Source of the DNA: a virus
Taxonomy: Duplodnaviria; Caudoviricetes
Strand: one strand, 5' to 3'
IMG/VR virus record: IMGVR_UViG_3300044557_000185
Span: 32,001-96,000 of that record
DNA: 64,000 nt
The stretch's first letter is position 1, and every line of letters starts with the position of its first letter. Below, piece after piece: positions 1-64,000 of the stretch. Below the pieces are notes generated by a model, which worked only from the letters and a program-made list of their open reading frames with translations, did no database searches and was not told where the DNA came from. The position numbers and the translations under genes are program-made.

Positions 1-537
1 TAATTGAACTAACAGGGAAATTTCATAAAAACAGATATTTCGTAGAATGTCAAATACTAGCTTTCCATTGAATCTTGTTCCTATCAATGCAGGGCAATGA
101 GGACAAGGATTCAATTCAGAGAACAGCTTGCCACATATAGAACAATAAAGATCTGAATAGCAGCCCATAGAGACAGTTCCCATGTCACCATCTTCTATAG
201 CCTTTACAAGATACGAATACGACTTGTCAACAGCGATAAGCAAATGAATGCATGCTCTTCCAGATTCATCGTCTTTGATGCCTGAAGCTACTACAAAGCC
301 ACGTGTCCTAGATCTGTCTATGCCATCTTCATATTCATTTGAGTCAGTGCTTTTCTTGTAAGTATGGTCAACAAATACTAGATCGACTTCTCCATACTGC
401 TCCCAAGACTTCTCTAGTTCTTCTCTTGGAAAGTAGTCGAAGTTCCTGTTCAGTTCTTCTCTTACAGCTATAGTCTTCACTAGTATGTAGTCATCGCTTA
501 CAGAGTAAGTCTTTCCAAAGAATTCTGTCTGTGGCAT
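1..537 (-). CDS. prohead (capsid maturation) protease, 3' end runs off the window
   Basis: Hand translation MPQTEFFG...NRNFDYFPREEL...VFVDH...RTRG...VSMGC...CSIC...CPHC...FYEISLLV matches the motif pattern of large-actinophage prohead proteases. Not in the ORF track because no stop codon falls in the window. Confidence 0.75.
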   Translation of the reverse strand, partial: MPQTEFFGKTYSVSDDYILVKTIAVREELNRNFDYFPREELEKSWEQYGEVDLVFVDHTYKKSTDSNEYEDGIDRSRTRGFVVASGIKDDESGRACIHLLIAVDKSYSYLVKAIEDGDMGTVSMGCYSDLYCSICGKLFSELNPCPHCPALIGTRFNGKLVFDILRNICFYEISLLVQL

Positions 538-552
538 CTGAATGATTGCTTT

Positions 553-1005
553 CTAGTTTAGCTTATGCACTGTTATTCGAATCTGATAAGCATTTCTGTT
601 TCTGTCTTCATCTAACTCTCTGAACAGAGTACCTTTGACAACATTATTGTTGTCATCTACAAGAACGCCTGCAGAAACAAGAGCATCTTCTATATGCTTG
701 AATGTGACAGCAAAATTTGGAGCATCAAATTTTCTGTTAGTCTTATTTAGACATTCGACTTCTATGAATGCTTTGGAGATAGGCTCTGACGGCAAGTTGT
801 TTTCAGCAGCTTTTGCGCCCATCTCTCTGAGATTGTCTCTAGCTACATTCATAAGATGATTCTTGTAAGCTTGCTGACGCTGAGTCTTACAATAGCCGAT
901 GCCATTGAGATTGATGAAGTCATCGCCGCTTATTGCGAAATTGTATGCAAATGATTCTGACGAGTCAATCTCTATAGAATATTCGTCTAATTGTATAGTA
1001 GTCAT
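553..1005 (-). CDS. RusA-like Holliday junction resolvase
   Basis: RKFDAPN..TFKHIEDAL..AGVLVDD motif typical of RusA. Confidence 0.7.
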   Translation of the reverse strand: MTTIQLDEYSIEIDSSESFAYNFAISGDDFINLNGIGYCKTQRQQAYKNHLMNVARDNLREMGAKAAENNLPSEPISKAFIEVECLNKTNRKFDAPNFAVTFKHIEDALVSAGVLVDDNNNVVKGTLFRELDEDRNRNAYQIRITVHKLN

Positions 1006-1011
1006 AAATTA

Positions 1012-1206
1012 TTAAGCAATAGCTGCTTTCAAAGCTGTTATCTGAGCTGGCGTCAACTTTGAGAAGTCGATATTGTCAGTTACTTCTGTCTTTTTTGCAT
1101 AATCTGTCAAATCTACTGAACTGCCAGCTTCAAGTTCACTAAACTTTTCATCAAGCTTATTCTCAAAGCTGCCACGGTTTGCTGCAGGAAATAATGGTTC
1201 TGACAT
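1012..1206 (-). CDS. small hypothetical protein
   Basis: AGGAG RBS, downstream of a TGATATAAT promoter. Confidence 0.7.
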   Translation of the reverse strand: MSEPLFPAANRGSFENKLDEKFSELEAGSSVDLTDYAKKTEVTDNIDFSKLTPAQITALKAAIA

Positions 1207-1243
1207 TATGATTTCTCCTTGTAGTTTGTATCCTATATATATA

Positions 1244-1252
1244 ATTATATCA
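1244..1252 (-). promoter_or_regulatory. extended -10 promoter TGATATAAT (putative late class)
   Basis: The same 9-mer lies upstream of genes at 1244, 12825, 20281, 28426, 39673 and 44585. Confidence 0.55.
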
Positions 1253-1290
1253 TACTTGCAGTTTTTAAGAATGCAGATGAATAAAGCAGA

Positions 1291-3084
1291 CTATCGTTGC
1301 CAAGTGAATACTGACGTTCCGCAATTGAATACTCTCCAATAGCCAGCTTTAGACATGGTTGCATATTCATCTTTCATTTGAGTGCTATATCTTGATAGTA
1401 TGTCAATGCCATTAGTCCAAATGTACGAAGGATCAGTGTATCTTTCGAATTTCATGCCAATCTTTAGATAGCCATTTCCAGTGAATTTAGCTCTGTCACA
1501 ATATGATATTACTTTGTCAAATCCCCAGATTCTTATAGCGTTCTTGAATAGTCTAGATTCGCCACCAATGACATTGATACCAGTCTTGTTTGCAAATCGT
1601 AATAGCTCCATTCCATCAAAATTGTTGAATCTTGGCTTTCCGAATGTCATGACTGCAACAAGTTCTCTATTGAAACTCAATCCAATTCGATATTTGCTAT
1701 TGACGTTTCCTTGAAGATGATTAGAATCTAAGAATTTTTTAGCTTCGCTAGAAGATACTTCAACTACTTCGCATTTTCTTGCAAAGATTCTTCTATCTTT
1801 ACAAAACGAAGACTTTATCATAGACTTCACAATATCTTGCTTATGCCACCATTCATTCTCATATACGTGCATCAGTCTTATGCCAAGCTTATTGCAGCTC
1901 TCGGTCTTTTGCAATGCAGCAACTTTTCCTGCATATTGCTCAGAATGCCAGTATAGGCCATCAAATTCAAAAGCAATCTTGTTCTTCTTTGAATAGACAT
2001 CCAGCTCTTTGCCTTTTAGAGCTTTTCTATCGCAGCATGCATCTTCATCAAAAGTCTTGACAAAATCTAGAAGCTCTAGCTCTCCTTGGGAATGCTGAAT
2101 TTCATTATGTCCTAAGAATTTGTCTTGCAAGTTCAAATTTCGTATACGTCTACCAACTTGCTGAGAATATAGACCAAAGTCTTTCATGAATGAATAGTAT
2201 GTATTAGACTTAGAATCTTCTATGATTTTCTTAGCATATTCGTCGTCTTCGAAGAATCGTATCTGGTTTTCTGACCATCCATTATTTCTCATTCTTGTCA
2301 TTCTTGTCTTCTTTTTGAATTCAGGACTATCATAAATGACTTTCATTTTAGCTTTGAATTCAGGCTTGTTCATAGCTTTTGATATCGATGCAGACAGTTT
2401 AGCTCTAACTTCCGGTCTGCTCATATATTTCTTAATTGCGATGCTTTGCTTTTCACGAGAACCAGGCTTTTCAAAATAAGCTTTTCTGCCATCTGAAATA
2501 GCTTTTCTTACTTCAGGCCTTTTCATGACTTCAGGAGTCGTATTCCTAATGATTTCAGTCATTTTAGCTTTGAATTCTGGATTAGACCATCGTTCATAAG
2601 CCTTAGCAGACAATTTTGCTTTACATTCTTCAGATAAGACTTTTCCAATATTGTTTTCATGATATGCTTCACGATAGCCTGGAGAAGCCCATCTTTTCTT
2701 CATGACTTCAGATTTGATAGCTTTAGTCTTTTCAGATTCTTTTCTTCCAATTCTAGATGCAGACATTTTTGCTTTTGTTTCATCAGAAAAAACTCTGCCT
2801 TTCATTTTTTCTGACATTTTGTCTCTAAATGCAATATCATGATACTTCTTATGATTAGCTAAGCTTTTCTTAGTCTTGTATGTATTGCAACATATATCGC
2901 ATTTCCATTCAAAATGAGAGTCTTTGCATTTCTTGCATTCTGGCAGCTCTTTAATGCTATTGTATTCTTTTCCACAAGTCTTGCAAACGAAAGTCTTTGT
3001 TCTGCAATGTCTGCAAAGACCATCAACAACTCCAACTTTAAATTGCCTTCCACATTTTTCACATGTCTTTATTTCATATGCCAT
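1291..3084 (-). CDS. free-standing homing endonuclease-like protein (Zn fingers, NUMOD3-like repeats, Vsr/DUF559-like nuclease, Hef-like C-terminus)
   Basis: CxxC repeats, SEETKAKMS-like repeats, ELDVY...AFEFDGLYWHS motif. Start set at the ATG 6 nt after TATAAT (probably leaderless). Confidence 0.8.
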   Translation of the reverse strand: MAYEIKTCEKCGRQFKVGVVDGLCRHCRTKTFVCKTCGKEYNSIKELPECKKCKDSHFEWKCDICCNTYKTKKSLANHKKYHDIAFRDKMSEKMKGRVFSDETKAKMSASRIGRKESEKTKAIKSEVMKKRWASPGYREAYHENNIGKVLSEECKAKLSAKAYERWSNPEFKAKMTEIIRNTTPEVMKRPEVRKAISDGRKAYFEKPGSREKQSIAIKKYMSRPEVRAKLSASISKAMNKPEFKAKMKVIYDSPEFKKKTRMTRMRNNGWSENQIRFFEDDEYAKKIIEDSKSNTYYSFMKDFGLYSQQVGRRIRNLNLQDKFLGHNEIQHSQGELELLDFVKTFDEDACCDRKALKGKELDVYSKKNKIAFEFDGLYWHSEQYAGKVAALQKTESCNKLGIRLMHVYENEWWHKQDIVKSMIKSSFCKDRRIFARKCEVVEVSSSEAKKFLDSNHLQGNVNSKYRIGLSFNRELVAVMTFGKPRFNNFDGMELLRFANKTGINVIGGESRLFKNAIRIWGFDKVISYCDRAKFTGNGYLKIGMKFERYTDPSYIWTNGIDILSRYSTQMKDEYATMSKAGYWRVFNCGTSVFTWQR

Positions 3085-3090
3085 GTTTAT

Positions 3091-3119
3091 ATTATATAAC
3101 AATATTAATGCAAAGTAAA
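3091..3119 (-). promoter_or_regulatory. sigma70-like promoter TTTACT-N17-TATAAT
   Basis: One of 11 matching copies in the window. Confidence 0.75.
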
Positions 3120-3155
3120 ATACTGGGCATATTTACTACTAGATACTTAATATTT

Positions 3156-3241
3156 ACGACGTTGTTCTATAGTGATCTAGAATCTGAAGTATTATAAATT
3201 ATATATACTTAATACTAGCGATACACAGATAACAACGTCGT
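3156..3241. repeat. 86-bp imperfect palindrome, copy 1
   Basis: ACGACGTTGTTCT...TATAAATTATATA...AACAACGTCGT. Confidence 0.95.
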
Positions 3242-3282
3242 TAATCTGAGGGCATACTAGATTCTTATCTATAAATGAATAT

Positions 3283-3317
3283 AAAAAATGAGCAGTTTTA
3301 AGTCATGCTCAGGACTT
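3283..3317 (-). terminator. pseudoknot-capable element plus U-tract after the major capsid gene
   Basis: AAGUC/GACUU and UGAGCA/UGCUCA pairings followed by U6. Confidence 0.6.
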
Positions 3318-3337
3318 TTGAAGCTAGATGGCTAAGA

Positions 3338-4306
3338 TCAAGCAGTCTTCTTAATCTTTACAACACCCATTGAGTTCAGTACGATGCAAGACACGAGTTC
3401 ATCGTAAATCGCCCTCAGCATAAAGTTGCTAACTGCCGTAGGGTCCAAATTTTGACTGATTCCATATCTTGTGCTCCACACACCGAGCATGTCTGATGGA
3501 GCAGTAACGTATACAGTATCCTTCGGAACAGTGATAGCCTGAAGGACATTGAAGTCACCGAATGTTGTTCTCTTGTATCCAGCGAAGTAGTCATCCTTGA
3601 ATGACACACCTGCAACAGTCAGATCCCAGCGGTACATGTCAAGAGCTGCACCAGGAGAGGTGATGATGTTCTTTACATTGACCTGCTGATCTAGGATATG
3701 AGCTTGTGCATCTAGGAACGAATCAAGAGTGAATGTATTCGAAGACAGAGTCACATCATTGTCTGTATTGCCTGGATGCAATTCTTTCCAAGCATCGACA
3801 GCAAGATCAAGACCATCATAAAGCAAAGCATCTTCTTGCTTTGCAAGCTGCTGGACAGTCATGTTCTCTGCATAGTCGATAGGAGAAGCAGCAAGAAGCT
3901 CGATATCAGTTCTAGAGATCTCGTATTCTGCAGCAATTCGACCGTACTGCGGAATTACCTGCTTGCCTTCAATTCTGCTGACTCTTACTTCACCATCGTT
4001 AGAGTTGAGTGCATAAGCTGCAGGAAGCTCATCGAGAACAGGATAAGCACGAATAGTACCCTGAGGCACCATGTCTTCTACTAGTGCCTGACGAGCAATG
4101 CCTTCGTAATTGACACGAATCGAAATCGGGCCAACCATAGCTTCAGCAAGCTTAGCAGATCCACCTTCACGGAAGATCTGAGCTAGCTTGGCTCTCTTCT
4201 GGTCTTTAGTAAGAGTTCGCTTTGCAGCAATCTTCTTCTGTGCTTGTTCAGCATATTCTTTGGCTAGTCTAGCCTTGTGTTCTGTATTAGTCATGATTTT
4301 TGACAT
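3338..4306 (-). CDS. major capsid protein
   Basis: 322 aa, follows scaffold-like and decoration-like genes, terminator downstream; LAEAMVGPI..RVNYEGIARQALVED resembles Bxz1-like capsid proteins. Confidence 0.85.
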   Translation of the reverse strand: MSKIMTNTEHKARLAKEYAEQAQKKIAAKRTLTKDQKRAKLAQIFREGGSAKLAEAMVGPISIRVNYEGIARQALVEDMVPQGTIRAYPVLDELPAAYALNSNDGEVRVSRIEGKQVIPQYGRIAAEYEISRTDIELLAASPIDYAENMTVQQLAKQEDALLYDGLDLAVDAWKELHPGNTDNDVTLSSNTFTLDSFLDAQAHILDQQVNVKNIITSPGAALDMYRWDLTVAGVSFKDDYFAGYKRTTFGDFNVLQAITVPKDTVYVTAPSDMLGVWSTRYGISQNLDPTAVSNFMLRAIYDELVSCIVLNSMGVVKIKKTA

Positions 4307-4321
4307 AAGCCTTTCTTAAAA

Positions 4322-4810
4322 TCAAGCGTTAGTGATGACTGACGGATCTAGAAGCTGAATGACGATAGAATCATCATCAAGTTCTAGCAGATTGCCAACT
4401 CTAGCGCCAGCCTTGGAAGTAAGCTTTCCATCAGCACCAGCATTGACTGGAACTGCTACGCCAGTTCCTGGGAAAGTGAAAGCAGCATCAGCAGCAATTG
4501 CTTCTTTAGAAATGCGAACAGTAGTGTTGTTGCTGCCAACAATCACGGTGAACTCGTCATTCGGGCCAAGCTGGTTGACGCCGCCATTGCCGAACTTTCT
4601 TGCATAGAAGACAGAAGCTAGACCGAAAGGCGTGCCTGTGCCATCATAAAGATCGACTACATTGTTGCCAAGATGCTTCATGACCATCCCGGGAAGAATC
4701 TCTTTGTCGTTAGGAGTCTTTAGAGTGCCAGCGAACTGAACTTCATTGCTGTACTCTACCTTAGCAGTTCTATGAAGAAATGCATCTTTTACAGTATTGA
4801 CTGTGATCAT
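4322..4810 (-). CDS. head decoration/cement protein
   Basis: ILPGMVM motif, 162 aa, directly upstream of the capsid gene. Confidence 0.65.
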   Translation of the reverse strand: MITVNTVKDAFLHRTAKVEYSNEVQFAGTLKTPNDKEILPGMVMKHLGNNVVDLYDGTGTPFGLASVFYARKFGNGGVNQLGPNDEFTVIVGSNNTTVRISKEAIAADAAFTFPGTGVAVPVNAGADGKLTSKAGARVGNLLELDDDSIVIQLLDPSVITNA

Positions 4811-4844
4811 CTGTTAAGTCTTTCTATTTGATCGTTGTCGGTTA

Positions 4845-6161
4845 TCAGATTAGTGCCATGTCGATAGAAGAATCGAACGATGGAGTAGCAGAAGCTAGCT
4901 TCAATGGCTTGCGAGCTTCTTTTCTTGCTTCAAAAGCTGCAGTCTTAGCTCTAGCAATTCGATTATGATTTTCTGCAATTCGCTTAGCAGCTTTCAGAGC
5001 AGAAGCGCGCTTAGCATTCAAAGATGCAGTCTTGTCATCTTTAGCATCGTCTTCAGGCTTGCCAGTCTTTTCAGAAATGAACTTCAATGCGTCAGTTGTA
5101 TTGTCGAAATCAGTTGTCTCGCCATCGATAGTGACGTGAGTGCCATCTTCATCTGAAGTCATAGACAGATTAGCTTTCTTTACAGAAGCCTTACGAATTC
5201 TCTTTGCTGCTCTATGCTTAGAAGCTACTGTGCCACCATTGTCAAGAATGATGTCGTAGACGTCTTGCTTAGCTTCATCCATAGAAGAGTAAGAAGCTTC
5301 ATCGTTGCCATTGACTTCAAGCTCGACATGACCATCAGAATACTGAAGCAGCACGTAGTCATCATCATTAGCTTCATCTGTCATTGTCTGAGCATCAGTG
5401 ACGTCTTCCATTCCTGGATAGTCAGAATAGTCTACAGTAGTCCATTCTGCTTTCTTTACAGAAGCCTTGACAGCTGCAAGTCTCTTAGCAGAAGCTTTGG
5501 AGACGGCTTTGACAGCAACAAGCTGATTCTTGACAGAAGCCTTAGTCATCGAGGACATTCTTTCGATAGCATCAAATCGATTGGCTTCAGCAATGACTCC
5601 AGCCTTGATGTAGGAATCTACAAGACGCATCACAGATGCAGTGCTAGCTGTATCTTCGGAAGGCTTGCCAGGCTTAGGAGTCTTAGGAGCATCAGTCTCA
5701 GAATCGACAGGATAGTCAGGCTCTGCTGAACCGCCATCTTCGTTGTCGCCTACAGGCTGATCTGGATCCTTTGCATCTGAAAGATTGTCAATCAAATCCT
5801 CATAGCCTACGCCATTGTCTTTGACGTCGTCTAGAATCTCATCAGCTGATTTTGGAGCAGTAGCTTCATCAGCAACTCTCTTGCTTGCATTTCTTTTCAT
5901 GTATCGGCCCTTTCCTGTCTCACATGATTTAGTGTCACTATTGATAGCTTTCAAGACTTTGTCGAATCCGTCAGATATTGCTTTCGCAATGTCTTCGTTA
6001 TCTCCATCATCTTCATCGCTTGCAGAGCTTTCATCTTCTAAAGCTTCATTAGAATCTGACTCTACGAAATCGTTGTCTTTGCCGGAGTCTTCTTCAGCAG
6101 TCACGTCATCAGTGTCATCTAAGACATCTGAATCGTCTATGCGATCAGTATCTGTTTCCAT
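4845..6161 (-). CDS. scaffold-like acidic head protein with basic linkers
   Basis: Very acidic, repeated KASVKKA linkers, located in the head operon. Confidence 0.6.
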   Translation of the reverse strand: METDTDRIDDSDVLDDTDDVTAEEDSGKDNDFVESDSNEALEDESSASDEDDGDNEDIAKAISDGFDKVLKAINSDTKSCETGKGRYMKRNASKRVADEATAPKSADEILDDVKDNGVGYEDLIDNLSDAKDPDQPVGDNEDGGSAEPDYPVDSETDAPKTPKPGKPSEDTASTASVMRLVDSYIKAGVIAEANRFDAIERMSSMTKASVKNQLVAVKAVSKASAKRLAAVKASVKKAEWTTVDYSDYPGMEDVTDAQTMTDEANDDDYVLLQYSDGHVELEVNGNDEASYSSMDEAKQDVYDIILDNGGTVASKHRAAKRIRKASVKKANLSMTSDEDGTHVTIDGETTDFDNTTDALKFISEKTGKPEDDAKDDKTASLNAKRASALKAAKRIAENHNRIARAKTAAFEARKEARKPLKLASATPSFDSSIDMALI

Positions 6162-6244
6162 GAAGCTCTTTTCGGTAAAAGAATCAGAATGCTTTTATTT
6201 CCGATCCATATAATTATATTATAACATCTTATCAGCATTTCACA

Positions 6245-6272
6245 GGTTGGCACCTGCATAAGCATGCCAACC
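6245..6272 (-). terminator. hairpin after the endolysin gene
   Basis: GGTTGGCA/TGCCAACC 8-bp stem. Confidence 0.45.
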
Positions 6273-6316
6273 ATATGAAACTGCAGACTTGCTATTTTGC
6301 AAGCATTCTAATACTA

Positions 6317-7450
6317 CTAGAATGGATTGCTGCTTGCTATAGCTAGCTGAAGCCTGTCAAGTGGCTCTCCAAGTATTCCAGCAAAGCCATCGAAGCCTGG
6401 AACAGACTTCCCATCATCGCAGCATACTCCGAGCCATCCTGCTCTTTGTGTAGTCTGAGAGCGATACCAGGCTTGCTTCATGCTGTCACCCTTTGGAGTC
6501 GTGTAGTAGAACTTGACTCCATCGATAGCATGGCCGAATACGCCTGCGCATTTGTTGACAGTGTCTCTAGGGTCGCCATACATCACTGATGGAAGCCATC
6601 CATCTTGCGCAGTATGTACAGAGTAGTCAAGGCGTCCTCTGTCTACCCAAGCGTACAGCATGTCATGTTGATGATTTGGATATCCAGCAAAGCCATTGTC
6701 ATTAGCATTGTTGAAGTTGACTACATCTCCAAGCCAGCCAGCACCTAGTTGATGAAGTCCATAATGAACATTGACAGTGGTTGCATTAGACGGTGCAGGA
6801 GTAGGTGCTGGTGCTGATCCATTGCCGCCTGCTATCTTGTTCCAAGCGTTTCTGTCTCCAACGAAGATGCTAAGATCAAGTCTGCCATTATAGCCGCCGA
6901 TAGCCCCAGATGAAGTGAACTGACGCATAGCATATCCAGCCATGTCCCAAGGATCAGTCTGCCAGCCTGTTGGGTTCATGTCTGCATACATAGCATCCCA
7001 TACCATGCAGTCATGACGCTTGCATACAGGATCAACTGAGCCTGCAACTGAACGCTGACGATAGACGACTGGCTTGACGCCTGTACGTCTGATGAACTCT
7101 GTTATCCAAGCTTCAAGATACCCTACATTGCCCCATGCTCTGTTGTCTCCAGCTTCCCAGTCAACAGATGGAACGAACTTATGAAGATATCCCTTAGTAG
7201 CATTTACAAAGAATTGCGCCTCTTGTTCAGCTGTCTTGTATCCTCTGATGTAGTGCATGTATCCTACAGCTTTGCCTGATCTAGCAGCAGCTTGTATCTT
7301 GGAATCTGCTCCTGGCCATACAGAGTTGACTATGCCATTGACAGTCAGCTCTCCTGCGCCCCAAGTGCACTGGACTACTAAGCCATCACAATCCAGAGCT
7401 GCTGGATTGACATCTGGCTTGAAATTGCTTATGTCTACGATTCTAAGCAT
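6317..7450 (-). CDS. endolysin, GH25 muramidase with C-terminal cell-wall-binding repeats
   Basis: IVDISN, DWE, QFTS and LDLS GH25 motifs; Pro/Ala linker; repeated GWL modules. Confidence 0.85.
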   Translation of the reverse strand: MLRIVDISNFKPDVNPAALDCDGLVVQCTWGAGELTVNGIVNSVWPGADSKIQAAARSGKAVGYMHYIRGYKTAEQEAQFFVNATKGYLHKFVPSVDWEAGDNRAWGNVGYLEAWITEFIRRTGVKPVVYRQRSVAGSVDPVCKRHDCMVWDAMYADMNPTGWQTDPWDMAGYAMRQFTSSGAIGGYNGRLDLSIFVGDRNAWNKIAGGNGSAPAPTPAPSNATTVNVHYGLHQLGAGWLGDVVNFNNANDNGFAGYPNHQHDMLYAWVDRGRLDYSVHTAQDGWLPSVMYGDPRDTVNKCAGVFGHAIDGVKFYYTTPKGDSMKQAWYRSQTTQRAGWLGVCCDDGKSVPGFDGFAGILGEPLDRLQLAIASSNPF

Positions 7451-7475
7451 TAGAATCTCCTTTTTGTTTGAAATT

Positions 7476-7561
7476 ACGACGTTGTTCTCTGTGGACTTAA
7501 TTCGGTCTATATATATAATTATATATCTTCATACATCTATGTTCACAGAGATAAACGTCGT
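7476..7561. repeat. 86-bp imperfect palindrome, copy 2
   Basis: ACGACGTTGTTCTCTGTGGAC...TATATAATTATATA...GTTCACAGAGATAAACGTCGT. Confidence 0.95.
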
Positions 7562-7596
7562 TATTCTTGGATATAGCTAGAATAACTTGCTATATA

Positions 7597-7959
7597 TTAT
7601 TCAGCATGGTCTACATGTGCATCTTCTGTAGGCTTTGCTGGTTCTGCAGCTGATACATTGCCAATCTCAAGCAATGCATCAAGCCACTTGTTAGTAATGC
7701 CGACAGCCTTGAAAGCAGCGTATGCTGTCTGAATGCCACCAACAATAGCGAATATCACTGTAACCCACAAAGCTGGAGTTTCAGGAATGCCGTTGATGAA
7801 TCCACCTATAGCTCCAGCTGTAAGAGACAATACCAATGCTACAACTCTTGATGCATTTGCCGACATAGCTTTAGTCTTTATAGCTTGGATTGCAAATGGC
7901 ACGACCAAGACCAGTAGCACTGTAGATGCTGCTTGAATGATTTGAATGTCCATATTCAT
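7597..7959 (-). CDS. holin
   Basis: About 3 hydrophobic helices, next to the endolysin. Confidence 0.7.
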   Translation of the reverse strand: MNMDIQIIQAASTVLLVLVVPFAIQAIKTKAMSANASRVVALVLSLTAGAIGGFINGIPETPALWVTVIFAIVGGIQTAYAAFKAVGITNKWLDALLEIGNVSAAEPAKPTEDAHVDHAE

Positions 7960-7964
7960 ACTTT

Positions 7965-9605
7965 CTACTCAGTTTTTGTGTTATAATTGTTCGACAGCAG
8001 ATTTGTACTACCATCGAAGTATTGATTGTCAGTATACTGAAGCATATTCCAATCTGAAACGGTGCAGAATATTGGGGCAGCAAAATACACATCGCCTACT
8101 GCACCGCCATTATCAGAACTATTGAATATGCGTGCGTATGATACTGAAGCGTTAGTGATGTTGCCTGTCGTGAAGTATTGGTGCCACTTGCCGTCGCCAA
8201 TGAAATACTTAGTTCCACCAGCCGAACTTCCTTTCCAGTCAGTTTGCAGTTCGATGCCAACACCGACAGCAGCTTTTGCATAAACAGCGAATACGTAATC
8301 GCCATTTGGCAATGTTTTATCGTCAATACACGCGCCAGTATTGTTGCCATTCACATGAACACCTGACGTTACAGACACTGGACAGTCTGACATCGGCATG
8401 TTCTCGCACGTCCCGGTGCCAAATCGCCTGAAATTCGATGAGTCGCTTGTATCTGCAAGATGCATTGTTTGTGGGCATGGAATGATATTCCGCATTATTG
8501 TCTTATTGACAGTCATTACGCTAGGGCTAGCATTGACAGCGCCAAGAAAATCTGCATCTGAAGCTATATTTTGAAGACTGTCTAATTTGCTATACGTGTC
8601 GCCACTGAACCAGTTGATGCCAAGCGCCTGCATTGCGGCCCAGTGGGCAGCGGAGTAGATACCGTAATGGGTGAGTATCACCCATGAGCTGTTACCACTA
8701 AGAGACAGCACATGGTCGCCAGTGGCCGTAACCTGCCCCACAAACATGTGTTGTGTTGATGTTATGATATTGACGCCCTGATACGCACCTACCACATTAG
8801 GGCCACTAGCATCATAAATCGCCACGATATATGATCCAACGGGAATAGCATCATTATCGGACGGAGGGCAGAATGTTCCCCAATTATATGAGGAATTATC
8901 TCCGGAGAAGTCATACTTCCACCTTCCATCAGATTGCTTCGTTCCCGACATTCGGTACACACGATTGTTCCAACCATTCCTGTCAGGTTTCTGTTCTATG
9001 TTCGTTGCTATTACTTTTCCATCCTGCGACAGCGTACTAGCGCTCGCATTAGCTGTACCAGTCCACGCGGTGGTCAATTGGCTTGTCTTAACATAAGTCT
9101 TGTCTATAGGATTGAACCATCTTGCTCCAACATTTTGCAGCTTATTCCAGTCTTGTATAGAATACAAACCACATCCATATGCAATAGTCTTTGCATTTGG
9201 TGGAACTTTGTATTGCAAAACTACATTAACTGAGCTAGTCAATGTAAAAGTCTTGCTAGTAATGCCAGCATTAAAATCTGATGGTGTTATAGCAACCAAA
9301 AATCGATCGCTAAACAGATCTACTACTGCATCTTGAGTAGTGAATGTTCCAGTAGTAGTAAGATGTGCACTGAACACATATGTTCCAGGTTGAAGCAAGA
9401 TACTTTTGTTATTAGCTTCAATGCCAGTATTTTGTACTGTAGAAATGCTAGTAGAATCGATTAGCATACCACCGTTATAGTCTGAAGCTGCAGGTTTTGT
9501 ATCGCTACTGTAATTGAAAGCTGTAAAATCTGAAGACTTTGCTACAGGTATTGGCCAAAGATTCGTTACTGATTCTTTGTTCTTAAGTTGGTCTATAGAT
9601 ATCAT
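7965..9605 (-). CDS. modular tail-associated/receptor-binding protein
   Basis: About three repeated beta-rich modules ending YS..DW..LQ...WF; WTGTANAS motif. Confidence 0.6.
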   Translation of the reverse strand: MISIDQLKNKESVTNLWPIPVAKSSDFTAFNYSSDTKPAASDYNGGMLIDSTSISTVQNTGIEANNKSILLQPGTYVFSAHLTTTGTFTTQDAVVDLFSDRFLVAITPSDFNAGITSKTFTLTSSVNVVLQYKVPPNAKTIAYGCGLYSIQDWNKLQNVGARWFNPIDKTYVKTSQLTTAWTGTANASASTLSQDGKVIATNIEQKPDRNGWNNRVYRMSGTKQSDGRWKYDFSGDNSSYNWGTFCPPSDNDAIPVGSYIVAIYDASGPNVVGAYQGVNIITSTQHMFVGQVTATGDHVLSLSGNSSWVILTHYGIYSAAHWAAMQALGINWFSGDTYSKLDSLQNIASDADFLGAVNASPSVMTVNKTIMRNIIPCPQTMHLADTSDSSNFRRFGTGTCENMPMSDCPVSVTSGVHVNGNNTGACIDDKTLPNGDYVFAVYAKAAVGVGIELQTDWKGSSAGGTKYFIGDGKWHQYFTTGNITNASVSYARIFNSSDNGGAVGDVYFAAPIFCTVSDWNMLQYTDNQYFDGSTNLLSNNYNTKTE

Positions 9606-9642
9606 TATGCGCCTTCTATATAGCTATGTACGTTTTGTCTAT

Positions 9643-10189
9643 TTAGTAAATGAGCGAAAGACTGCTTTTACTGGCGTTCGGGGTGCCGGTCCAAGAGCAA
9701 ACTAGATCTGACACGCTAGATGTATAGTTGCCATTAGCATCAAAGTATGAGATGCTAAGCTTCTTGACTGAAGCGAAGTCTCTTGCCGTGCACAAAATAG
9801 GCCGCGTGAACGTTGCAGCACTGTCACTCGTCGGCACGAACGCGAACTTGACCACCCCATCATCCGGAACAGCAAATGAACTCGGGCTCAGTTCAACCAA
9901 TGAGGACGCCCATGCTAGTAATTTCCCGTTGGTCATGGAACATGAGGAAATCATTGGCGCTCCAGCCGGAAGTCCTGTCAGCTCCCAGAGCCAATATGTG
10001 TCGTTGCTGCCGCTGACTCTGGTCAACGTGAGGACTCAATCGGACATGGAGCCTGATGCGATGTTCTTTTTTTATTGTTGGTTGCAAGCCGTTCATATCG
10101 AACCCGGGGTTCGGAAACAGGTTCTTCGCGACTAGCTTATCGTCTTTGATTCTTGTTGTGTCTAATGTCATTTTTTTATGATCCTCCAA
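9643..10189 (-). pseudogene. disrupted gene for one fibre-type module
   Basis: NLFPNP start and WTGTPNAS end lie in different frames; A7 run at 10067-10073 and an in-frame TGA. Confidence 0.6.
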
Positions 10190-10292
10190 AAGTGATTTGT
10201 TCTATTGCAGAGTGAAAGTGCATGGTTTGAGCATTCTACTGCAGTCTGTGCCTTTTCGTTTTTGTGTATGCGTGCGACAGGGTTGCATTCGC

Positions 10293-10558
10293 CTAGGCAT
10301 CGGCTTGCGTCACATAATAGTAGCTCATATCCCGATTGTCTTCGGCCGCTTTAGTGGCGGCTGTGCTGGCAAAATATTGAGCGTACCCCCCCCCCCCGAG
10401 TCGCTACCCTTACCGCGTAGGATAAGCGACTTAGCGCGATTCCCATACCATTGCATCATGCCGAGCGTAATCGGGTCACTCGGATTGATGGCCGTCCAAT
10501 TATGGTTCGATTCGACGGCACCAATGACGTACATGGCGTAGAGGGATTGTACTGACAT
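10293..10558 (-). pseudogene. truncated fragment of a tail lysin-like gene (copy A)
   Basis: SLYAMYVIGAVESNHNW...ITLGMMQWYG; frameshift in G12 (10386-10397); stop at 10293. Confidence 0.7.
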
Positions 10559-10578
10559 TATAGCATAATCCTTTGTGG

Positions 10579-12798
10579 CTATTTACACATCATGTAGACT
10601 GCGCCAATCTCTACCGGACTATTGGTGTCATCTGTAGCTGTATTAATTATATATGATGCATCCGTGGCTCCTGCGGGTACAACGTACGATCTAGTGCCGC
10701 TCAGCTGTACATCACTCGAAGCGGTATATGAGGCATGCACTCCCCCTATCACACCAATCACAGTATCTCCACTGTAGAATCTGATTTCCATCGTAAGGTT
10801 AGATTTTGGGGTTTGGTATTTTGCATACGTTCTCATCGTAATATGTTGTCCGGGGTAGACCCTGCATCTTGCTGTCTGCAAAATCTTGTTATCGGAACTA
10901 TCATTTGAATAAATGGTTGTTATACCATATTTACTCCACTTGTCATCTGTAGTAGCATTTTTTGTCATAGTTGTGAGAGCTCCGGCTACCATTTTACTAA
11001 AATCGAAGCCGTTGGGTATCAGATTGTCATTTGGTGATACAAAATAAGAGTAATCCCTACGATTGTAAATATTGGAATTATTATTAGTGGATGTAATATT
11101 TTTGTTAACAATCCATTCTGTAGAAATTGTTCCTGTAATTGCATTGTCCCTTAGTGTTGCTTTCACTGCACCGGTAATGGGTTCATCCGTCGTATTCACG
11201 TCCTGCGCCATCAATATCATATTATTGCTCAGGATGAGGTTGCAACGCCAACTATCCAATTGCGAAAAATTCGTATAATTTCTCGAGAGATACTTTGACC
11301 CTTCAATATTGCATGAATCAAAAGACATCATATTGTTAGGATAATCTGTAGCTATACCTAGAACGGTCGTATTAAAATCGATTCCGCAATGGACAAAATA
11401 GGTATCAATACCACCGTAGGCGAGTAGAATTGCATAACTAGATCCACTCAAAACACAATCTTTAAAGACAATATTTTCACCGGCATTATTTCCCGAATGA
11501 AGCGTTTCGCTATTACCCAATAAAACTGCGATATCACATTTTTCGATGTTCAAATGATTAAAACTGTCAAGGAATACGTCGTATGCTCCGAGAGACAATC
11601 CTATGTGAAAATTCTTCACATGAACATCATTAAATTCACTTCTCGCCACATTGTACCAATTCGTGCCGAATATTCTATCGTCGGGACTATGTGAACCTAG
11701 GGATATCCCGATAGTGTTCCCTTTATCTAGTGAGTAAAGATAAACCCCTCCACTGAGTATAGGGCATCTCTGCCATTGCTGACTATTCACTCGATAGTCA
11801 TTGCGGTCTTGTAAAATTGTGGGGACATCACTCGTCCACTTAATGTCGATTGCAGTACCCGACCCAGCATACTTAATAATAGGTGTATTTTTAAAAATAA
11901 CGTGAACGTAAGGGGGGATTTGTATGGTGTCATTAATTAAGTAAATTCCACCATTGACGACAAGTGTATCGACTAGGGGCCATGAATTTTTAATAGAATT
12001 AATAGCAGATGAAAAATTGTTATCTGAGCTGTTTTGTCCAGTTTTGTCTGGCAAAAAATCGTCAAAAAGTATTTCTGGCTTAAGAATTTTGATCTGGCTG
12101 TCAACGGTACCGAGCTTACTGTCGACGTAGTTCTTAGTAGCGGCTGAATCGCTTCTAGTGGGATCGGCGACATGTGTTATCTCTCTTTGCAGACTTGAAT
12201 CGACATATCTGACTTCAGGGTCAATTGTATCGTTGACATGTCTTTGATACATCTGAAGCAATGCTGCTTGCTGCATTCTATTCCATGAATCTTCTGAATA
12301 GATGCCGAGCGAAGATAATGAAACAGTATTAGTGAATGTTTTACCGGAATCTACAGCTATAGATATAGTGAATGGTTCTGCTTTTGCTTTCAATATGCAG
12401 AACCATGAATCGTAGTCAGCGCTATTAGCATCAGAATGTGCAAAAGCTGCATAATTCGATACGCTTGGATTTCTTATGCCTGCGTAAAGATTCATGACTT
12501 TGTCATTCTGATCTTTAGGGCAAGCTGCTGTCAAGACTACGTAGAGATCATCTCCAGAATTGACGCCATTTTCAACGCCCAAAGATATTCTCGGAGGTAT
12601 TTCTGCTATGACGTCAACAGATTTGTCTGCAAAAGTGTCTTTGAATTTTGGCGTATATGATATGTCTATAGCAAACTGATTGTCGTTGACATTATTGTCT
12701 ACAGCGTTAAAAAGATAAAGATTACTATTTATAGAGCAATTGACTGCTTTCAATCTATCTGATTTTGGAAGTATGACATGCATATTTTTTGCGTCCAT
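10579..12798 (-). CDS. chimeric receptor-binding protein/tailspike (pectin-lyase-like beta-helix)
   Basis: N-terminal native module, DPT..DAATKNYVD linker, Asn/Ile-rich beta-helix-like body. Confidence 0.7.
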   Translation of the reverse strand: MDAKNMHVILPKSDRLKAVNCSINSNLYLFNAVDNNVNDNQFAIDISYTPKFKDTFADKSVDVIAEIPPRISLGVENGVNSGDDLYVVLTAACPKDQNDKVMNLYAGIRNPSVSNYAAFAHSDANSADYDSWFCILKAKAEPFTISIAVDSGKTFTNTVSLSSLGIYSEDSWNRMQQAALLQMYQRHVNDTIDPEVRYVDSSLQREITHVADPTRSDSAATKNYVDSKLGTVDSQIKILKPEILFDDFLPDKTGQNSSDNNFSSAINSIKNSWPLVDTLVVNGGIYLINDTIQIPPYVHVIFKNTPIIKYAGSGTAIDIKWTSDVPTILQDRNDYRVNSQQWQRCPILSGGVYLYSLDKGNTIGISLGSHSPDDRIFGTNWYNVARSEFNDVHVKNFHIGLSLGAYDVFLDSFNHLNIEKCDIAVLLGNSETLHSGNNAGENIVFKDCVLSGSSYAILLAYGGIDTYFVHCGIDFNTTVLGIATDYPNNMMSFDSCNIEGSKYLSRNYTNFSQLDSWRCNLILSNNMILMAQDVNTTDEPITGAVKATLRDNAITGTISTEWIVNKNITSTNNNSNIYNRRDYSYFVSPNDNLIPNGFDFSKMVAGALTTMTKNATTDDKWSKYGITTIYSNDSSDNKILQTARCRVYPGQHITMRTYAKYQTPKSNLTMEIRFYSGDTVIGVIGGVHASYTASSDVQLSGTRSYVVPAGATDASYIINTATDDTNSPVEIGAVYMMCK

Positions 12799-12979
12799 TT
12801 CTATATGTATATATCTTAATATCGATTATATCATGCAAGTGCTACTAGCAATCACAATGTATAATCTGCATATACAAGAAGTACACGGCTTCATACACCT
12901 GCATAAACTACATGCAGCGTGATAATGCAAAGTACGTGCTTGTAGCTGACTACTTGCATGTACTACATGCCATTCATAT

Positions 12980-13443
12980 CTACGCTGGCGCATCACTCGA
13001 TTGAAACGCGTACATTGGCCTTTGATGATATATACTCATGAATAAAATACTTTGTTGTATGTTTGCTTCAGGGATACCGTTTTGATTGCAGACGTTAGCA
13101 TAGTTATTGTAGTCGCCGTCCCATGTGGCTTGCTGGAACTGGTGGTTTTCGTCGCGCTGTGACCACGCGGCCCAAGCGTTAGCGTCTACGTCTGTTACGT
13201 AGCATCCGTTCCAGGCGTACGAATTGTTTTCCACTGCCGTCGCCAGCGAGGGCGTGGCGGCTTTGAATGCCGCCCACCCTGTTGGGTCGCTGGTTCTGCC
13301 GAGATTAAGTAGGTTGTATGCTAGTGTGCCGTACAATTGCATCATGCCAAGCGTAATTAGGCGCCGCGATTGACAGCAGACCAATTATGGTTAGATTCGA
13401 CTTGTCCAATAACGTACATGGCGTAGAGCGATCGATTAGGAAT
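12980..13443 (-). pseudogene. truncated, frameshifted tail lysin-like gene (copy B)
   Basis: RSLYAMYVIGQVESNHNW, then a frameshift into ITLGMMQLYG; no ATG at the aligned start; homologous to copy A. Confidence 0.7.
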
Positions 13444-13560
13444 GATTGACTAGAGCGCCACTCCGTCTTTTGTCGTCACTGCAACGTTGTCCGTCGTGGG
13501 CGGCGGCTCAGGCCAAGCAGAAATCGGTACGACTAAGCACAGTTAGTCGGCGTGCAATCT

Positions 13561-15213
13561 TTAATATATGTTTATTTCTGATCCTGGAACGTATGAATCT
13601 GTGTATAGTGATGGCAGAGTTAAAACTGTAGATGTTGACATTGAATCTATAATTTTCATTCCAACTGTACTATAACTGAAATCAGTATCGCTTGTATTTT
13701 TTATATACATGTAATGCCTTTTATTCTTTAAAAATGTGCCAATTTTCATTCCTGTTACACCATTTATAACATTGACACTTTTTATAATGTCACTTACAAT
13801 TGCAGTAAAAGTCAGGTTGCTTAATACAATTTTTAGTGTTGCTTCTCCAGCATATGCTTCTGTATGCCCGATTACATAAGTTGATCCAGCATTTATGTTA
13901 TTGGCTACGCTAGATATTATGCTTGAATCGCCTATAATTGATTGCTGTAGATTTGAAACATCATCATAATTTGTTTTGTTATTGATATAATCAATTATTA
14001 ATTTGTTTGGCTCCAAAAATCCACTTGCGGGTATTATTGTATCAGCTACAACATAATTAATTTTTGTACTATCAGTGCAATTAAGCTGGTATCCTATGTT
14101 TCCTACTGATTTTAGTTTGCTATTTGCGCCAATATTATATATTACTGTTGCCATGTTGTTAGGCGCTTGCGAGTATATCCAATTACCTGTAACTGATATT
14201 TCAGCTGCGTTATTCGCATTAGTGTGAATAAGTGTGTTCCATGAGTCGAAATAATTTCCGCTGGCCGAAACTATGGCAGTCCAAGTCATGCTACCGCATT
14301 CTATTGCAGTATATATGACATTATCTTTCCGCGTACCACTCCATAGATAATTACCATACATTAATATGGCACCATTAGCTAGTACACCTGTGCTAGCTTG
14401 GAAAATTTTATTACCAATAATTTGCGAATCCGCACCAATAGAAATTGCTGTCCTAGGCGTGTCCGGATTGTAGGACGTTTGCAAAATGTAATTACCAGCA
14501 ATATATGAAGAATGCGATGATGGTACATTTATGCCAATAGTGAGATAATCGTATATACTAGTATTTATAACTCGCGTAGTGCCATTAATAGTTGTTATTG
14601 CGCTATTTGCAAGATTATTGCAATTGTATAATCCGCCATTAAATTCTAATTTTTGTGCGTGCCAGTCTGCGGGAGTACCTATTTCGGTGAATATGCTAGA
14701 CATAGCAGAGTTTGCTATAAATTCAGCGCCAATGTCAGCATTTATTGAAAACTTTGTACGTTTTGTGGAATCTATTGTTATTGATTCTGATATTATATAT
14801 TTCCTAGCCGGGAAATACAATCCGTTTACATTCGTATCATTTATTGCTGTCTGGATTATATCAGTAACATCTATAGTGTCATCATTATTAACAATGTAAT
14901 GCATTATGTTTCCAAGTAATCCATTATTTGCTATTTCACCCAAATCTGTTACGTTATCTTTCAGACTTGAAACCGAATCAGCATACCGTTGCACATCATT
15001 GCGGTACTGCTCAATTTGCGCGTTGTAATTCCCGGTTTCCGCCCAATAAGCGGCGCTATTGATATCAATTCCAGCTGGCACTGCTTGCTTTGACGTATAC
15101 GAATTGCCCTGATTAGTCACGATTGTCAAAGCTTCGTACGCTTTTGTATTGTCCCATTCTGCAGGATCAGCGAACTTTGGAACGTATCTGTCGCCAATGT
15201 ATTCTACAGCCAT
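13561..15213 (-). CDS. receptor-binding protein/tailspike with podophage-type N-terminus
   Basis: YIGDRYVPKFADPAEWD..YEALTIV..QGNSYTS..VP..WAETGNYNAQ anchor plus beta-helix-like body. Confidence 0.75.
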   Translation of the reverse strand: MAVEYIGDRYVPKFADPAEWDNTKAYEALTIVTNQGNSYTSKQAVPAGIDINSAAYWAETGNYNAQIEQYRNDVQRYADSVSSLKDNVTDLGEIANNGLLGNIMHYIVNNDDTIDVTDIIQTAINDTNVNGLYFPARKYIISESITIDSTKRTKFSINADIGAEFIANSAMSSIFTEIGTPADWHAQKLEFNGGLYNCNNLANSAITTINGTTRVINTSIYDYLTIGINVPSSHSSYIAGNYILQTSYNPDTPRTAISIGADSQIIGNKIFQASTGVLANGAILMYGNYLWSGTRKDNVIYTAIECGSMTWTAIVSASGNYFDSWNTLIHTNANNAAEISVTGNWIYSQAPNNMATVIYNIGANSKLKSVGNIGYQLNCTDSTKINYVVADTIIPASGFLEPNKLIIDYINNKTNYDDVSNLQQSIIGDSSIISSVANNINAGSTYVIGHTEAYAGEATLKIVLSNLTFTAIVSDIIKSVNVINGVTGMKIGTFLKNKRHYMYIKNTSDTDFSYSTVGMKIIDSMSTSTVLTLPSLYTDSYVPGSEINIY

Positions 15214-15214
15214 T

Positions 15215-17800
15215 TCATTCTCCTATCTTATTGATTGTAAGCTTGCCAAAGTCTTGACTAGAGCTGTCAGATACTGTGCTGAAATCATATCCGTCATATC
15301 CAGTTATTTCGAATTGCATTCTGCCATCATCATTTATCTTAGCTCTTACATATCCTATTTCATTGAATTGATACGGATTGCTTTGTACTAATTCAGCATA
15401 TACTTCATCTCCATCAAAACCTGCTATGCTGCTATCAAGAGCTTCTGAAACTCTAGAGCTAGAAGACAGAAACAGCTCTTTGACATATACCATGCAGCTT
15501 GCAGATGAATCATTCTGCAAGAAGTCGAAGTCGATCTTCACCCATCCATCATTTGAGACATTTCCAGAAAGATCTACAAGCTTACAGTTCGTATTCAAGC
15601 TAATGCTGTCTGTCTTGATAGTATTAGCATTAGAATCATTTCCAGCTTGAATAGACACAGTTCCCGTACATGGAGAAGTAGACATGATACTGCATAGCAA
15701 TCTGATCGAATCATTTGCATTGACTGGCATTATGCGAGATATAGCATCAAAATTCGTAGCAGAAAGACTTCCTCCATATGAGAATCCAAAGCTTTTAGTC
15801 TTGTTCGTTGGCATTACTACTACACTGTTCGATACTGATACTGACGAATTAGCATGTGATTTCAGGAACTGTATCGTCTTAGGCTTAGGAGATGGTATAA
15901 GATTGATCAGGTCTTCACTGTTAGCTTTCACTGTCACTTTGACTTGAGATGACCACGGACTGAAGTTGTCATTCAATGACTTAGTCTGAATTCTGATATA
16001 GTTGTCACCCACTGAATGAAACGCATACATGAAGCTGCTGACAGACGCATAGTCTTCATTGAACTGCAATGCATATACTTTGCTACCATCAGTGACTTCT
16101 ATTTTGCTTACTTCATTGTTTGTGCCGTCTGTGATGTTTGGCGTCCATGATATTGTGACTATGTCTCCAAAATTGACAGTACTATTGCTTATTGCTACAG
16201 TTGGAGCTGCTGGAGGCGTGCTTGTGACTGCTATATTAGATATCGTATAGTCTGAAGTCATGACAGATGAAAGACTGTCATCTACTACTGGCCTTACAGC
16301 AGCTGCTCTGTATCGTATGCTGCCAATCAGGTGAGATGTGTCAACCCAAGAGCCAGATATGTTAGACGCTACTCTAGACCAGTTATCGCCATCTATTGTT
16401 CTGTCGATATTGATCAAACTTGCATTTGACGACGAAATGTTAGCAGAGACAGTCGCATTCTTGCTAGCATCTATGCTTGCTGTGACAGCTATTGGTTTCG
16501 CAGGAAAGTTAGATATGATGCTAGAAACAGTATCGGAACTAGTTCCAGCGTCATTCGATACATTCAGCTTGTACTGATATCTAGCATTCGGATCATGACT
16601 AGAATCTGTGAATGAAGTATTTGATGCTGATGCAGAGTAGATAAGCTTCCAATCAGAAAATGACGACTTGCCTATCGACTCTTTGCTATAAAGACTAACG
16701 TTATCCCATGGAGCAGACACTGAGCTAGATGAAGACCATGATATCGTAATAGAGTCTTCATCGTTCTTGACTGCTTTGAAGCTAGCAGGAGGATTTGGTG
16801 GCAGTATAGCCTGAATCTCTTCAGTTGAAGACCACGGTGAATAAAGCGCTGGACCAGCATCTGAGTATGTATTCCTGAAGCATCTGACTTGATACTGTAC
16901 TTTGCCTGCTGGAGCGCTAGAGTCTGTATACGACGAGCCCGAGATATTGCTGCTTACAGATGACCAGTCTCCACCATTCAGTCGTCTTTGCAGCTGCCAT
17001 TGCGAGCAGTACGTGTTTGAAAGATCGACAGATACCTTTACTGAATTGTAAGAAAGCTTAGTAGCAGAAACTGACGCTGGAGCATATGGTGTAGTATAGA
17101 CTTCTCTTGTATTGACATGAGTAGACGCTCCAGCTTGATTGACAGCGTATATAGAGAACTGAGACTTCTGATTAGCTCTGAAGCCATTGAATTTGTACGA
17201 TGTAGCAGACCATGTCAATGTCTGCTCTGGATAGCCAGGTCTGCTGTTCCAAGCTCCGTAGTCATTTCCATCAGAGCCAGCCCTAGAGCCTACTCTTATG
17301 CTTTTCCATGGTTTGAGAGCATTATTGTCATAATTGAGAGACCATGTAAGCGTAGATGCAGAATCATCATTCCTATTGATATGAACATTTGTTGGCGGAT
17401 TTGGTGTCTTGTAGTTTATGCCACCAAGCGTGAAGAAAGCGTGATTGCCAGAAAATCCGTTTGCATAGCCTCCGTTCATCCTTACGAAAGCATCTACCAT
17501 TATGCTTCTAGAATTGTCAGTCTTCTTTATGTAGAAATCATGCGAAAGCATTGTAAGCGTGCCACCATTGCCGCCTACTTGTATCGAGCCGACACCTACT
17601 TCTCCAGTATCTTGGCCATCGCATGATACATGAGCAGAATTGCCATACGATACTGAAAACGAGTATGAAGCCTGCCACAAAGCTTGCACTCTAACCCACA
17701 TGCCAGTGTCAGATTCTGATAGCGTCTGAGCATGCACACCAGCGCGCCAAGCGCTATATCCACTAGAAGTATATCCACCCCATACGCCTACCTCAGCCAT
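15215..17800 (-). CDS. tail protein with fibronectin-III-like repeats
   Basis: PNPP..., ITISW and YQYK FnIII patterns. Confidence 0.7.
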   Translation of the reverse strand: MAEVGVWGGYTSSGYSAWRAGVHAQTLSESDTGMWVRVQALWQASYSFSVSYGNSAHVSCDGQDTGEVGVGSIQVGGNGGTLTMLSHDFYIKKTDNSRSIMVDAFVRMNGGYANGFSGNHAFFTLGGINYKTPNPPTNVHINRNDDSASTLTWSLNYDNNALKPWKSIRVGSRAGSDGNDYGAWNSRPGYPEQTLTWSATSYKFNGFRANQKSQFSIYAVNQAGASTHVNTREVYTTPYAPASVSATKLSYNSVKVSVDLSNTYCSQWQLQRRLNGGDWSSVSSNISGSSYTDSSAPAGKVQYQVRCFRNTYSDAGPALYSPWSSTEEIQAILPPNPPASFKAVKNDEDSITISWSSSSSVSAPWDNVSLYSKESIGKSSFSDWKLIYSASASNTSFTDSSHDPNARYQYKLNVSNDAGTSSDTVSSIISNFPAKPIAVTASIDASKNATVSANISSSNASLINIDRTIDGDNWSRVASNISGSWVDTSHLIGSIRYRAAAVRPVVDDSLSSVMTSDYTISNIAVTSTPPAAPTVAISNSTVNFGDIVTISWTPNITDGTNNEVSKIEVTDGSKVYALQFNEDYASVSSFMYAFHSVGDNYIRIQTKSLNDNFSPWSSQVKVTVKANSEDLINLIPSPKPKTIQFLKSHANSSVSVSNSVVVMPTNKTKSFGFSYGGSLSATNFDAISRIMPVNANDSIRLLCSIMSTSPCTGTVSIQAGNDSNANTIKTDSISLNTNCKLVDLSGNVSNDGWVKIDFDFLQNDSSASCMVYVKELFLSSSSRVSEALDSSIAGFDGDEVYAELVQSNPYQFNEIGYVRAKINDDGRMQFEITGYDGYDFSTVSDSSSQDFGKLTINKIGE

Positions 17801-17815
17801 GATTTTGCCTCTATT

Positions 17816-18292
17816 CTATGCAACGGTAGGTACAGCTTCAGGAGCTCTATCAAGTTCATATCTATTGCCATTGATGTACGTCACATATAATGCTTTCAGA
17901 TCTTGCCAGTCTGCTTGAGTGCACAATATGATATCTGTAAACTCTACAGCATCGCCTGCTGTATTACCAGACTTGATTGAGATTCTATCAACATTGCCTG
18001 TAAAATCGATATCGAACTCTCCTCCTGCGAAAGTATTTGATATACCAAATTTGTCTGACCAAATATATAGATCTGGTTTTGTAGTGACTTTGACGAAATT
18101 GACATTACAATGGAAATGATAGCTTGCACTTGGAAGATTCAAAGTTATGTTGTTGTCAGGAGACGAAGTATTCGTGACTAGCGTGTCTATATGATAGCCA
18201 CGATCTATATCTGAAACTTTCGTATTAGAAGTAGACGATACAGATGCTGCAAGTGGATTAGTGAATAGATTAGTGTAAGTCTTCTGCATCAT
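17816..18292 (-). CDS. single-module tail-associated protein
   Basis: NLFTNP...ILCTQADWQDL, same module family as 7965..9605. Confidence 0.6.
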   Translation of the reverse strand: MMQKTYTNLFTNPLAASVSSTSNTKVSDIDRGYHIDTLVTNTSSPDNNITLNLPSASYHFHCNVNFVKVTTKPDLYIWSDKFGISNTFAGGEFDIDFTGNVDRISIKSGNTAGDAVEFTDIILCTQADWQDLKALYVTYINGNRYELDRAPEAVPTVA

Positions 18293-20241
18293 ATCACCTG
18301 ATACTGAACTGTAAGAGTGCTTGCAGATGCATTAGCTGCACCTGTCCATGCTGTAGCAAATGGAGTTGTAGCATCGACTTCATATGATTCCAATCCTCTG
18401 CCTATTGACAGCTCGTTCTCTTTCATAGCTATAGAGTCATCACCAAGAGCTATGGAATGCTTGTATCCTGAATATCCACCAATAGAGCTTGTCTTGGCGA
18501 CATGACGTTCATTGCCATCTTCATCCTGGACGATGTCATATTCTATGAAGCCAGGCGCTTTTTCTGTCAGCTCTATTCTACCCCATATGCATTGTGCAGA
18601 TTCTGCATTCAAGAACTGATTAGTATCGTTCTCAGGAGTATTCAAGTATATCGTGTAGACGTAATGAGCATCGTATTCCGTAGAAAGCTTATTGTCTATG
18701 AAACCTTGAGATTGCGATGCATTTTCTATGCCAAGCCATGAAGTGTAGATTGTCTGACCAGATTCAGTACGTACCTCTCTGACTTTGAATGGAGATCTAG
18801 CTAATACGAATGTTCCTACAGATGTGCCTATGATAGATCGTATTGGATCATTAGCTTTTCCAGAACCTTTTATAGTGACGCCATCGACAGCAATAGCCAT
18901 ATTGCCAGAAAGAGTGTCAATGTAGTGCTTGTTGACAGCATCGAAGTCATCTGACGGATCATTGACATTTGACAAGCGACGTCTCAATGACGTGGAAGCA
19001 TCACCAAATGACACTTGAAGAGGATCTGTCGTCTTTGATTCATTGCCAATAGCTACTGAATTCTGACTTGCTGCAGCGTCTTTTCCTATAGCTACTGAAT
19101 CAGTTGCAGATGCATTGTCTCCTATTGCTGTTCCATTGCTAGCATTGACTCCAGATCCGAAAGCTACTGAGCCAGAAGCTGTTATGTTCGAGCCTACAGC
19201 TGTAGAGTTAGAAGTATTTGAGTCTGTTCCTGCCAGTATGTTGACGAACTGCTTGTTAGCTGCAGCTAATGCAGATTCTTTAGCTAAAGCATAAGTAGTC
19301 ATTGCTATGCCGCTAGCAGACAATGGCGAGTTAGTTATAGACGTCTCGTCTACAGCTTTCCAGTCTACTTTTCTATTAGCGTAGTCTGTAAGATTTGCAT
19401 TCAGAGTCTCTATGTCTGAAGCGTTCTTAGATACAGATGTGTTCAGATCGCTAAGCTTCTGATTTGATGATACTGTCTGTCCATTGCTGAATACAGCAAG
19501 ATCACCATCAGCTGCAGAAGAGTCTTTGTCTTGCTTCTTAGCGTAGTTAGTCTGAAGCACAGACACTGCTTTATTCAGAGTATCTAAGTCTGTCTGCTTA
19601 GCAAGAGTAGATATGGCGATCATCGTCTGATTGCCGTTGTCGTCTGTAGCATACATTGAATTCTGAGAGCTAGACAGATGCAGCACTTCGCTGTCTTTAG
19701 CTATGTTGGCAAGATTGACTACGCCATCAGATATCGGCACAGCAATGCCACCAACTTGTATCTGCTGCACTCCCTTTAGTGAAGCTATGTCATATACAGT
19801 TTGCTTGCCATTAGCATCTGTGCCGTAGATCATGTTAGCCATGTCAGTAGTGACAAGCATAGAAGTCATGTTTATGACAGCCACATTGTTCTTGACTACA
19901 GAAGCGCCATTGACTACTACATCTGCTACAGCATTAGCATTGCCGTACTGGAATACGATAGCATTAGAAGCTTGACCGCCATCTGTAGATGGATTGACTA
20001 CAAATACGCTGAATGGCGGAGTGAATGTTATAGGGTCTGCTACGATTATGTCAGATGCTTCTCTAGTCACTGACCTTACTGCAAGTTGCTCTAGCTTGTC
20101 ATCGACTGAAACGAATACTTGCGCATCGTCATCAAATCCTGAGCCTACAAGAGAGCACACTTCTGCGCCAAGTATGACAGACATTAGTCTCAGACCATTG
20201 TCATACTGCAATGGTCTTATGTATGTCGTATCACTAGCCAT
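18289..20241 (-). CDS. tail fibre with YadA-like head/neck repeats
   Basis: STAVG/SVAFG/GTAIG/SVAIG repeats; VSFG...RRLSNV..P.DDFDAVNK neck motif. Confidence 0.75.
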   Translation of the reverse strand: MASDTTYIRPLQYDNGLRLMSVILGAEVCSLVGSGFDDDAQVFVSVDDKLEQLAVRSVTREASDIIVADPITFTPPFSVFVVNPSTDGGQASNAIVFQYGNANAVADVVVNGASVVKNNVAVINMTSMLVTTDMANMIYGTDANGKQTVYDIASLKGVQQIQVGGIAVPISDGVVNLANIAKDSEVLHLSSSQNSMYATDDNGNQTMIAISTLAKQTDLDTLNKAVSVLQTNYAKKQDKDSSAADGDLAVFSNGQTVSSNQKLSDLNTSVSKNASDIETLNANLTDYANRKVDWKAVDETSITNSPLSASGIAMTTYALAKESALAAANKQFVNILAGTDSNTSNSTAVGSNITASGSVAFGSGVNASNGTAIGDNASATDSVAIGKDAAASQNSVAIGNESKTTDPLQVSFGDASTSLRRRLSNVNDPSDDFDAVNKHYIDTLSGNMAIAVDGVTIKGSGKANDPIRSIIGTSVGTFVLARSPFKVREVRTESGQTIYTSWLGIENASQSQGFIDNKLSTEYDAHYVYTIYLNTPENDTNQFLNAESAQCIWGRIELTEKAPGFIEYDIVQDEDGNERHVAKTSSIGGYSGYKHSIALGDDSIAMKENELSIGRGLESYEVDATTPFATAWTGAANASASTLTVQYQVI

Positions 20242-20324
20242 TTGATTCTGTCACCTTTTTGTGTTTGCCATCTTTATATGATTATATCAAAGATATGTTT
20301 TGATTGCAGTAGTAGTCGATATTA

Positions 20325-20409
20325 ATGACGTTGTTCTCTGTTGATACAAAATTTTAGTATATATAATTATATACATTCTATACTAGATGTTCACAGAGAT
20401 AAACGTGAT
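20325..20409. repeat. 86-bp-family palindrome, copy 3 (85 bp)
   Basis: ATGACGTTGTTCTCTG...TATATAATTATATA...CACAGAGATAAACGTGAT. Confidence 0.93.
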
Positions 20410-20445
20410 GATTCTGATGATATACTGAATGACATTCTAATATCA

Positions 20446-20715
20446 TTATCTATCATTCTCTACTTCTTTTAGTCTAGAGTCTATTCTGTCTATAGACTTA
20501 GACATAGAATCGATCTTGCCATTCATTAGTATAAGCATGTCTGTCATAAGACTAACTTGCTTCTCTTCATCAATATCAGAATCGTCTTTTTCATGCCATT
20601 TGTAGCTATGCTTCGGAACGTCTCTGTTTTGCTTGCTAGACCATACTGAAAGAAAAGAGAATATTGCTGTTACTAAAGCTGTCAGCAAAGAAGATGACAA
20701 TATAGTCTGCATCAT
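20446..20715 (-). CDS. small membrane-anchored coiled-coil protein
   Basis: N-terminal hydrophobic helix, heptad-like tail. Confidence 0.6.
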   Translation of the reverse strand: MMQTILSSSLLTALVTAIFSFLSVWSSKQNRDVPKHSYKWHEKDDSDIDEEKQVSLMTDMLILMNGKIDSMSKSIDRIDSRLKEVENDR

Positions 20716-21152
20716 TTTTGTCTTGCTTTCTTTATAGCTATAGCTTCATTTACTTTCTTGACATCGCACAATCTATCAAAGCCAAGAGAAGCAAAATTAG
20801 CTGAAACAACAAGATAGTAAGATGCACGTATCAATTCATCTTGACTAGTCAAAGTAAGACATGCTAGAACGAAATCTATAGCTGTAAGAATAGAAAGAGA
20901 TATCAGAAATATAGCTTCGACATTCTTGATCTGTGTAAGCTCTGAAAATAGCACGCATATACACAAAACTACTAAAGCAAGTGATACTATATTTCTGTGA
21001 GTGTATGTTTCATATGGCTGAAGCAATCTCTCAGTAGTGATAACTCCAAAGAATACGACTGTGAAGTATGTGAAGAACTTTCTGAAGAACAGCAAAAGCG
21101 ATACTTTCTCTTTTTCTGTCTTATCTTTATTAGTACGAGATGCTCGTTTCAT
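20712..21152 (-). CDS. membrane protein with about 4 TM segments
   Basis: Hydrophobic segments; start moved to the ATG at 21152 to avoid overlap. Confidence 0.6.
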   Translation of the reverse strand: MKRASRTNKDKTEKEKVSLLLFFRKFFTYFTVVFFGVITTERLLQPYETYTHRNIVSLALVVLCICVLFSELTQIKNVEAIFLISLSILTAIDFVLACLTLTSQDELIRASYYLVVSANFASLGFDRLCDVKKVNEAIAIKKARQK

Positions 21153-21162
21153 AGCATCAACT

Positions 21163-21768
21163 CTATTCTGAATCTGGTCTGATGTCAATGTCATCAATTG
21201 TGAAGAAGTCTGATGTGTCAATTCTTGCTGCAAAATTGATGATGCTGTTGAAGGAGATGTAGTTTGTGTATACATAAGTATCACTGTCCCAAGGTATGCC
21301 TTTTGATACTGAATCTGAACCGATTTGCAAGCTAGTCGTATCGATGTCTATCTTAGCGCCTGAAGCTTTATGCAAATATGACATAAGCACTGAGCTATTA
21401 GGTCTAAGATGAGAGAACATTATGATATTGATGTAAGCATCAATAAGTCTGTTTCTTTGCTGAGACGATAATGCGTAGACATAGACCGAGCATGAAGCTT
21501 TGCATTTTCCATCTTGAACAGGCATGCCATTGTAGTCTTCATGCCATCTGCCTACATTGGCCTGTTGTATCTCTGATATGTTTGCTGCGACTCTTACGAA
21601 TGGGAACTCGGTCTTGACTTGAGGGAATTCCGGATACGTGTTCTTGTCTTCGTCAAGCTGGTCTAAAGCAGGATCTAGCTCATGCCACAGAGATGGCTTG
21701 ATCGATTCTCTCAGACCAAGCACGAAAGCGTTCTTGATTGAAGTCGTCAAGCCATCTGTCATATTCAT
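21163..21768 (-). CDS. putative tail completion/neck protein
   Basis: YPEFP...FP.V and VYALSSQQRNRL.D motifs; next to the sheath gene. Confidence 0.5.
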   Translation of the reverse strand: MNMTDGLTTSIKNAFVLGLRESIKPSLWHELDPALDQLDEDKNTYPEFPQVKTEFPFVRVAANISEIQQANVGRWHEDYNGMPVQDGKCKASCSVYVYALSSQQRNRLIDAYINIIMFSHLRPNSSVLMSYLHKASGAKIDIDTTSLQIGSDSVSKGIPWDSDTYVYTNYISFNSIINFAARIDTSDFFTIDDIDIRPDSE

Positions 21769-21802
21769 ATCCTATCTTTATACTCAGTATATACTCAGAA
21801 TT

Positions 21803-21888
21803 ATCACGTTTATCTCTGTGAACATAGCATATCATGTCTATATAATTATATATACTCAAAAATCTAAGTTAACAGAGAACAACGTCGT
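21803..21888. repeat. 86-bp palindrome, copy 4 (inverted orientation)
   Basis: ATCACGTTTATCTCTGTGAAC...TATATAATTATATA...ACAGAGAACAACGTCGT. Confidence 0.95.
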
Positions 21889-21891
21889 AAT

Positions 21892-23211
21892 TCACTCAGA
21901 ATCTACTGAGAATGTGACATATATCCAGTCGATAGATGCAAGCCACTTGTACTTGAATTCTACGTCTATCGTGCCAGGAGAGCCTGCTCTGTTAGTCACA
22001 GACACGTCTGAGAAGTCTGCTATTATCTGCTGAGACTGCTGCTGAGTAAGAATCATGTCCACTTTAGCAGACATTTCAGACAGAATGACTGCTGTAGACG
22101 GCAATCCTACGTATATGTCTAGAGCAGTTCTCATTATTCTGATGATAGACTGCCTTACAGCGCCATAAGACCATTCTACGATGCTGGACTGAGTAGTAGC
22201 TATGCCATGGCGTATTCTCATCGACGAATTCGACTTCTCGATGACTGTGCAGCCGGATGCTGCAAGAGTGTTCTTCTCTTCATACAGGAAGTTCTGGACT
22301 CCATAGAAGCCATACACATTGCTTCTTGTCAGAGACTCCCATACTTGAGACTGCATGATAAGGCCGCATACTGCTGCTGAGAACAACCAGCCTGGAGCAT
22401 TTACTGGATTGCTGGAAGACGATGGCAGAATGCTTGCGATATTGTTCGGTATGAACATTATGTCATCGTTGTTCAGATTCCTTGCGAAATTGCATAGCTG
22501 GTCTACGGAATATGTAGAAGATGTGCCGTCTAAAGCGAACACTCCTCGTCTTTCAAGAGCGTTAGAATTGCACCAAGCTACATGAGCAGCTACAAGAGAC
22601 ATCTCGTCAGCAGAAAGACCAGCGAAAGTGACAAGAGTCACGTCTTCCTGTATCTTTAGGCTTTCAAGAGCGCTCTGCAAAGTATTGCCTGGATTGTTGT
22701 CTGCAGCGGCGATGACTGGTACTATGCATATAGAAGTAGCGCCATTGTCAAAAGCGAAGTCTGCTGCAGCTGAAGCTGCAGACACTACATTGCCATTGTC
22801 ATCGAAGCCAGTGCCATAGAATGCTTCCACAGACTGTTTAGAGAACCATCTCAATGGCTCGAAGAAGTTGTCTGGCAGCCATGCGTAGCTTATCGATATC
22901 GGCTGAGTTGATATGTCTGCATTAGTTATCGTTATAGAGAAGTTCGACAGATCTTCTGACTGAGCTACAGTGTAGTCAGTGTCTTTGACTAGAGCTGTGC
23001 CATCTTGAGAAGCAAGAGATACTTTGCTAAGAATAAGATTCTTGGCGTAGATAGTGACTGTGGAGCCATTCGAAAGCAGTCTTGTAGTAGTAGTAGACGG
23101 ATAGTCTGCAAGCTTTGCGATCAATGCCATAGTGCTTGGCTGCACAAAAGCTGTAGAGCCATTAGATACTGCAGGTGCATTGACTATTACTGAAGGTGGT
23201 ATGTATGCCAT
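21892..23211 (-). CDS. tail sheath protein
   Basis: MAYIPPSV start, AFDNGA, ESLTR, IRHGIAT, V.F.YKW...I.WIYVTF sheath features. Confidence 0.85.
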   Translation of the reverse strand: MAYIPPSVIVNAPAVSNGSTAFVQPSTMALIAKLADYPSTTTTRLLSNGSTVTIYAKNLILSKVSLASQDGTALVKDTDYTVAQSEDLSNFSITITNADISTQPISISYAWLPDNFFEPLRWFSKQSVEAFYGTGFDDNGNVVSAASAAADFAFDNGATSICIVPVIAAADNNPGNTLQSALESLKIQEDVTLVTFAGLSADEMSLVAAHVAWCNSNALERRGVFALDGTSSTYSVDQLCNFARNLNNDDIMFIPNNIASILPSSSSNPVNAPGWLFSAAVCGLIMQSQVWESLTRSNVYGFYGVQNFLYEEKNTLAASGCTVIEKSNSSMRIRHGIATTQSSIVEWSYGAVRQSIIRIMRTALDIYVGLPSTAVILSEMSAKVDMILTQQQSQQIIADFSDVSVTNRAGSPGTIDVEFKYKWLASIDWIYVTFSVDSE

Positions 23212-23231
23212 TAGTAATTAGCCCCTTCTTT

Positions 23232-23732
23232 CTAGAGCTCAGAAGCTCTTGTGTATTTAGCTGTGAAATTGTAGGTAGCTTGCCTGGCGCCAGTGTTGTT
23301 GACCTGTATGCCATTAGTCACATTCGTTATGATGACGCCCTGATAGCCCAAAGCTTTAGTCGGGGCGCCATCTTCATCTATAGTGACCCATACAAGCTGC
23401 ATCGCACCAAGCTTGATCTGTTGCTTGAACAGATCTACTAGATCCTTAGCGCCCTTGAACTTGCCATTGAATATGGAGCTGAACAAGCCTTGAGCTCTTA
23501 AAGCATACATCGAGAAGTTAAGCGTGCCAGAGCTGACTGCCATCGGCGGTATAATAGCTCTTGGTCTCTGATCGCCTATAGCCATGACATCCATAGCTGA
23601 ACCAAGTGCAGGCTGGCCTGAATCGTTGAATGACACTATCAGATCAAGTGCTTTGCCTTCGAACTGCAGCACTCCATACCCTGCTCCATAAATCGAATAG
23701 TCGCGAGCGTTATATCCTAAATTTTCAGCCAT
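23232..23732 (-). CDS. tail tube protein
   Basis: 166 aa, adjacent to sheath, DSGQP..., YQGVII..V, KYTR. Confidence 0.7.
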   Translation of the reverse strand: MAENLGYNARDYSIYGAGYGVLQFEGKALDLIVSFNDSGQPALGSAMDVMAIGDQRPRAIIPPMAVSSGTLNFSMYALRAQGLFSSIFNGKFKGAKDLVDLFKQQIKLGAMQLVWVTIDEDGAPTKALGYQGVIITNVTNGIQVNNTGARQATYNFTAKYTRASEL

Positions 23733-23736
23733 TTAC

Positions 23737-24660
23737 TTATCTTTCTTTAGTAAGAGCATTTCTATAATTGTCAATTTCTTGCTCCTTAAAGAGCTTGAAA
23801 GTCATATCGTGTTCTTTGCAATATTCCTTTGCAGCTTGAACTTTAATCTGAACATTTGCAAAGGTGACAGTATATGCAGACTTAATTTCGACTAAGTCTT
23901 TGTGACCATCTTTGAAGGTGACAAGAAAGTCTGGAAAATAACGATGCCCCGTTGGAAGCTGTATCGTAAAGTTAGGTCTATCAAAATCTTGAATGCTGTC
24001 ATCCTTCAACATAAGCTCGCAGAAAGTCTGTTCGTAAGTCGAATCTGTAGGAATAGTCTTACCAGACTTTGTGATAGCTTTACCACGTATACCATTCCAT
24101 TTTTCAATCATAGCTATTCTTTCTTCATCAGAAAGATTCGCCCAACGCTCTTTTACTATTTCACTCATTAGAGCTCTATGTTCTGGTGATCTGGCTATAG
24201 CTCGTTTCTTTGCAAAGCATTCAGGAGTATGAAGCTTATAATTGTCTTTATGCAAACGATACTGTTCTTTAGCTAGTTCTCTAAGCTTTTTATTAGCTTC
24301 TGGCGTGCTTAGTGCTTCATGAATGTGTTGACAACGAACAGCTTTCTTTTCAGGATCTTCCCAAGATCGCTTGATATTCTTTGCATATCTAGCTTTGTAT
24401 TCTGGATCGTTATTGCGCTTAGATATGCTTTCAGACAAACGCTTCCTATAATCTTCATTCTGCCAGTTTCGCTTTGACAGTTCCGAAAGCTTTTCTCTTA
24501 CTTCTGGCGTATTCAGTGCCTTTTTAGTATTTTGAGAGATCTTTCTAGAAACATCTGGATTATGCTTGTTTGCTTTATGATTGTGATAGCCTCGTATGTT
24601 CTTGCATTCTTTATTGCATATTTCGCAAATTACCACGACATCCTCCGTTCCCACTCTCAA
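23737..24660 (-). CDS. homing endonuclease-like protein, C2H2 finger plus TnsA-N-like PD-(D/E)xK nuclease
   Basis: CEIC...H..H; helical repeats; RYFPDFLV...LVEIKS. Confidence 0.75.
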   Translation of the reverse strand: MRVGTEDVVVICEICNKECKNIRGYHNHKANKHNPDVSRKISQNTKKALNTPEVREKLSELSKRNWQNEDYRKRLSESISKRNNDPEYKARYAKNIKRSWEDPEKKAVRCQHIHEALSTPEANKKLRELAKEQYRLHKDNYKLHTPECFAKKRAIARSPEHRALMSEIVKERWANLSDEERIAMIEKWNGIRGKAITKSGKTIPTDSTYEQTFCELMLKDDSIQDFDRPNFTIQLPTGHRYFPDFLVTFKDGHKDLVEIKSAYTVTFANVQIKVQAAKEYCKEHDMTFKLFKEQEIDNYRNALTKER

Positions 24661-24721
24661 TTACAGCCATCTTTCAAAGCCTTCCTTAATGAATCCTATA
24701 TTGTATATTGTATCCGGTAGA

Positions 24722-26944
24722 TTATGAATTGTAGGAATTTGCGCCCTCTCTTACTATGTCTACCGAATTGATGTACGGTATCATAGAATCCCATAGTCTG
24801 AAGTCTTTGTCATAGCTGCTTGCTAGATAGTGCCTGTACTTCTCAGTAATGCCAATGCCAGAGCCTATCTTCTTGCCAGCATTAGTACCGAATGATACGA
24901 TCTTGCTAGCATCTGCAGGCGTAGCTACCCTGCAAGCGTCTATGAATGAAGACGTGGAGTTGCGCACAGCAGCTTCTATGTCTGAGAACTGTATCCATGA
25001 GCCATATGTGAGAGTAGATGCCCACTCTTTCAGAATAGACTGGACTTGCAGCAATACAGCGTCGTTGGATGCACCAAGCACATTCTGTATGACCAGCCTT
25101 ATGTCAAGACCGACAGAAATAGCTTGTCTAGAAATGACATCCGTAGAGATCTGTCTGTTCGCATCAAGAAGAGCGTCTGTTATTGCTACAGTGCGATTGT
25201 ATGAGTAGCTGAAGTTCATGACAGACGAGTCTGATGGGACAGATGAGCCTGGGACCCATGCTATCGCATCTATCTCGCGCTGAGTTCCAGCATTCAGATT
25301 CTGCTGCTTCAGAAGCCTGTAGTTCGTACCCATAACATACATTGCGCCAGATATGTTCAGTGACTCTGGGATAGTCAGCACTGGAGAGAACCCAAGGACC
25401 TGCATCTTAGTGCCATTCTGAGGATGCGTTCCGTCTTCGTAGTAGTAGTCGTTCATGTTCCATATCGAGCCAGCAACATTGTCGATAGTCTTGGAATTGA
25501 CTTGAGCGCATTCTGTCATGTCATAAGACTCTACGCCATCTACGAACACATCCACTTTGTTGACTAGCGGAGGATTTGCTGCAGGGTCATTTCTTGACTC
25601 TATAGAGCAGTATTCATGCTTGAAGAACAAGAAGTCTCCGACATTGAAATTGACGCTAGCATTGAAAGCGTCTGCAAGCTTTGCTCTGTAGACAGCGTCT
25701 GTCCATATTTCTTGTCCTCCAGATATAGGAGCAGATACTTCGCATTTGAAGCCAGATCTGTCTGGCAAAGTCAGCATAGCGCCTGATGCTACAGATCTTG
25801 GAGCTAAGTCTTCAGACTCCACTGGTACCGCTGCAGATGCTATAGCTCCCGAATAGATAGTGGCATCCGACTTAGTCGAATACACATTGCCGCTAGAGTC
25901 CTGAAGTCTTGTGCCTGCCTTAAGGACATAATTAGACTTCTGAGCTACATCGAAGCCGAATGAGACTGTTCCAGTAGCAGATGAGCCAGAGAATCTGCCT
26001 AGACCGATCTTAGTGCCAAGTGCATCCAGGTCAGCTCCGTACATGTTGTCAAGGTTCAAGTCTGCAGAAGACTTGTACAGCTTAACGACTGGCTGAGCGC
26101 CATATGATGTGTCTACGAAGTAGTCTTTGCCTTCTACATATGCATGCTCATTAGCTGTTCCTGGCTCCTTGACAAGATATGTCTGTCTTGGCCATGTGAA
26201 CTTTGAGCATGGTATCATAGACTGGAAGCCGATGCCACCGCCTAGAGATTGCGGAAGATTGACGACTTCAAGCTGCTCTTCCCATCTCTCGATAGGGCCT
26301 ATGACATTGACTCTGCTGTTGCCGACTACATTCATAGCAGTGCCCATGTATGCATCTTCAGTGCCAGCTACGTTTCTCAGGAATGTAGCTCGTATTCTAG
26401 CTCTAAGTTCTGCGTCAGTCTCTACATCATAGCCGCCAGTGAAGTTGTATCTGTTCTCGACTTTCAGGTCTTTTATGTAGAAGTTGCTTGCTATCTGATT
26501 GATCGAATAAGCATTAGCATTTCCCTGAACGCCTGGAGTAGTGCATGTTGCATTGACGAATACTTCATATTGAGCTACAGGTATGATTGCTGCATCATTA
26601 GTGCTGTATATCAGCGAGCCGTCTGTTATCTGGAAGTCAGAAGGTATGTCTACTTCTACAGTAGCTGGCGTGTCAAGATAGAATCTGACTTGACCTGTAG
26701 CTTTCAATCCGCTCTGTCTGCCAAAGCCAAGCCATGATGCTAGAGCATCAAGATCTGCGCCGCTTTTTGAGTCTATGTCGAAGAATGACATGTTGACTTG
26801 AGCATTGATGTCTATGCCAGATGCTACAGAAGCCGCGGCATCCAGTATCTTTCGTATCGGGTCTCCGACATCTGTGCTTATGTTCGGGTCGATAGTGTTC
26901 AGCGCTTTGACAAGCTGGTCAGACCATTCAGCAGGAGTCTTCAC
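24722..26944 (-). CDS. baseplate J-like protein
   Basis: G.DLDALA..LG..R..G.KATG.V.F (present twice) and GG.D.ETDAELRARI. Confidence 0.85.
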   Translation of the reverse strand: MKTPAEWSDQLVKALNTIDPNISTDVGDPIRKILDAAASVASGIDINAQVNMSFFDIDSKSGADLDALASWLGFGRQSGLKATGQVRFYLDTPATVEVDIPSDFQITDGSLIYSTNDAAIIPVAQYEVFVNATCTTPGVQGNANAYSINQIASNFYIKDLKVENRYNFTGGYDVETDAELRARIRATFLRNVAGTEDAYMGTAMNVVGNSRVNVIGPIERWEEQLEVVNLPQSLGGGIGFQSMIPCSKFTWPRQTYLVKEPGTANEHAYVEGKDYFVDTSYGAQPVVKLYKSSADLNLDNMYGADLDALGTKIGLGRFSGSSATGTVSFGFDVAQKSNYVLKAGTRLQDSSGNVYSTKSDATIYSGAIASAAVPVESEDLAPRSVASGAMLTLPDRSGFKCEVSAPISGGQEIWTDAVYRAKLADAFNASVNFNVGDFLFFKHEYCSIESRNDPAANPPLVNKVDVFVDGVESYDMTECAQVNSKTIDNVAGSIWNMNDYYYEDGTHPQNGTKMQVLGFSPVLTIPESLNISGAMYVMGTNYRLLKQQNLNAGTQREIDAIAWVPGSSVPSDSSVMNFSYSYNRTVAITDALLDANRQISTDVISRQAISVGLDIRLVIQNVLGASNDAVLLQVQSILKEWASTLTYGSWIQFSDIEAAVRNSTSSFIDACRVATPADASKIVSFGTNAGKKIGSGIGITEKYRHYLASSYDKDFRLWDSMIPYINSVDIVREGANSYNS

Positions 26945-26958
26945 TATGTTCTCCTTTC

Positions 26959-28281
26959 CTACTTGCTCTTCTCAGGCATCATCGAAAGAGTGCCATCAGA
27001 ATTGTTGACAGACATGAGCGACATCTCTGGAAGATATGTTATGTCAGACGATGACGAGAATGACTTCATTCTGTACTGATGCCCGCTTACTTGCCCTCCA
27101 GATGCTATTATGCTCTTAGACTGCTCTAGCTCGTACTCATTCTGGCTGTCGTACTGGAAAGTGTATGACGACCCGTCTTTGTTCAGAGCTGGAGCACTCA
27201 ATGGAGTCTTTCCGTACTTGCCACCAGGGAAGTTGTCAGGAGAGTCTATCCTGTCGAACTGCTTCCAGTCAGACCACTGTATCGACGAAGTCTTCTCGGA
27301 GAAGCTAGTCTCGTCTTTTGTCGTAGACTCGTATTCCGACTGGTATGAGATGTTCTTTATCTGAGTGTTGTTTGACTTGTCGTACACATAGTACTCAGAA
27401 TACTCTTGCGTCCTGTTCTCTATGTTCTTACGTACTTCTGCTTGATCACCAAGATTAAGATTGAAGTTTGCATCGTAGCCATAAGCTATCTCATCAAACA
27501 AGTATTCTGGAGGTGGCAGCTTAGATGAGTCTACTGCATTAGTCAGAGTCTTGACTATCTCGAAGTATGACGAAGATGCAGATATGTCTCTTAGATCGTC
27601 CTCTTTGTATGATGCAAGTCCGTTTGTGTCTATAGTGACGATGACATCTGCAGGCTTGATCCTGTCTAAGACTCTCAGAAGCAGGTCTTTCTGCTGAGGA
27701 GTTATGTCTTTGTTGTCTGGGACTATGACTACTTCATTTCTGAGAAGATACTGCATTCTGCCGACAGTCTCATCGCGCTTCTCATAGCGCCAAGTCTCGT
27801 ACATCTCACAGTCATCGAATGTGACAGACCTCACTGCTTCCTTGAAGCCTTTGACAGTACCGCCATCATTCATAGCGCGCATCATGTCGACGAAGCGCTC
27901 TTTGTACCATGACTCCTTGACTAGAGCTTCATTAGCTTCATCTACTGTAAGCAACGCTGCATCAGTATCGAACGAAGTCTTTTCTGAGTATACTCTTGGA
28001 AGCCCGTATATGGAAGCAAAAAGCTGGTCTACAAATCCAAGCCAAGCTGTTTCTACACCACCATTTAGCCAGTCTTTTACAGAAGCTGCTAGAAGCTGTC
28101 CAAAGCCTGCTTGTCCACATACTACTTCTACAATGTGCCTTAGATGGCTTGAAGCTGTCTTGTCATATACGTCATCATCAAAATGAGCCATTATGCTGTC
28201 TATGTCAATAGATGACAGCACTGGCAGCGTAGAGGGCATGAAGACCATGTCCTGGCCAAGAGAGCTTTCTTGCTCAGTCAT
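26959..28281 (-). CDS. baseplate wedge protein
   Basis: GGTVKG and LDRIKPA motifs; adjacent to J. Confidence 0.6.
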   Translation of the reverse strand: MTEQESSLGQDMVFMPSTLPVLSSIDIDSIMAHFDDDVYDKTASSHLRHIVEVVCGQAGFGQLLAASVKDWLNGGVETAWLGFVDQLFASIYGLPRVYSEKTSFDTDAALLTVDEANEALVKESWYKERFVDMMRAMNDGGTVKGFKEAVRSVTFDDCEMYETWRYEKRDETVGRMQYLLRNEVVIVPDNKDITPQQKDLLLRVLDRIKPADVIVTIDTNGLASYKEDDLRDISASSSYFEIVKTLTNAVDSSKLPPPEYLFDEIAYGYDANFNLNLGDQAEVRKNIENRTQEYSEYYVYDKSNNTQIKNISYQSEYESTTKDETSFSEKTSSIQWSDWKQFDRIDSPDNFPGGKYGKTPLSAPALNKDGSSYTFQYDSQNEYELEQSKSIIASGGQVSGHQYRMKSFSSSSDITYLPEMSLMSVNNSDGTLSMMPEKSK

Positions 28282-28512
28282 GACTTTCTTGCTACTTCTT
28301 CTCTATCTTAGACAGAATGACTGATATGATCGCTACTATTGCTAGTATAGAAAGCATTATGAAATTCAAGATAGCTGCTCCTATAGCTTGTATTTGATGA
28401 TGAGACCTATATCTCTATATAATCTATTATATCAAACAAGCTACGGTTTGCGATGTTTTCGCTGCTCTCTTTTGCATGAACATCATTGTCCATAGCAACA
28501 TACAGCAAAAAG

Positions 28513-29037
28513 CTACATCAGATTTTTGATGGCACGCATTGAATACTGTTGTGCTAGCATGTCGATTACATCTTCTTTTGTTATGCTAGACACTATGCTG
28601 CTGACTTTGCTGCGCAATGCTTTATTGTCGCTGATGTCATGTTTCAGATTCGATATGACAGCATCAGAGAAGTTGTCTAGATCGTCTTCTATTGCATTAG
28701 AATCAGCATCATGCATTATGCCATGTATGACATTCTTGTCTTCGTATAGTTTGTTCAATACGAACATTCTAGCTGCTTTGCTAATGACATTTGCTGTATT
28801 GCGTCTTTTGACTGATTCGTCTGCATAATCGAAATCGTTTTCTGAATCTATGCTCTTGAATGATTGCTTGTCATAGCTATGCACAGTTCTGATTAAGCGT
28901 TCAGATTCGCAATTGCGATACTTGATGGGATTGGAAGACCTTCTAGACTTCTTTCTCTTCTTGAATGCTTTAGCACCTATGACTATCATATCTGAATCAT
29001 CTAGCATATCGTCTCTTTCTGCATTACTGCAATTCAT
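28513..29037 (-). CDS. hypothetical protein
   Basis: 174-aa ORF on the coding strand. Confidence 0.55.
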   Translation of the reverse strand: MNCSNAERDDMLDDSDMIVIGAKAFKKRKKSRRSSNPIKYRNCESERLIRTVHSYDKQSFKSIDSENDFDYADESVKRRNTANVISKAARMFVLNKLYEDKNVIHGIMHDADSNAIEDDLDNFSDAVISNLKHDISDNKALRSKVSSIVSSITKEDVIDMLAQQYSMRAIKNLM

Positions 29038-29149
29038 TTCAGATTCTCGTATTTTTTCGCAAGCATTACTGCCAAGCTAGATATTGGTTTGAAGACCAAT
29101 ATGACTATCGTAGTCTATTTGAAAAATCACTCTATTTTAGAATCAGAAA

Positions 29150-29464
29150 TCAGATGCTTTCAAGTTCTGAACGTCTTCTATCCATTACATGAAGTCTGTT
29201 ATTGATAGATTCATACAAATCGAATGTCTTCTTGTCTTTTACTGGAACATTTGGCAAAGTCATTTCTGTATAAGCATATAGAACATCTAGCTCTTTGATC
29301 AAATTAGCATTCAAGTCTTCATAATGATTAAGCAAAGCATACGAAATCTTTGAGTCAAGCTTAAGCCATTGCTCTTGATTGAATGCAAGTCTGTTCATTT
29401 TAGATTTCGTGAATAGTGAATGATATGATTCATCTGCAAATTCATTTTCATTTTCAATGCTCAT
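29150..29464 (-). CDS. hypothetical protein immediately downstream of the structured RNA
   Basis: AGAAAGAAG RBS-like sequence, 104 aa. Confidence 0.6.
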   Translation of the reverse strand: MSIENENEFADESYHSLFTKSKMNRLAFNQEQWLKLDSKISYALLNHYEDLNANLIKELDVLYAYTEMTLPNVPVKDKKTFDLYESINNRLHVMDRRRSELESI

Positions 29465-29474
29465 GTTAGATTCT

Positions 29475-29970
29475 TCTTTCTATGATAAGATATTTAGATG
29501 TTGATGTGTATTCTAAGCATACTTGTCCTATTTCAGGGAAATAGCCCTGAACTGCTGTCTATAAAACAAGCTTCGGATATAGAGTATTCTATGCTGTGCA
29601 GACATTGAGGATATTGTGGTCCTCAGACTTGCATTTGCTCTGAGCATTAGATGGAACTCGTAGGCTATGCCTCTTAAGCAGACCATGAATTTCAGCATTT
29701 CTGAAGTTGCTGATCCCATCTTGCATCAGATGCAAGCACGAACAAAGATGCCAGGCTATTTCAGTACCTGCACATATGGTTGAATTGCTTCTGGATGTGA
29801 AAGCTACTGCCATCCAAAGTACTGCATGATCATCAAGCATATCGAAATCGTATGATGTCAGTAATCAACTCAATCGATATTAGCTCATGCAGCAAAAGAC
29901 CATATGCTAGACACAATGTCCATGTCTGTATTGCTCAACACAATCTTATCATAGATTGTCACCAACCTAT
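29475..29970 (-). ncRNA. putative large structured ncRNA or leader (about 500 nt)
   Basis: Perfect 13-bp closing inverted repeat 29479-29491/29943-29955, many internal hairpins, consensus promoter just upstream, no convincing ORF. Confidence 0.65.
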
Positions 29971-29976
29971 ATGAAT

Positions 29977-30005
29977 ATTATATAACACTTTTTAGCAAAT
30001 GTAAA
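29977..30005 (-). promoter_or_regulatory. sigma70-like promoter TTTACA-N17-TATAAT
   Basis: Consensus match. Confidence 0.75.
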
Positions 30006-30095
30006 ATAGTGGATTTACTAGTCTATATAATTATATGGATACTAAACAACGATTTCAATCTGGATAAACCTGACAACAACTGGAATGCTTCAGAT

Positions 30096-30124
30096 TTTAC
30101 TTTTATACAATTATGCTATATAAT
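30096..30124 (+). promoter_or_regulatory. sigma70-like promoter TTTACT-N17-TATAAT
   Basis: Consensus match, divergent from the 29977 promoter. Confidence 0.7.
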
Positions 30125-30350
30125 ACAACTACAAAAACAAAATCAGAAAGTAACTTCAAAAGCAAGTAATTTTGCTATACTAACTTCCACTTTTTCGCAA
30201 TAGCTTTAGATGTCAATAAAAGACGAAGTACATAGCTTCGTAGACGATTTTGCATTTAATGTATTGACGGGCAATTTCTATTATTGCACTTTTTGCATGC
30301 AGAGCAATAATTATATTTTTAAAGAATATAATTATTTGTATGCTTGTGAT

Positions 30351-30379
30351 TTTACTTTGATAAAAATATGGTATATAAT
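30351..30379 (+). promoter_or_regulatory. sigma70-like promoter TTTACT-N17-TATAAT
   Basis: Consensus match upstream of the plus-strand gene pair. Confidence 0.75.
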
Positions 30380-30424
30380 ATAATTATAAACCAATAAAGG
30401 TTTATACAAAAAGAAGGAATCAAA

Positions 30425-30898
30425 ATGCAAGACTACGATTATTCGATGACTAAAAGCACTTATAAAGGTGTTAGCTATTATGAAGCTGAAGGTCAGACTG
30501 AAGCTTATGATCTTGGAAAGACCACTATTGACATTCTTAATGACAATAAAGATCGACTTCTTAGCAATGGTAATGAAACAGTAATCTTCAATGGTTATTC
30601 TGAATCTGGCTATTATTGCAAGAGCATTAAAATGTCAAATGCAATTGTCTATTCTCCAATTGAGAAGAATATCAAGTCTGTTCTTTATGCTAAAGACGAA
30701 TTCTTGTCAAGTGACAATTATGATTCAGAAAACGATTATGCAATGGCTCTGCAATCATATCTAATCGAACGAAAGAAGCAAATTGTAGCTCGTGGTGGAT
30801 ATGCAAAGATTGGGCTTTCATTCTATATGGAGTCTATGACATTAGACTCTGATATCGTAGATGAGATTGTGCATATGAATGATAGCCTATTGATGTGA
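30425..30898 (+). CDS. hypothetical protein
   Basis: AAGGA RBS after a promoter. Confidence 0.7.
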   Translation: MQDYDYSMTKSTYKGVSYYEAEGQTEAYDLGKTTIDILNDNKDRLLSNGNETVIFNGYSESGYYCKSIKMSNAIVYSPIEKNIKSVLYAKDEFLSSDNYDSENDYAMALQSYLIERKKQIVARGGYAKIGLSFYMESMTLDSDIVDEIVHMNDSLLM

Positions 30899-30927
30899 TT
30901 TTAAGAAAGACAGAAAGAATTGGAAAA

Positions 30928-31308
30928 ATGAGCGTTTCTGCTCAGCAGATACACTGGCTTGACATAGCTACAGAACTTGCTAAGCTCAGTTCATGCAAGA
31001 AGAAACACGGTGCTTTAGTCGTAAGAAGCAACAATGTTCTGTCTGTCGGAATCAACAAGATGCGAAACAATCCTGCATACATGCTAGACAGACCATCAGG
31101 CATATCTGTTCATGCTGAAGAGCAAGCTTTGAAGGCATGCAGAGGTGATGCAGGCAATTCTACTATCTACGTAGCTAGAGTCTATTCTGATGGCACAGCC
31201 ACGATGTCTAAGCCATGCAAGAGATGCCAGAAGCTGATGAAAGCAGCTAACGTAAAGAATGCAGTGTATACAGACTGGCATGGCAATGCTTGCATCATGC
31301 ATGTATGA
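30928..31308 (+). CDS. Zn-dependent dCMP/cytidine deaminase-like protein
   Basis: HAEE and PCKRC motifs; HGALVV..N.VLSVGIN. Confidence 0.8.
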   Translation: MSVSAQQIHWLDIATELAKLSSCKKKHGALVVRSNNVLSVGINKMRNNPAYMLDRPSGISVHAEEQALKACRGDAGNSTIYVARVYSDGTATMSKPCKRCQKLMKAANVKNAVYTDWHGNACIMHV

Positions 31309-31311
31309 TTT

Positions 31312-31397
31312 ACGACGTTGTTCTATGTGAACTTGAAGTATTAGGTCTATATAATTTATAATACCTATTACTGAAGTATCACACGATTAAACGTCGT
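31312..31397. repeat. 86-bp palindrome, copy 5
   Basis: ACGACGTTGTTCTATGTGAAC...TATATAATTTATA...TAAACGTCGT, between convergent genes. Confidence 0.93.
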
Positions 31398-31430
31398 TAT
31401 TATGATGATATACTGAATGCAAATGTAGAA

Positions 31431-33932
31431 TCATAATCCAACTTTTCCAGTATTCGTCTCAACTGGAGAAGATATCTGCACATTTGTAGCTCCGCCATTA
31501 GTAGCGGACCAAGAATGAGTTACAGACTCTACGAATACAGTAACGCCTGCACCTTCTAGCCTGAGTCTTATGCCTGGCAGTATCTCTGGTCTGAATGTTA
31601 TCTTCAAAGTATTCGAGAAGCAAGCTGCCCATCTCTCCATGAAGATCAGCAAAGCTTTGACAGCTGTCATAGTCGAGTCTATTATGTAGTTGTCAGTAGT
31701 ATCGTATACTGAGACCCCGAATCTTTGCAATAGCTGAGATGCTGTCTTGCATCCTGTTATCGATATGTCTACAAGCTTGAGAAGACTGTCACCCTGCTTC
31801 TCCAATGATATAGTGCCATTTGATTGCAGAAGTCTTTGCACTTCATCGAATGTGCCTAGAGTTACTCCATACTGAGTGTCCATATGCTCTCTAGTAAGCA
31901 AGTAGACATGAGAAGTGTACATTGACTTGTTGAAGTCTGCAGAGTAGTCTACTATCTCGTACTGAGGTATCGATATCTCGTTGTTAAGAATGCCAGATGC
32001 ATGAAGCTTGCCGAAGTAGTCTGGAACGAATGCTGCAAACGATCCATCTGGCAAAGTCATGAACTCTCTCATAGACCCTTTGCAAAGCGATTGCACGAAT
32101 TCAAGCGCAGGCTTGTCATTGTACAGAGCTAATGGGCCAGTAAGAGCTTCAGACTCATAGCTTGGTGTCTGCCCTACATAAGTGACATACTTGAACAGCT
32201 TGTATGCTAGGTCTTCAGCAGTAGCAGTAGCAGAGTCAGACGAACTGCCATCTGATGAGCCAGAGTCGTCAGAAGACCCAGTCACTCCAGTAGGTCTAAG
32301 ATACCCTGCAAGCGAATAGCCACCAGAGTTCTTTGGCATCGTCATTCTGAAGACAGTTGGTATTGACCCTCCCTGCGACAAGCAGTCCACGCCTGATCCC
32401 TTGTCAGAAAGCACTATAGCGACATGCCCATATCCTCCATCACCAGGACTGCTTCTCCACAGCACTATGTCGCCTTTCTGGCATGTTTCGCTTGGAGGTA
32501 TCTTCTTCAGCACATTTCCGCTAGATCCTTTCGGCATAGCATTGTAGAAAGCGCCATTTCCTCCAGCATCTTGCATCATCTCTGGACTGCCCATGCTGAA
32601 GCCCAAGACTTCCTTGCCGTAAGACAGGTACAGATCCCAGCACTGATGCCCGAAAGCTCCATCTACATCAAGAGATGGAGTGCCATCAGCATGCTTCTTC
32701 AGGAATGCATCTAGCTTTCTATCCATAGCTGTCGATCCAGTAGCTGAATTTGATGTATGCGAACTAGACGAGCCAGACGAAGAAGAGCTGTTAGTCTTAC
32801 CAATCTGCTTGTCTATGAAAGCTTTCCACTTGTCAAGAGTCTTGTAAGTAGTATTGCCAATCTTAAGATAGGCATTGCTTGGAAGCTTCAGATCAGCTTT
32901 GCCTTTTTTGTCTTTGATATTGAGACCAGTGAAATAGTAGAATATGATGCAAGCAGCATCTTCACTTCCTGTGCCTTTTGATATGTCTAAGCATATAGCT
33001 TTCATAGCTTTGTCCTGAGCAGATGCTGAGCAGTCTTTAGCTGCTTTGTCGATCTTAGCCCATTTCTTCATCTGCTCTTGAGTCAGACCATACTTGCCAG
33101 TATGACCTTCTCCATCCATATGCGTCCAGTCATAAGTGGTATTGCTGTTTGCATTGACGAATCCAACTTTTTTGCCCACATCATTCATGTTAGATTTAGC
33201 ATCAAGATTCAGCATTTTCTTGATGACGCCTTGATAAGAATCTACATCTCCAGCTGCAGCAGATCCATTTTTGCTAGAAGAAGCATCAGACATGTTAGTT
33301 GGACCGAACAGCTGCTGGAATATAGACAGAGCCATGTCATCAGACTGAGCTTTGCCGTCAGTTATCGATCCTATTATGTCTTCTACGAACTTATTCTGAT
33401 TAGGGAACTTAGCTATCTTTATCATGCTAGACGGAAAGCCGCAGACATCTTGCAAGAACTGCACTAGCTGAGACCCTGATTCTGCGTCATTGCTTGACTT
33501 GCTATCATTGCTAAGTACAGACATTGTGCCGTTCCAGTACTTCTCTATAGCTTTAGTGGAATACGGATCCCAGTAGATGTAGTGCAAGTCGCCTATAGCA
33601 TCTTCACAATCGAATGAGTAGCTTATATTGTAGAAGCCGAAAGCTGGGCATTTCGATATCTTGCCAGTGAAAGCTTCTATAGTCTTGTCGTTCTTTAGGA
33701 AGCTTATGTGCACAGCATCGCCAGGGTGCAGCTTCCATTTACCAGCGCTGTACTTGCCCTGAGAATACGATCCTGCATTGTTCAGAGTGACTGAGGCTGT
33801 AGATATAGCAGACTTTCGTCTTGATACAGTGACAGACTCAACATCATCAGACACGTCTATTATGGAGTTGTTTGCAAGACGCACCATGACTTCCACTCCA
33901 GAATAGAAAGCTTCTGTTACTTGATTGCTCAT
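31431..33932 (-). CDS. baseplate hub/tail lysin with inserted CHAP-type amidase domain
   Basis: QCWDL and GHVAIV catalytic motifs; hub-like termini (FRPEILPG.R, VESVTHSW). Confidence 0.75.
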   Translation of the reverse strand: MSNQVTEAFYSGVEVMVRLANNSIIDVSDDVESVTVSRRKSAISTASVTLNNAGSYSQGKYSAGKWKLHPGDAVHISFLKNDKTIEAFTGKISKCPAFGFYNISYSFDCEDAIGDLHYIYWDPYSTKAIEKYWNGTMSVLSNDSKSSNDAESGSQLVQFLQDVCGFPSSMIKIAKFPNQNKFVEDIIGSITDGKAQSDDMALSIFQQLFGPTNMSDASSSKNGSAAAGDVDSYQGVIKKMLNLDAKSNMNDVGKKVGFVNANSNTTYDWTHMDGEGHTGKYGLTQEQMKKWAKIDKAAKDCSASAQDKAMKAICLDISKGTGSEDAACIIFYYFTGLNIKDKKGKADLKLPSNAYLKIGNTTYKTLDKWKAFIDKQIGKTNSSSSSGSSSSHTSNSATGSTAMDRKLDAFLKKHADGTPSLDVDGAFGHQCWDLYLSYGKEVLGFSMGSPEMMQDAGGNGAFYNAMPKGSSGNVLKKIPPSETCQKGDIVLWRSSPGDGGYGHVAIVLSDKGSGVDCLSQGGSIPTVFRMTMPKNSGGYSLAGYLRPTGVTGSSDDSGSSDGSSSDSATATAEDLAYKLFKYVTYVGQTPSYESEALTGPLALYNDKPALEFVQSLCKGSMREFMTLPDGSFAAFVPDYFGKLHASGILNNEISIPQYEIVDYSADFNKSMYTSHVYLLTREHMDTQYGVTLGTFDEVQRLLQSNGTISLEKQGDSLLKLVDISITGCKTASQLLQRFGVSVYDTTDNYIIDSTMTAVKALLIFMERWAACFSNTLKITFRPEILPGIRLRLEGAGVTVFVESVTHSWSATNGGATNVQISSPVETNTGKVGL

Positions 33933-33953
33933 TCTTGTCTTCCTGCCGTATTC

Positions 33954-34661
33954 CTATTTGCCAGACAGATGCTGAAGATACGAATACACATCGCTATTGC
34001 TAGCTAATGTCTCAGCTAGATCCTGACTGAATGGCACTGTGAATGATGCTGACTGCATGCTACTGCTCAATGGCTTAGTGTAGTCTATTGGCTTAGTGCA
34101 TGATATTCTGACATTGCCATCGCCAAGATATGCTATCGTCATGCCAGCAATCTGCTTGTTCTCTTTAGACCACTTGTCATACAAGTTCTTGTTGTTGTCT
34201 TTAGCTATGCCTCCAAGCTTGTCATCTATGCTTTCATTCTCAAGCATTGACTCTACTATCTTTATGACGTCTGTCGATACTATCATGTCTGTCATAGATG
34301 TCTGGAACATGTTAGTCAGAAGCAAGAATGATGCAGTCAAGTCTTTAGTCGGCGCTCCAGCTGTCTCTTGCCATGAGAAGCTAGCTATTGTGACTTTGTA
34401 GTTCATATGCTGCTCAGGCCAAGACAGAGTCAGTATCGCATTTCCTCTCTGCCATCTTTGGAAGCACATAGCTGTCTGCTCTTGCACTTCTTGCGGACCA
34501 TTTCTGAATGTGACTGTCATGCTGTCTTGTCGTGGATGCTTAGCTTGGAACCATGCATTTCTTTGAGCTACAGAAGTGCTAGCATCAGATTGCATAGTCC
34601 AAGACATTCGTATTGGAAGCACTTCTACCATAGTATCAGAAGAATATAGTGTCATAGACAT
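33954..34661 (-). CDS. putative baseplate/tail protein
   Basis: Position in the tail operon. Confidence 0.5.
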   Translation of the reverse strand: MSMTLYSSDTMVEVLPIRMSWTMQSDASTSVAQRNAWFQAKHPRQDSMTVTFRNGPQEVQEQTAMCFQRWQRGNAILTLSWPEQHMNYKVTIASFSWQETAGAPTKDLTASFLLLTNMFQTSMTDMIVSTDVIKIVESMLENESIDDKLGGIAKDNNKNLYDKWSKENKQIAGMTIAYLGDGNVRISCTKPIDYTKPLSSSMQSASFTVPFSQDLAETLASNSDVYSYLQHLSGK

Positions 34662-34693
34662 GATATGTTACCCTTATTGACAATCATTATCAT

Positions 34694-35581
34694 TTAATAC
34701 CATCCGACGGACAACTCGTGTTGCCAGCTTTGTGACGGACTTCCATACCTGTCCTTTATGTACTTAAGCCCCCACTCTATCTGAGTCTTCGGATTGGTCT
34801 TCCAGTCAGCACCAGCAGATGCCATCTTCTCGGGTGGCAGAGACTGCACGATACCATATGCGCCAGAAGATTGATTAGTAGCTTTGTAGTTCCAGCCTGA
34901 CTCCTGATTCCATAGCTTGACAAGAGCAGCGAAGTCTGCTTCAGTCCACCCCATGTCAAGCACTCTCTGATGAGCATACTTCTGGCAATCGACAGGAGAA
35001 TTAGAAGCGAGATCTGCAGATGTGCCTACTGTCTGACCCTTGACTTCTACTCCATTTGGCGTAAGTCCAGTGATCGGCTGCAAAGTGTAGTCTCCAGTCC
35101 CTCCATGCCAGCCTTCATCTCCAGATGTGAAGCCTATGTCTTGTCTGATAGCATTGAACAGAGAGGACATGTCGCTTTTTGTCATGGGAGATGAATTTCT
35201 GACTACATCGAATGATATAGCGTATGGGATAGACTTCGTGTCAAGGCTCTTAGAGTAAGCATAGTCTCCCAAAGCGCATATGACATCTATGCCCTTGTCT
35301 GGGAACTGAAGTCTTGTGGGTATGTTGTTCTGTTGGTTCTGAAGGACAGACTTGTAGAATGAAGCGAATACATATGCTATGGAGTCAAGATCAGATGGAG
35401 ATGCTGGTCTTGCGCATAGATCGCCACTGAAAGCTCCAGACTCTGTCTTGCCAAGAAGCTGTATGACTCTGCCTTGCAATGTGTCAGATATAGTGTACTT
35501 AGGCTTGACAGTGTAAGACCAGTCTGTAGGGTTAGTCGCAAATGAATATGCAGCTGTGCCTGATGTGATAGATATGACCAT
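34694..35581 (-). CDS. tail protein with C-terminal lytic transglycosylase domain
   Basis: QESGWN..ATN.SSGAYGIVQSLP...WGLKYIKDRYG. Confidence 0.8.
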   Translation of the reverse strand: MVISITSGTAAYSFATNPTDWSYTVKPKYTISDTLQGRVIQLLGKTESGAFSGDLCARPASPSDLDSIAYVFASFYKSVLQNQQNNIPTRLQFPDKGIDVICALGDYAYSKSLDTKSIPYAISFDVVRNSSPMTKSDMSSLFNAIRQDIGFTSGDEGWHGGTGDYTLQPITGLTPNGVEVKGQTVGTSADLASNSPVDCQKYAHQRVLDMGWTEADFAALVKLWNQESGWNYKATNQSSGAYGIVQSLPPEKMASAGADWKTNPKTQIEWGLKYIKDRYGSPSQSWQHELSVGWY

Positions 35582-35583
35582 GA

Positions 35584-37548
35584 CTACTTGCCTATTCTCA
35601 TAGAGTCAGAGCCAGAATAGATTCTCTGTAGCGTCTCGTCTTTCTTAGCCATCTTAGCATACAGACCATCATCTGCGCTTATCTTTATGTTGATGTCTGA
35701 TGAAGACTTAGTATCGCTATTGCTTCTTGACTTTCTAGATGTGCTCTTAGATTCGCCGTAATCAGATTCTCCTACTGCTACTTTTCTAGCTCTGTCTACA
35801 GAGCCTATGACAGCGCCAAGGCCAGCTCTGTCCAGATTGTTCTCGTTCATATACTGTTCGCTAGTGCTTGTTCCAGGAAGAGTATTGAATCTCAACATAT
35901 TTCGCATAGCTCTTGAAGCGTCTTCAGGATGGTCATTCAGGTATCTTGTAGCCGTGACAGAGCTTTGAGAAGCTGCAAGAGCATCTCCGCCAAGAGAGCC
36001 AAGACCCTGCAAGAATGCCTTGTTGCTTACTAGCGCCTGAGCGTCTTTTACGCCTATGGTAGCGCCAGTAGTGTCTTTGACAGTTTTCTCAAGATTCGCT
36101 TGCACATCTGCAGCAATCTCCTCACCATCACTGCCGCCAGTTCCCTGATTTATCTTATTGCCTATTCCAGCAGCAGACTTAGTTATGTCATCTAGGCTTT
36201 GGCCTGTCGTCTTGGCTGTATCTTTCAAAGCATCCATTGAAGACTTGACAGCATCTGTTGAAGCGCCAGTCTTAAGCATCTGATCAGCCATAGACATCAT
36301 TGAATCAGGAAGCCCTGAGTCTTTGATGCTCTTCTTCAATTCAATGGAAGCATTGAAAGCTTCTGACCCATATGACAAACCAGTATCTGATGCACTTGCT
36401 CTGAAGTTAGCCAAGTCTTTGCCAGACACCTCTGTAAGACCAAGGAACTTCTGAGCATCTTGCCATCCGCCAGATGCCATCATCTTGGCACCTTCATCTG
36501 CACCTAAGCCATAGACATTGCCTTGTCTTTGTGCATCTCTATAGCCTTCCATGCCAGCTTTAGCAAGAGCCCCTACTGCTGTAACGCCTGCTAGAACAGG
36601 ATTGACTTTAGTAAGAAGATTTCCAGCAAGCGACATCAATCCACCACCAGCAGCAGCACCAGCTGCAGCATCTCCAGCTGCACCCGCTATGCCAGCGCCT
36701 GTTGCGCCTGTTGCAGCTTTTTCAGCGCCATCAGCTAAAGCACTTGAAGCTGCAGTACCTATCTTAGAAGTGGGCGCAGAGTCCAATGCTTCTGATACTA
36801 TTCCAGGTGTCTTAGTGACAGACTTGCCAGCTTGCAAAGCTTTTGAGATAGCAGTGCTGACAGACTTCATAGCTTCGTCAGAGTTAGCACCAGCTGATGA
36901 GCCAGTCTGTGGAATAGACGATATAGCATTTTCGCCCAATGCTTGCTTTGAGTCTATGACTGTCTTCATGTCAGACGATATCTCAGAAGCTTTAGCTCGC
37001 ATAGCAGTCTGGTCTATGTTTTCAGAAGCTGCTTTAGTCGCAAGTCTTGAATGCAAGCTGTCATAGAAAGAAGTGCCCATAGACATTACAGTATGCATTC
37101 CGTCAATGTACTTGTTGATTGACGAAGTGTACATGTCAAGATTCTTGACGACTTGATTCATGTTGAGAGTAGCGAATGCTTTTCGTATTTCGTCAGCATT
37201 AACTTTGCTGAATTGAGCTATCTTCCTGTCGTCGCTAGCATTAGATGTGCGACTTACTGCTGCTTTCTTCTCTTCATTCTGCTGTCGCTTGACTCTGTCA
37301 TTGTCATGCTTAGCACTGTCGACTTTCTGTCTTTCATTGCTCTCTTTGACAGCTTTAGCGATAGCTGCTATGTTGCTTTCGTAATCGCTCGGCTCATCGC
37401 TAGAACGAGATTCGGCATTAGCAGCACGCTCTTTCTCCCGCTTCTCGTCTTCTTCAGCATATCTGCTCTTTATCAGATCTATCAGATCACCTATAGATCT
37501 GCTGTCTTCGTCTTCGTCAAACGAGAAAGACACTGTGTCGTCTATCAT
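35584..37548 (-). CDS. tape measure protein (short)
   Basis: Ala/Gly-rich and helical, directly after the chaperone pair. Confidence 0.65.
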   Translation of the reverse strand: MIDDTVSFSFDEDEDSRSIGDLIDLIKSRYAEEDEKREKERAANAESRSSDEPSDYESNIAAIAKAVKESNERQKVDSAKHDNDRVKRQQNEEKKAAVSRTSNASDDRKIAQFSKVNADEIRKAFATLNMNQVVKNLDMYTSSINKYIDGMHTVMSMGTSFYDSLHSRLATKAASENIDQTAMRAKASEISSDMKTVIDSKQALGENAISSIPQTGSSAGANSDEAMKSVSTAISKALQAGKSVTKTPGIVSEALDSAPTSKIGTAASSALADGAEKAATGATGAGIAGAAGDAAAGAAAGGGLMSLAGNLLTKVNPVLAGVTAVGALAKAGMEGYRDAQRQGNVYGLGADEGAKMMASGGWQDAQKFLGLTEVSGKDLANFRASASDTGLSYGSEAFNASIELKKSIKDSGLPDSMMSMADQMLKTGASTDAVKSSMDALKDTAKTTGQSLDDITKSAAGIGNKINQGTGGSDGEEIAADVQANLEKTVKDTTGATIGVKDAQALVSNKAFLQGLGSLGGDALAASQSSVTATRYLNDHPEDASRAMRNMLRFNTLPGTSTSEQYMNENNLDRAGLGAVIGSVDRARKVAVGESDYGESKSTSRKSRSNSDTKSSSDINIKISADDGLYAKMAKKDETLQRIYSGSDSMRIGK

Positions 37549-37856
37549 GCTTTACCACCAAGATTGTGAGCTGACAGGAACTCCGATATCTTGCTCATGT
37601 CTACTTCTCCATTGATAGAATGTCTTTGGTTGACAGAGTCGTCTTCAGATGGGAATGCTGCTTCATGCATTTTCGGATTGATGAATGCTGTCAGCATCTT
37701 AGCCATATTGACATAGAACTCTTTGTCGTTCTTAGCATCGATCTCATCAAGATACTGCTTAATGTGCACATTGAGTCTAGATTCAGGCAGAGAATTGCTT
37801 CTGCAAAGCCATCTCAAACGAGATGCTGTCTTGTCAGACAGTCCCTGCCGAATCAT
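37545..37856 (-). CDS. tail assembly chaperone, frameshift extension (gpT-like)
   Basis: In the -1 frame relative to the upstream ORF. Confidence 0.6.
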   Translation of the reverse strand: MIRQGLSDKTASRLRWLCRSNSLPESRLNVHIKQYLDEIDAKNDKEFYVNMAKMLTAFINPKMHEAAFPSEDDSVNQRHSINGEVDMSKISEFLSAHNLGGKA

Positions 37857-38329
37857 TTTCCCAGTGCTTCAAGCTCTTTGTCTGATTCGTTCTTCATGTC
37901 TCTGTAAGCTAAGCAGTACTTCTCTATGAATTTAGAATAGTAGTCTTTAGCTTTTTCATATCTAGCTTCTGGAGTGTCGTCTCTTTTAGATATCGAAGGT
38001 ATGAAAGGCTCACCATCTATTCTAATCACAGACATAGCAAATATTGCTGTATTGTATGCAAGCGGATATGCTAAAGAATTCTCATACTGAGATACGAGAG
38101 TGAAAGCTTCCATCTCTTCTCTAGCATTCAGCACTTTCATTTCTACAGTATGCTTGAGAATAGACAAAGTCTGTCGTTTTTCACCTTGTCTAGCAGCTTC
38201 TATGATAGCAAACTCATCAGCCCGATCATGCGTCTCAGCTTCGTCATGCATTTCGACTTCATCTTCTGCATGCTGCTCTGCAGCTCTTGCTCTTTCTAGA
38301 GCTCTGTCTTGCTGTCGTCTTGATACCAT
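37853..38329 (-). CDS. tail assembly chaperone (gpG-like)
   Basis: Ends in G GGA AAA TGA, upstream of the tape measure gene. Confidence 0.65.
   Translation of the reverse strand: MVSRRQQDRALERARAAEQHAEDEVEMHDEAETHDRADEFAIIEAARQGEKRQTLSILKHTVEMKVLNAREEMEAFTLVSQYENSLAYPLAYNTAIFAMSVIRIDGEPFIPSISKRDDTPEARYEKAKDYYSKFIEKYCLAYRDMKNESDKELEALGK
37856..37862 (-). other. -1 programmed frameshift slippery site GGGAAAA
   Basis: X XXY YYZ heptamer joining the two chaperone frames. Confidence 0.7.
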
Positions 38330-38346
38330 ATGGCTGCTCGTTTCGT

Positions 38347-38500
38347 AGTAATGTTGCTTATATTTATGAACTACTTCTGAGTTAAAGATTCAGAAGCTTC
38401 CAGTTTCATCGAGTCCTGCGTATTCGAAAAAGATTCGAATGCGTCTAGTAGACTCTCCACTGGCTTAAAGTCCCTACATTCCATAGGTATTTGATTTGAT
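38347..38500 (-). ncRNA. probable omegaRNA/right end overlapping the tnpB 3' end; 5' limit approximate
   Basis: Terminal hairpin CTTCTGA/TCAGAAG then TAGTTCA (boundary about 38367); putative guide TAAATATAAGCAACATTACT. Confidence 0.55.
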
Positions 38501-39666
38501 TGTTCAGCAAATCTAATCATGTTCCTTGCAGCATGGACATCTCTATCGCAATGATATCCGCAGTCACAGGAATACGTTCTTGCTGACAATGGCATGCCAT
38601 TCTTCTTGCCACATATGCACATCTTAGTGGTTGGTTGCCATTTGTCTAGAACAATAGTTCTCTGGTTTGCGATTAGCTTTGCTTTGACTCTTCCAAGAAT
38701 CGATTGCCGAATTCCCTTTGAGCCACGAGCAATAGACTTTCTCATTCTCCAAGAACTGATGTTCTCATCCTGCATGCAGACATGCTCATGCTGCAACAGA
38801 TAGTGAACTACCTGATTTGCTATGTTGTTCTTTTTGTTTGTCAGCTTTCGATATTCACTATGAATGCAATCAAGATTCTTCCTATAGCCGTTAGAGCCTT
38901 TTGTCTGACGCGACAATTTCTTGTGCAACCGTCTCAAGTGCTCGGTTTCTCCGACTACAGTCTTGATCTTGATTCCATTGGATAGAGTGATGTGGGTCTT
39001 TACTCCCATATCTATACCAATTGCTGAACCATCTACAAAATCTTCTTTTTGCTTGTCTCTGAAACAGGTGACAGCAAGATAGTATCCATCAGGCTTATTC
39101 AGAAGATGAGCATTTGCAAGTTCATATCCATGAATCTGCTCAGCTCCGTTGACATGAACCCATCCACCGACTTTCTGAATTCTAGCTTTATTGTTTTTAA
39201 TCTTATATGTACGATTTGCCTGTTGAAGATTGATTGATGAGACGTTGGAAACAAATCTGAGCTTGCCAACTTTACCACCATGCTTCTTTTTTGTTGATAA
39301 AGCTTTGATGTTCTGCTTGACTTCTGCAACGACTGATTGCTTCATCTGAGCACTAAGATATCTGAATTTTCTGGACACCGTTTTATCAGGAAGCTTTACA
39401 TCGACTTCATTCTGAATTCTATATCCGTCAAGACCTTTGGCTATCACATCGTTTCTCAACCATTTTGCCTCAACGAACATCATCTTTAGCTGTTCTTTCT
39501 GAGTCTTATTCAGTTTGTTTGTCTGAATCTTCAGATTGAACACATTGCAAGTCTGATGTCTTCTTCGTTCTCGAGTCATCTTCATTGATCTGGCAATTGA
39601 AGCGTTCTTGGATAGACGCTTGTAGTCATCCATGCTTCTCTTAATGTCAGTCAATGTTTTATTCAT
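38371..39666 (-). CDS. tnpB: RNA-guided endonuclease TnpB (IS200/IS605-type), no TnpA nearby
   Basis: GIDMG (RuvC-I), QDE (RuvC-II), C.CG...C.CG zinc ribbon, DRDVHAARN (RuvC-III). Confidence 0.9.
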   Translation of the reverse strand: MNKTLTDIKRSMDDYKRLSKNASIARSMKMTRERRRHQTCNVFNLKIQTNKLNKTQKEQLKMMFVEAKWLRNDVIAKGLDGYRIQNEVDVKLPDKTVSRKFRYLSAQMKQSVVAEVKQNIKALSTKKKHGGKVGKLRFVSNVSSINLQQANRTYKIKNNKARIQKVGGWVHVNGAEQIHGYELANAHLLNKPDGYYLAVTCFRDKQKEDFVDGSAIGIDMGVKTHITLSNGIKIKTVVGETEHLRRLHKKLSRQTKGSNGYRKNLDCIHSEYRKLTNKKNNIANQVVHYLLQHEHVCMQDENISSWRMRKSIARGSKGIRQSILGRVKAKLIANQRTIVLDKWQPTTKMCICGKKNGMPLSARTYSCDCGYHCDRDVHAARNMIRFAEQSNQIPMECRDFKPVESLLDAFESFSNTQDSMKLEASESLTQK

Positions 39667-39707
39667 ATTTTAATTATATCAAACGGGCTTGATGCAACTA
39701 GATTGTC

Positions 39708-39794
39708 TCAAGATTGATCTCTAGTGAACTTAGAATCTGATGCATATATAATTATATATACTTGATACTGGAAGTCCACAGAGAACAACGTCGT
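39708..39794. repeat. 86-bp-family palindrome, copy 6 (variant left arm)
   Basis: AGATTGATCTCTAGTGAAC...TATATAATTATATA...CACAGAGAACAACGTCGT. Confidence 0.9.
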
Positions 39795-39828
39795 TATTCT
39801 GGTGATATAGCCAGTGCAATGTATGGAA

Positions 39829-40875
39829 TCAAAACATTCCAGCATATGGAGACTTGAACTTAGACGGCTTAGCATATGCATCTATGTCAGACACAGCTGA
39901 ATTTAGCGAATCAGACGGGCTAGACACTACATTATTCAGATATCTGTCTGCTCTAGCATTAGTCTGGTCTGAAAGAAGTCTGTACGCTAGCACCATCAAG
40001 CAGTCGACAAGATCTGAGTGCCCAAGATTACCTATTCTTGGCTTGACTACTTTCCCATTCACTATCTGCAAAGCTTCCAGTTCTGCTTGAAGCATGCACC
40101 TAGCTGTCTCCCAAGTGTTCATGTCATCGAAGTACGAATGAACCCAATGCTCATTTATGCACATCTTCAATATCTCGTACATCTTAGTGTTCTTGCTTCC
40201 AGTGAATGTCTCTTCAAACACTTTGCAAGCTATGTTGTTATCATGGCAGTATGCCATCAGATCCTGTATCGGCATTACTGAATTGAACTGATCGAATGAT
40301 ATCGTCTTAAGTCTGAACAGAGCTATTAGCTGCTTTATGTCATTCAGTATGGGTCTGTATTCTATCTGACCTGATTCGAACTGACTTGACTTGTAGACTG
40401 AATACCAGTCGACTATCATGTGCTTGTAGCTTATGCCGAACTCATCTGGCTCATTCAGTTCAGAATGGCATATCATGACAGCAAAGTCGTCGTTGACTTT
40501 AGCTGGATCGCAATGCATATGGTACTCTTTGGAGTATTCACCCTGATTTCGCTTCTCAAGATGCATGTGAATGCCATTGATGTCGAAGTCATCGAATATC
40601 TTAGCTACTGCTTGAGGAGACAGATAGACGTTCAAGCCCTCGACGAACTGAGCTCTGTTCTCAACTCTAGCATTTATCGGATCAGCTGCTTCTTCAGCTG
40701 CCATAGCTTGCTCTTCAATTGAGCCATTTGCATCAGGCTTGAACTGTATTGGCCTGGAGAATGCAAGACGCTTGTAAGCTTTAGCTTTATGAAAAGCATC
40801 TAGCTCAATATTGCTCATATCTGAAGTATCAATTGCTTCAGAATCCAACACTTTTACGAAATGTCCCATTTTCAC
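39829..40875 (-). CDS. terminase large subunit, C-terminal (nuclease) fragment
   Basis: HCDPAKVNDDF, ISFDQFNS and SDLVDCL RNase H-fold motifs. Confidence 0.8.
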   Translation of the reverse strand: MKMGHFVKVLDSEAIDTSDMSNIELDAFHKAKAYKRLAFSRPIQFKPDANGSIEEQAMAAEEAADPINARVENRAQFVEGLNVYLSPQAVAKIFDDFDINGIHMHLEKRNQGEYSKEYHMHCDPAKVNDDFAVMICHSELNEPDEFGISYKHMIVDWYSVYKSSQFESGQIEYRPILNDIKQLIALFRLKTISFDQFNSVMPIQDLMAYCHDNNIACKVFEETFTGSKNTKMYEILKMCINEHWVHSYFDDMNTWETARCMLQAELEALQIVNGKVVKPRIGNLGHSDLVDCLMVLAYRLLSDQTNARADRYLNNVVSSPSDSLNSAVSDIDAYAKPSKFKSPYAGMF

Positions 40876-40985
40876 CAGATTAACTGTAGTAATTGAAGCT
40901 TGTATATATAATTATATACTAACAGTTTACTGCAATTAATCTGAGTGATTCATGAGAACATGCTAAATTGCATTTTTGCATAATG

Positions 40986-41459
40986 CTACTTAAGAGGCAC
41001 ATCGAATTGCTTGTAACGACTCATTCCTCCAGGTAAGCCATAGGAGTCAATGCATTGCGTAGCATATTTGACAGTCACATTGCCACGATTCCCATGAAGA
41101 AGAATCGGTCGCTTATCTCTGCTCAAGAACCAGATAGAGCCATCTTCCTTCCTGAACAGAGTAAGCACATCTTTTCTAGATAGCTCTTCATTTGGCAAGC
41201 GTTCGCTGTCTTCTTTTCTGGCAGCATACATGAATTCTGCATATGCTCCTGCTTTGGGAGCATGGTTCTGATCATACAGAGAGTCTATCGATATGCTGTC
41301 GCAGATCTTGATTCCATCAGCATCAGCAACTGCTTCATAGACAGCATAGCCTTCTACACCTTTACATAGTCTAAAGTAGGTGTCAAGATCATGAAGACGA
41401 ACATGCACTTCATCTCCTGCTTTGACATTGTCTTTCATGTTGATTCTTCTAGCATTCAT
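40986..41459 (-). CDS. hypothetical protein
   Basis: 157-aa ORF on the coding strand. Confidence 0.6.
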   Translation of the reverse strand: MNARRINMKDNVKAGDEVHVRLHDLDTYFRLCKGVEGYAVYEAVADADGIKICDSISIDSLYDQNHAPKAGAYAEFMYAARKEDSERLPNEELSRKDVLTLFRKEDGSIWFLSRDKRPILLHGNRGNVTVKYATQCIDSYGLPGGMSRYKQFDVPLK

Positions 41460-41505
41460 CTCATTCTAGCTTTCCGTTTTTTCTATTGCTAGATTGCTAT
41501 CGCAA

Positions 41506-41937
41506 TCAGATTCCTGTTGATCCGAAGCCAGATGCATCTCTTCCGTCTTCAGACTTGCCCAAGCTTTCTGCTTCTTCCCAATCTGATGAATCTATCGACA
41601 TGACAAGAAGCTGAGCAATTCTGTCGCCAGTCTTGATTTCGAAAGCTTTGTCGCTGTGATTGACAAGATTGACTAGAATCTCTCCTCTGTATCCAGAATC
41701 TACAATTCCTGGAGAGTTCATTACTGTAATTCCATCATGTATAGCTAGACCAGATCGTGGAACTACCATTGCTACTTTGTTCTGATCTAGTCTAATAGCA
41801 ATGCCTGTATGTACGAGCTTGTACTGTCCAGGTTCAATTGTCGTGTCTTCAGAAGAATGCAGATCAGAACCAGCATCAAATGCATGCTTTCTAGTCTGTT
41901 CTTGAGCATTCTCTGCAATCTTATGCCATGCAGTCAT
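41506..41937 (-). CDS. dut: dUTPase (trimeric)
   Basis: AGSDL, PRSGLA, GIVDSGYRGEI, RIAQL and GFGSTG motifs. Confidence 0.95.
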   Translation of the reverse strand: MTAWHKIAENAQEQTRKHAFDAGSDLHSSEDTTIEPGQYKLVHTGIAIRLDQNKVAMVVPRSGLAIHDGITVMNSPGIVDSGYRGEILVNLVNHSDKAFEIKTGDRIAQLLVMSIDSSDWEEAESLGKSEDGRDASGFGSTGI

Positions 41938-42113
41938 TCTATTCCAAGCCTCTTTCTCAATCGTACGTTGTCTTTAGCTAGCTCCAGTATAGTGTCATGC
42001 ACATCGTCTAGAAAGTCATCTACTTGGTCTGCATCATACCAGTCCCTTTTGAATTTAGTCTTGAAGTCGAATACTTTAGCTTCTACATCTTGTGGCTTGA
42101 CAAGTGCAACCAT
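41934..42113 (-). CDS. DivIVA-domain small protein (59 aa)
   Basis: MVALVKPQDVEAKVF...WYDADQVDDFLDDV; AAAGG RBS; below the ORF-track cutoff. Confidence 0.75.
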   Translation of the reverse strand: MVALVKPQDVEAKVFDFKTKFKRDWYDADQVDDFLDDVHDTILELAKDNVRLRKRLGIE

Positions 42114-42209
42114 CTTTAACCCTTTCGTTTATGTTTCTATCTTGCTTTCAATCAGCATGTTCATGTCATATTAATATCCTATCTTTATACTCTGTATATT
42201 CTCAGAATG

Positions 42210-42295
42210 ACGACGTTTATACGTGTGAACCTCTAGTATTCAGTATATATAATTATATATGCTTACAATTCTAAGTCATTAGAGAACAACGTCGT
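42210..42295. repeat. 86-bp palindrome, copy 7 (inverted)
   Basis: ACGACGTTTATAC...TATATAATTATATA...AGAGAACAACGTCGT. Confidence 0.95.
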
Positions 42296-42458
42296 AAATC
42301 TACTCATCTAGAACGTTTTTGCAATATGACTTGTCAAAGTCTTCAAAGATACGAGTAGCTTCTTCATAGCTAATTCCGAACTCTCTGAACAAGTAGTCTA
42401 TGCTGAAGCCTGATTGTATGTATCTATAGAATGGAATATCGTCGCAGCTAGTCATATG

Positions 42459-42860
42459 TCAATCTTTATCTAGTACGTAGACGCATACGTTCAATCTTGG
42501 ATTGACGCCAGCATATCTATATCGTTCCGAACCATCAGACGTATATTGAATCTGATCTAATGACTTGCTATAGATTGTATCGAGTTCAAGAGAATTGACA
42601 AGAGACTTACACGGAATATACTTCATGAAAAGTACGAATATCAAACTATGTGCTACACAGTCGACTTTCACCTGTATGTCGTCTTCTGTCACATTGCATT
42701 CATTGTGACGAAGTCGCCATACGAAGTCTTCTTTGTATGAATCGATGATTTCATCTTTTATTTGCAAGTCGACTGCAAGAGTCAATTTGTAGCAGTACGT
42801 ATCTTTAGACAATCCATTTGAATCTACTTTGATTTTGGCTATTGTGTACGGATCTATCAT
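42459..42860 (-). CDS. hypothetical protein
   Basis: ATGA-coupled to the upstream gene. Confidence 0.6.
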   Translation of the reverse strand: MIDPYTIAKIKVDSNGLSKDTYCYKLTLAVDLQIKDEIIDSYKEDFVWRLRHNECNVTEDDIQVKVDCVAHSLIFVLFMKYIPCKSLVNSLELDTIYSKSLDQIQYTSDGSERYRYAGVNPRLNVCVYVLDKD

Positions 42861-43204
42861 TTGGCGTCCTTAAGACTTTCTTGATACTTTCCAGGCCATG
42901 TATGAACAAATGCATTCTCAATCTGAGCATAACGATTGATTACAATTGGAGTAGATGGGAACGGAATGTAGCTGTATATCTTCTTTCCATTTTCATTCTT
43001 TACTGTTATCTTAAGCAGCACACGATCTGGAATAGTAGACGTCTCATATTGGAAAGCAAATTCTGTTCCTACTACATCTAGCATAGCAGTTCTAGCTTCT
43101 TCATATGAATCTGCTTCTACAAGAACTACTTCATCTGCACTGATATTGCCTAGCACCGGATGAGGCTCATAGTCGTACTTGCTTCCGAATGTGAAATAGT
43201 ACAT
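42857..43204 (-). CDS. hypothetical protein
   Basis: AAGGAG RBS after an early promoter. Confidence 0.75.
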   Translation of the reverse strand: MYYFTFGSKYDYEPHPVLGNISADEVVLVEADSYEEARTAMLDVVGTEFAFQYETSTIPDRVLLKITVKNENGKKIYSYIPFPSTPIVINRYAQIENAFVHTWPGKYQESLKDAK

Positions 43205-43250
43205 CGTGTTTAACTCCTTTCTTTTTTGATTGTTTTTAATCTATAGTTAT

Positions 43251-43279
43251 ATTATATAACACTTTTGAATAGATGTAAA
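43251..43279 (-). promoter_or_regulatory. sigma70-like early promoter
   Basis: TTTACA-N17-TATAAT. Confidence 0.75.
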
Positions 43280-43300
43280 ATCGACATGAAAAGAATATAG

Positions 43301-43328
43301 AAAAAGCCCAGCTTATCGGGCTGGGCTT
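43301..43328 (-). terminator. rho-independent terminator
   Basis: AAGCCCAGC/GCTGGGCTT stem plus U-tract. Confidence 0.8.
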
Positions 43329-43404
43329 AGACTAGACTTCATGACATAGTCATGTCAAGTGTAAATGCTATATTCGAACATCAAAAAGATGTCAATTCAG
43401 CAGA

Positions 43405-44556
43405 TTATTTCTTTGCAGATTCAGTTATCGGAACATTCTCACCATGGGCTTCAATTTCATCTTCAACAGTCTCTTCTGCTTCACCGTTTCTGTATTCGAC
43501 TAGATCTGCAAGCATATCTGCTAGCTCATTGTCAGGATCAAGCGCTAATTGATCAGACAGTGCTGAAATAGCTGCATCTAGATTAGATACGTCATGCGCT
43601 TTCTTTACAGAAGCTTTATGCTTCGAGGCATTGACATTGGAAGCTACCCATGCATCAGCAGCACGTTTTGCTTCAGAAAATGTATAGTAATCAGCATCAG
43701 CATCAAAGTACACGGTTTCACCAGTTTCAGCGTCTACGATTTCAAAATTGACATTGTAGTCGTCACCGTTTGCTTCGAAAAGTCTAACTGTAGCTGCGTA
43801 GCCATTGCCATAGTCTTTATACTCTGAACCATTAAGCTGAACTATAGACGCGTAGCCATCGCTATAGTCGTCATACTCTGAGCCATATGGTTCGACGCCT
43901 GTATCAATCCAGCCTTCAGAAGCTTTCTTTGCAGATGCTTCAGTAGCGAATGGATCGTCTGCTTCCTTATCATCATCAAGATCTGCAGCGTTGTAGCAAG
44001 CATTCTCAGCTTCCTCGAACGAGTCGAATCCATAGAAGGTGTCATTAAGAAGACCATTGACTGACGATGTAGCATCAAAATGCTCAATGCCATCCTCATC
44101 TACATACGACTGAATCGTGAACTCGTCTTTTCCAGTGTCGTATGTCCATTCTTTGATCTTTCCATAGTCTGGGTCGTCATATGACTCCAAAGACCAGTCG
44201 AAGTCGTCAGCAGCTGTCTTCTTAGCAGCCATAGTAATTCCTCCATTTTCAGCTGATTCGCTTGCAGCATCTTCAGCAGACATTTTCGTGTACCATCTAA
44301 TTGCATTATCATACAAAGCTAGAAGATCGCCTCCATCTCCTACAGCAGTGAATGCATAATTGAATCCGTCTTCGCCATCGTATTGCAGAACTACATTGTA
44401 GCTCTTAGCAGAAGACTTCAGACTAGAATAGAGATCTTGCACATCTGAAACATCCCAGATTCCCAAGTCGTCAGAAGCTATCTCAAACTTCATGGTATTG
44501 CTCAATGCATTCAGCCTTTCTCGGTAGAATAGATGCGATTCATATGGAAGAATCAT
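43405..44556 (-). CDS. acidic multi-domain protein with KKA linkers (putative internal head polyprotein); start may be 44493
   Basis: AAKKTA, ASAKKA and ASKHKASVKKA linkers like those of 4845..6161. Confidence 0.6.
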   Translation of the reverse strand: MILPYESHLFYRERLNALSNTMKFEIASDDLGIWDVSDVQDLYSSLKSSAKSYNVVLQYDGEDGFNYAFTAVGDGGDLLALYDNAIRWYTKMSAEDAASESAENGGITMAAKKTAADDFDWSLESYDDPDYGKIKEWTYDTGKDEFTIQSYVDEDGIEHFDATSSVNGLLNDTFYGFDSFEEAENACYNAADLDDDKEADDPFATEASAKKASEGWIDTGVEPYGSEYDDYSDGYASIVQLNGSEYKDYGNGYAATVRLFEANGDDYNVNFEIVDAETGETVYFDADADYYTFSEAKRAADAWVASNVNASKHKASVKKAHDVSNLDAAISALSDQLALDPDNELADMLADLVEYRNGEAEETVEDEIEAHGENVPITESAKK

Positions 44557-44629
44557 GATGTGATGACAAGATCCATATAGTTATATTATATCATCAACGC
44601 TATTCTATTCGCATCAATCTCGATCAATG

Positions 44630-45589
44630 CTAGTTCAGATTGACTTGCACTGCAGTAGAGTCCTGAGTGTCTCCATCTTGGATTTCTATGATTCCACGAG
44701 CTCCATAGAACATCAACGGTGCTTGACGATTATGAATGTCCATAAGCTGAGACCAAGTCACATCTGCATCTGTCGAATGAATCAGATTCTTAGTGCAGTT
44801 GATAGCATCTGCGCCATTAGCTACCATTTCTGTAGAGTCATTCCATACAAGCTCATTGTCATTGATGAAGCCAAGCTTCGCATATTGCGACGTAGTCACA
44901 TCAGCAAAGCAAGTGTCCATGATCTGCTGTTTTAGCTGCGATGAAGAGGGAGTTGCATCACTGTCACTAGAATCTGACTGAGAATCATCTTGCTGGTCAT
45001 TATCGCTAGAACTGCTATCTGAATCAGACGAAGAATCAGACGATGGTTCAGGCTTGAAGTAAGTATCATACGTAGCTTCTGTCATAGCTGCGAATTGATA
45101 CTTGCCATATTCGTTCTTGAACAAGAAGAACCAATAGTCTCCATTCTGTTTTGCTTTAATGCCAGCAGTGGCTACAGTCTCATCACTGCCCTTGTCAGCG
45201 TCATGCTTGACTATCGAATTAAGATTGCCCTTGTCTACTCCAAGATTAGTCGCAATGCAGTCGAAGTACTTCGTATTGCTGTATGGAGACATTGATGAAG
45301 TTGATGCCATGTAGTCATCAGCACTGAAACCGTCATCTTTAAAAGAGGAGTTCATTTCATTGTCGCATCTACTGAAAGCAGCATTGAGACCTACTGCATT
45401 AGCCTTCTGAACGTATGAATTAATCGCTAAGCATGTTGCCGCTACAGCAACTGCTACGCCAACTCCAATTGCAATTTTCTTGATCGTGTCACGCTTCTTG
45501 CTGTCTGGATCAGGAGCTTGTGCAGATGGGTGCGATATGTGAGCGCTGTCATACTGCCAATTCGGGTTGTTCTGATTTTGAATGTTCAT
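44630..45589 (-). CDS. membrane-anchored extracytoplasmic protein
   Basis: One TM helix, paired Cys, Ser/Asp linker, own promoter. Confidence 0.7.
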   Translation of the reverse strand: MNIQNQNNPNWQYDSAHISHPSAQAPDPDSKKRDTIKKIAIGVGVAVAVAATCLAINSYVQKANAVGLNAAFSRCDNEMNSSFKDDGFSADDYMASTSSMSPYSNTKYFDCIATNLGVDKGNLNSIVKHDADKGSDETVATAGIKAKQNGDYWFFLFKNEYGKYQFAAMTEATYDTYFKPEPSSDSSSDSDSSSSDNDQQDDSQSDSSDSDATPSSSQLKQQIMDTCFADVTTSQYAKLGFINDNELVWNDSTEMVANGADAINCTKNLIHSTDADVTWSQLMDIHNRQAPLMFYGARGIIEIQDGDTQDSTAVQVNLN

Positions 45590-45651
45590 GATTCAAGCCT
45601 TTCATTCCTTTCATGTCATCGATGTAAGCTATTTGTTTAGCTTATAGTTAT

Positions 45652-45680
45652 ATTATATACCATAAGGCAAGCAAAGTAAA
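45652..45680 (-). promoter_or_regulatory. sigma70-like early promoter
   Basis: TTTACT-N17-TATAAT. Confidence 0.75.
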
Positions 45681-45696
45681 ATCGACAGCTAAAGTT

Positions 45697-45782
45697 ATGA
45701 CGTTGTTCTCTAGTAACATAGAATATGAAGCATATATAATTATATAGACATGATACTGTAAGTTAGCAGAGATAAACCTCGT
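45697..45782. repeat. 86-bp palindrome, copy 8
   Basis: ATGACGTTGTTCTCT...TATATAATTATATA...CAGAGATAAACCTCGT. Confidence 0.93.
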
Positions 45783-45972
45783 TAATCTGGTGACATGCCA
45801 GTGTCATATGTATGATTGAAAAATCAAATGCTTGTAGTATTGCTAGTTCGATATTGCGTTTCGATGACGAATGGTGACTTGCAATATGGACAGACTTCTA
45901 TGAATCGACCATAGTGTAGAGGCTGCCATTCAGGCTTTACGAATATGTGGCAATGGGTGCAGTATTGCATGT

Positions 45973-46272
45973 CTATTCCTTGCTATGCTTGATGATTCGT
46001 GACATTGGCGTTTTTCTGTCTGCTGCTTTGCCAATCAGAATGTCTATATGACATCCAAGTGCATTTGCATATGCAGCTAAAGCTTCAAGTTCATTATCTA
46101 TTACTTTGTACAAGTCAAAGTCTGAATCGACATTCATAAGCATCTTGATCGTCTCGACGTTCTTACTATTCTCTATGCTCAAGTCATGCAGAGCTTTGAT
46201 GATGTCAGGATGCTTGAATCTGGAATAGTCTGTGAAGGCTTCTGCTTGTCTGTCGTCACTCATCAGAATCAA
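45973..46272 (-). CDS. hypothetical protein
   Basis: ORF on the coding strand. Confidence 0.55.
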   Translation of the reverse strand: MILMSDDRQAEAFTDYSRFKHPDIIKALHDLSIENSKNVETIKMLMNVDSDFDLYKVIDNELEALAAYANALGCHIDILIGKAADRKTPMSRIIKHSKE

Positions 46273-46882
46273 CCATTGTAGCTGTCATTCCATCGATCTT
46301 GTATTTGCTGATCTTGTGCTTTCTTTCAGAAGCTGAAGTATCGAATGCATAAGCTGGATGAGTCTGCTTCATAGTCTTGACTACAGCTCGTTCTGTCATG
46401 ACAGCATTGTACATCTTGATGATTTCATCTTCATCTAATTCGATGAAAGTAGTCTCAAGACCATCGAACAGTCGATACAATCTCCAATCGTTTTCAGTCT
46501 TGACTAGTTCAGTCCATTCACCTATTGCGTAGCTATGGACTTTGCTGTCATGCTTGAATGGATCGTATTCGTCTTCATCAATTGGCATCAGGAAAATAGC
46601 AATATCGTGTCTGTCAAGCAGTTCAATGAAATTAGACCATGTATTACGGATGCCATAGTCGTCATCATAAATGCAATCGTCTTCGAATAGAAGCTGCCAA
46701 AACGTTATGAATGCGTTGGCATCATGAAACAGAATCGATACTTCTTTCTCGTCTGGCATGACTTCATCATTGAATTCGAATGTGCCATTGCTGCCAGACA
46801 GCAAGAACTTATGATGGATGTACTTCTCAGACAGAACTGTCTCCATGACTTTGCGATTCGATTCTTTTCTTTGCTCATTCAT
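46256..46882 (-). CDS. hypothetical protein
   Basis: 208 aa; RBS lies in the flank of repeat copy 9. Confidence 0.65.
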   Translation of the reverse strand: MNEQRKESNRKVMETVLSEKYIHHKFLLSGSNGTFEFNDEVMPDEKEVSILFHDANAFITFWQLLFEDDCIYDDDYGIRNTWSNFIELLDRHDIAIFLMPIDEDEYDPFKHDSKVHSYAIGEWTELVKTENDWRLYRLFDGLETTFIELDEDEIIKMYNAVMTERAVVKTMKQTHPAYAFDTSASERKHKISKYKIDGMTATMVDSDE

Positions 46883-46923
46883 ATTTCATATCCTAAATCT
46901 ATATCCAGTATATCCTACGATTA

Positions 46924-47009
46924 ACGACGTTTAATTGTGTGAACTTCTAAGCATAAGTATTATAAATTATATATACTTAAGCTTTCGTATCAATCTAGAT
47001 CAATCTGAT
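46924..47009. repeat. 86-bp palindrome, copy 9 (inverted, variant arm)
   Basis: ACGACGTTTAATTGTGTGAAC...TATAAATTATATA...AGATCAATCT. Confidence 0.88.
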
Positions 47010-47029
47010 ACTTTCATTACTAACTACTT

Positions 47030-47221
47030 TCATGTAAGCGCCATTACTAAGACAACGATCAGATTGATTGCAGTCAGCAAAGACAATAGCATTAAAGCCA
47101 TTGACAAATCCACTTTCAATTGCTCATGCTTGTCTTTTGCAGCTAGAATCAGAATAGTTACGGACAGAATGCTTGATATGCATGTGAATACAGCTGACAG
47201 AATAAGCAGAAATTCAATCAT
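47030..47221 (-). CDS. small two-TM membrane protein
   Basis: ATGA-coupled to the glycosyltransferase gene. Confidence 0.6.
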   Translation of the reverse strand: MIEFLLILSAVFTCISSILSVTILILAAKDKHEQLKVDLSMALMLLSLLTAINLIVVLVMALT

Positions 47222-48609
47222 GGTCTCATCTCTTTGAATCGTCTTACAATCCTAAGTATCAAGAATGTCATTGACAATGAAGACAGAATTGTCATAAAAG
47301 CTAGTGAGCGCCATCCCACAGTCATCACCATACTACCTACTGCTGGTGCATATCGCAATAGGAAGATAAGTCCTATCATCGGTAGTGAGAATGACACAGT
47401 GAGCACCATCCAGCCGGAAACATTGACATGCTTGCTCGAAGACTCAGCTTTGTACTGCTTCTTCCATCCATCAGAACGAAGATTCAGCAAAAGCGATACT
47501 AAAGACTCTATCCAGACAGATAGCGTTCGTAGATAGTAGATCTCACCTGGAATGAAGACCAAAGCACGAAAGACTTCTCCAAAAGACCTGTCTGGTATTC
47601 TTACTGCAATCAATGTCGATTGAATGATAGCAAGAACGATTGGTGTAAGCCACCACAGCGACAAAGAAAGATTGCCAGTCAAAATGTCTGCTCCAGCAAG
47701 CGAGACAAACAGCACTCGAAGAATGACATTCCACCCAAGAACCAATTGGTCACGCCATCTTCTTCTATCCTGATATGGATGGAATTCACGAGTGAGGTCG
47801 TCAAAATGACCATCCTGCCATTTTCGTCTTTGACTGTGCCATTGGTATGAGTGAAGCATCAAACCAGTCCAAGCTCTTGCTTGTAACGATACTCGTGCCT
47901 CCAGTCCCAAACGAGACCCGATTCTTGTAAGCTGTGCATCCTCAACCTTGCTTGATGCATCCCATGGAAGTCGATTGGGCATTGTCTTCGCTATCGAATC
48001 AAGAGCTTTCATGCTGAACAATGTAGCTTGACCACCAAGAATAGATGTATGCTGACCTCTGAGTTGTGCACGAACCTCAGTCATTGCGAATTCGACACGT
48101 TGACCAGAGACAAGAGAACGAGAAAAGTTTGAATTCGTATCTGGTTTGCGGAATGCATAGCGTGCACGAACTCCAAGTGCAAGAGGCCATTGCTTCATGT
48201 CATGCTCAAGATGCTCTACCATATGAGAGTCAGCCTCTACATCAGCGTCACATCCAAGAATCATCATAGTGTTTGGAAAGTCATGACGAATGCATGAATA
48301 CCCTTCATTAAGCGCATTAGCTTTTCCTGGAACATGAAGTCTGATGACATGAATATTGGGAAAGCAACCGGCGTATGTCTGCGCCATCTTTGCTGAGACA
48401 TCGCTGATTCCGCTTCCGTTTATGACAATCAGTATGTTGTTGATTCTACGTGTCTGTCGCAAAAGAGAATCAAGAGTAACATCGAGCGATTCTTCTTTCT
48501 CATATGTCGGAATCAAAGCTGTAATCTCATTGTCTGTTTGCTGTTGCACGTCAATGAATCTGTGCAGACGACCTATCTGTCGTTCAATGAAATCAAGTGT
48601 CGCCCACAT
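47218..48609 (-). CDS. membrane GT2 glycosyltransferase (processive synthase-like)
   Basis: IPTYEKE, GKANALN, DAD, VED and QRRKW motifs; C-terminal TM helices. Confidence 0.88.
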   Translation of the reverse strand: MWATLDFIERQIGRLHRFIDVQQQTDNEITALIPTYEKEESLDVTLDSLLRQTRRINNILIVINGSGISDVSAKMAQTYAGCFPNIHVIRLHVPGKANALNEGYSCIRHDFPNTMMILGCDADVEADSHMVEHLEHDMKQWPLALGVRARYAFRKPDTNSNFSRSLVSGQRVEFAMTEVRAQLRGQHTSILGGQATLFSMKALDSIAKTMPNRLPWDASSKVEDAQLTRIGSRLGLEARVSLQARAWTGLMLHSYQWHSQRRKWQDGHFDDLTREFHPYQDRRRWRDQLVLGWNVILRVLFVSLAGADILTGNLSLSLWWLTPIVLAIIQSTLIAVRIPDRSFGEVFRALVFIPGEIYYLRTLSVWIESLVSLLLNLRSDGWKKQYKAESSSKHVNVSGWMVLTVSFSLPMIGLIFLLRYAPAVGSMVMTVGWRSLAFMTILSSLSMTFLILRIVRRFKEMRP

Positions 48610-48923
48610 GAATGGTTTTTTGTCGTACTGCTATGTCGGTGTTCATGATTGCTCATTCTTTCATGTCTAGTCCTTGACTAGTCGATAGTCTCTACGCTGC
48701 TGGTCATGCACAGTCTTGTCTACTTCATTGTCAAGAGCGAACACGTTGCTTGCTCTTACTACAGTTCCATTGACTTCGCACCAGAAGCCATTGTCATCTT
48801 CATGAACTTCTACTATTTGCTTCTTCATTCTGATTTCGATTCCTTGTCTTGATATTGCTTAAGTTTACGCTTCAGCGTGATTCGTTCTTTGTAAAGACTA
48901 TCAATCAGTTTATTGAGTCGATT

Positions 48924-49595
48924 TCATTCTGATGCTGTCTTAAGAGCGTTTTCGATTGTGCAGCTGTCTATATTCATTTTAGCATCACCAACATAAAGCT
49001 TATAACTGCCATTATGCCTTTTGATGCTGACAGTAATGCCTCCTTTTGTCTTAGCATATAGCCCCTTAAGCAAATAGACTGGAATCACCCAAATCTTATC
49101 GAAGTTAATGCTTACGAAAACGAAGTAGTCTACATAGTCAAGAAGCCTCTTATTCAATATGCCAAACACATTCCTGCTGTATTTGCTTGAATTGCTTGAA
49201 TACAGTCTAATTGAAAAGCTTGATTCGTCAGCTTTGAATACTGTGCAAATCTCAGAATTCCAATTAGTAGAAAGACCGATATCGCACATCTTATCATTGA
49301 ACATGCTAATAGCTTTTTCTCTACTAGAAGTTCTTGGTTCGTCTTGAATCTTAGCTTCTTTGAATCCATCAAGTGCATTATACTGCTTGACTTTGTCAAA
49401 GAAGTCATTATTGAATGAACGTTCTAGAGACTTCCATTTTTCGTCTTGATCGTCAGAATCGCATTCAGTAGATTTTCTGATGAAGTCTAGCAAATCATTC
49501 AATTTGCTTGAATCAAGATAAGATTCAATCGTGACATGCCCATAGATATTGTCTTCGCATTCGATATTGAGCTTCAACTTCTTGTCGTTTGCCAT
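48924..49595 (-). CDS. hypothetical protein
   Basis: First gene after an early promoter; start adjusted. Confidence 0.65.
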   Translation of the reverse strand: MANDKKLKLNIECEDNIYGHVTIESYLDSSKLNDLLDFIRKSTECDSDDQDEKWKSLERSFNNDFFDKVKQYNALDGFKEAKIQDEPRTSSREKAISMFNDKMCDIGLSTNWNSEICTVFKADESSFSIRLYSSNSSKYSRNVFGILNKRLLDYVDYFVFVSINFDKIWVIPVYLLKGLYAKTKGGITVSIKRHNGSYKLYVGDAKMNIDSCTIENALKTASE

Positions 49596-49634
49596 CGTGC
49601 ATTCACTTTCTTGTTTGTTTTGATTTATAGTTAT

Positions 49635-49663
49635 ATTATATAACATAATCTATAGAATGTAAA
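49635..49663 (-). promoter_or_regulatory. sigma70-like early promoter
   Basis: TTTACA-N17-TATAAT. Confidence 0.75.
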
Positions 49664-49755
49664 ATCGATATCGCAATCATATACGCAATCATCGTCTGAA
49701 CTGCATTTTGCTGTCATATCGCTTTTTCAATGATAGCACATCATCAGTCTATGTC

Positions 49756-49962
49756 TTATTGTCTATAGCAATCATAATCATGTGGATTGTCTGGAACTTG
49801 ATCAGTCACATCAATCCAAGTCTTTCCTGCAAGCTTCCAGTACTTTGGGTCAACGCAGTCATCTTTGACTTTTGGAAGCTCGCCAATGTATTCGAATTCG
49901 CCATCTGGAAGACATCCGCAAGTGTGCTTGTATTTTGGATGCCGAAGCTTTCTCATCTTCAT
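49756..49962 (-). CDS. hypothetical protein
   Basis: Small ORF with RBS-like sequence. Confidence 0.55.
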   Translation of the reverse strand: MKMRKLRHPKYKHTCGCLPDGEFEYIGELPKVKDDCVDPKYWKLAGKTWIDVTDQVPDNPHDYDCYRQ

Positions 49963-49980
49963 GATCGTCTTTTCTTTCTT

Positions 49981-50205
49981 TCAATTGTCGAACTTCTCAA
50001 TGATCAATGCCACTATGCCTGTCACGATCGTAATAACAAACACAACTACGAATACTGCTAACACAATCAAAAACGGTGCATACAACGGCAATGTAACAAG
50101 CCACCAAGACCAGTCTATGTAATGCATCAGTTTCAGAACTATGAACGCTACACCAAGCAGTTCTAGGAATGATATTCCAGAATAGTATGTTTTGCTATCT
50201 CGCAT
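49981..50205 (-). CDS. small phage membrane protein
   Basis: LLGVAFIVLKL..YIDWSWWLVTLP, a recurrent phage membrane-protein motif. Confidence 0.75.
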   Translation of the reverse strand: MRDSKTYYSGISFLELLGVAFIVLKLMHYIDWSWWLVTLPLYAPFLIVLAVFVVVFVITIVTGIVALIIEKFDN

Positions 50206-50279
50206 TTTTGCTTTCCGTACAGATCTAAGTATTTTTGCTTATAGTCATATCGCATAGCAACTTATTGCAAATGTAAGAT

Positions 50280-50561
50280 TCACATAGAACCATGCATGAA
50301 TTTGTCTTTCAGCATAGTCGTAAAGCATTCTATGATTTCAAACGTATCTAGACCATCTTCAGTCTTTTCTGCAATCATCTTTCTGATTTCTGCTTCTTCT
50401 TGATTGTCTAATTCGACTAGACTTACTGCATAGTCACGCAATGCATCTGAAGCTTTTCTGAGTCCATCAACGTATCCATCGTCAGTCTTGATTGAATTGA
50501 CTATAGCAAAAGCTTCCATCATGTCATTAATGCCATGCTTTGTCAATGCTTTTTCAGTCAT
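50280..50561 (-). CDS. hypothetical protein
   Basis: ORF with RBS-like sequence. Confidence 0.6.
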   Translation of the reverse strand: MTEKALTKHGINDMMEAFAIVNSIKTDDGYVDGLRKASDALRDYAVSLVELDNQEEAEIRKMIAEKTEDGLDTFEIIECFTTMLKDKFMHGSM

Positions 50562-50618
50562 TTAAGTTCTTCTTTCTATTTCATATATTAGATATGAATC
50601 TAATGTATCCTCAGTGTT

Positions 50619-59623: not shown

Positions 59624-60051
59624 TACTTAATCACTTCTTTTATTAGATCGATCAGCCATTGCTTTGGCATCCTGCTAGTAGAGACTGTTCCATCAATCTC
59701 ATCAAGCAGATCGCCATTGCTATCTTTCAGATCAAGCCTTTTAGCTTTTATGCTCATAATCTCTGGTGTAGATATGAGAGTGTCTCCTGCTTGAAGTATT
59801 CTGACATCTTCACTCATGTCTTTCGCAAATGGCGAATCGAATGAATACGAGCCATTGTCGTAGTCTAGCTTCCATAGCTCTCCAGGTTGTGGAATTCTGA
59901 TGACGCTAGTATTGACAGCCATGAATGCTGTAACATAACCGCTAGCTACATTGACAGATCCAGACATGAGCTTAGTGTCAAACGACACTACTACTCCCCA
60001 AGACTTATTCATATAACATAGCCTTTCTGCTCTTGAAGTCAGCATAAGCAT
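59623..60051 (-). CDS. hypothetical protein, possibly baseplate spike/OB-fold-like
   Basis: IRIPQPGELW motif; weak. Confidence 0.35.
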   Translation of the reverse strand: MLMLTSRAERLCYMNKSWGVVVSFDTKLMSGSVNVASGYVTAFMAVNTSVIRIPQPGELWKLDYDNGSYSFDSPFAKDMSEDVRILQAGDTLISTPEIMSIKAKRLDLKDSNGDLLDEIDGTVSTSRMPKQWLIDLIKEVIK

Positions 60052-60226
60052 CTTTCAGCACACAAGAGAATGCTAATACGTCTTCAGGATATGAGAATCG
60101 CATGTCATTGACTTCGCCATTAGAATCTGCTACTACAAGGACATCGTTCCCATTGCTGTCTTCTTCAAAATGATAAGAAAGAAGCGATGGCTTGCTTTCG
60201 TCTTCAAATACTATCTCTGTGCTCAT
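60005..60226 (-). CDS. hypothetical protein
   Basis: ATGA coupling. Confidence 0.55.
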   Translation of the reverse strand: MSTEIVFEDESKPSLLSYHFEEDSNGNDVLVVADSNGEVNDMRFSYPEDVLAFSCVLKDAYADFKSRKAMLYE

Positions 60227-60684
60227 TTTCTGATGCCAAACTTATGAGAGTCTGTCATAGTCCTATACTCTGCTCCAGCAACAGGATCTACATACAGCAG
60301 AATGGCCAGATACTTGTAGATAGTTATTGCTGACACATTGAACGCTTTGCTAGCATCTGCAACAGTATGCCCTTCTTTCACAAATTCTGCGATTTCTGAA
60401 ATCTTGTCAAGAAGCTCTTGCATGTCTTCTTTATGGTACTTACCGCCAATGCTCTTCATATTGTCTTCGAAGACATCGCTAGCAGATAGATCATGCTTGA
60501 AAAGATATGCTTTTATGAAGCGTCTTACATTGTATGGTGACTTGCCATACTGATTAGATGCGTCTTTGAAGCTCTTTCCATCATTGACATCTTTGATTAC
60601 AGACTCTACCATCTCATCAATCTGAGATGCTTTAGCGTCTAGCACTTTCTTATTGAACTGAAGTCTACTTTTCAAATCTTGCAT
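60223..60684 (-). CDS. tandem helix-turn-helix DNA-binding protein
   Basis: GKSFKDASNQYGKS..NV and GHTVADASKAFNVSAITIYKY. Confidence 0.7.
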   Translation of the reverse strand: MQDLKSRLQFNKKVLDAKASQIDEMVESVIKDVNDGKSFKDASNQYGKSPYNVRRFIKAYLFKHDLSASDVFEDNMKSIGGKYHKEDMQELLDKISEIAEFVKEGHTVADASKAFNVSAITIYKYLAILLYVDPVAGAEYRTMTDSHKFGIRK

Positions 60685-61210
60685 AATTGCTATCCAATTC
60701 TCTTAAATGCTTTGCAGCTAGCTCTACATCCTGCTTGTACATAGACATGACTATATCTGACTTGTTGCCAAGATTGAACTCTTGCTTGCAGAACAGGACT
60801 ACATCTAAACAATCGGCTGCTTTCACTAAATGCCACACTCTGCCATACTTGGATACTGAATAGTCGAACTTTTCTAGCTTGCTATTCAGTATCTTTTGCT
60901 CAGAATTATCATACGCTTCAGAAAAATGCGGATTGTCTACATGAGTATTGAATGGGATGTCAGCAAGCCATATCTCTGGCAAGTCATGCGTCAAAGCACG
61001 TTTCAAAGCATTCAATTGCTCGAATTCTGGAACGTCATAGACTTTGAATAGCAATAGCAGCAACTGAGCTACAGATCCATGATGCTCATAGAGATTCTGC
61101 CTATGCAAAGTAGGCTTTCCATTGTATCTGATTACATATGCTTGTCCGCTAATCTCATTAGCAGAATCGATTACTGAATCTACGATATCTTCGTCAGTCT
61201 GCATCAGCAA
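60665..61210 (-). CDS. HD-domain 5'-deoxynucleotidase-like protein (YfbR family)
   Basis: QNLYEH, ALTHDLPE and VKAADCLD motifs. Confidence 0.8.
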   Translation of the reverse strand: MLMQTDEDIVDSVIDSANEISGQAYVIRYNGKPTLHRQNLYEHHGSVAQLLLLLFKVYDVPEFEQLNALKRALTHDLPEIWLADIPFNTHVDNPHFSEAYDNSEQKILNSKLEKFDYSVSKYGRVWHLVKAADCLDVVLFCKQEFNLGNKSDIVMSMYKQDVELAAKHLRELDSNYARFEK

Positions 61211-61698
61211 GCCCCGATTCTTTCTGGTTCCTTACCATCTTTAAGATAAGAAGTAAGAGCTTCACTTGAAAGGAAGATATGCTTCATAGATTGTGCAAGC
61301 ATTAGATTGAATGGCACACCTTCTGGAAGCAATGGTGCAAAACCAAATGTTGGAATTCCTAAAGCAGAACCATAGCCGCATTCCCAGATAGTGCCAGAAT
61401 CAAGTCCTTCTGTAGAAGCAATAAGGACATCTGAACTTCGCATAGCAGAAAGATTTGCATCGAAATTAGCTTGTCGTTCAGCTTCTGTTGGATTCTTTCC
61501 AATCTGTGGAGAATCAAAACGCGGGTCAAAAAGCTCAAGTTCATCAAAAGAATGAAGAACATCCTCAAGCATATTCAAAGCTTTCATCTTATTTGGCGAA
61601 AACCATCCGGCGCACAAATAGGCCTTTATATTGCCTTCTGGCTTATCAATAGCTTGCCTGAATTCCTCTGAAACCTTCATATTACTCTCCATATTCAT
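61204..61698 (-). CDS. nucleoside 2-deoxyribosyltransferase / nucleotide N-glycosidase family
   Basis: YLCAGWF, DSGTIWECG and NLML motifs. Confidence 0.85.
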   Translation of the reverse strand: MNMESNMKVSEEFRQAIDKPEGNIKAYLCAGWFSPNKMKALNMLEDVLHSFDELELFDPRFDSPQIGKNPTEAERQANFDANLSAMRSSDVLIASTEGLDSGTIWECGYGSALGIPTFGFAPLLPEGVPFNLMLAQSMKHIFLSSEALTSYLKDGKEPERIGAC

Positions 61699-61725
61699 AA
61701 TAAAACTATTTAATATAATTATATA

Positions 61726-62274
61726 TTACTTATGCTGCTTTGTAAAACTAGATACATACCACGAACTAGTAGCTGAAAACTGGTTCTGATAGTGTGACTT
61801 GCTAGTACTTCCATACGGTTCAGAGCTAGCTTCATCCATAGAGTAGAAGCATATTTGTCCTATCTTCATTCCGCAAGTAAGAAGTATAGGATACGATGCT
61901 TCATTCTTTATCTCAAGAGTGATGTTGCCTTCAAAACCTGGATCAATGAAGCCAGCAGTTATATGAGTAGCTAATCCAATGCGACCAAGAGAAGATTTGC
62001 CCTCAAATCTTGCTCCGATGTTATTGGGAATTCTTACTTTCTCAATAGTAGAAGACAAGATGAATTCATTAGGCATAAGCTTGTACTGATGCGCTACTAG
62101 CTTAGTAGAATAGCATTTCCTTGTAAGACTCGTATCTCCAGGACATAGTATTTCTGCATCTGTAACAATGAATACGTTGCTTAATGTCAAATCATATGAC
62201 GCTGCTTGCAAATTGTCTTCATTGAATGGCTCAATAGCATTGATTCTTTTGATAGAAGTATCTGACAGAAGCAA
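61726..62274 (-). CDS. dcd: dCTP deaminase
   Basis: ASYDL, GKSSLGR, AGFIDPGFEGNITLE, YQNQ motifs. Confidence 0.92.
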   Translation of the reverse strand: MLLSDTSIKRINAIEPFNEDNLQAASYDLTLSNVFIVTDAEILCPGDTSLTRKCYSTKLVAHQYKLMPNEFILSSTIEKVRIPNNIGARFEGKSSLGRIGLATHITAGFIDPGFEGNITLEIKNEASYPILLTCGMKIGQICFYSMDEASSEPYGSTSKSHYQNQFSATSSWYVSSFTKQHK

Positions 62275-62277
62275 GAC

Positions 62278-62910
62278 TTAATCCTTAAGCTCTCGAACCT
62301 GGAAACGCTTAGATCCGTACTTGATTGTTCTGTAATTAGCAATGTCTGGATCAGATTCTACAGCATTATCAAAAAGCTGCTCATTCACATAGACTTGATT
62401 GTTGGCATTGTCCTCAATAATCTTCTTATTGACTTCTTGAAGCTCTGCCTTCAATCTGCTAGCTTCATCATCAAGCTTTTTGCGATCTGCTTTAAGCATT
62501 GGCTTGCCATTCTTGAATGTGACTTTTCTGTATACATCTGGATGATCTTTCTTAAGAGCATCTAGATCGTATTCTCTAGCTTTTTCTTTGCCACCTTCAA
62601 CTGAGAATTTCAGACTGTATTCATCAGATTCAAAAGTGCCAACTTGAATAGCGATATTCTTGATTTTGTCCAATGCTGCATTGAAATATGCTGCAAGCTT
62701 AGATGCATGAACATACGCATCAGAGTATGTCTTTACAGAAGCATCGCTTCTATCAGCTTTAGCTACAGCTTTTTCGAATCTTTCTAGATTGTCATTGTAT
62801 TCTGAAACTTCTTGAAGAACATCTTCTTTAGAAGCTTCTGATACCCAAGCTTTCATACTGCTGCTAGAAACCTCTGCAAATGGATGCCTTGGTACGATAG
62901 CTGTTTTCAT
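62278..62910 (-). CDS. hypothetical protein
   Basis: AAGGA RBS after a promoter; start adjusted. Confidence 0.65.
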   Translation of the reverse strand: MKTAIVPRHPFAEVSSSSMKAWVSEASKEDVLQEVSEYNDNLERFEKAVAKADRSDASVKTYSDAYVHASKLAAYFNAALDKIKNIAIQVGTFESDEYSLKFSVEGGKEKAREYDLDALKKDHPDVYRKVTFKNGKPMLKADRKKLDDEASRLKAELQEVNKKIIEDNANNQVYVNEQLFDNAVESDPDIANYRTIKYGSKRFQVRELKD

Positions 62911-62949
62911 TGCTTTTCCTTTCATTGATTGATTTATCTTTATATTTAT

Positions 62950-62978
62950 ATTATATACCATTTGCTTAAGATTGTAAA
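62950..62978 (-). promoter_or_regulatory. sigma70-like early promoter
   Basis: TTTACA-N17-TATAAT. Confidence 0.75.
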
Positions 62979-63003
62979 ATGCAGATGATATAATATGAAA
63001 CTA

Positions 63004-63483
63004 TTAAGAAAGAAGCTTATTAGCTTTGTTCATTTTTCGTTTTCCAATATGCTTTGTCTTCACATATTCTACATTGCAGTCTTTTACATCTGGCAATGAT
63101 GCAACGATACTGTATTTAGATTCGCCTATCTTTCTAAGAACAGCTATAGCTACATCTATGTCATCGATGTCTTTGCATAAAGACAAAGCATTGTCTACTA
63201 TGTACTTGAAAGCAACAGCTTGATTATGTCTTCCTCTTATGTATGTCGTATCATTCTCGTATACTATGACACAACCATATGAAGAAGCAATCTTAGCTAT
63301 TTCCATTCTTAGATCAGATGACATTGTAATGTCGAAAGCTATGTCTACTGATTTGTCTTCACTTACAATAGACAGTTTAGGAATAGTCTTAAGAAGTCTA
63401 GTCGCTAATGCTTTCTCTGTTTCAGATGCACCAGCATCGTTCTGAAATGCTTCTAAGACTTTTCTTAAAGACTGCTTATCCAT
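63004..63483 (-). CDS. hypothetical protein, DUF2786-like N-terminus
   Basis: LRKVL....ASETEKALA..LL. Confidence 0.45.
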   Translation of the reverse strand: MDKQSLRKVLEAFQNDAGASETEKALATRLLKTIPKLSIVSEDKSVDIAFDITMSSDLRMEIAKIASSYGCVIVYENDTTYIRGRHNQAVAFKYIVDNALSLCKDIDDIDVAIAVLRKIGESKYSIVASLPDVKDCNVEYVKTKHIGKRKMNKANKLLS

Positions 63484-64000
63484 TTGTCTATATTGCCGTT
63501 CTTATTGAAGTCGTCTAAAATAGCTATTTGCTCTGAAGATACATCGTCAAGAAGACTTCTGTCATTCTTGAAGACGCGCAATATGTTAGCAAATGATCTG
63601 TCATTCATGATGATGTATATGAAGTTCATGCATTGATAGATAGCGAATCTGTTGGTTTGATATTCAGAAAGCTTTCGTTTGTTGTAGAAGCAAAGATCTA
63701 TCATTTTCAGAATTTGATGAATATAGCACCACAGAACTTCTACAGGAATATTGTCTATGCCTTCATCAAACAAAATCTTCTGAACATCTAGCAATCTTGC
63801 AAAGGGAGTAGATGCATCAAAAACATCTGATGAATTAATGACGTTATGCAATGTATATTTGTAGATTGGTGTTGCAATTCTGTATATAGCGTCAGCATCT
63901 AGCAAAGTATCATAAGCAAAAGGTATGTCTACCCATCCAGCACCTTTAGCTTCTACAAAACGATGATTCTCTATAAAAGCAGAAGAGTAAAGAATAGACC
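63465..64000 (-). CDS. hypothetical protein, 5' end outside the window
   Basis: Frame is open to the window edge. Confidence 0.55.
   Translation of the reverse strand, partial: SILYSSAFIENHRFVEAKGAGWVDIPFAYDTLLDADAIYRIATPIYKYTLHNVINSSDVFDASTPFARLLDVQKILFDEGIDNIPVEVLWCYIHQILKMIDLCFYNKRKLSEYQTNRFAIYQCMNFIYIIMNDRSFANILRVFKNDRSLLDDVSSEQIAILDDFNKNGNIDKWISSL

What the first reader, a model, noticed from the sequence alone, without database searches (positions are those of the whole stretch)
29475..29970. About 500-nt highly structured non-coding transcript behind a consensus promoter
Seen: promoter TTTACA-N17-TATAAT at 29977-30005. The region's ends pair through a perfect 13-bp stem (29943-29955 with 29479-29491), extended by UGUUGA/UCAACA. 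Internal hairpins include AGACA/UGUCU, GGAUG/CAUCC, UUGCAUC-U-GAUGCAA, CUCAGA/UCUGAG, GAGGA/UCCUC, UCUAUA/UAUAGA and UUCAGGG/CCCUGAA. The loop region of the last one (29538-29546) is complementary to 29754-29762, giving a possible pseudoknot or switch. Only weak ORFs overlap it, and the RBS of 29150..29464 abuts the closing stem. Inference: a large phage ncRNA comparable in size to ROOL/GOLLD-type RNAs, or an RNA leader paired with the 104-aa protein.
Basis: partly seen in the sequence, partly recalled or inferred. Interest (0 to 1): 0.8.

Follow-up and report, generated by a model that had tools for sequence, protein, structure and literature searches.

The report
Orphan structured leader RNA of phage
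A wastewater phage carries about 490 untranslated, tightly folded and unusually well-conserved bases between a strong early promoter and two small orphan genes; the fold matches no known RNA family, and it contains a 25-base stretch that can cover the ribosome-binding site of the second gene, so it is most likely a large RNA switch or leader rather than a gene for a protein.

Summary
The sequence features are real. The promoter at 30005..29977 (-) is one of 12 copies of a phage promoter family. A perfect 13-bp stem closes 29955..29479. The 511-nt fold has z = -4.0.

The region is non-coding. No frame opens under any stop-codon reassignment. All 7 substitutions in the 83-aa ORF change the protein, and no protein search gave a hit. 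It diverges less (1.2-2.2%) than the neighbouring spacers (3-8%). Of 13 substitutions at paired sites, 11 keep pairing on the minus-strand RNA only.

It matches no Rfam family (ROOL, GOLLD, tmRNA, introns, c4). No homologue was found beyond about 95% identical phages, so true covariation cannot be tested.

New here:
- Bases 29911..29887 are complementary (22 W-C plus 1 G.U of 25) to the Shine-Dalgarno and start codon (true start 29007) of the gene after ORF104. No shuffle of 1000 matched this, and it ranks first of 56 start regions.
- The closed fold and this anti-RBS duplex are nearly isoenergetic.
- One sludge run holds a form lacking exactly 29121..29974, which is the RNA plus ORF104.

Best reading, at 0.45: a large bistable early leader. 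Transcription is not shown. The scan noted this same RNA before on a near-identical genome (e1-3448491).

The parts
30030..30058 (-). Upstream sigma-70-like promoter TTGAAA-N17-TATAAT, in tandem with the main promoter
   Evidence: 11 of 12 matches. The sequence is nearly invariant in L004 and L005.
29977..30005 (-). Main promoter TTTACA-N17-TATAAT, a member of the phage's TTTACW..TGNTATATAAT promoter family. Predicted transcription start near 29970.
   Evidence: 12 family members against 0.76 expected. In one search most other family members have about 25-60 nt leaders with AAAGGA-type SD sequences.
29465..29970 (-). Untranslated leader of about 506 nt, from the predicted start to the base before the ORF104 ATG
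   Evidence: No open frame under any single stop reassignment. z = -4.03. No Rfam match.
29479..29955 (-). Closed RNA domain of 477 nt (state A): 22 helices and 164 pairs in the MFE
   Evidence: 11 of 13 substitution events keep pairing. Divergence 1.2-2.2%.
29943..29955 (-). 5' arm of the 13-bp closing stem (UCUAUGAUAAGAU)
   Evidence: I4. Pair probability 0.97 in the 511-nt context, but 0.01 when the 1031-nt transcript is folded.
29479..29491 (-). 3' arm of the closing stem, immediately followed by the SD-like AAAGAAG of ORF104
   Evidence: The C>U change at 29484 in L004 keeps a G.U pair.
29772..29907 (-). Sub-domain D1: a 9-bp closing helix, a three-tier hairpin and the GGAUG/CAUCC hairpin
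   Evidence: z = -2.99. Model R1. Two A>G changes on its closing helix keep G.U pairs.
29623..29741 (-). Sub-domain D2
   Evidence: z = -2.30. Model R2. Three pair-keeping substitutions.
29514..29595 (-). Sub-domain D3: two hairpins, including UUCAGGG/CCCUGAA
   Evidence: z = -1.98. One pair-keeping and one pair-breaking substitution.
29887..29911 (-). Anti-RBS segment. In the closed fold it supplies the 5' strands of D1 helices. It is invariant in all variants seen.
   Evidence: (I1). Duplex energies are -32.3, -31.6 and -29.7 kcal/mol in the window, L004 and L005.
29000..29024 (-). Target of the anti-RBS: the Shine-Dalgarno (AAAGAG) and the conserved AUG (29007) of the gene after ORF104
   Evidence: RNAduplex gives -39.5 against a shuffle mean of -26.4 (sd 2.8), with 0 of 1000 as low. 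It ranks first of 56 start regions.
29150..29464 (-). ORF104: a real gene for an orphan, acidic, three-helix protein
   Evidence: 12 of 16 substitutions are synonymous. Only 93% and 51% identical relatives were found. AF2 pLDDT 80. pI 5.1.
28513..29007 (-). Second gene of the unit. It is listed as a 174-aa ORF starting at 29037, but its conserved start is 29007, giving 164 aa. It is an orphan.
   Evidence: The ATG at 29037 is ACG in L005 and out of frame in L004. Only an 86% identical relative was found.
29121..29974 (-). 854-bp presence/absence cassette (RNA plus ORF104), starting 2 nt after the TATAAT
   Evidence: In run X2 a contig joins 29120 to 29975 (depth 43.6), flanking unitigs end exactly there, and a contig carrying the cassette is present at depth 15.
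29754..29762 (-). Loop segment GAAAUAGCC, complementary to 29546..29538 (GGCUAUUUC). A possible kissing interaction, at chance level.

Best explanation
The region is the roughly 500-nt structured 5' leader of an early accessory transcript: promoter 30005..29977, then the RNA, then ORF104, then a 164-aa gene that starts at 29007. It works at the RNA level as a bistable regulatory leader.

Shown:
- The leader folds into a compact 477-nt domain closed by a 13-bp stem (state A).
- Its sequence and its pairing are under purifying selection on the minus strand.
- Bases 29911..29887, which in state A form the 5' strands of the D1 helices, are complementary over 25 nt to the Shine-Dalgarno and AUG of the 164-aa gene, about 860 nt downstream.
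- The closed fold and the fold containing this anti-RBS duplex (state B) are within about 1 kcal/mol of each other in two of the three phages.

Inferred:
- State A forms first during transcription. It hides the anti-RBS and leaves both ribosome-binding sites usable.
- Refolding to state B, either with time or on an unknown trigger, covers the SD and AUG of the 164-aa gene.
- In the predicted state B fold, the freed 3' arm of the closing stem also pairs with the ORF104 AUG.
- Expression of the early accessory genes would thus be shut off. The 25-bp duplex could also be cut by RNase III.

The RNA and ORF104 form a dispensable cassette that natural variants lack.
For: Promoter and leader:
- The promoter belongs to a 12-member family, and most members with a clear SD have about 25-60 nt leaders.
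- No - strand terminator lies between the promoter and 28200.

Structure:
- z = -4.03. Sub-domain z values are -3.0, -2.3 and -2.0.
- The 13-bp stem exceeds every stem in 60 shuffles.

Selection:
- RNA divergence is 2.2% and 1.2%, against 5.2% and 5.0% in the adjacent spacers (Fisher p = 0.010 and 0.0004).
- 11 of 13 substitution events at paired sites keep pairing in state A. The figures are 3 of 10 on the + strand and 4 of 7 in the state-B global fold.
- Random transitions reach 11 of 12 with p = 0.007.
- The 10:1 ratio (L004 and L005 only) is the highest among control windows with 8 or more events.

Not coding:
- (ORF83: 7 of 7 nonsynonymous).

Anti-RBS:
- It is the top inverted repeat of the locus (I1).
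- Duplex energy is -32.3 kcal/mol.
- 0 of 1000 shuffled leaders reach the observed RNAduplex energy, and it ranks first of 56 start regions.
- The target covers the only start codon conserved in all three phages.
- In L005 the one substitution in the target falls on an already mismatched position. In L004 the one insertion costs 0.7 kcal/mol.

Bistability:
- Closing stem forced against anti-RBS forced gives -256.3/-256.4 (window), -268.6/-267.3 (L004) and -243.2/-251.5 (L005).

Cassette:
- The cassette is lost as one unit in a natural variant.
Against: - No transcript ends, processing or expression are shown. The RNA-library evidence is two contigs at depth 2 and may be DNA.
- There are no compensatory double substitutions and no homologues beyond about 95% identity, so there is no real covariation.
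- The anti-RBS was found after the fact, among many possible complementarities.
- Long-range pairs predicted in a 1-kb RNA are unreliable. The rest of the predicted state-B fold is not supported by the substitutions (4 keep, 3 break).
- In state A the ORF104 SD is already accessible, so the closing stem is not a classical sequestering helix.
- 490 nt is far more than an anti-RBS switch needs.
- No trigger or ligand is identified.
- Some coding windows also show high pair-keeping ratios by chance, for example 6:0 and 7:1.
Confidence: 0.45

Rival explanations
1. A stand-alone stable non-coding RNA. The closed 477-nt domain is cut out of the early transcript at its closing stem, by RNase III, E, J or Y. 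It then acts in trans as a scaffold, decoy or multimeric particle, in the way proposed for other large phage RNAs (ROOL, GOLLD). The complementarity to the downstream RBS would be either coincidental or the RNA's trans-antisense target.
For: - The 5' and 3' ends are paired in a long stem, as in most stable RNAs.
- The domain ends exactly before the ORF104 SD, which stays accessible.
- Unpaired positions are as conserved as paired ones: 4 substitutions in 183 nt against 11 in 328 nt.
- The size and the branched, multi-domain fold exceed what a leader needs.
- It sits behind a strong early promoter.
- ROOL and GOLLD are phage and prophage RNAs of unknown function (10.1101/2024.12.08.627333).
Against: - There is no terminator or recognisable processing site after the RNA.
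- There is no Rfam match and no tRNA neighbourhood.
- It is confined to one phage species.
- It is lost together with ORF104, which suggests a single expression unit.
- The closing stem is not favoured once the downstream mRNA is included in the fold.
Confidence: 0.25
2. No dedicated RNA function. The stretch would be a recently acquired or recombined piece of non-coding DNA (a remnant or spacer) in an indel hot spot. Its low divergence would reflect a recent sweep or transfer, and its fold and complementarities would be chance.
For: - The locus is a hot spot. Window 30150-30952 is missing in L004 and L005, and the cassette is missing in a variant.
- Local four-fold-site divergence in the two orphan genes is lower than in the structural genes, though sample sizes are small.
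- The count of perfect stems is at chance level.
- z = -4 is not unique in this window.
- Pair-keeping ratios of 6:0 or 7:1 also occur in coding control windows.
Against: - The RNA diverges 2-4 times less than the spacers directly beside it, and less than ORF104 as a whole.
- The substitution pattern is strand-specific: 11:2 against 3:7.
- The MFE stays the same or improves in the relatives on the - strand, and worsens on the + strand.
- The anti-RBS complementarity beats 1000 shuffles and all 55 other start regions.
- The region is richer in G+C than its AT-rich non-coding flanks.
Confidence: 0.2
3. A protein-coding or DNA-level element: a small gene (ORF63 or ORF83), a decayed gene, a transposon with terminal inverted repeats, or a replication or packaging site.
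For: - 3 of 4 substitutions in ORF63 are synonymous.
- The 13-bp inverted repeat could be read as the ends of a miniature transposon.
- The + strand folds almost as well as the - strand.
Against: - All 7 substitutions in ORF83 are nonsynonymous. ORF63 has no SD, and 4 substitutions are too few to judge.
- There are no Pfam, PHROG or tblastn hits.
- There is no similarity to any ORF of the distant relatives.
- No frame is open under recoding.
- The element is single-copy in the genome.
- The inverted repeat does not sit at the indel boundaries, and no target-site duplication is seen.
- The wobble-type substitutions would be mismatches in a DNA cruciform or in the + strand.
Confidence: 0.05

Closest known systems
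c4 antisense RNA of phages P1/P7 (immI operon c4-icd-ant; Rfam RF01695)
   Same: A regulatory RNA is encoded at the 5' end of the same operon whose downstream gene it represses. It acts by pairing at that gene's translation start region. The operon layout and the downstream C4 binding site are described in PMC8198154. The RBS-pairing mechanism is from my own knowledge of Citron & Schuster 1990 and Biere et al. 1992.
   Different: c4 is a small RNA (77 nt as I recall) processed by RNase P (own knowledge), with two short loop-target contacts in a temperate-phage immunity circuit. Here the RNA is about 490 nt and there is one 25-nt contact about 860 nt downstream. The genes are orphans in what looks like a virulent myovirus. 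No processing is shown, and there is no match to the Rfam model.
Long-distance translational control in RNA phage MS2/Qbeta (the Min Jou interaction) and fold-back inhibition in hok mRNA
   Same: A distant upstream segment of the same RNA pairs with a downstream ribosome-binding region, and alternative folds decide whether the gene is translated (own knowledge).
   Different: Those interactions lie inside coding RNA genomes or in a small toxin mRNA, and are opened by ribosomes or by 3' processing. Here the upstream partner lies in an untranslated, independently folded domain of a DNA phage early transcript.
ROOL (RF03087) and GOLLD (RF01998) large ornate RNAs of phages and prophages
   Same: These are large phage-borne RNAs of unknown function with many helices (GOLLD often exceeds 800 nt; ROOL is roughly 500-600 nt as I recall) (10.1101/2024.12.08.627333; PMC5737381).
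   Different: There is no sequence or structure match. The RNA is not next to tRNA genes. It is known from one phage species only. It is fused to a downstream mRNA with no terminator. No covariation support or multimer evidence exists.
RNase III-processed early leaders of phages lambda (pL-N leader) and T7
   Same: Structured RNA lies just downstream of an early promoter, and long duplexes in it could be RNase III substrates that alter translation of the next gene (own knowledge).
   Different: Those elements are single hairpins of about 60-100 nt. This is a 477-nt multi-domain fold, and no cleavage has been tested.
Promoter-associated mobile cassettes of T4-type phages (PeSL, promoter-early stem-loop modules)
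   Same: Accessory cassettes sit directly behind repeated early promoters, and are gained or lost between close relatives, probably by recombination at the promoter repeats (own knowledge of Arbiol et al. 2010). Here the cassette starts 2 nt after the -10 box, and both junctions resemble the family's ATAACTATAAA motif.
   Different: PeSL cassettes carry small ORFs with a short stem-loop, not a 490-nt structured RNA.

Membership tests
ROOL (RF03087) / GOLLD (RF01998) | Match to the family covariance model (conserved sequence and secondary structure) | tested here: not met
   cmscan of the whole window at gathering thresholds gave 0 matches. Window 28900-30500 at E up to 10 gave only 8 chance-level hits, none to ROOL or GOLLD.
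ROOL (RF03087) / GOLLD (RF01998) | Usual location beside tRNA genes or islands in phages and prophages (typical, not strictly defining) | tested here: not met
   ARAGORN found no tRNA in the window. The genome has one tRNA-Arg, at G000:C1:106127-106201, about 44 kb away.
Large structured ncRNA in general | Secondary structure supported by compensatory covariation across diverged homologues | tested here: inconclusive
   Only copies at least 95% identical exist. 10 pairs vary on one side and stay paired, 1 breaks, and there are no double changes. With the run variants the tally is 11 keep and 2 break, and the pattern is strand-specific.
tmRNA / RNase P RNA / 6S / SRP RNA | Match to the Rfam model or to ARAGORN's tmRNA detector | tested here: not met
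Group I / group II intron, retron, DGR | Ribozyme core model match, canonical splice boundaries, and a reverse transcriptase for group II introns, retrons and DGRs | tested here: not met
   No Rfam hit. The absent-form boundaries give an element that starts UCAUA and ends UUUUC, with no terminal G and no GUGYG. The left boundary lies upstream of the predicted transcription start. There is no RVT_1 domain in the genome.
c4 antisense RNA (RF01695) | Match to the family model | tested here: not met
c4-like / leader-embedded antisense (mechanism, not family) | An upstream RNA of the same operon is complementary to the translation start region of a downstream gene | tested here: met
   29887-29911 against 29000-24 has 22 W-C plus 1 G.U of 25, covering the SD and AUG. 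0 of 1000 shuffles are as strong, and it ranks first of 56 start regions. Function is not tested.
Riboswitch / translational leader | A known aptamer, plus an expression platform (a terminator or an RBS-sequestering alternative helix) | tested here: inconclusive
   There is no known aptamer and no terminator. The ORF104 SD is not sequestered in the closed fold. However, a near-isoenergetic alternative fold sequesters the RBS of the second gene.
Type III toxin-antitoxin (ToxI-like RNA) | Tandem RNA repeats upstream of the toxin gene | tested here: not met
   TRF finds only a 6-nt, 2.7-copy repeat inside ORF104.
Protein-coding gene or pseudogene | An open frame with synonymous-biased substitutions or detectable homologues | tested here: not met

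The most novel reading that the evidence does not exclude
The closed 477-nt domain is a new class of large phage RNA machine: a sensor or self-assembling RNA expressed early. It would both act in its own right, for example against a host defence or on the ribosome, and throttle the neighbouring orphan genes through its 25-nt anti-RBS. It would travel with a small acidic protein as a mobile promoter-proximal cassette.
Probability: 0.12. Interest if true: 0.8.

Novelty: new variant of a known kind. Interest (0 to 1): 0.5.

Why it matters
Large structured RNAs of unknown function are rare, and many of the known ones are phage-borne. Each new one is a chance to learn what such RNAs do.

This one offers a concrete, testable handle. 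It has two nearly isoenergetic folds. One has the substitution pattern of a selected structure. The other buries the ribosome-binding site of a downstream early gene about 860 nt away. If confirmed, it would extend long-range, leader-encoded translational control to the early accessory genes of a large DNA phage, on a scale about six times larger than the P1 c4 RNA. Such control is known from P1 c4 and from RNA phages.

The RNA plus ORF104 unit is naturally present or absent among co-occurring phage variants. That marks it as an accessory module of the kind that often carries host-takeover or anti-defence functions.

If it proves to be only an oversized leader, it is a modest curiosity confined to one phage species.

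Tried and rejected
Searches for homologues, all negative beyond the same phage species:
- blastn 'distant' of 29100-30450 against 50,697 phage records gave no match.
- Exact 20-23-mers of the RNA in IMG/VR hit only the two 95% identical contigs. There were none in the JGI metagenomes.
- In GTDB genomes there were none with one 22-mer. One chance hit with another 20-mer did not match the models.
- A two-loop pattern with a gap gave three chance loci with no model match.
- Covariance models of D1 and D2 found nothing in the complete records of four distant relatives (57% identity in the baseplate protein). blastn and nhmmer on their syntenic loci were also negative, and gene order there differs.
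- The ORF104 route found one 51% identical, 76-aa relative (P0083). No locus for it turned up in IMG/VR or the JGI metagenomes.
- The ORF174 route found only an 86% identical relative.

Other lines that led nowhere:
- Protein-partner idea: the AF2 model of ORF104 is a three-helix bundle. Foldseek against PDB and BFVD found nothing below E = 1, and the ESM Atlas had no named neighbours.
- Recoding: no frame opens with TAA, TAG or TGA read through.
- The TnpB element at 38371..39666 shows no evident relation of its ends to this cassette, by eye.
- Pseudoknot 29754-29762 / 29538-29546: real complementarity, but at chance level.
- The global leader-ORF104 'zipper' predicted in the 1031-nt MFE is rejected as a selected structure (4 keep, 3 break).
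- RNA-library run X12 holds only two depth-2 contigs (29343-29486 and 29550-29700). This is not evidence of transcription or of its absence.
Full report
CONTEXT

The window is bases 32001-96000 of a complete 108,378-bp IMG/VR virus record with direct terminal repeats. Its baseplate and tail proteins are 30-35% identical to those of Mycobacterium, Gordonia and Rhodococcus myoviruses. The DNA occurs in bioreactor-sludge and wastewater runs.

The finding lies in a 960-bp gap between two groups of genes:
- Minus-strand genes: a 104-aa ORF at 29150..29464, a '174-aa' ORF, and then the baseplate genes.
- A divergent plus-strand pair: a 157-aa ORF and dCMP deaminase.

THE OBSERVATION

The promoter TTTACA-N17-TATAAT (30005..29977, -) is present. 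It is one of 12 copies in the window of a family TTTACW..TGNTATATAAT (0.76 expected), which is usually followed by ATAACTATAAA. Most family members with a clear SD have leaders of about 25-60 nt carrying an AAAGGA-type Shine-Dalgarno. This copy has 510 nt before the next ATG.

The 13-bp closing stem (29955-29943 with 29491-29479) is perfect, and longer than any stem in 60 shuffles.

The 511-nt minus-strand RNA folds at -152.8 kcal/mol with z = -4.03. Three self-contained sub-domains give z = -3.0, -2.3 and -2.0. Most helices have pair probabilities of 0.6-0.98.

Caveats:
- The plus strand folds almost as well.
- The count of short perfect stems is at chance level, and so is the proposed pseudoknot.
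- A GC-regressed scan puts the region at -2.65 sd, and another locus in the window is stronger.

NOT CODING, NOT A KNOWN RNA

- No frame opens under any stop reassignment.
- The 83-aa ORF has 7 of 7 nonsynonymous substitutions. The 63-aa ORF has 3 of 4 synonymous, which is too few to judge, and it has no SD.
- Pfam, PHROGs and tblastn against phages give nothing. No ORF of the distant relatives matches.
- Rfam gives no match at gathering scores anywhere in the window, and only chance-level hits at E up to 10 locally.
- ARAGORN finds no tRNA or tmRNA in the window. The genome encodes no reverse transcriptase. There are no tandem repeats.

EVIDENCE FOR SELECTION ON AN RNA

Two IMG/VR contigs (L004 and L005) carry the locus at about 95% identity.

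Divergence:
- The RNA (29479-29970) differs at 2.2% and 1.2% of sites.
- The adjacent spacers differ at 3-8%, and ORF104 as a whole at 5.1%.
- Four-fold sites in the structural genes differ at 10-20%. Fisher tests of the RNA against the spacers give p = 0.010 and 0.0004.

Pairing:
- ORF104 is clearly coding, with 12 of 16 substitutions synonymous.
- At MFE-paired positions, 10 of 11 changes in L004 and L005 convert G-C or A-U to G.U, or the reverse.
- Two further variants from sequencing runs bring the tally to 11 keep and 2 break. One of the breaks comes from a contig at depth 4.
- The same changes on the plus strand give 3 keep and 7 break.
- Minus-strand MFEs hold or improve in the relatives, while plus-strand MFEs worsen.
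- Random transitions reach 11 of 12 with p = 0.007.
- In about 54 control windows of flanking coding DNA the mean keep fraction is about 0.5, and no window with 8 or more events reaches 10:1. Ratios such as 6:0 and 7:1 do occur.

This is suggestive, strand-specific evidence for a conserved RNA fold. It is not covariation in the strict sense, because there are no double changes.

NO WIDER FAMILY

Exact-word scans of IMG/VR, the JGI metagenomes and GTDB genomes found no homologue beyond this phage species.

THE UNIT IS A DISPENSABLE CASSETTE

In sludge run X2, a contig joins 29120 directly to 29975 (depth 43.6), and the flanking unitigs end exactly at those bases. Another contig at depth 15 carries the intervening 854 bp.

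The missing piece is the whole RNA plus ORF104, and it begins 2 nt after the TATAAT. Both junctions resemble the promoter family's initial transcribed motif. This fits gain or loss by recombination at promoter-proximal repeats. It does not fit an intron or a transposon: there are no splice-like ends, no target duplication, and the 13-bp inverted repeat is not at the boundaries.

L004 and L005 in turn lack window 30150-30952, so the locus is an indel hot spot.

A NEW ELEMENT: AN ANTI-RBS

The strongest inverted repeat of the locus pairs 29911..29887 with 29024..29000. These bases supply the 5' strands of the D1 helices in the closed fold. The match is 22 Watson-Crick pairs plus 1 G.U out of 25, at -32.3 kcal/mol.

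Aligning the three phages shows that the annotated start of the '174-aa' ORF (29037) cannot be real. It is ACG in L005, and it is out of frame in L004 because of a 1-nt insertion. The conserved start is the ATG at 29007, preceded by AAAGAG. The target of the complementarity is therefore exactly the SD plus AUG of this gene.

How strong the match is:
- RNAduplex of the leader against this start region gives -39.5 kcal/mol. 1000 dinucleotide shuffles of the leader give -26.4 +/- 2.8, and none is as low.
- It ranks first among 56 minus-strand start regions of the window. The next is -35.9 and the median is -21.7.
- The duplex is retained in L004 (-31.6) and L005 (-29.7). The L005 substitution falls on an already mismatched position.

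What folding the longer transcript shows:
- Folding the 1031-nt transcript puts the duplex in the MFE with pair probabilities of 0.9-0.98, and drops the closing stem to 0.01.
- Forcing either state gives nearly equal energies in the window (-256.3 against -256.4) and in L004 (-268.6 against -267.3). The anti-RBS state is favoured in L005 (-243.2 against -251.5).
- In the predicted open state, the freed 3' arm of the closing stem pairs with the ORF104 AUG. In the closed state both SD sequences are free.
- Apart from the anti-RBS duplex, the predicted open-state fold is not supported by the substitutions (4 keep, 3 break). The closed state is supported (11 keep, 2 break).

INTERPRETATION

The best-supported reading (0.45) is a large, bistable early leader. 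The compact domain forms first and hides the anti-RBS. Refolding, by time or by an unknown signal, then masks the RBS of the 164-aa gene and perhaps the ORF104 AUG, possibly with RNase III cleavage of the 25-bp duplex.

Shown:
- the promoter family;
- the fold statistics;
- conservation;
- the strand-specific substitution pattern;
- the complementarity and its significance;
- the near-equal energies of the two states;
- the cassette polymorphism.

Inferred:
- transcription;
- the order of folding;
- the switch itself;
- any cleavage.

Rivals:
- A stand-alone stable ncRNA excised at its closing stem (0.25).
- A non-functional, recently acquired spacer with chance structure (0.2).
- A coding or DNA-level element (0.05).

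ORF104 is acidic (pI 5.1) and models as a generic three-helix bundle with no structural neighbours, so an RNA-protein particle is not favoured.

COMPARISON WITH KNOWN SYSTEMS

In mechanism it is closest to the P1/P7 c4 antisense RNA. That RNA is encoded at the head of the c4-icd-ant operon and acts on a site downstream in the same operon (PMC8198154). It also resembles long-distance RBS control in RNA phages and in hok mRNA (own knowledge).

It is not a member of the c4, ROOL or GOLLD families. Its size (about 490 nt), its closed multi-domain fold and the 860-nt span of the interaction are the differences.

Other notes describe analogous but unrelated 'large leader plus small gene' units in other phages. 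Those notes are unchecked leads, not evidence.

VERDICT

This is a real, conserved, structured non-coding element with a plausible and testable regulatory mechanism. Expression has not been shown, there is no covariation, and it is so far confined to one phage species. Interest 0.5.

Noticed in passing
window 28513-29037 (-): The start of the '174-aa' ORF is wrong. The ATG at 29037 is ACG in L005 and is frameshifted in L004. The only start conserved in all three phages is the ATG at 29007 (SD AAAGAG), giving 164 aa. In L004 the gene caller used the ATG at 29024, giving 170 aa.
   Followed up: yes
window 40751-41250 (-): This is the strongest folding outlier of the window: z = -5.84, and -3.8 sd in the GC-regressed scan. 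It includes a long dyad around a TATATAATTATATATA core at about 40890-40960, in the gap before the gene 39829..40875. It may be the 'dyad element' of another note.
   Followed up: partly
window 30150-30952: The 157-aa gene (30425..30898), its upstream region and the first bases of the dCMP deaminase gene are absent from the two 95% relatives, where about 138 nt stand instead. This is a second indel at the same divergent early-promoter hub.
   Followed up: partly
window 3091-62978, 12 sites: A promoter family TTTACW-N11-12-TGNTATATAAT occurs 12 times against 0.76 expected. About half the copies (mainly those from 43 to 58 kb) are followed by ATAACTATAAA. Nearly all copies are on the - strand in front of small early genes, and two + strand copies (30096-30124 and 30351-30379) face away from the RNA.
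   Followed up: partly
window 29624-29635 and 29382-29393: A perfect 12-nt complementarity links the 3' strand of sub-domain D2 to codons about 24-28 of ORF104. About 0.04 such matches are expected in this 1.15-kb stretch. The L004 substitution at 29627 breaks it but strengthens the intra-leader helix.
   Followed up: partly
window 28996-29011 and 29829-29844: A 16-nt direct repeat (15 of 16 identical) links the start region of the 164-aa gene to the 3' strand of the D1 hairpin. Part of the leader may have arisen by duplication of the downstream gene start.
   Followed up: no
window 28282-28512 (-): The spacer before the 440-aa baseplate gene holds a TTGATATAAT motif (about 28428-28440) and a possible 25-codon hydrophobic mini-ORF that starts with TTG after an AGGAG.
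   Followed up: no
protein P0083 (no locus): This is the only relative of ORF104 outside this phage species: 76 aa, 51% identical over residues 34-104. Its genomic context could not be fetched, and whether a large RNA precedes it is the obvious question.
   Followed up: partly
G000:C1:106127-106201 (outside the window): The genome's single tRNA gene, tRNA-Arg(TCT), lies about 44 kb from the RNA.
   Followed up: no
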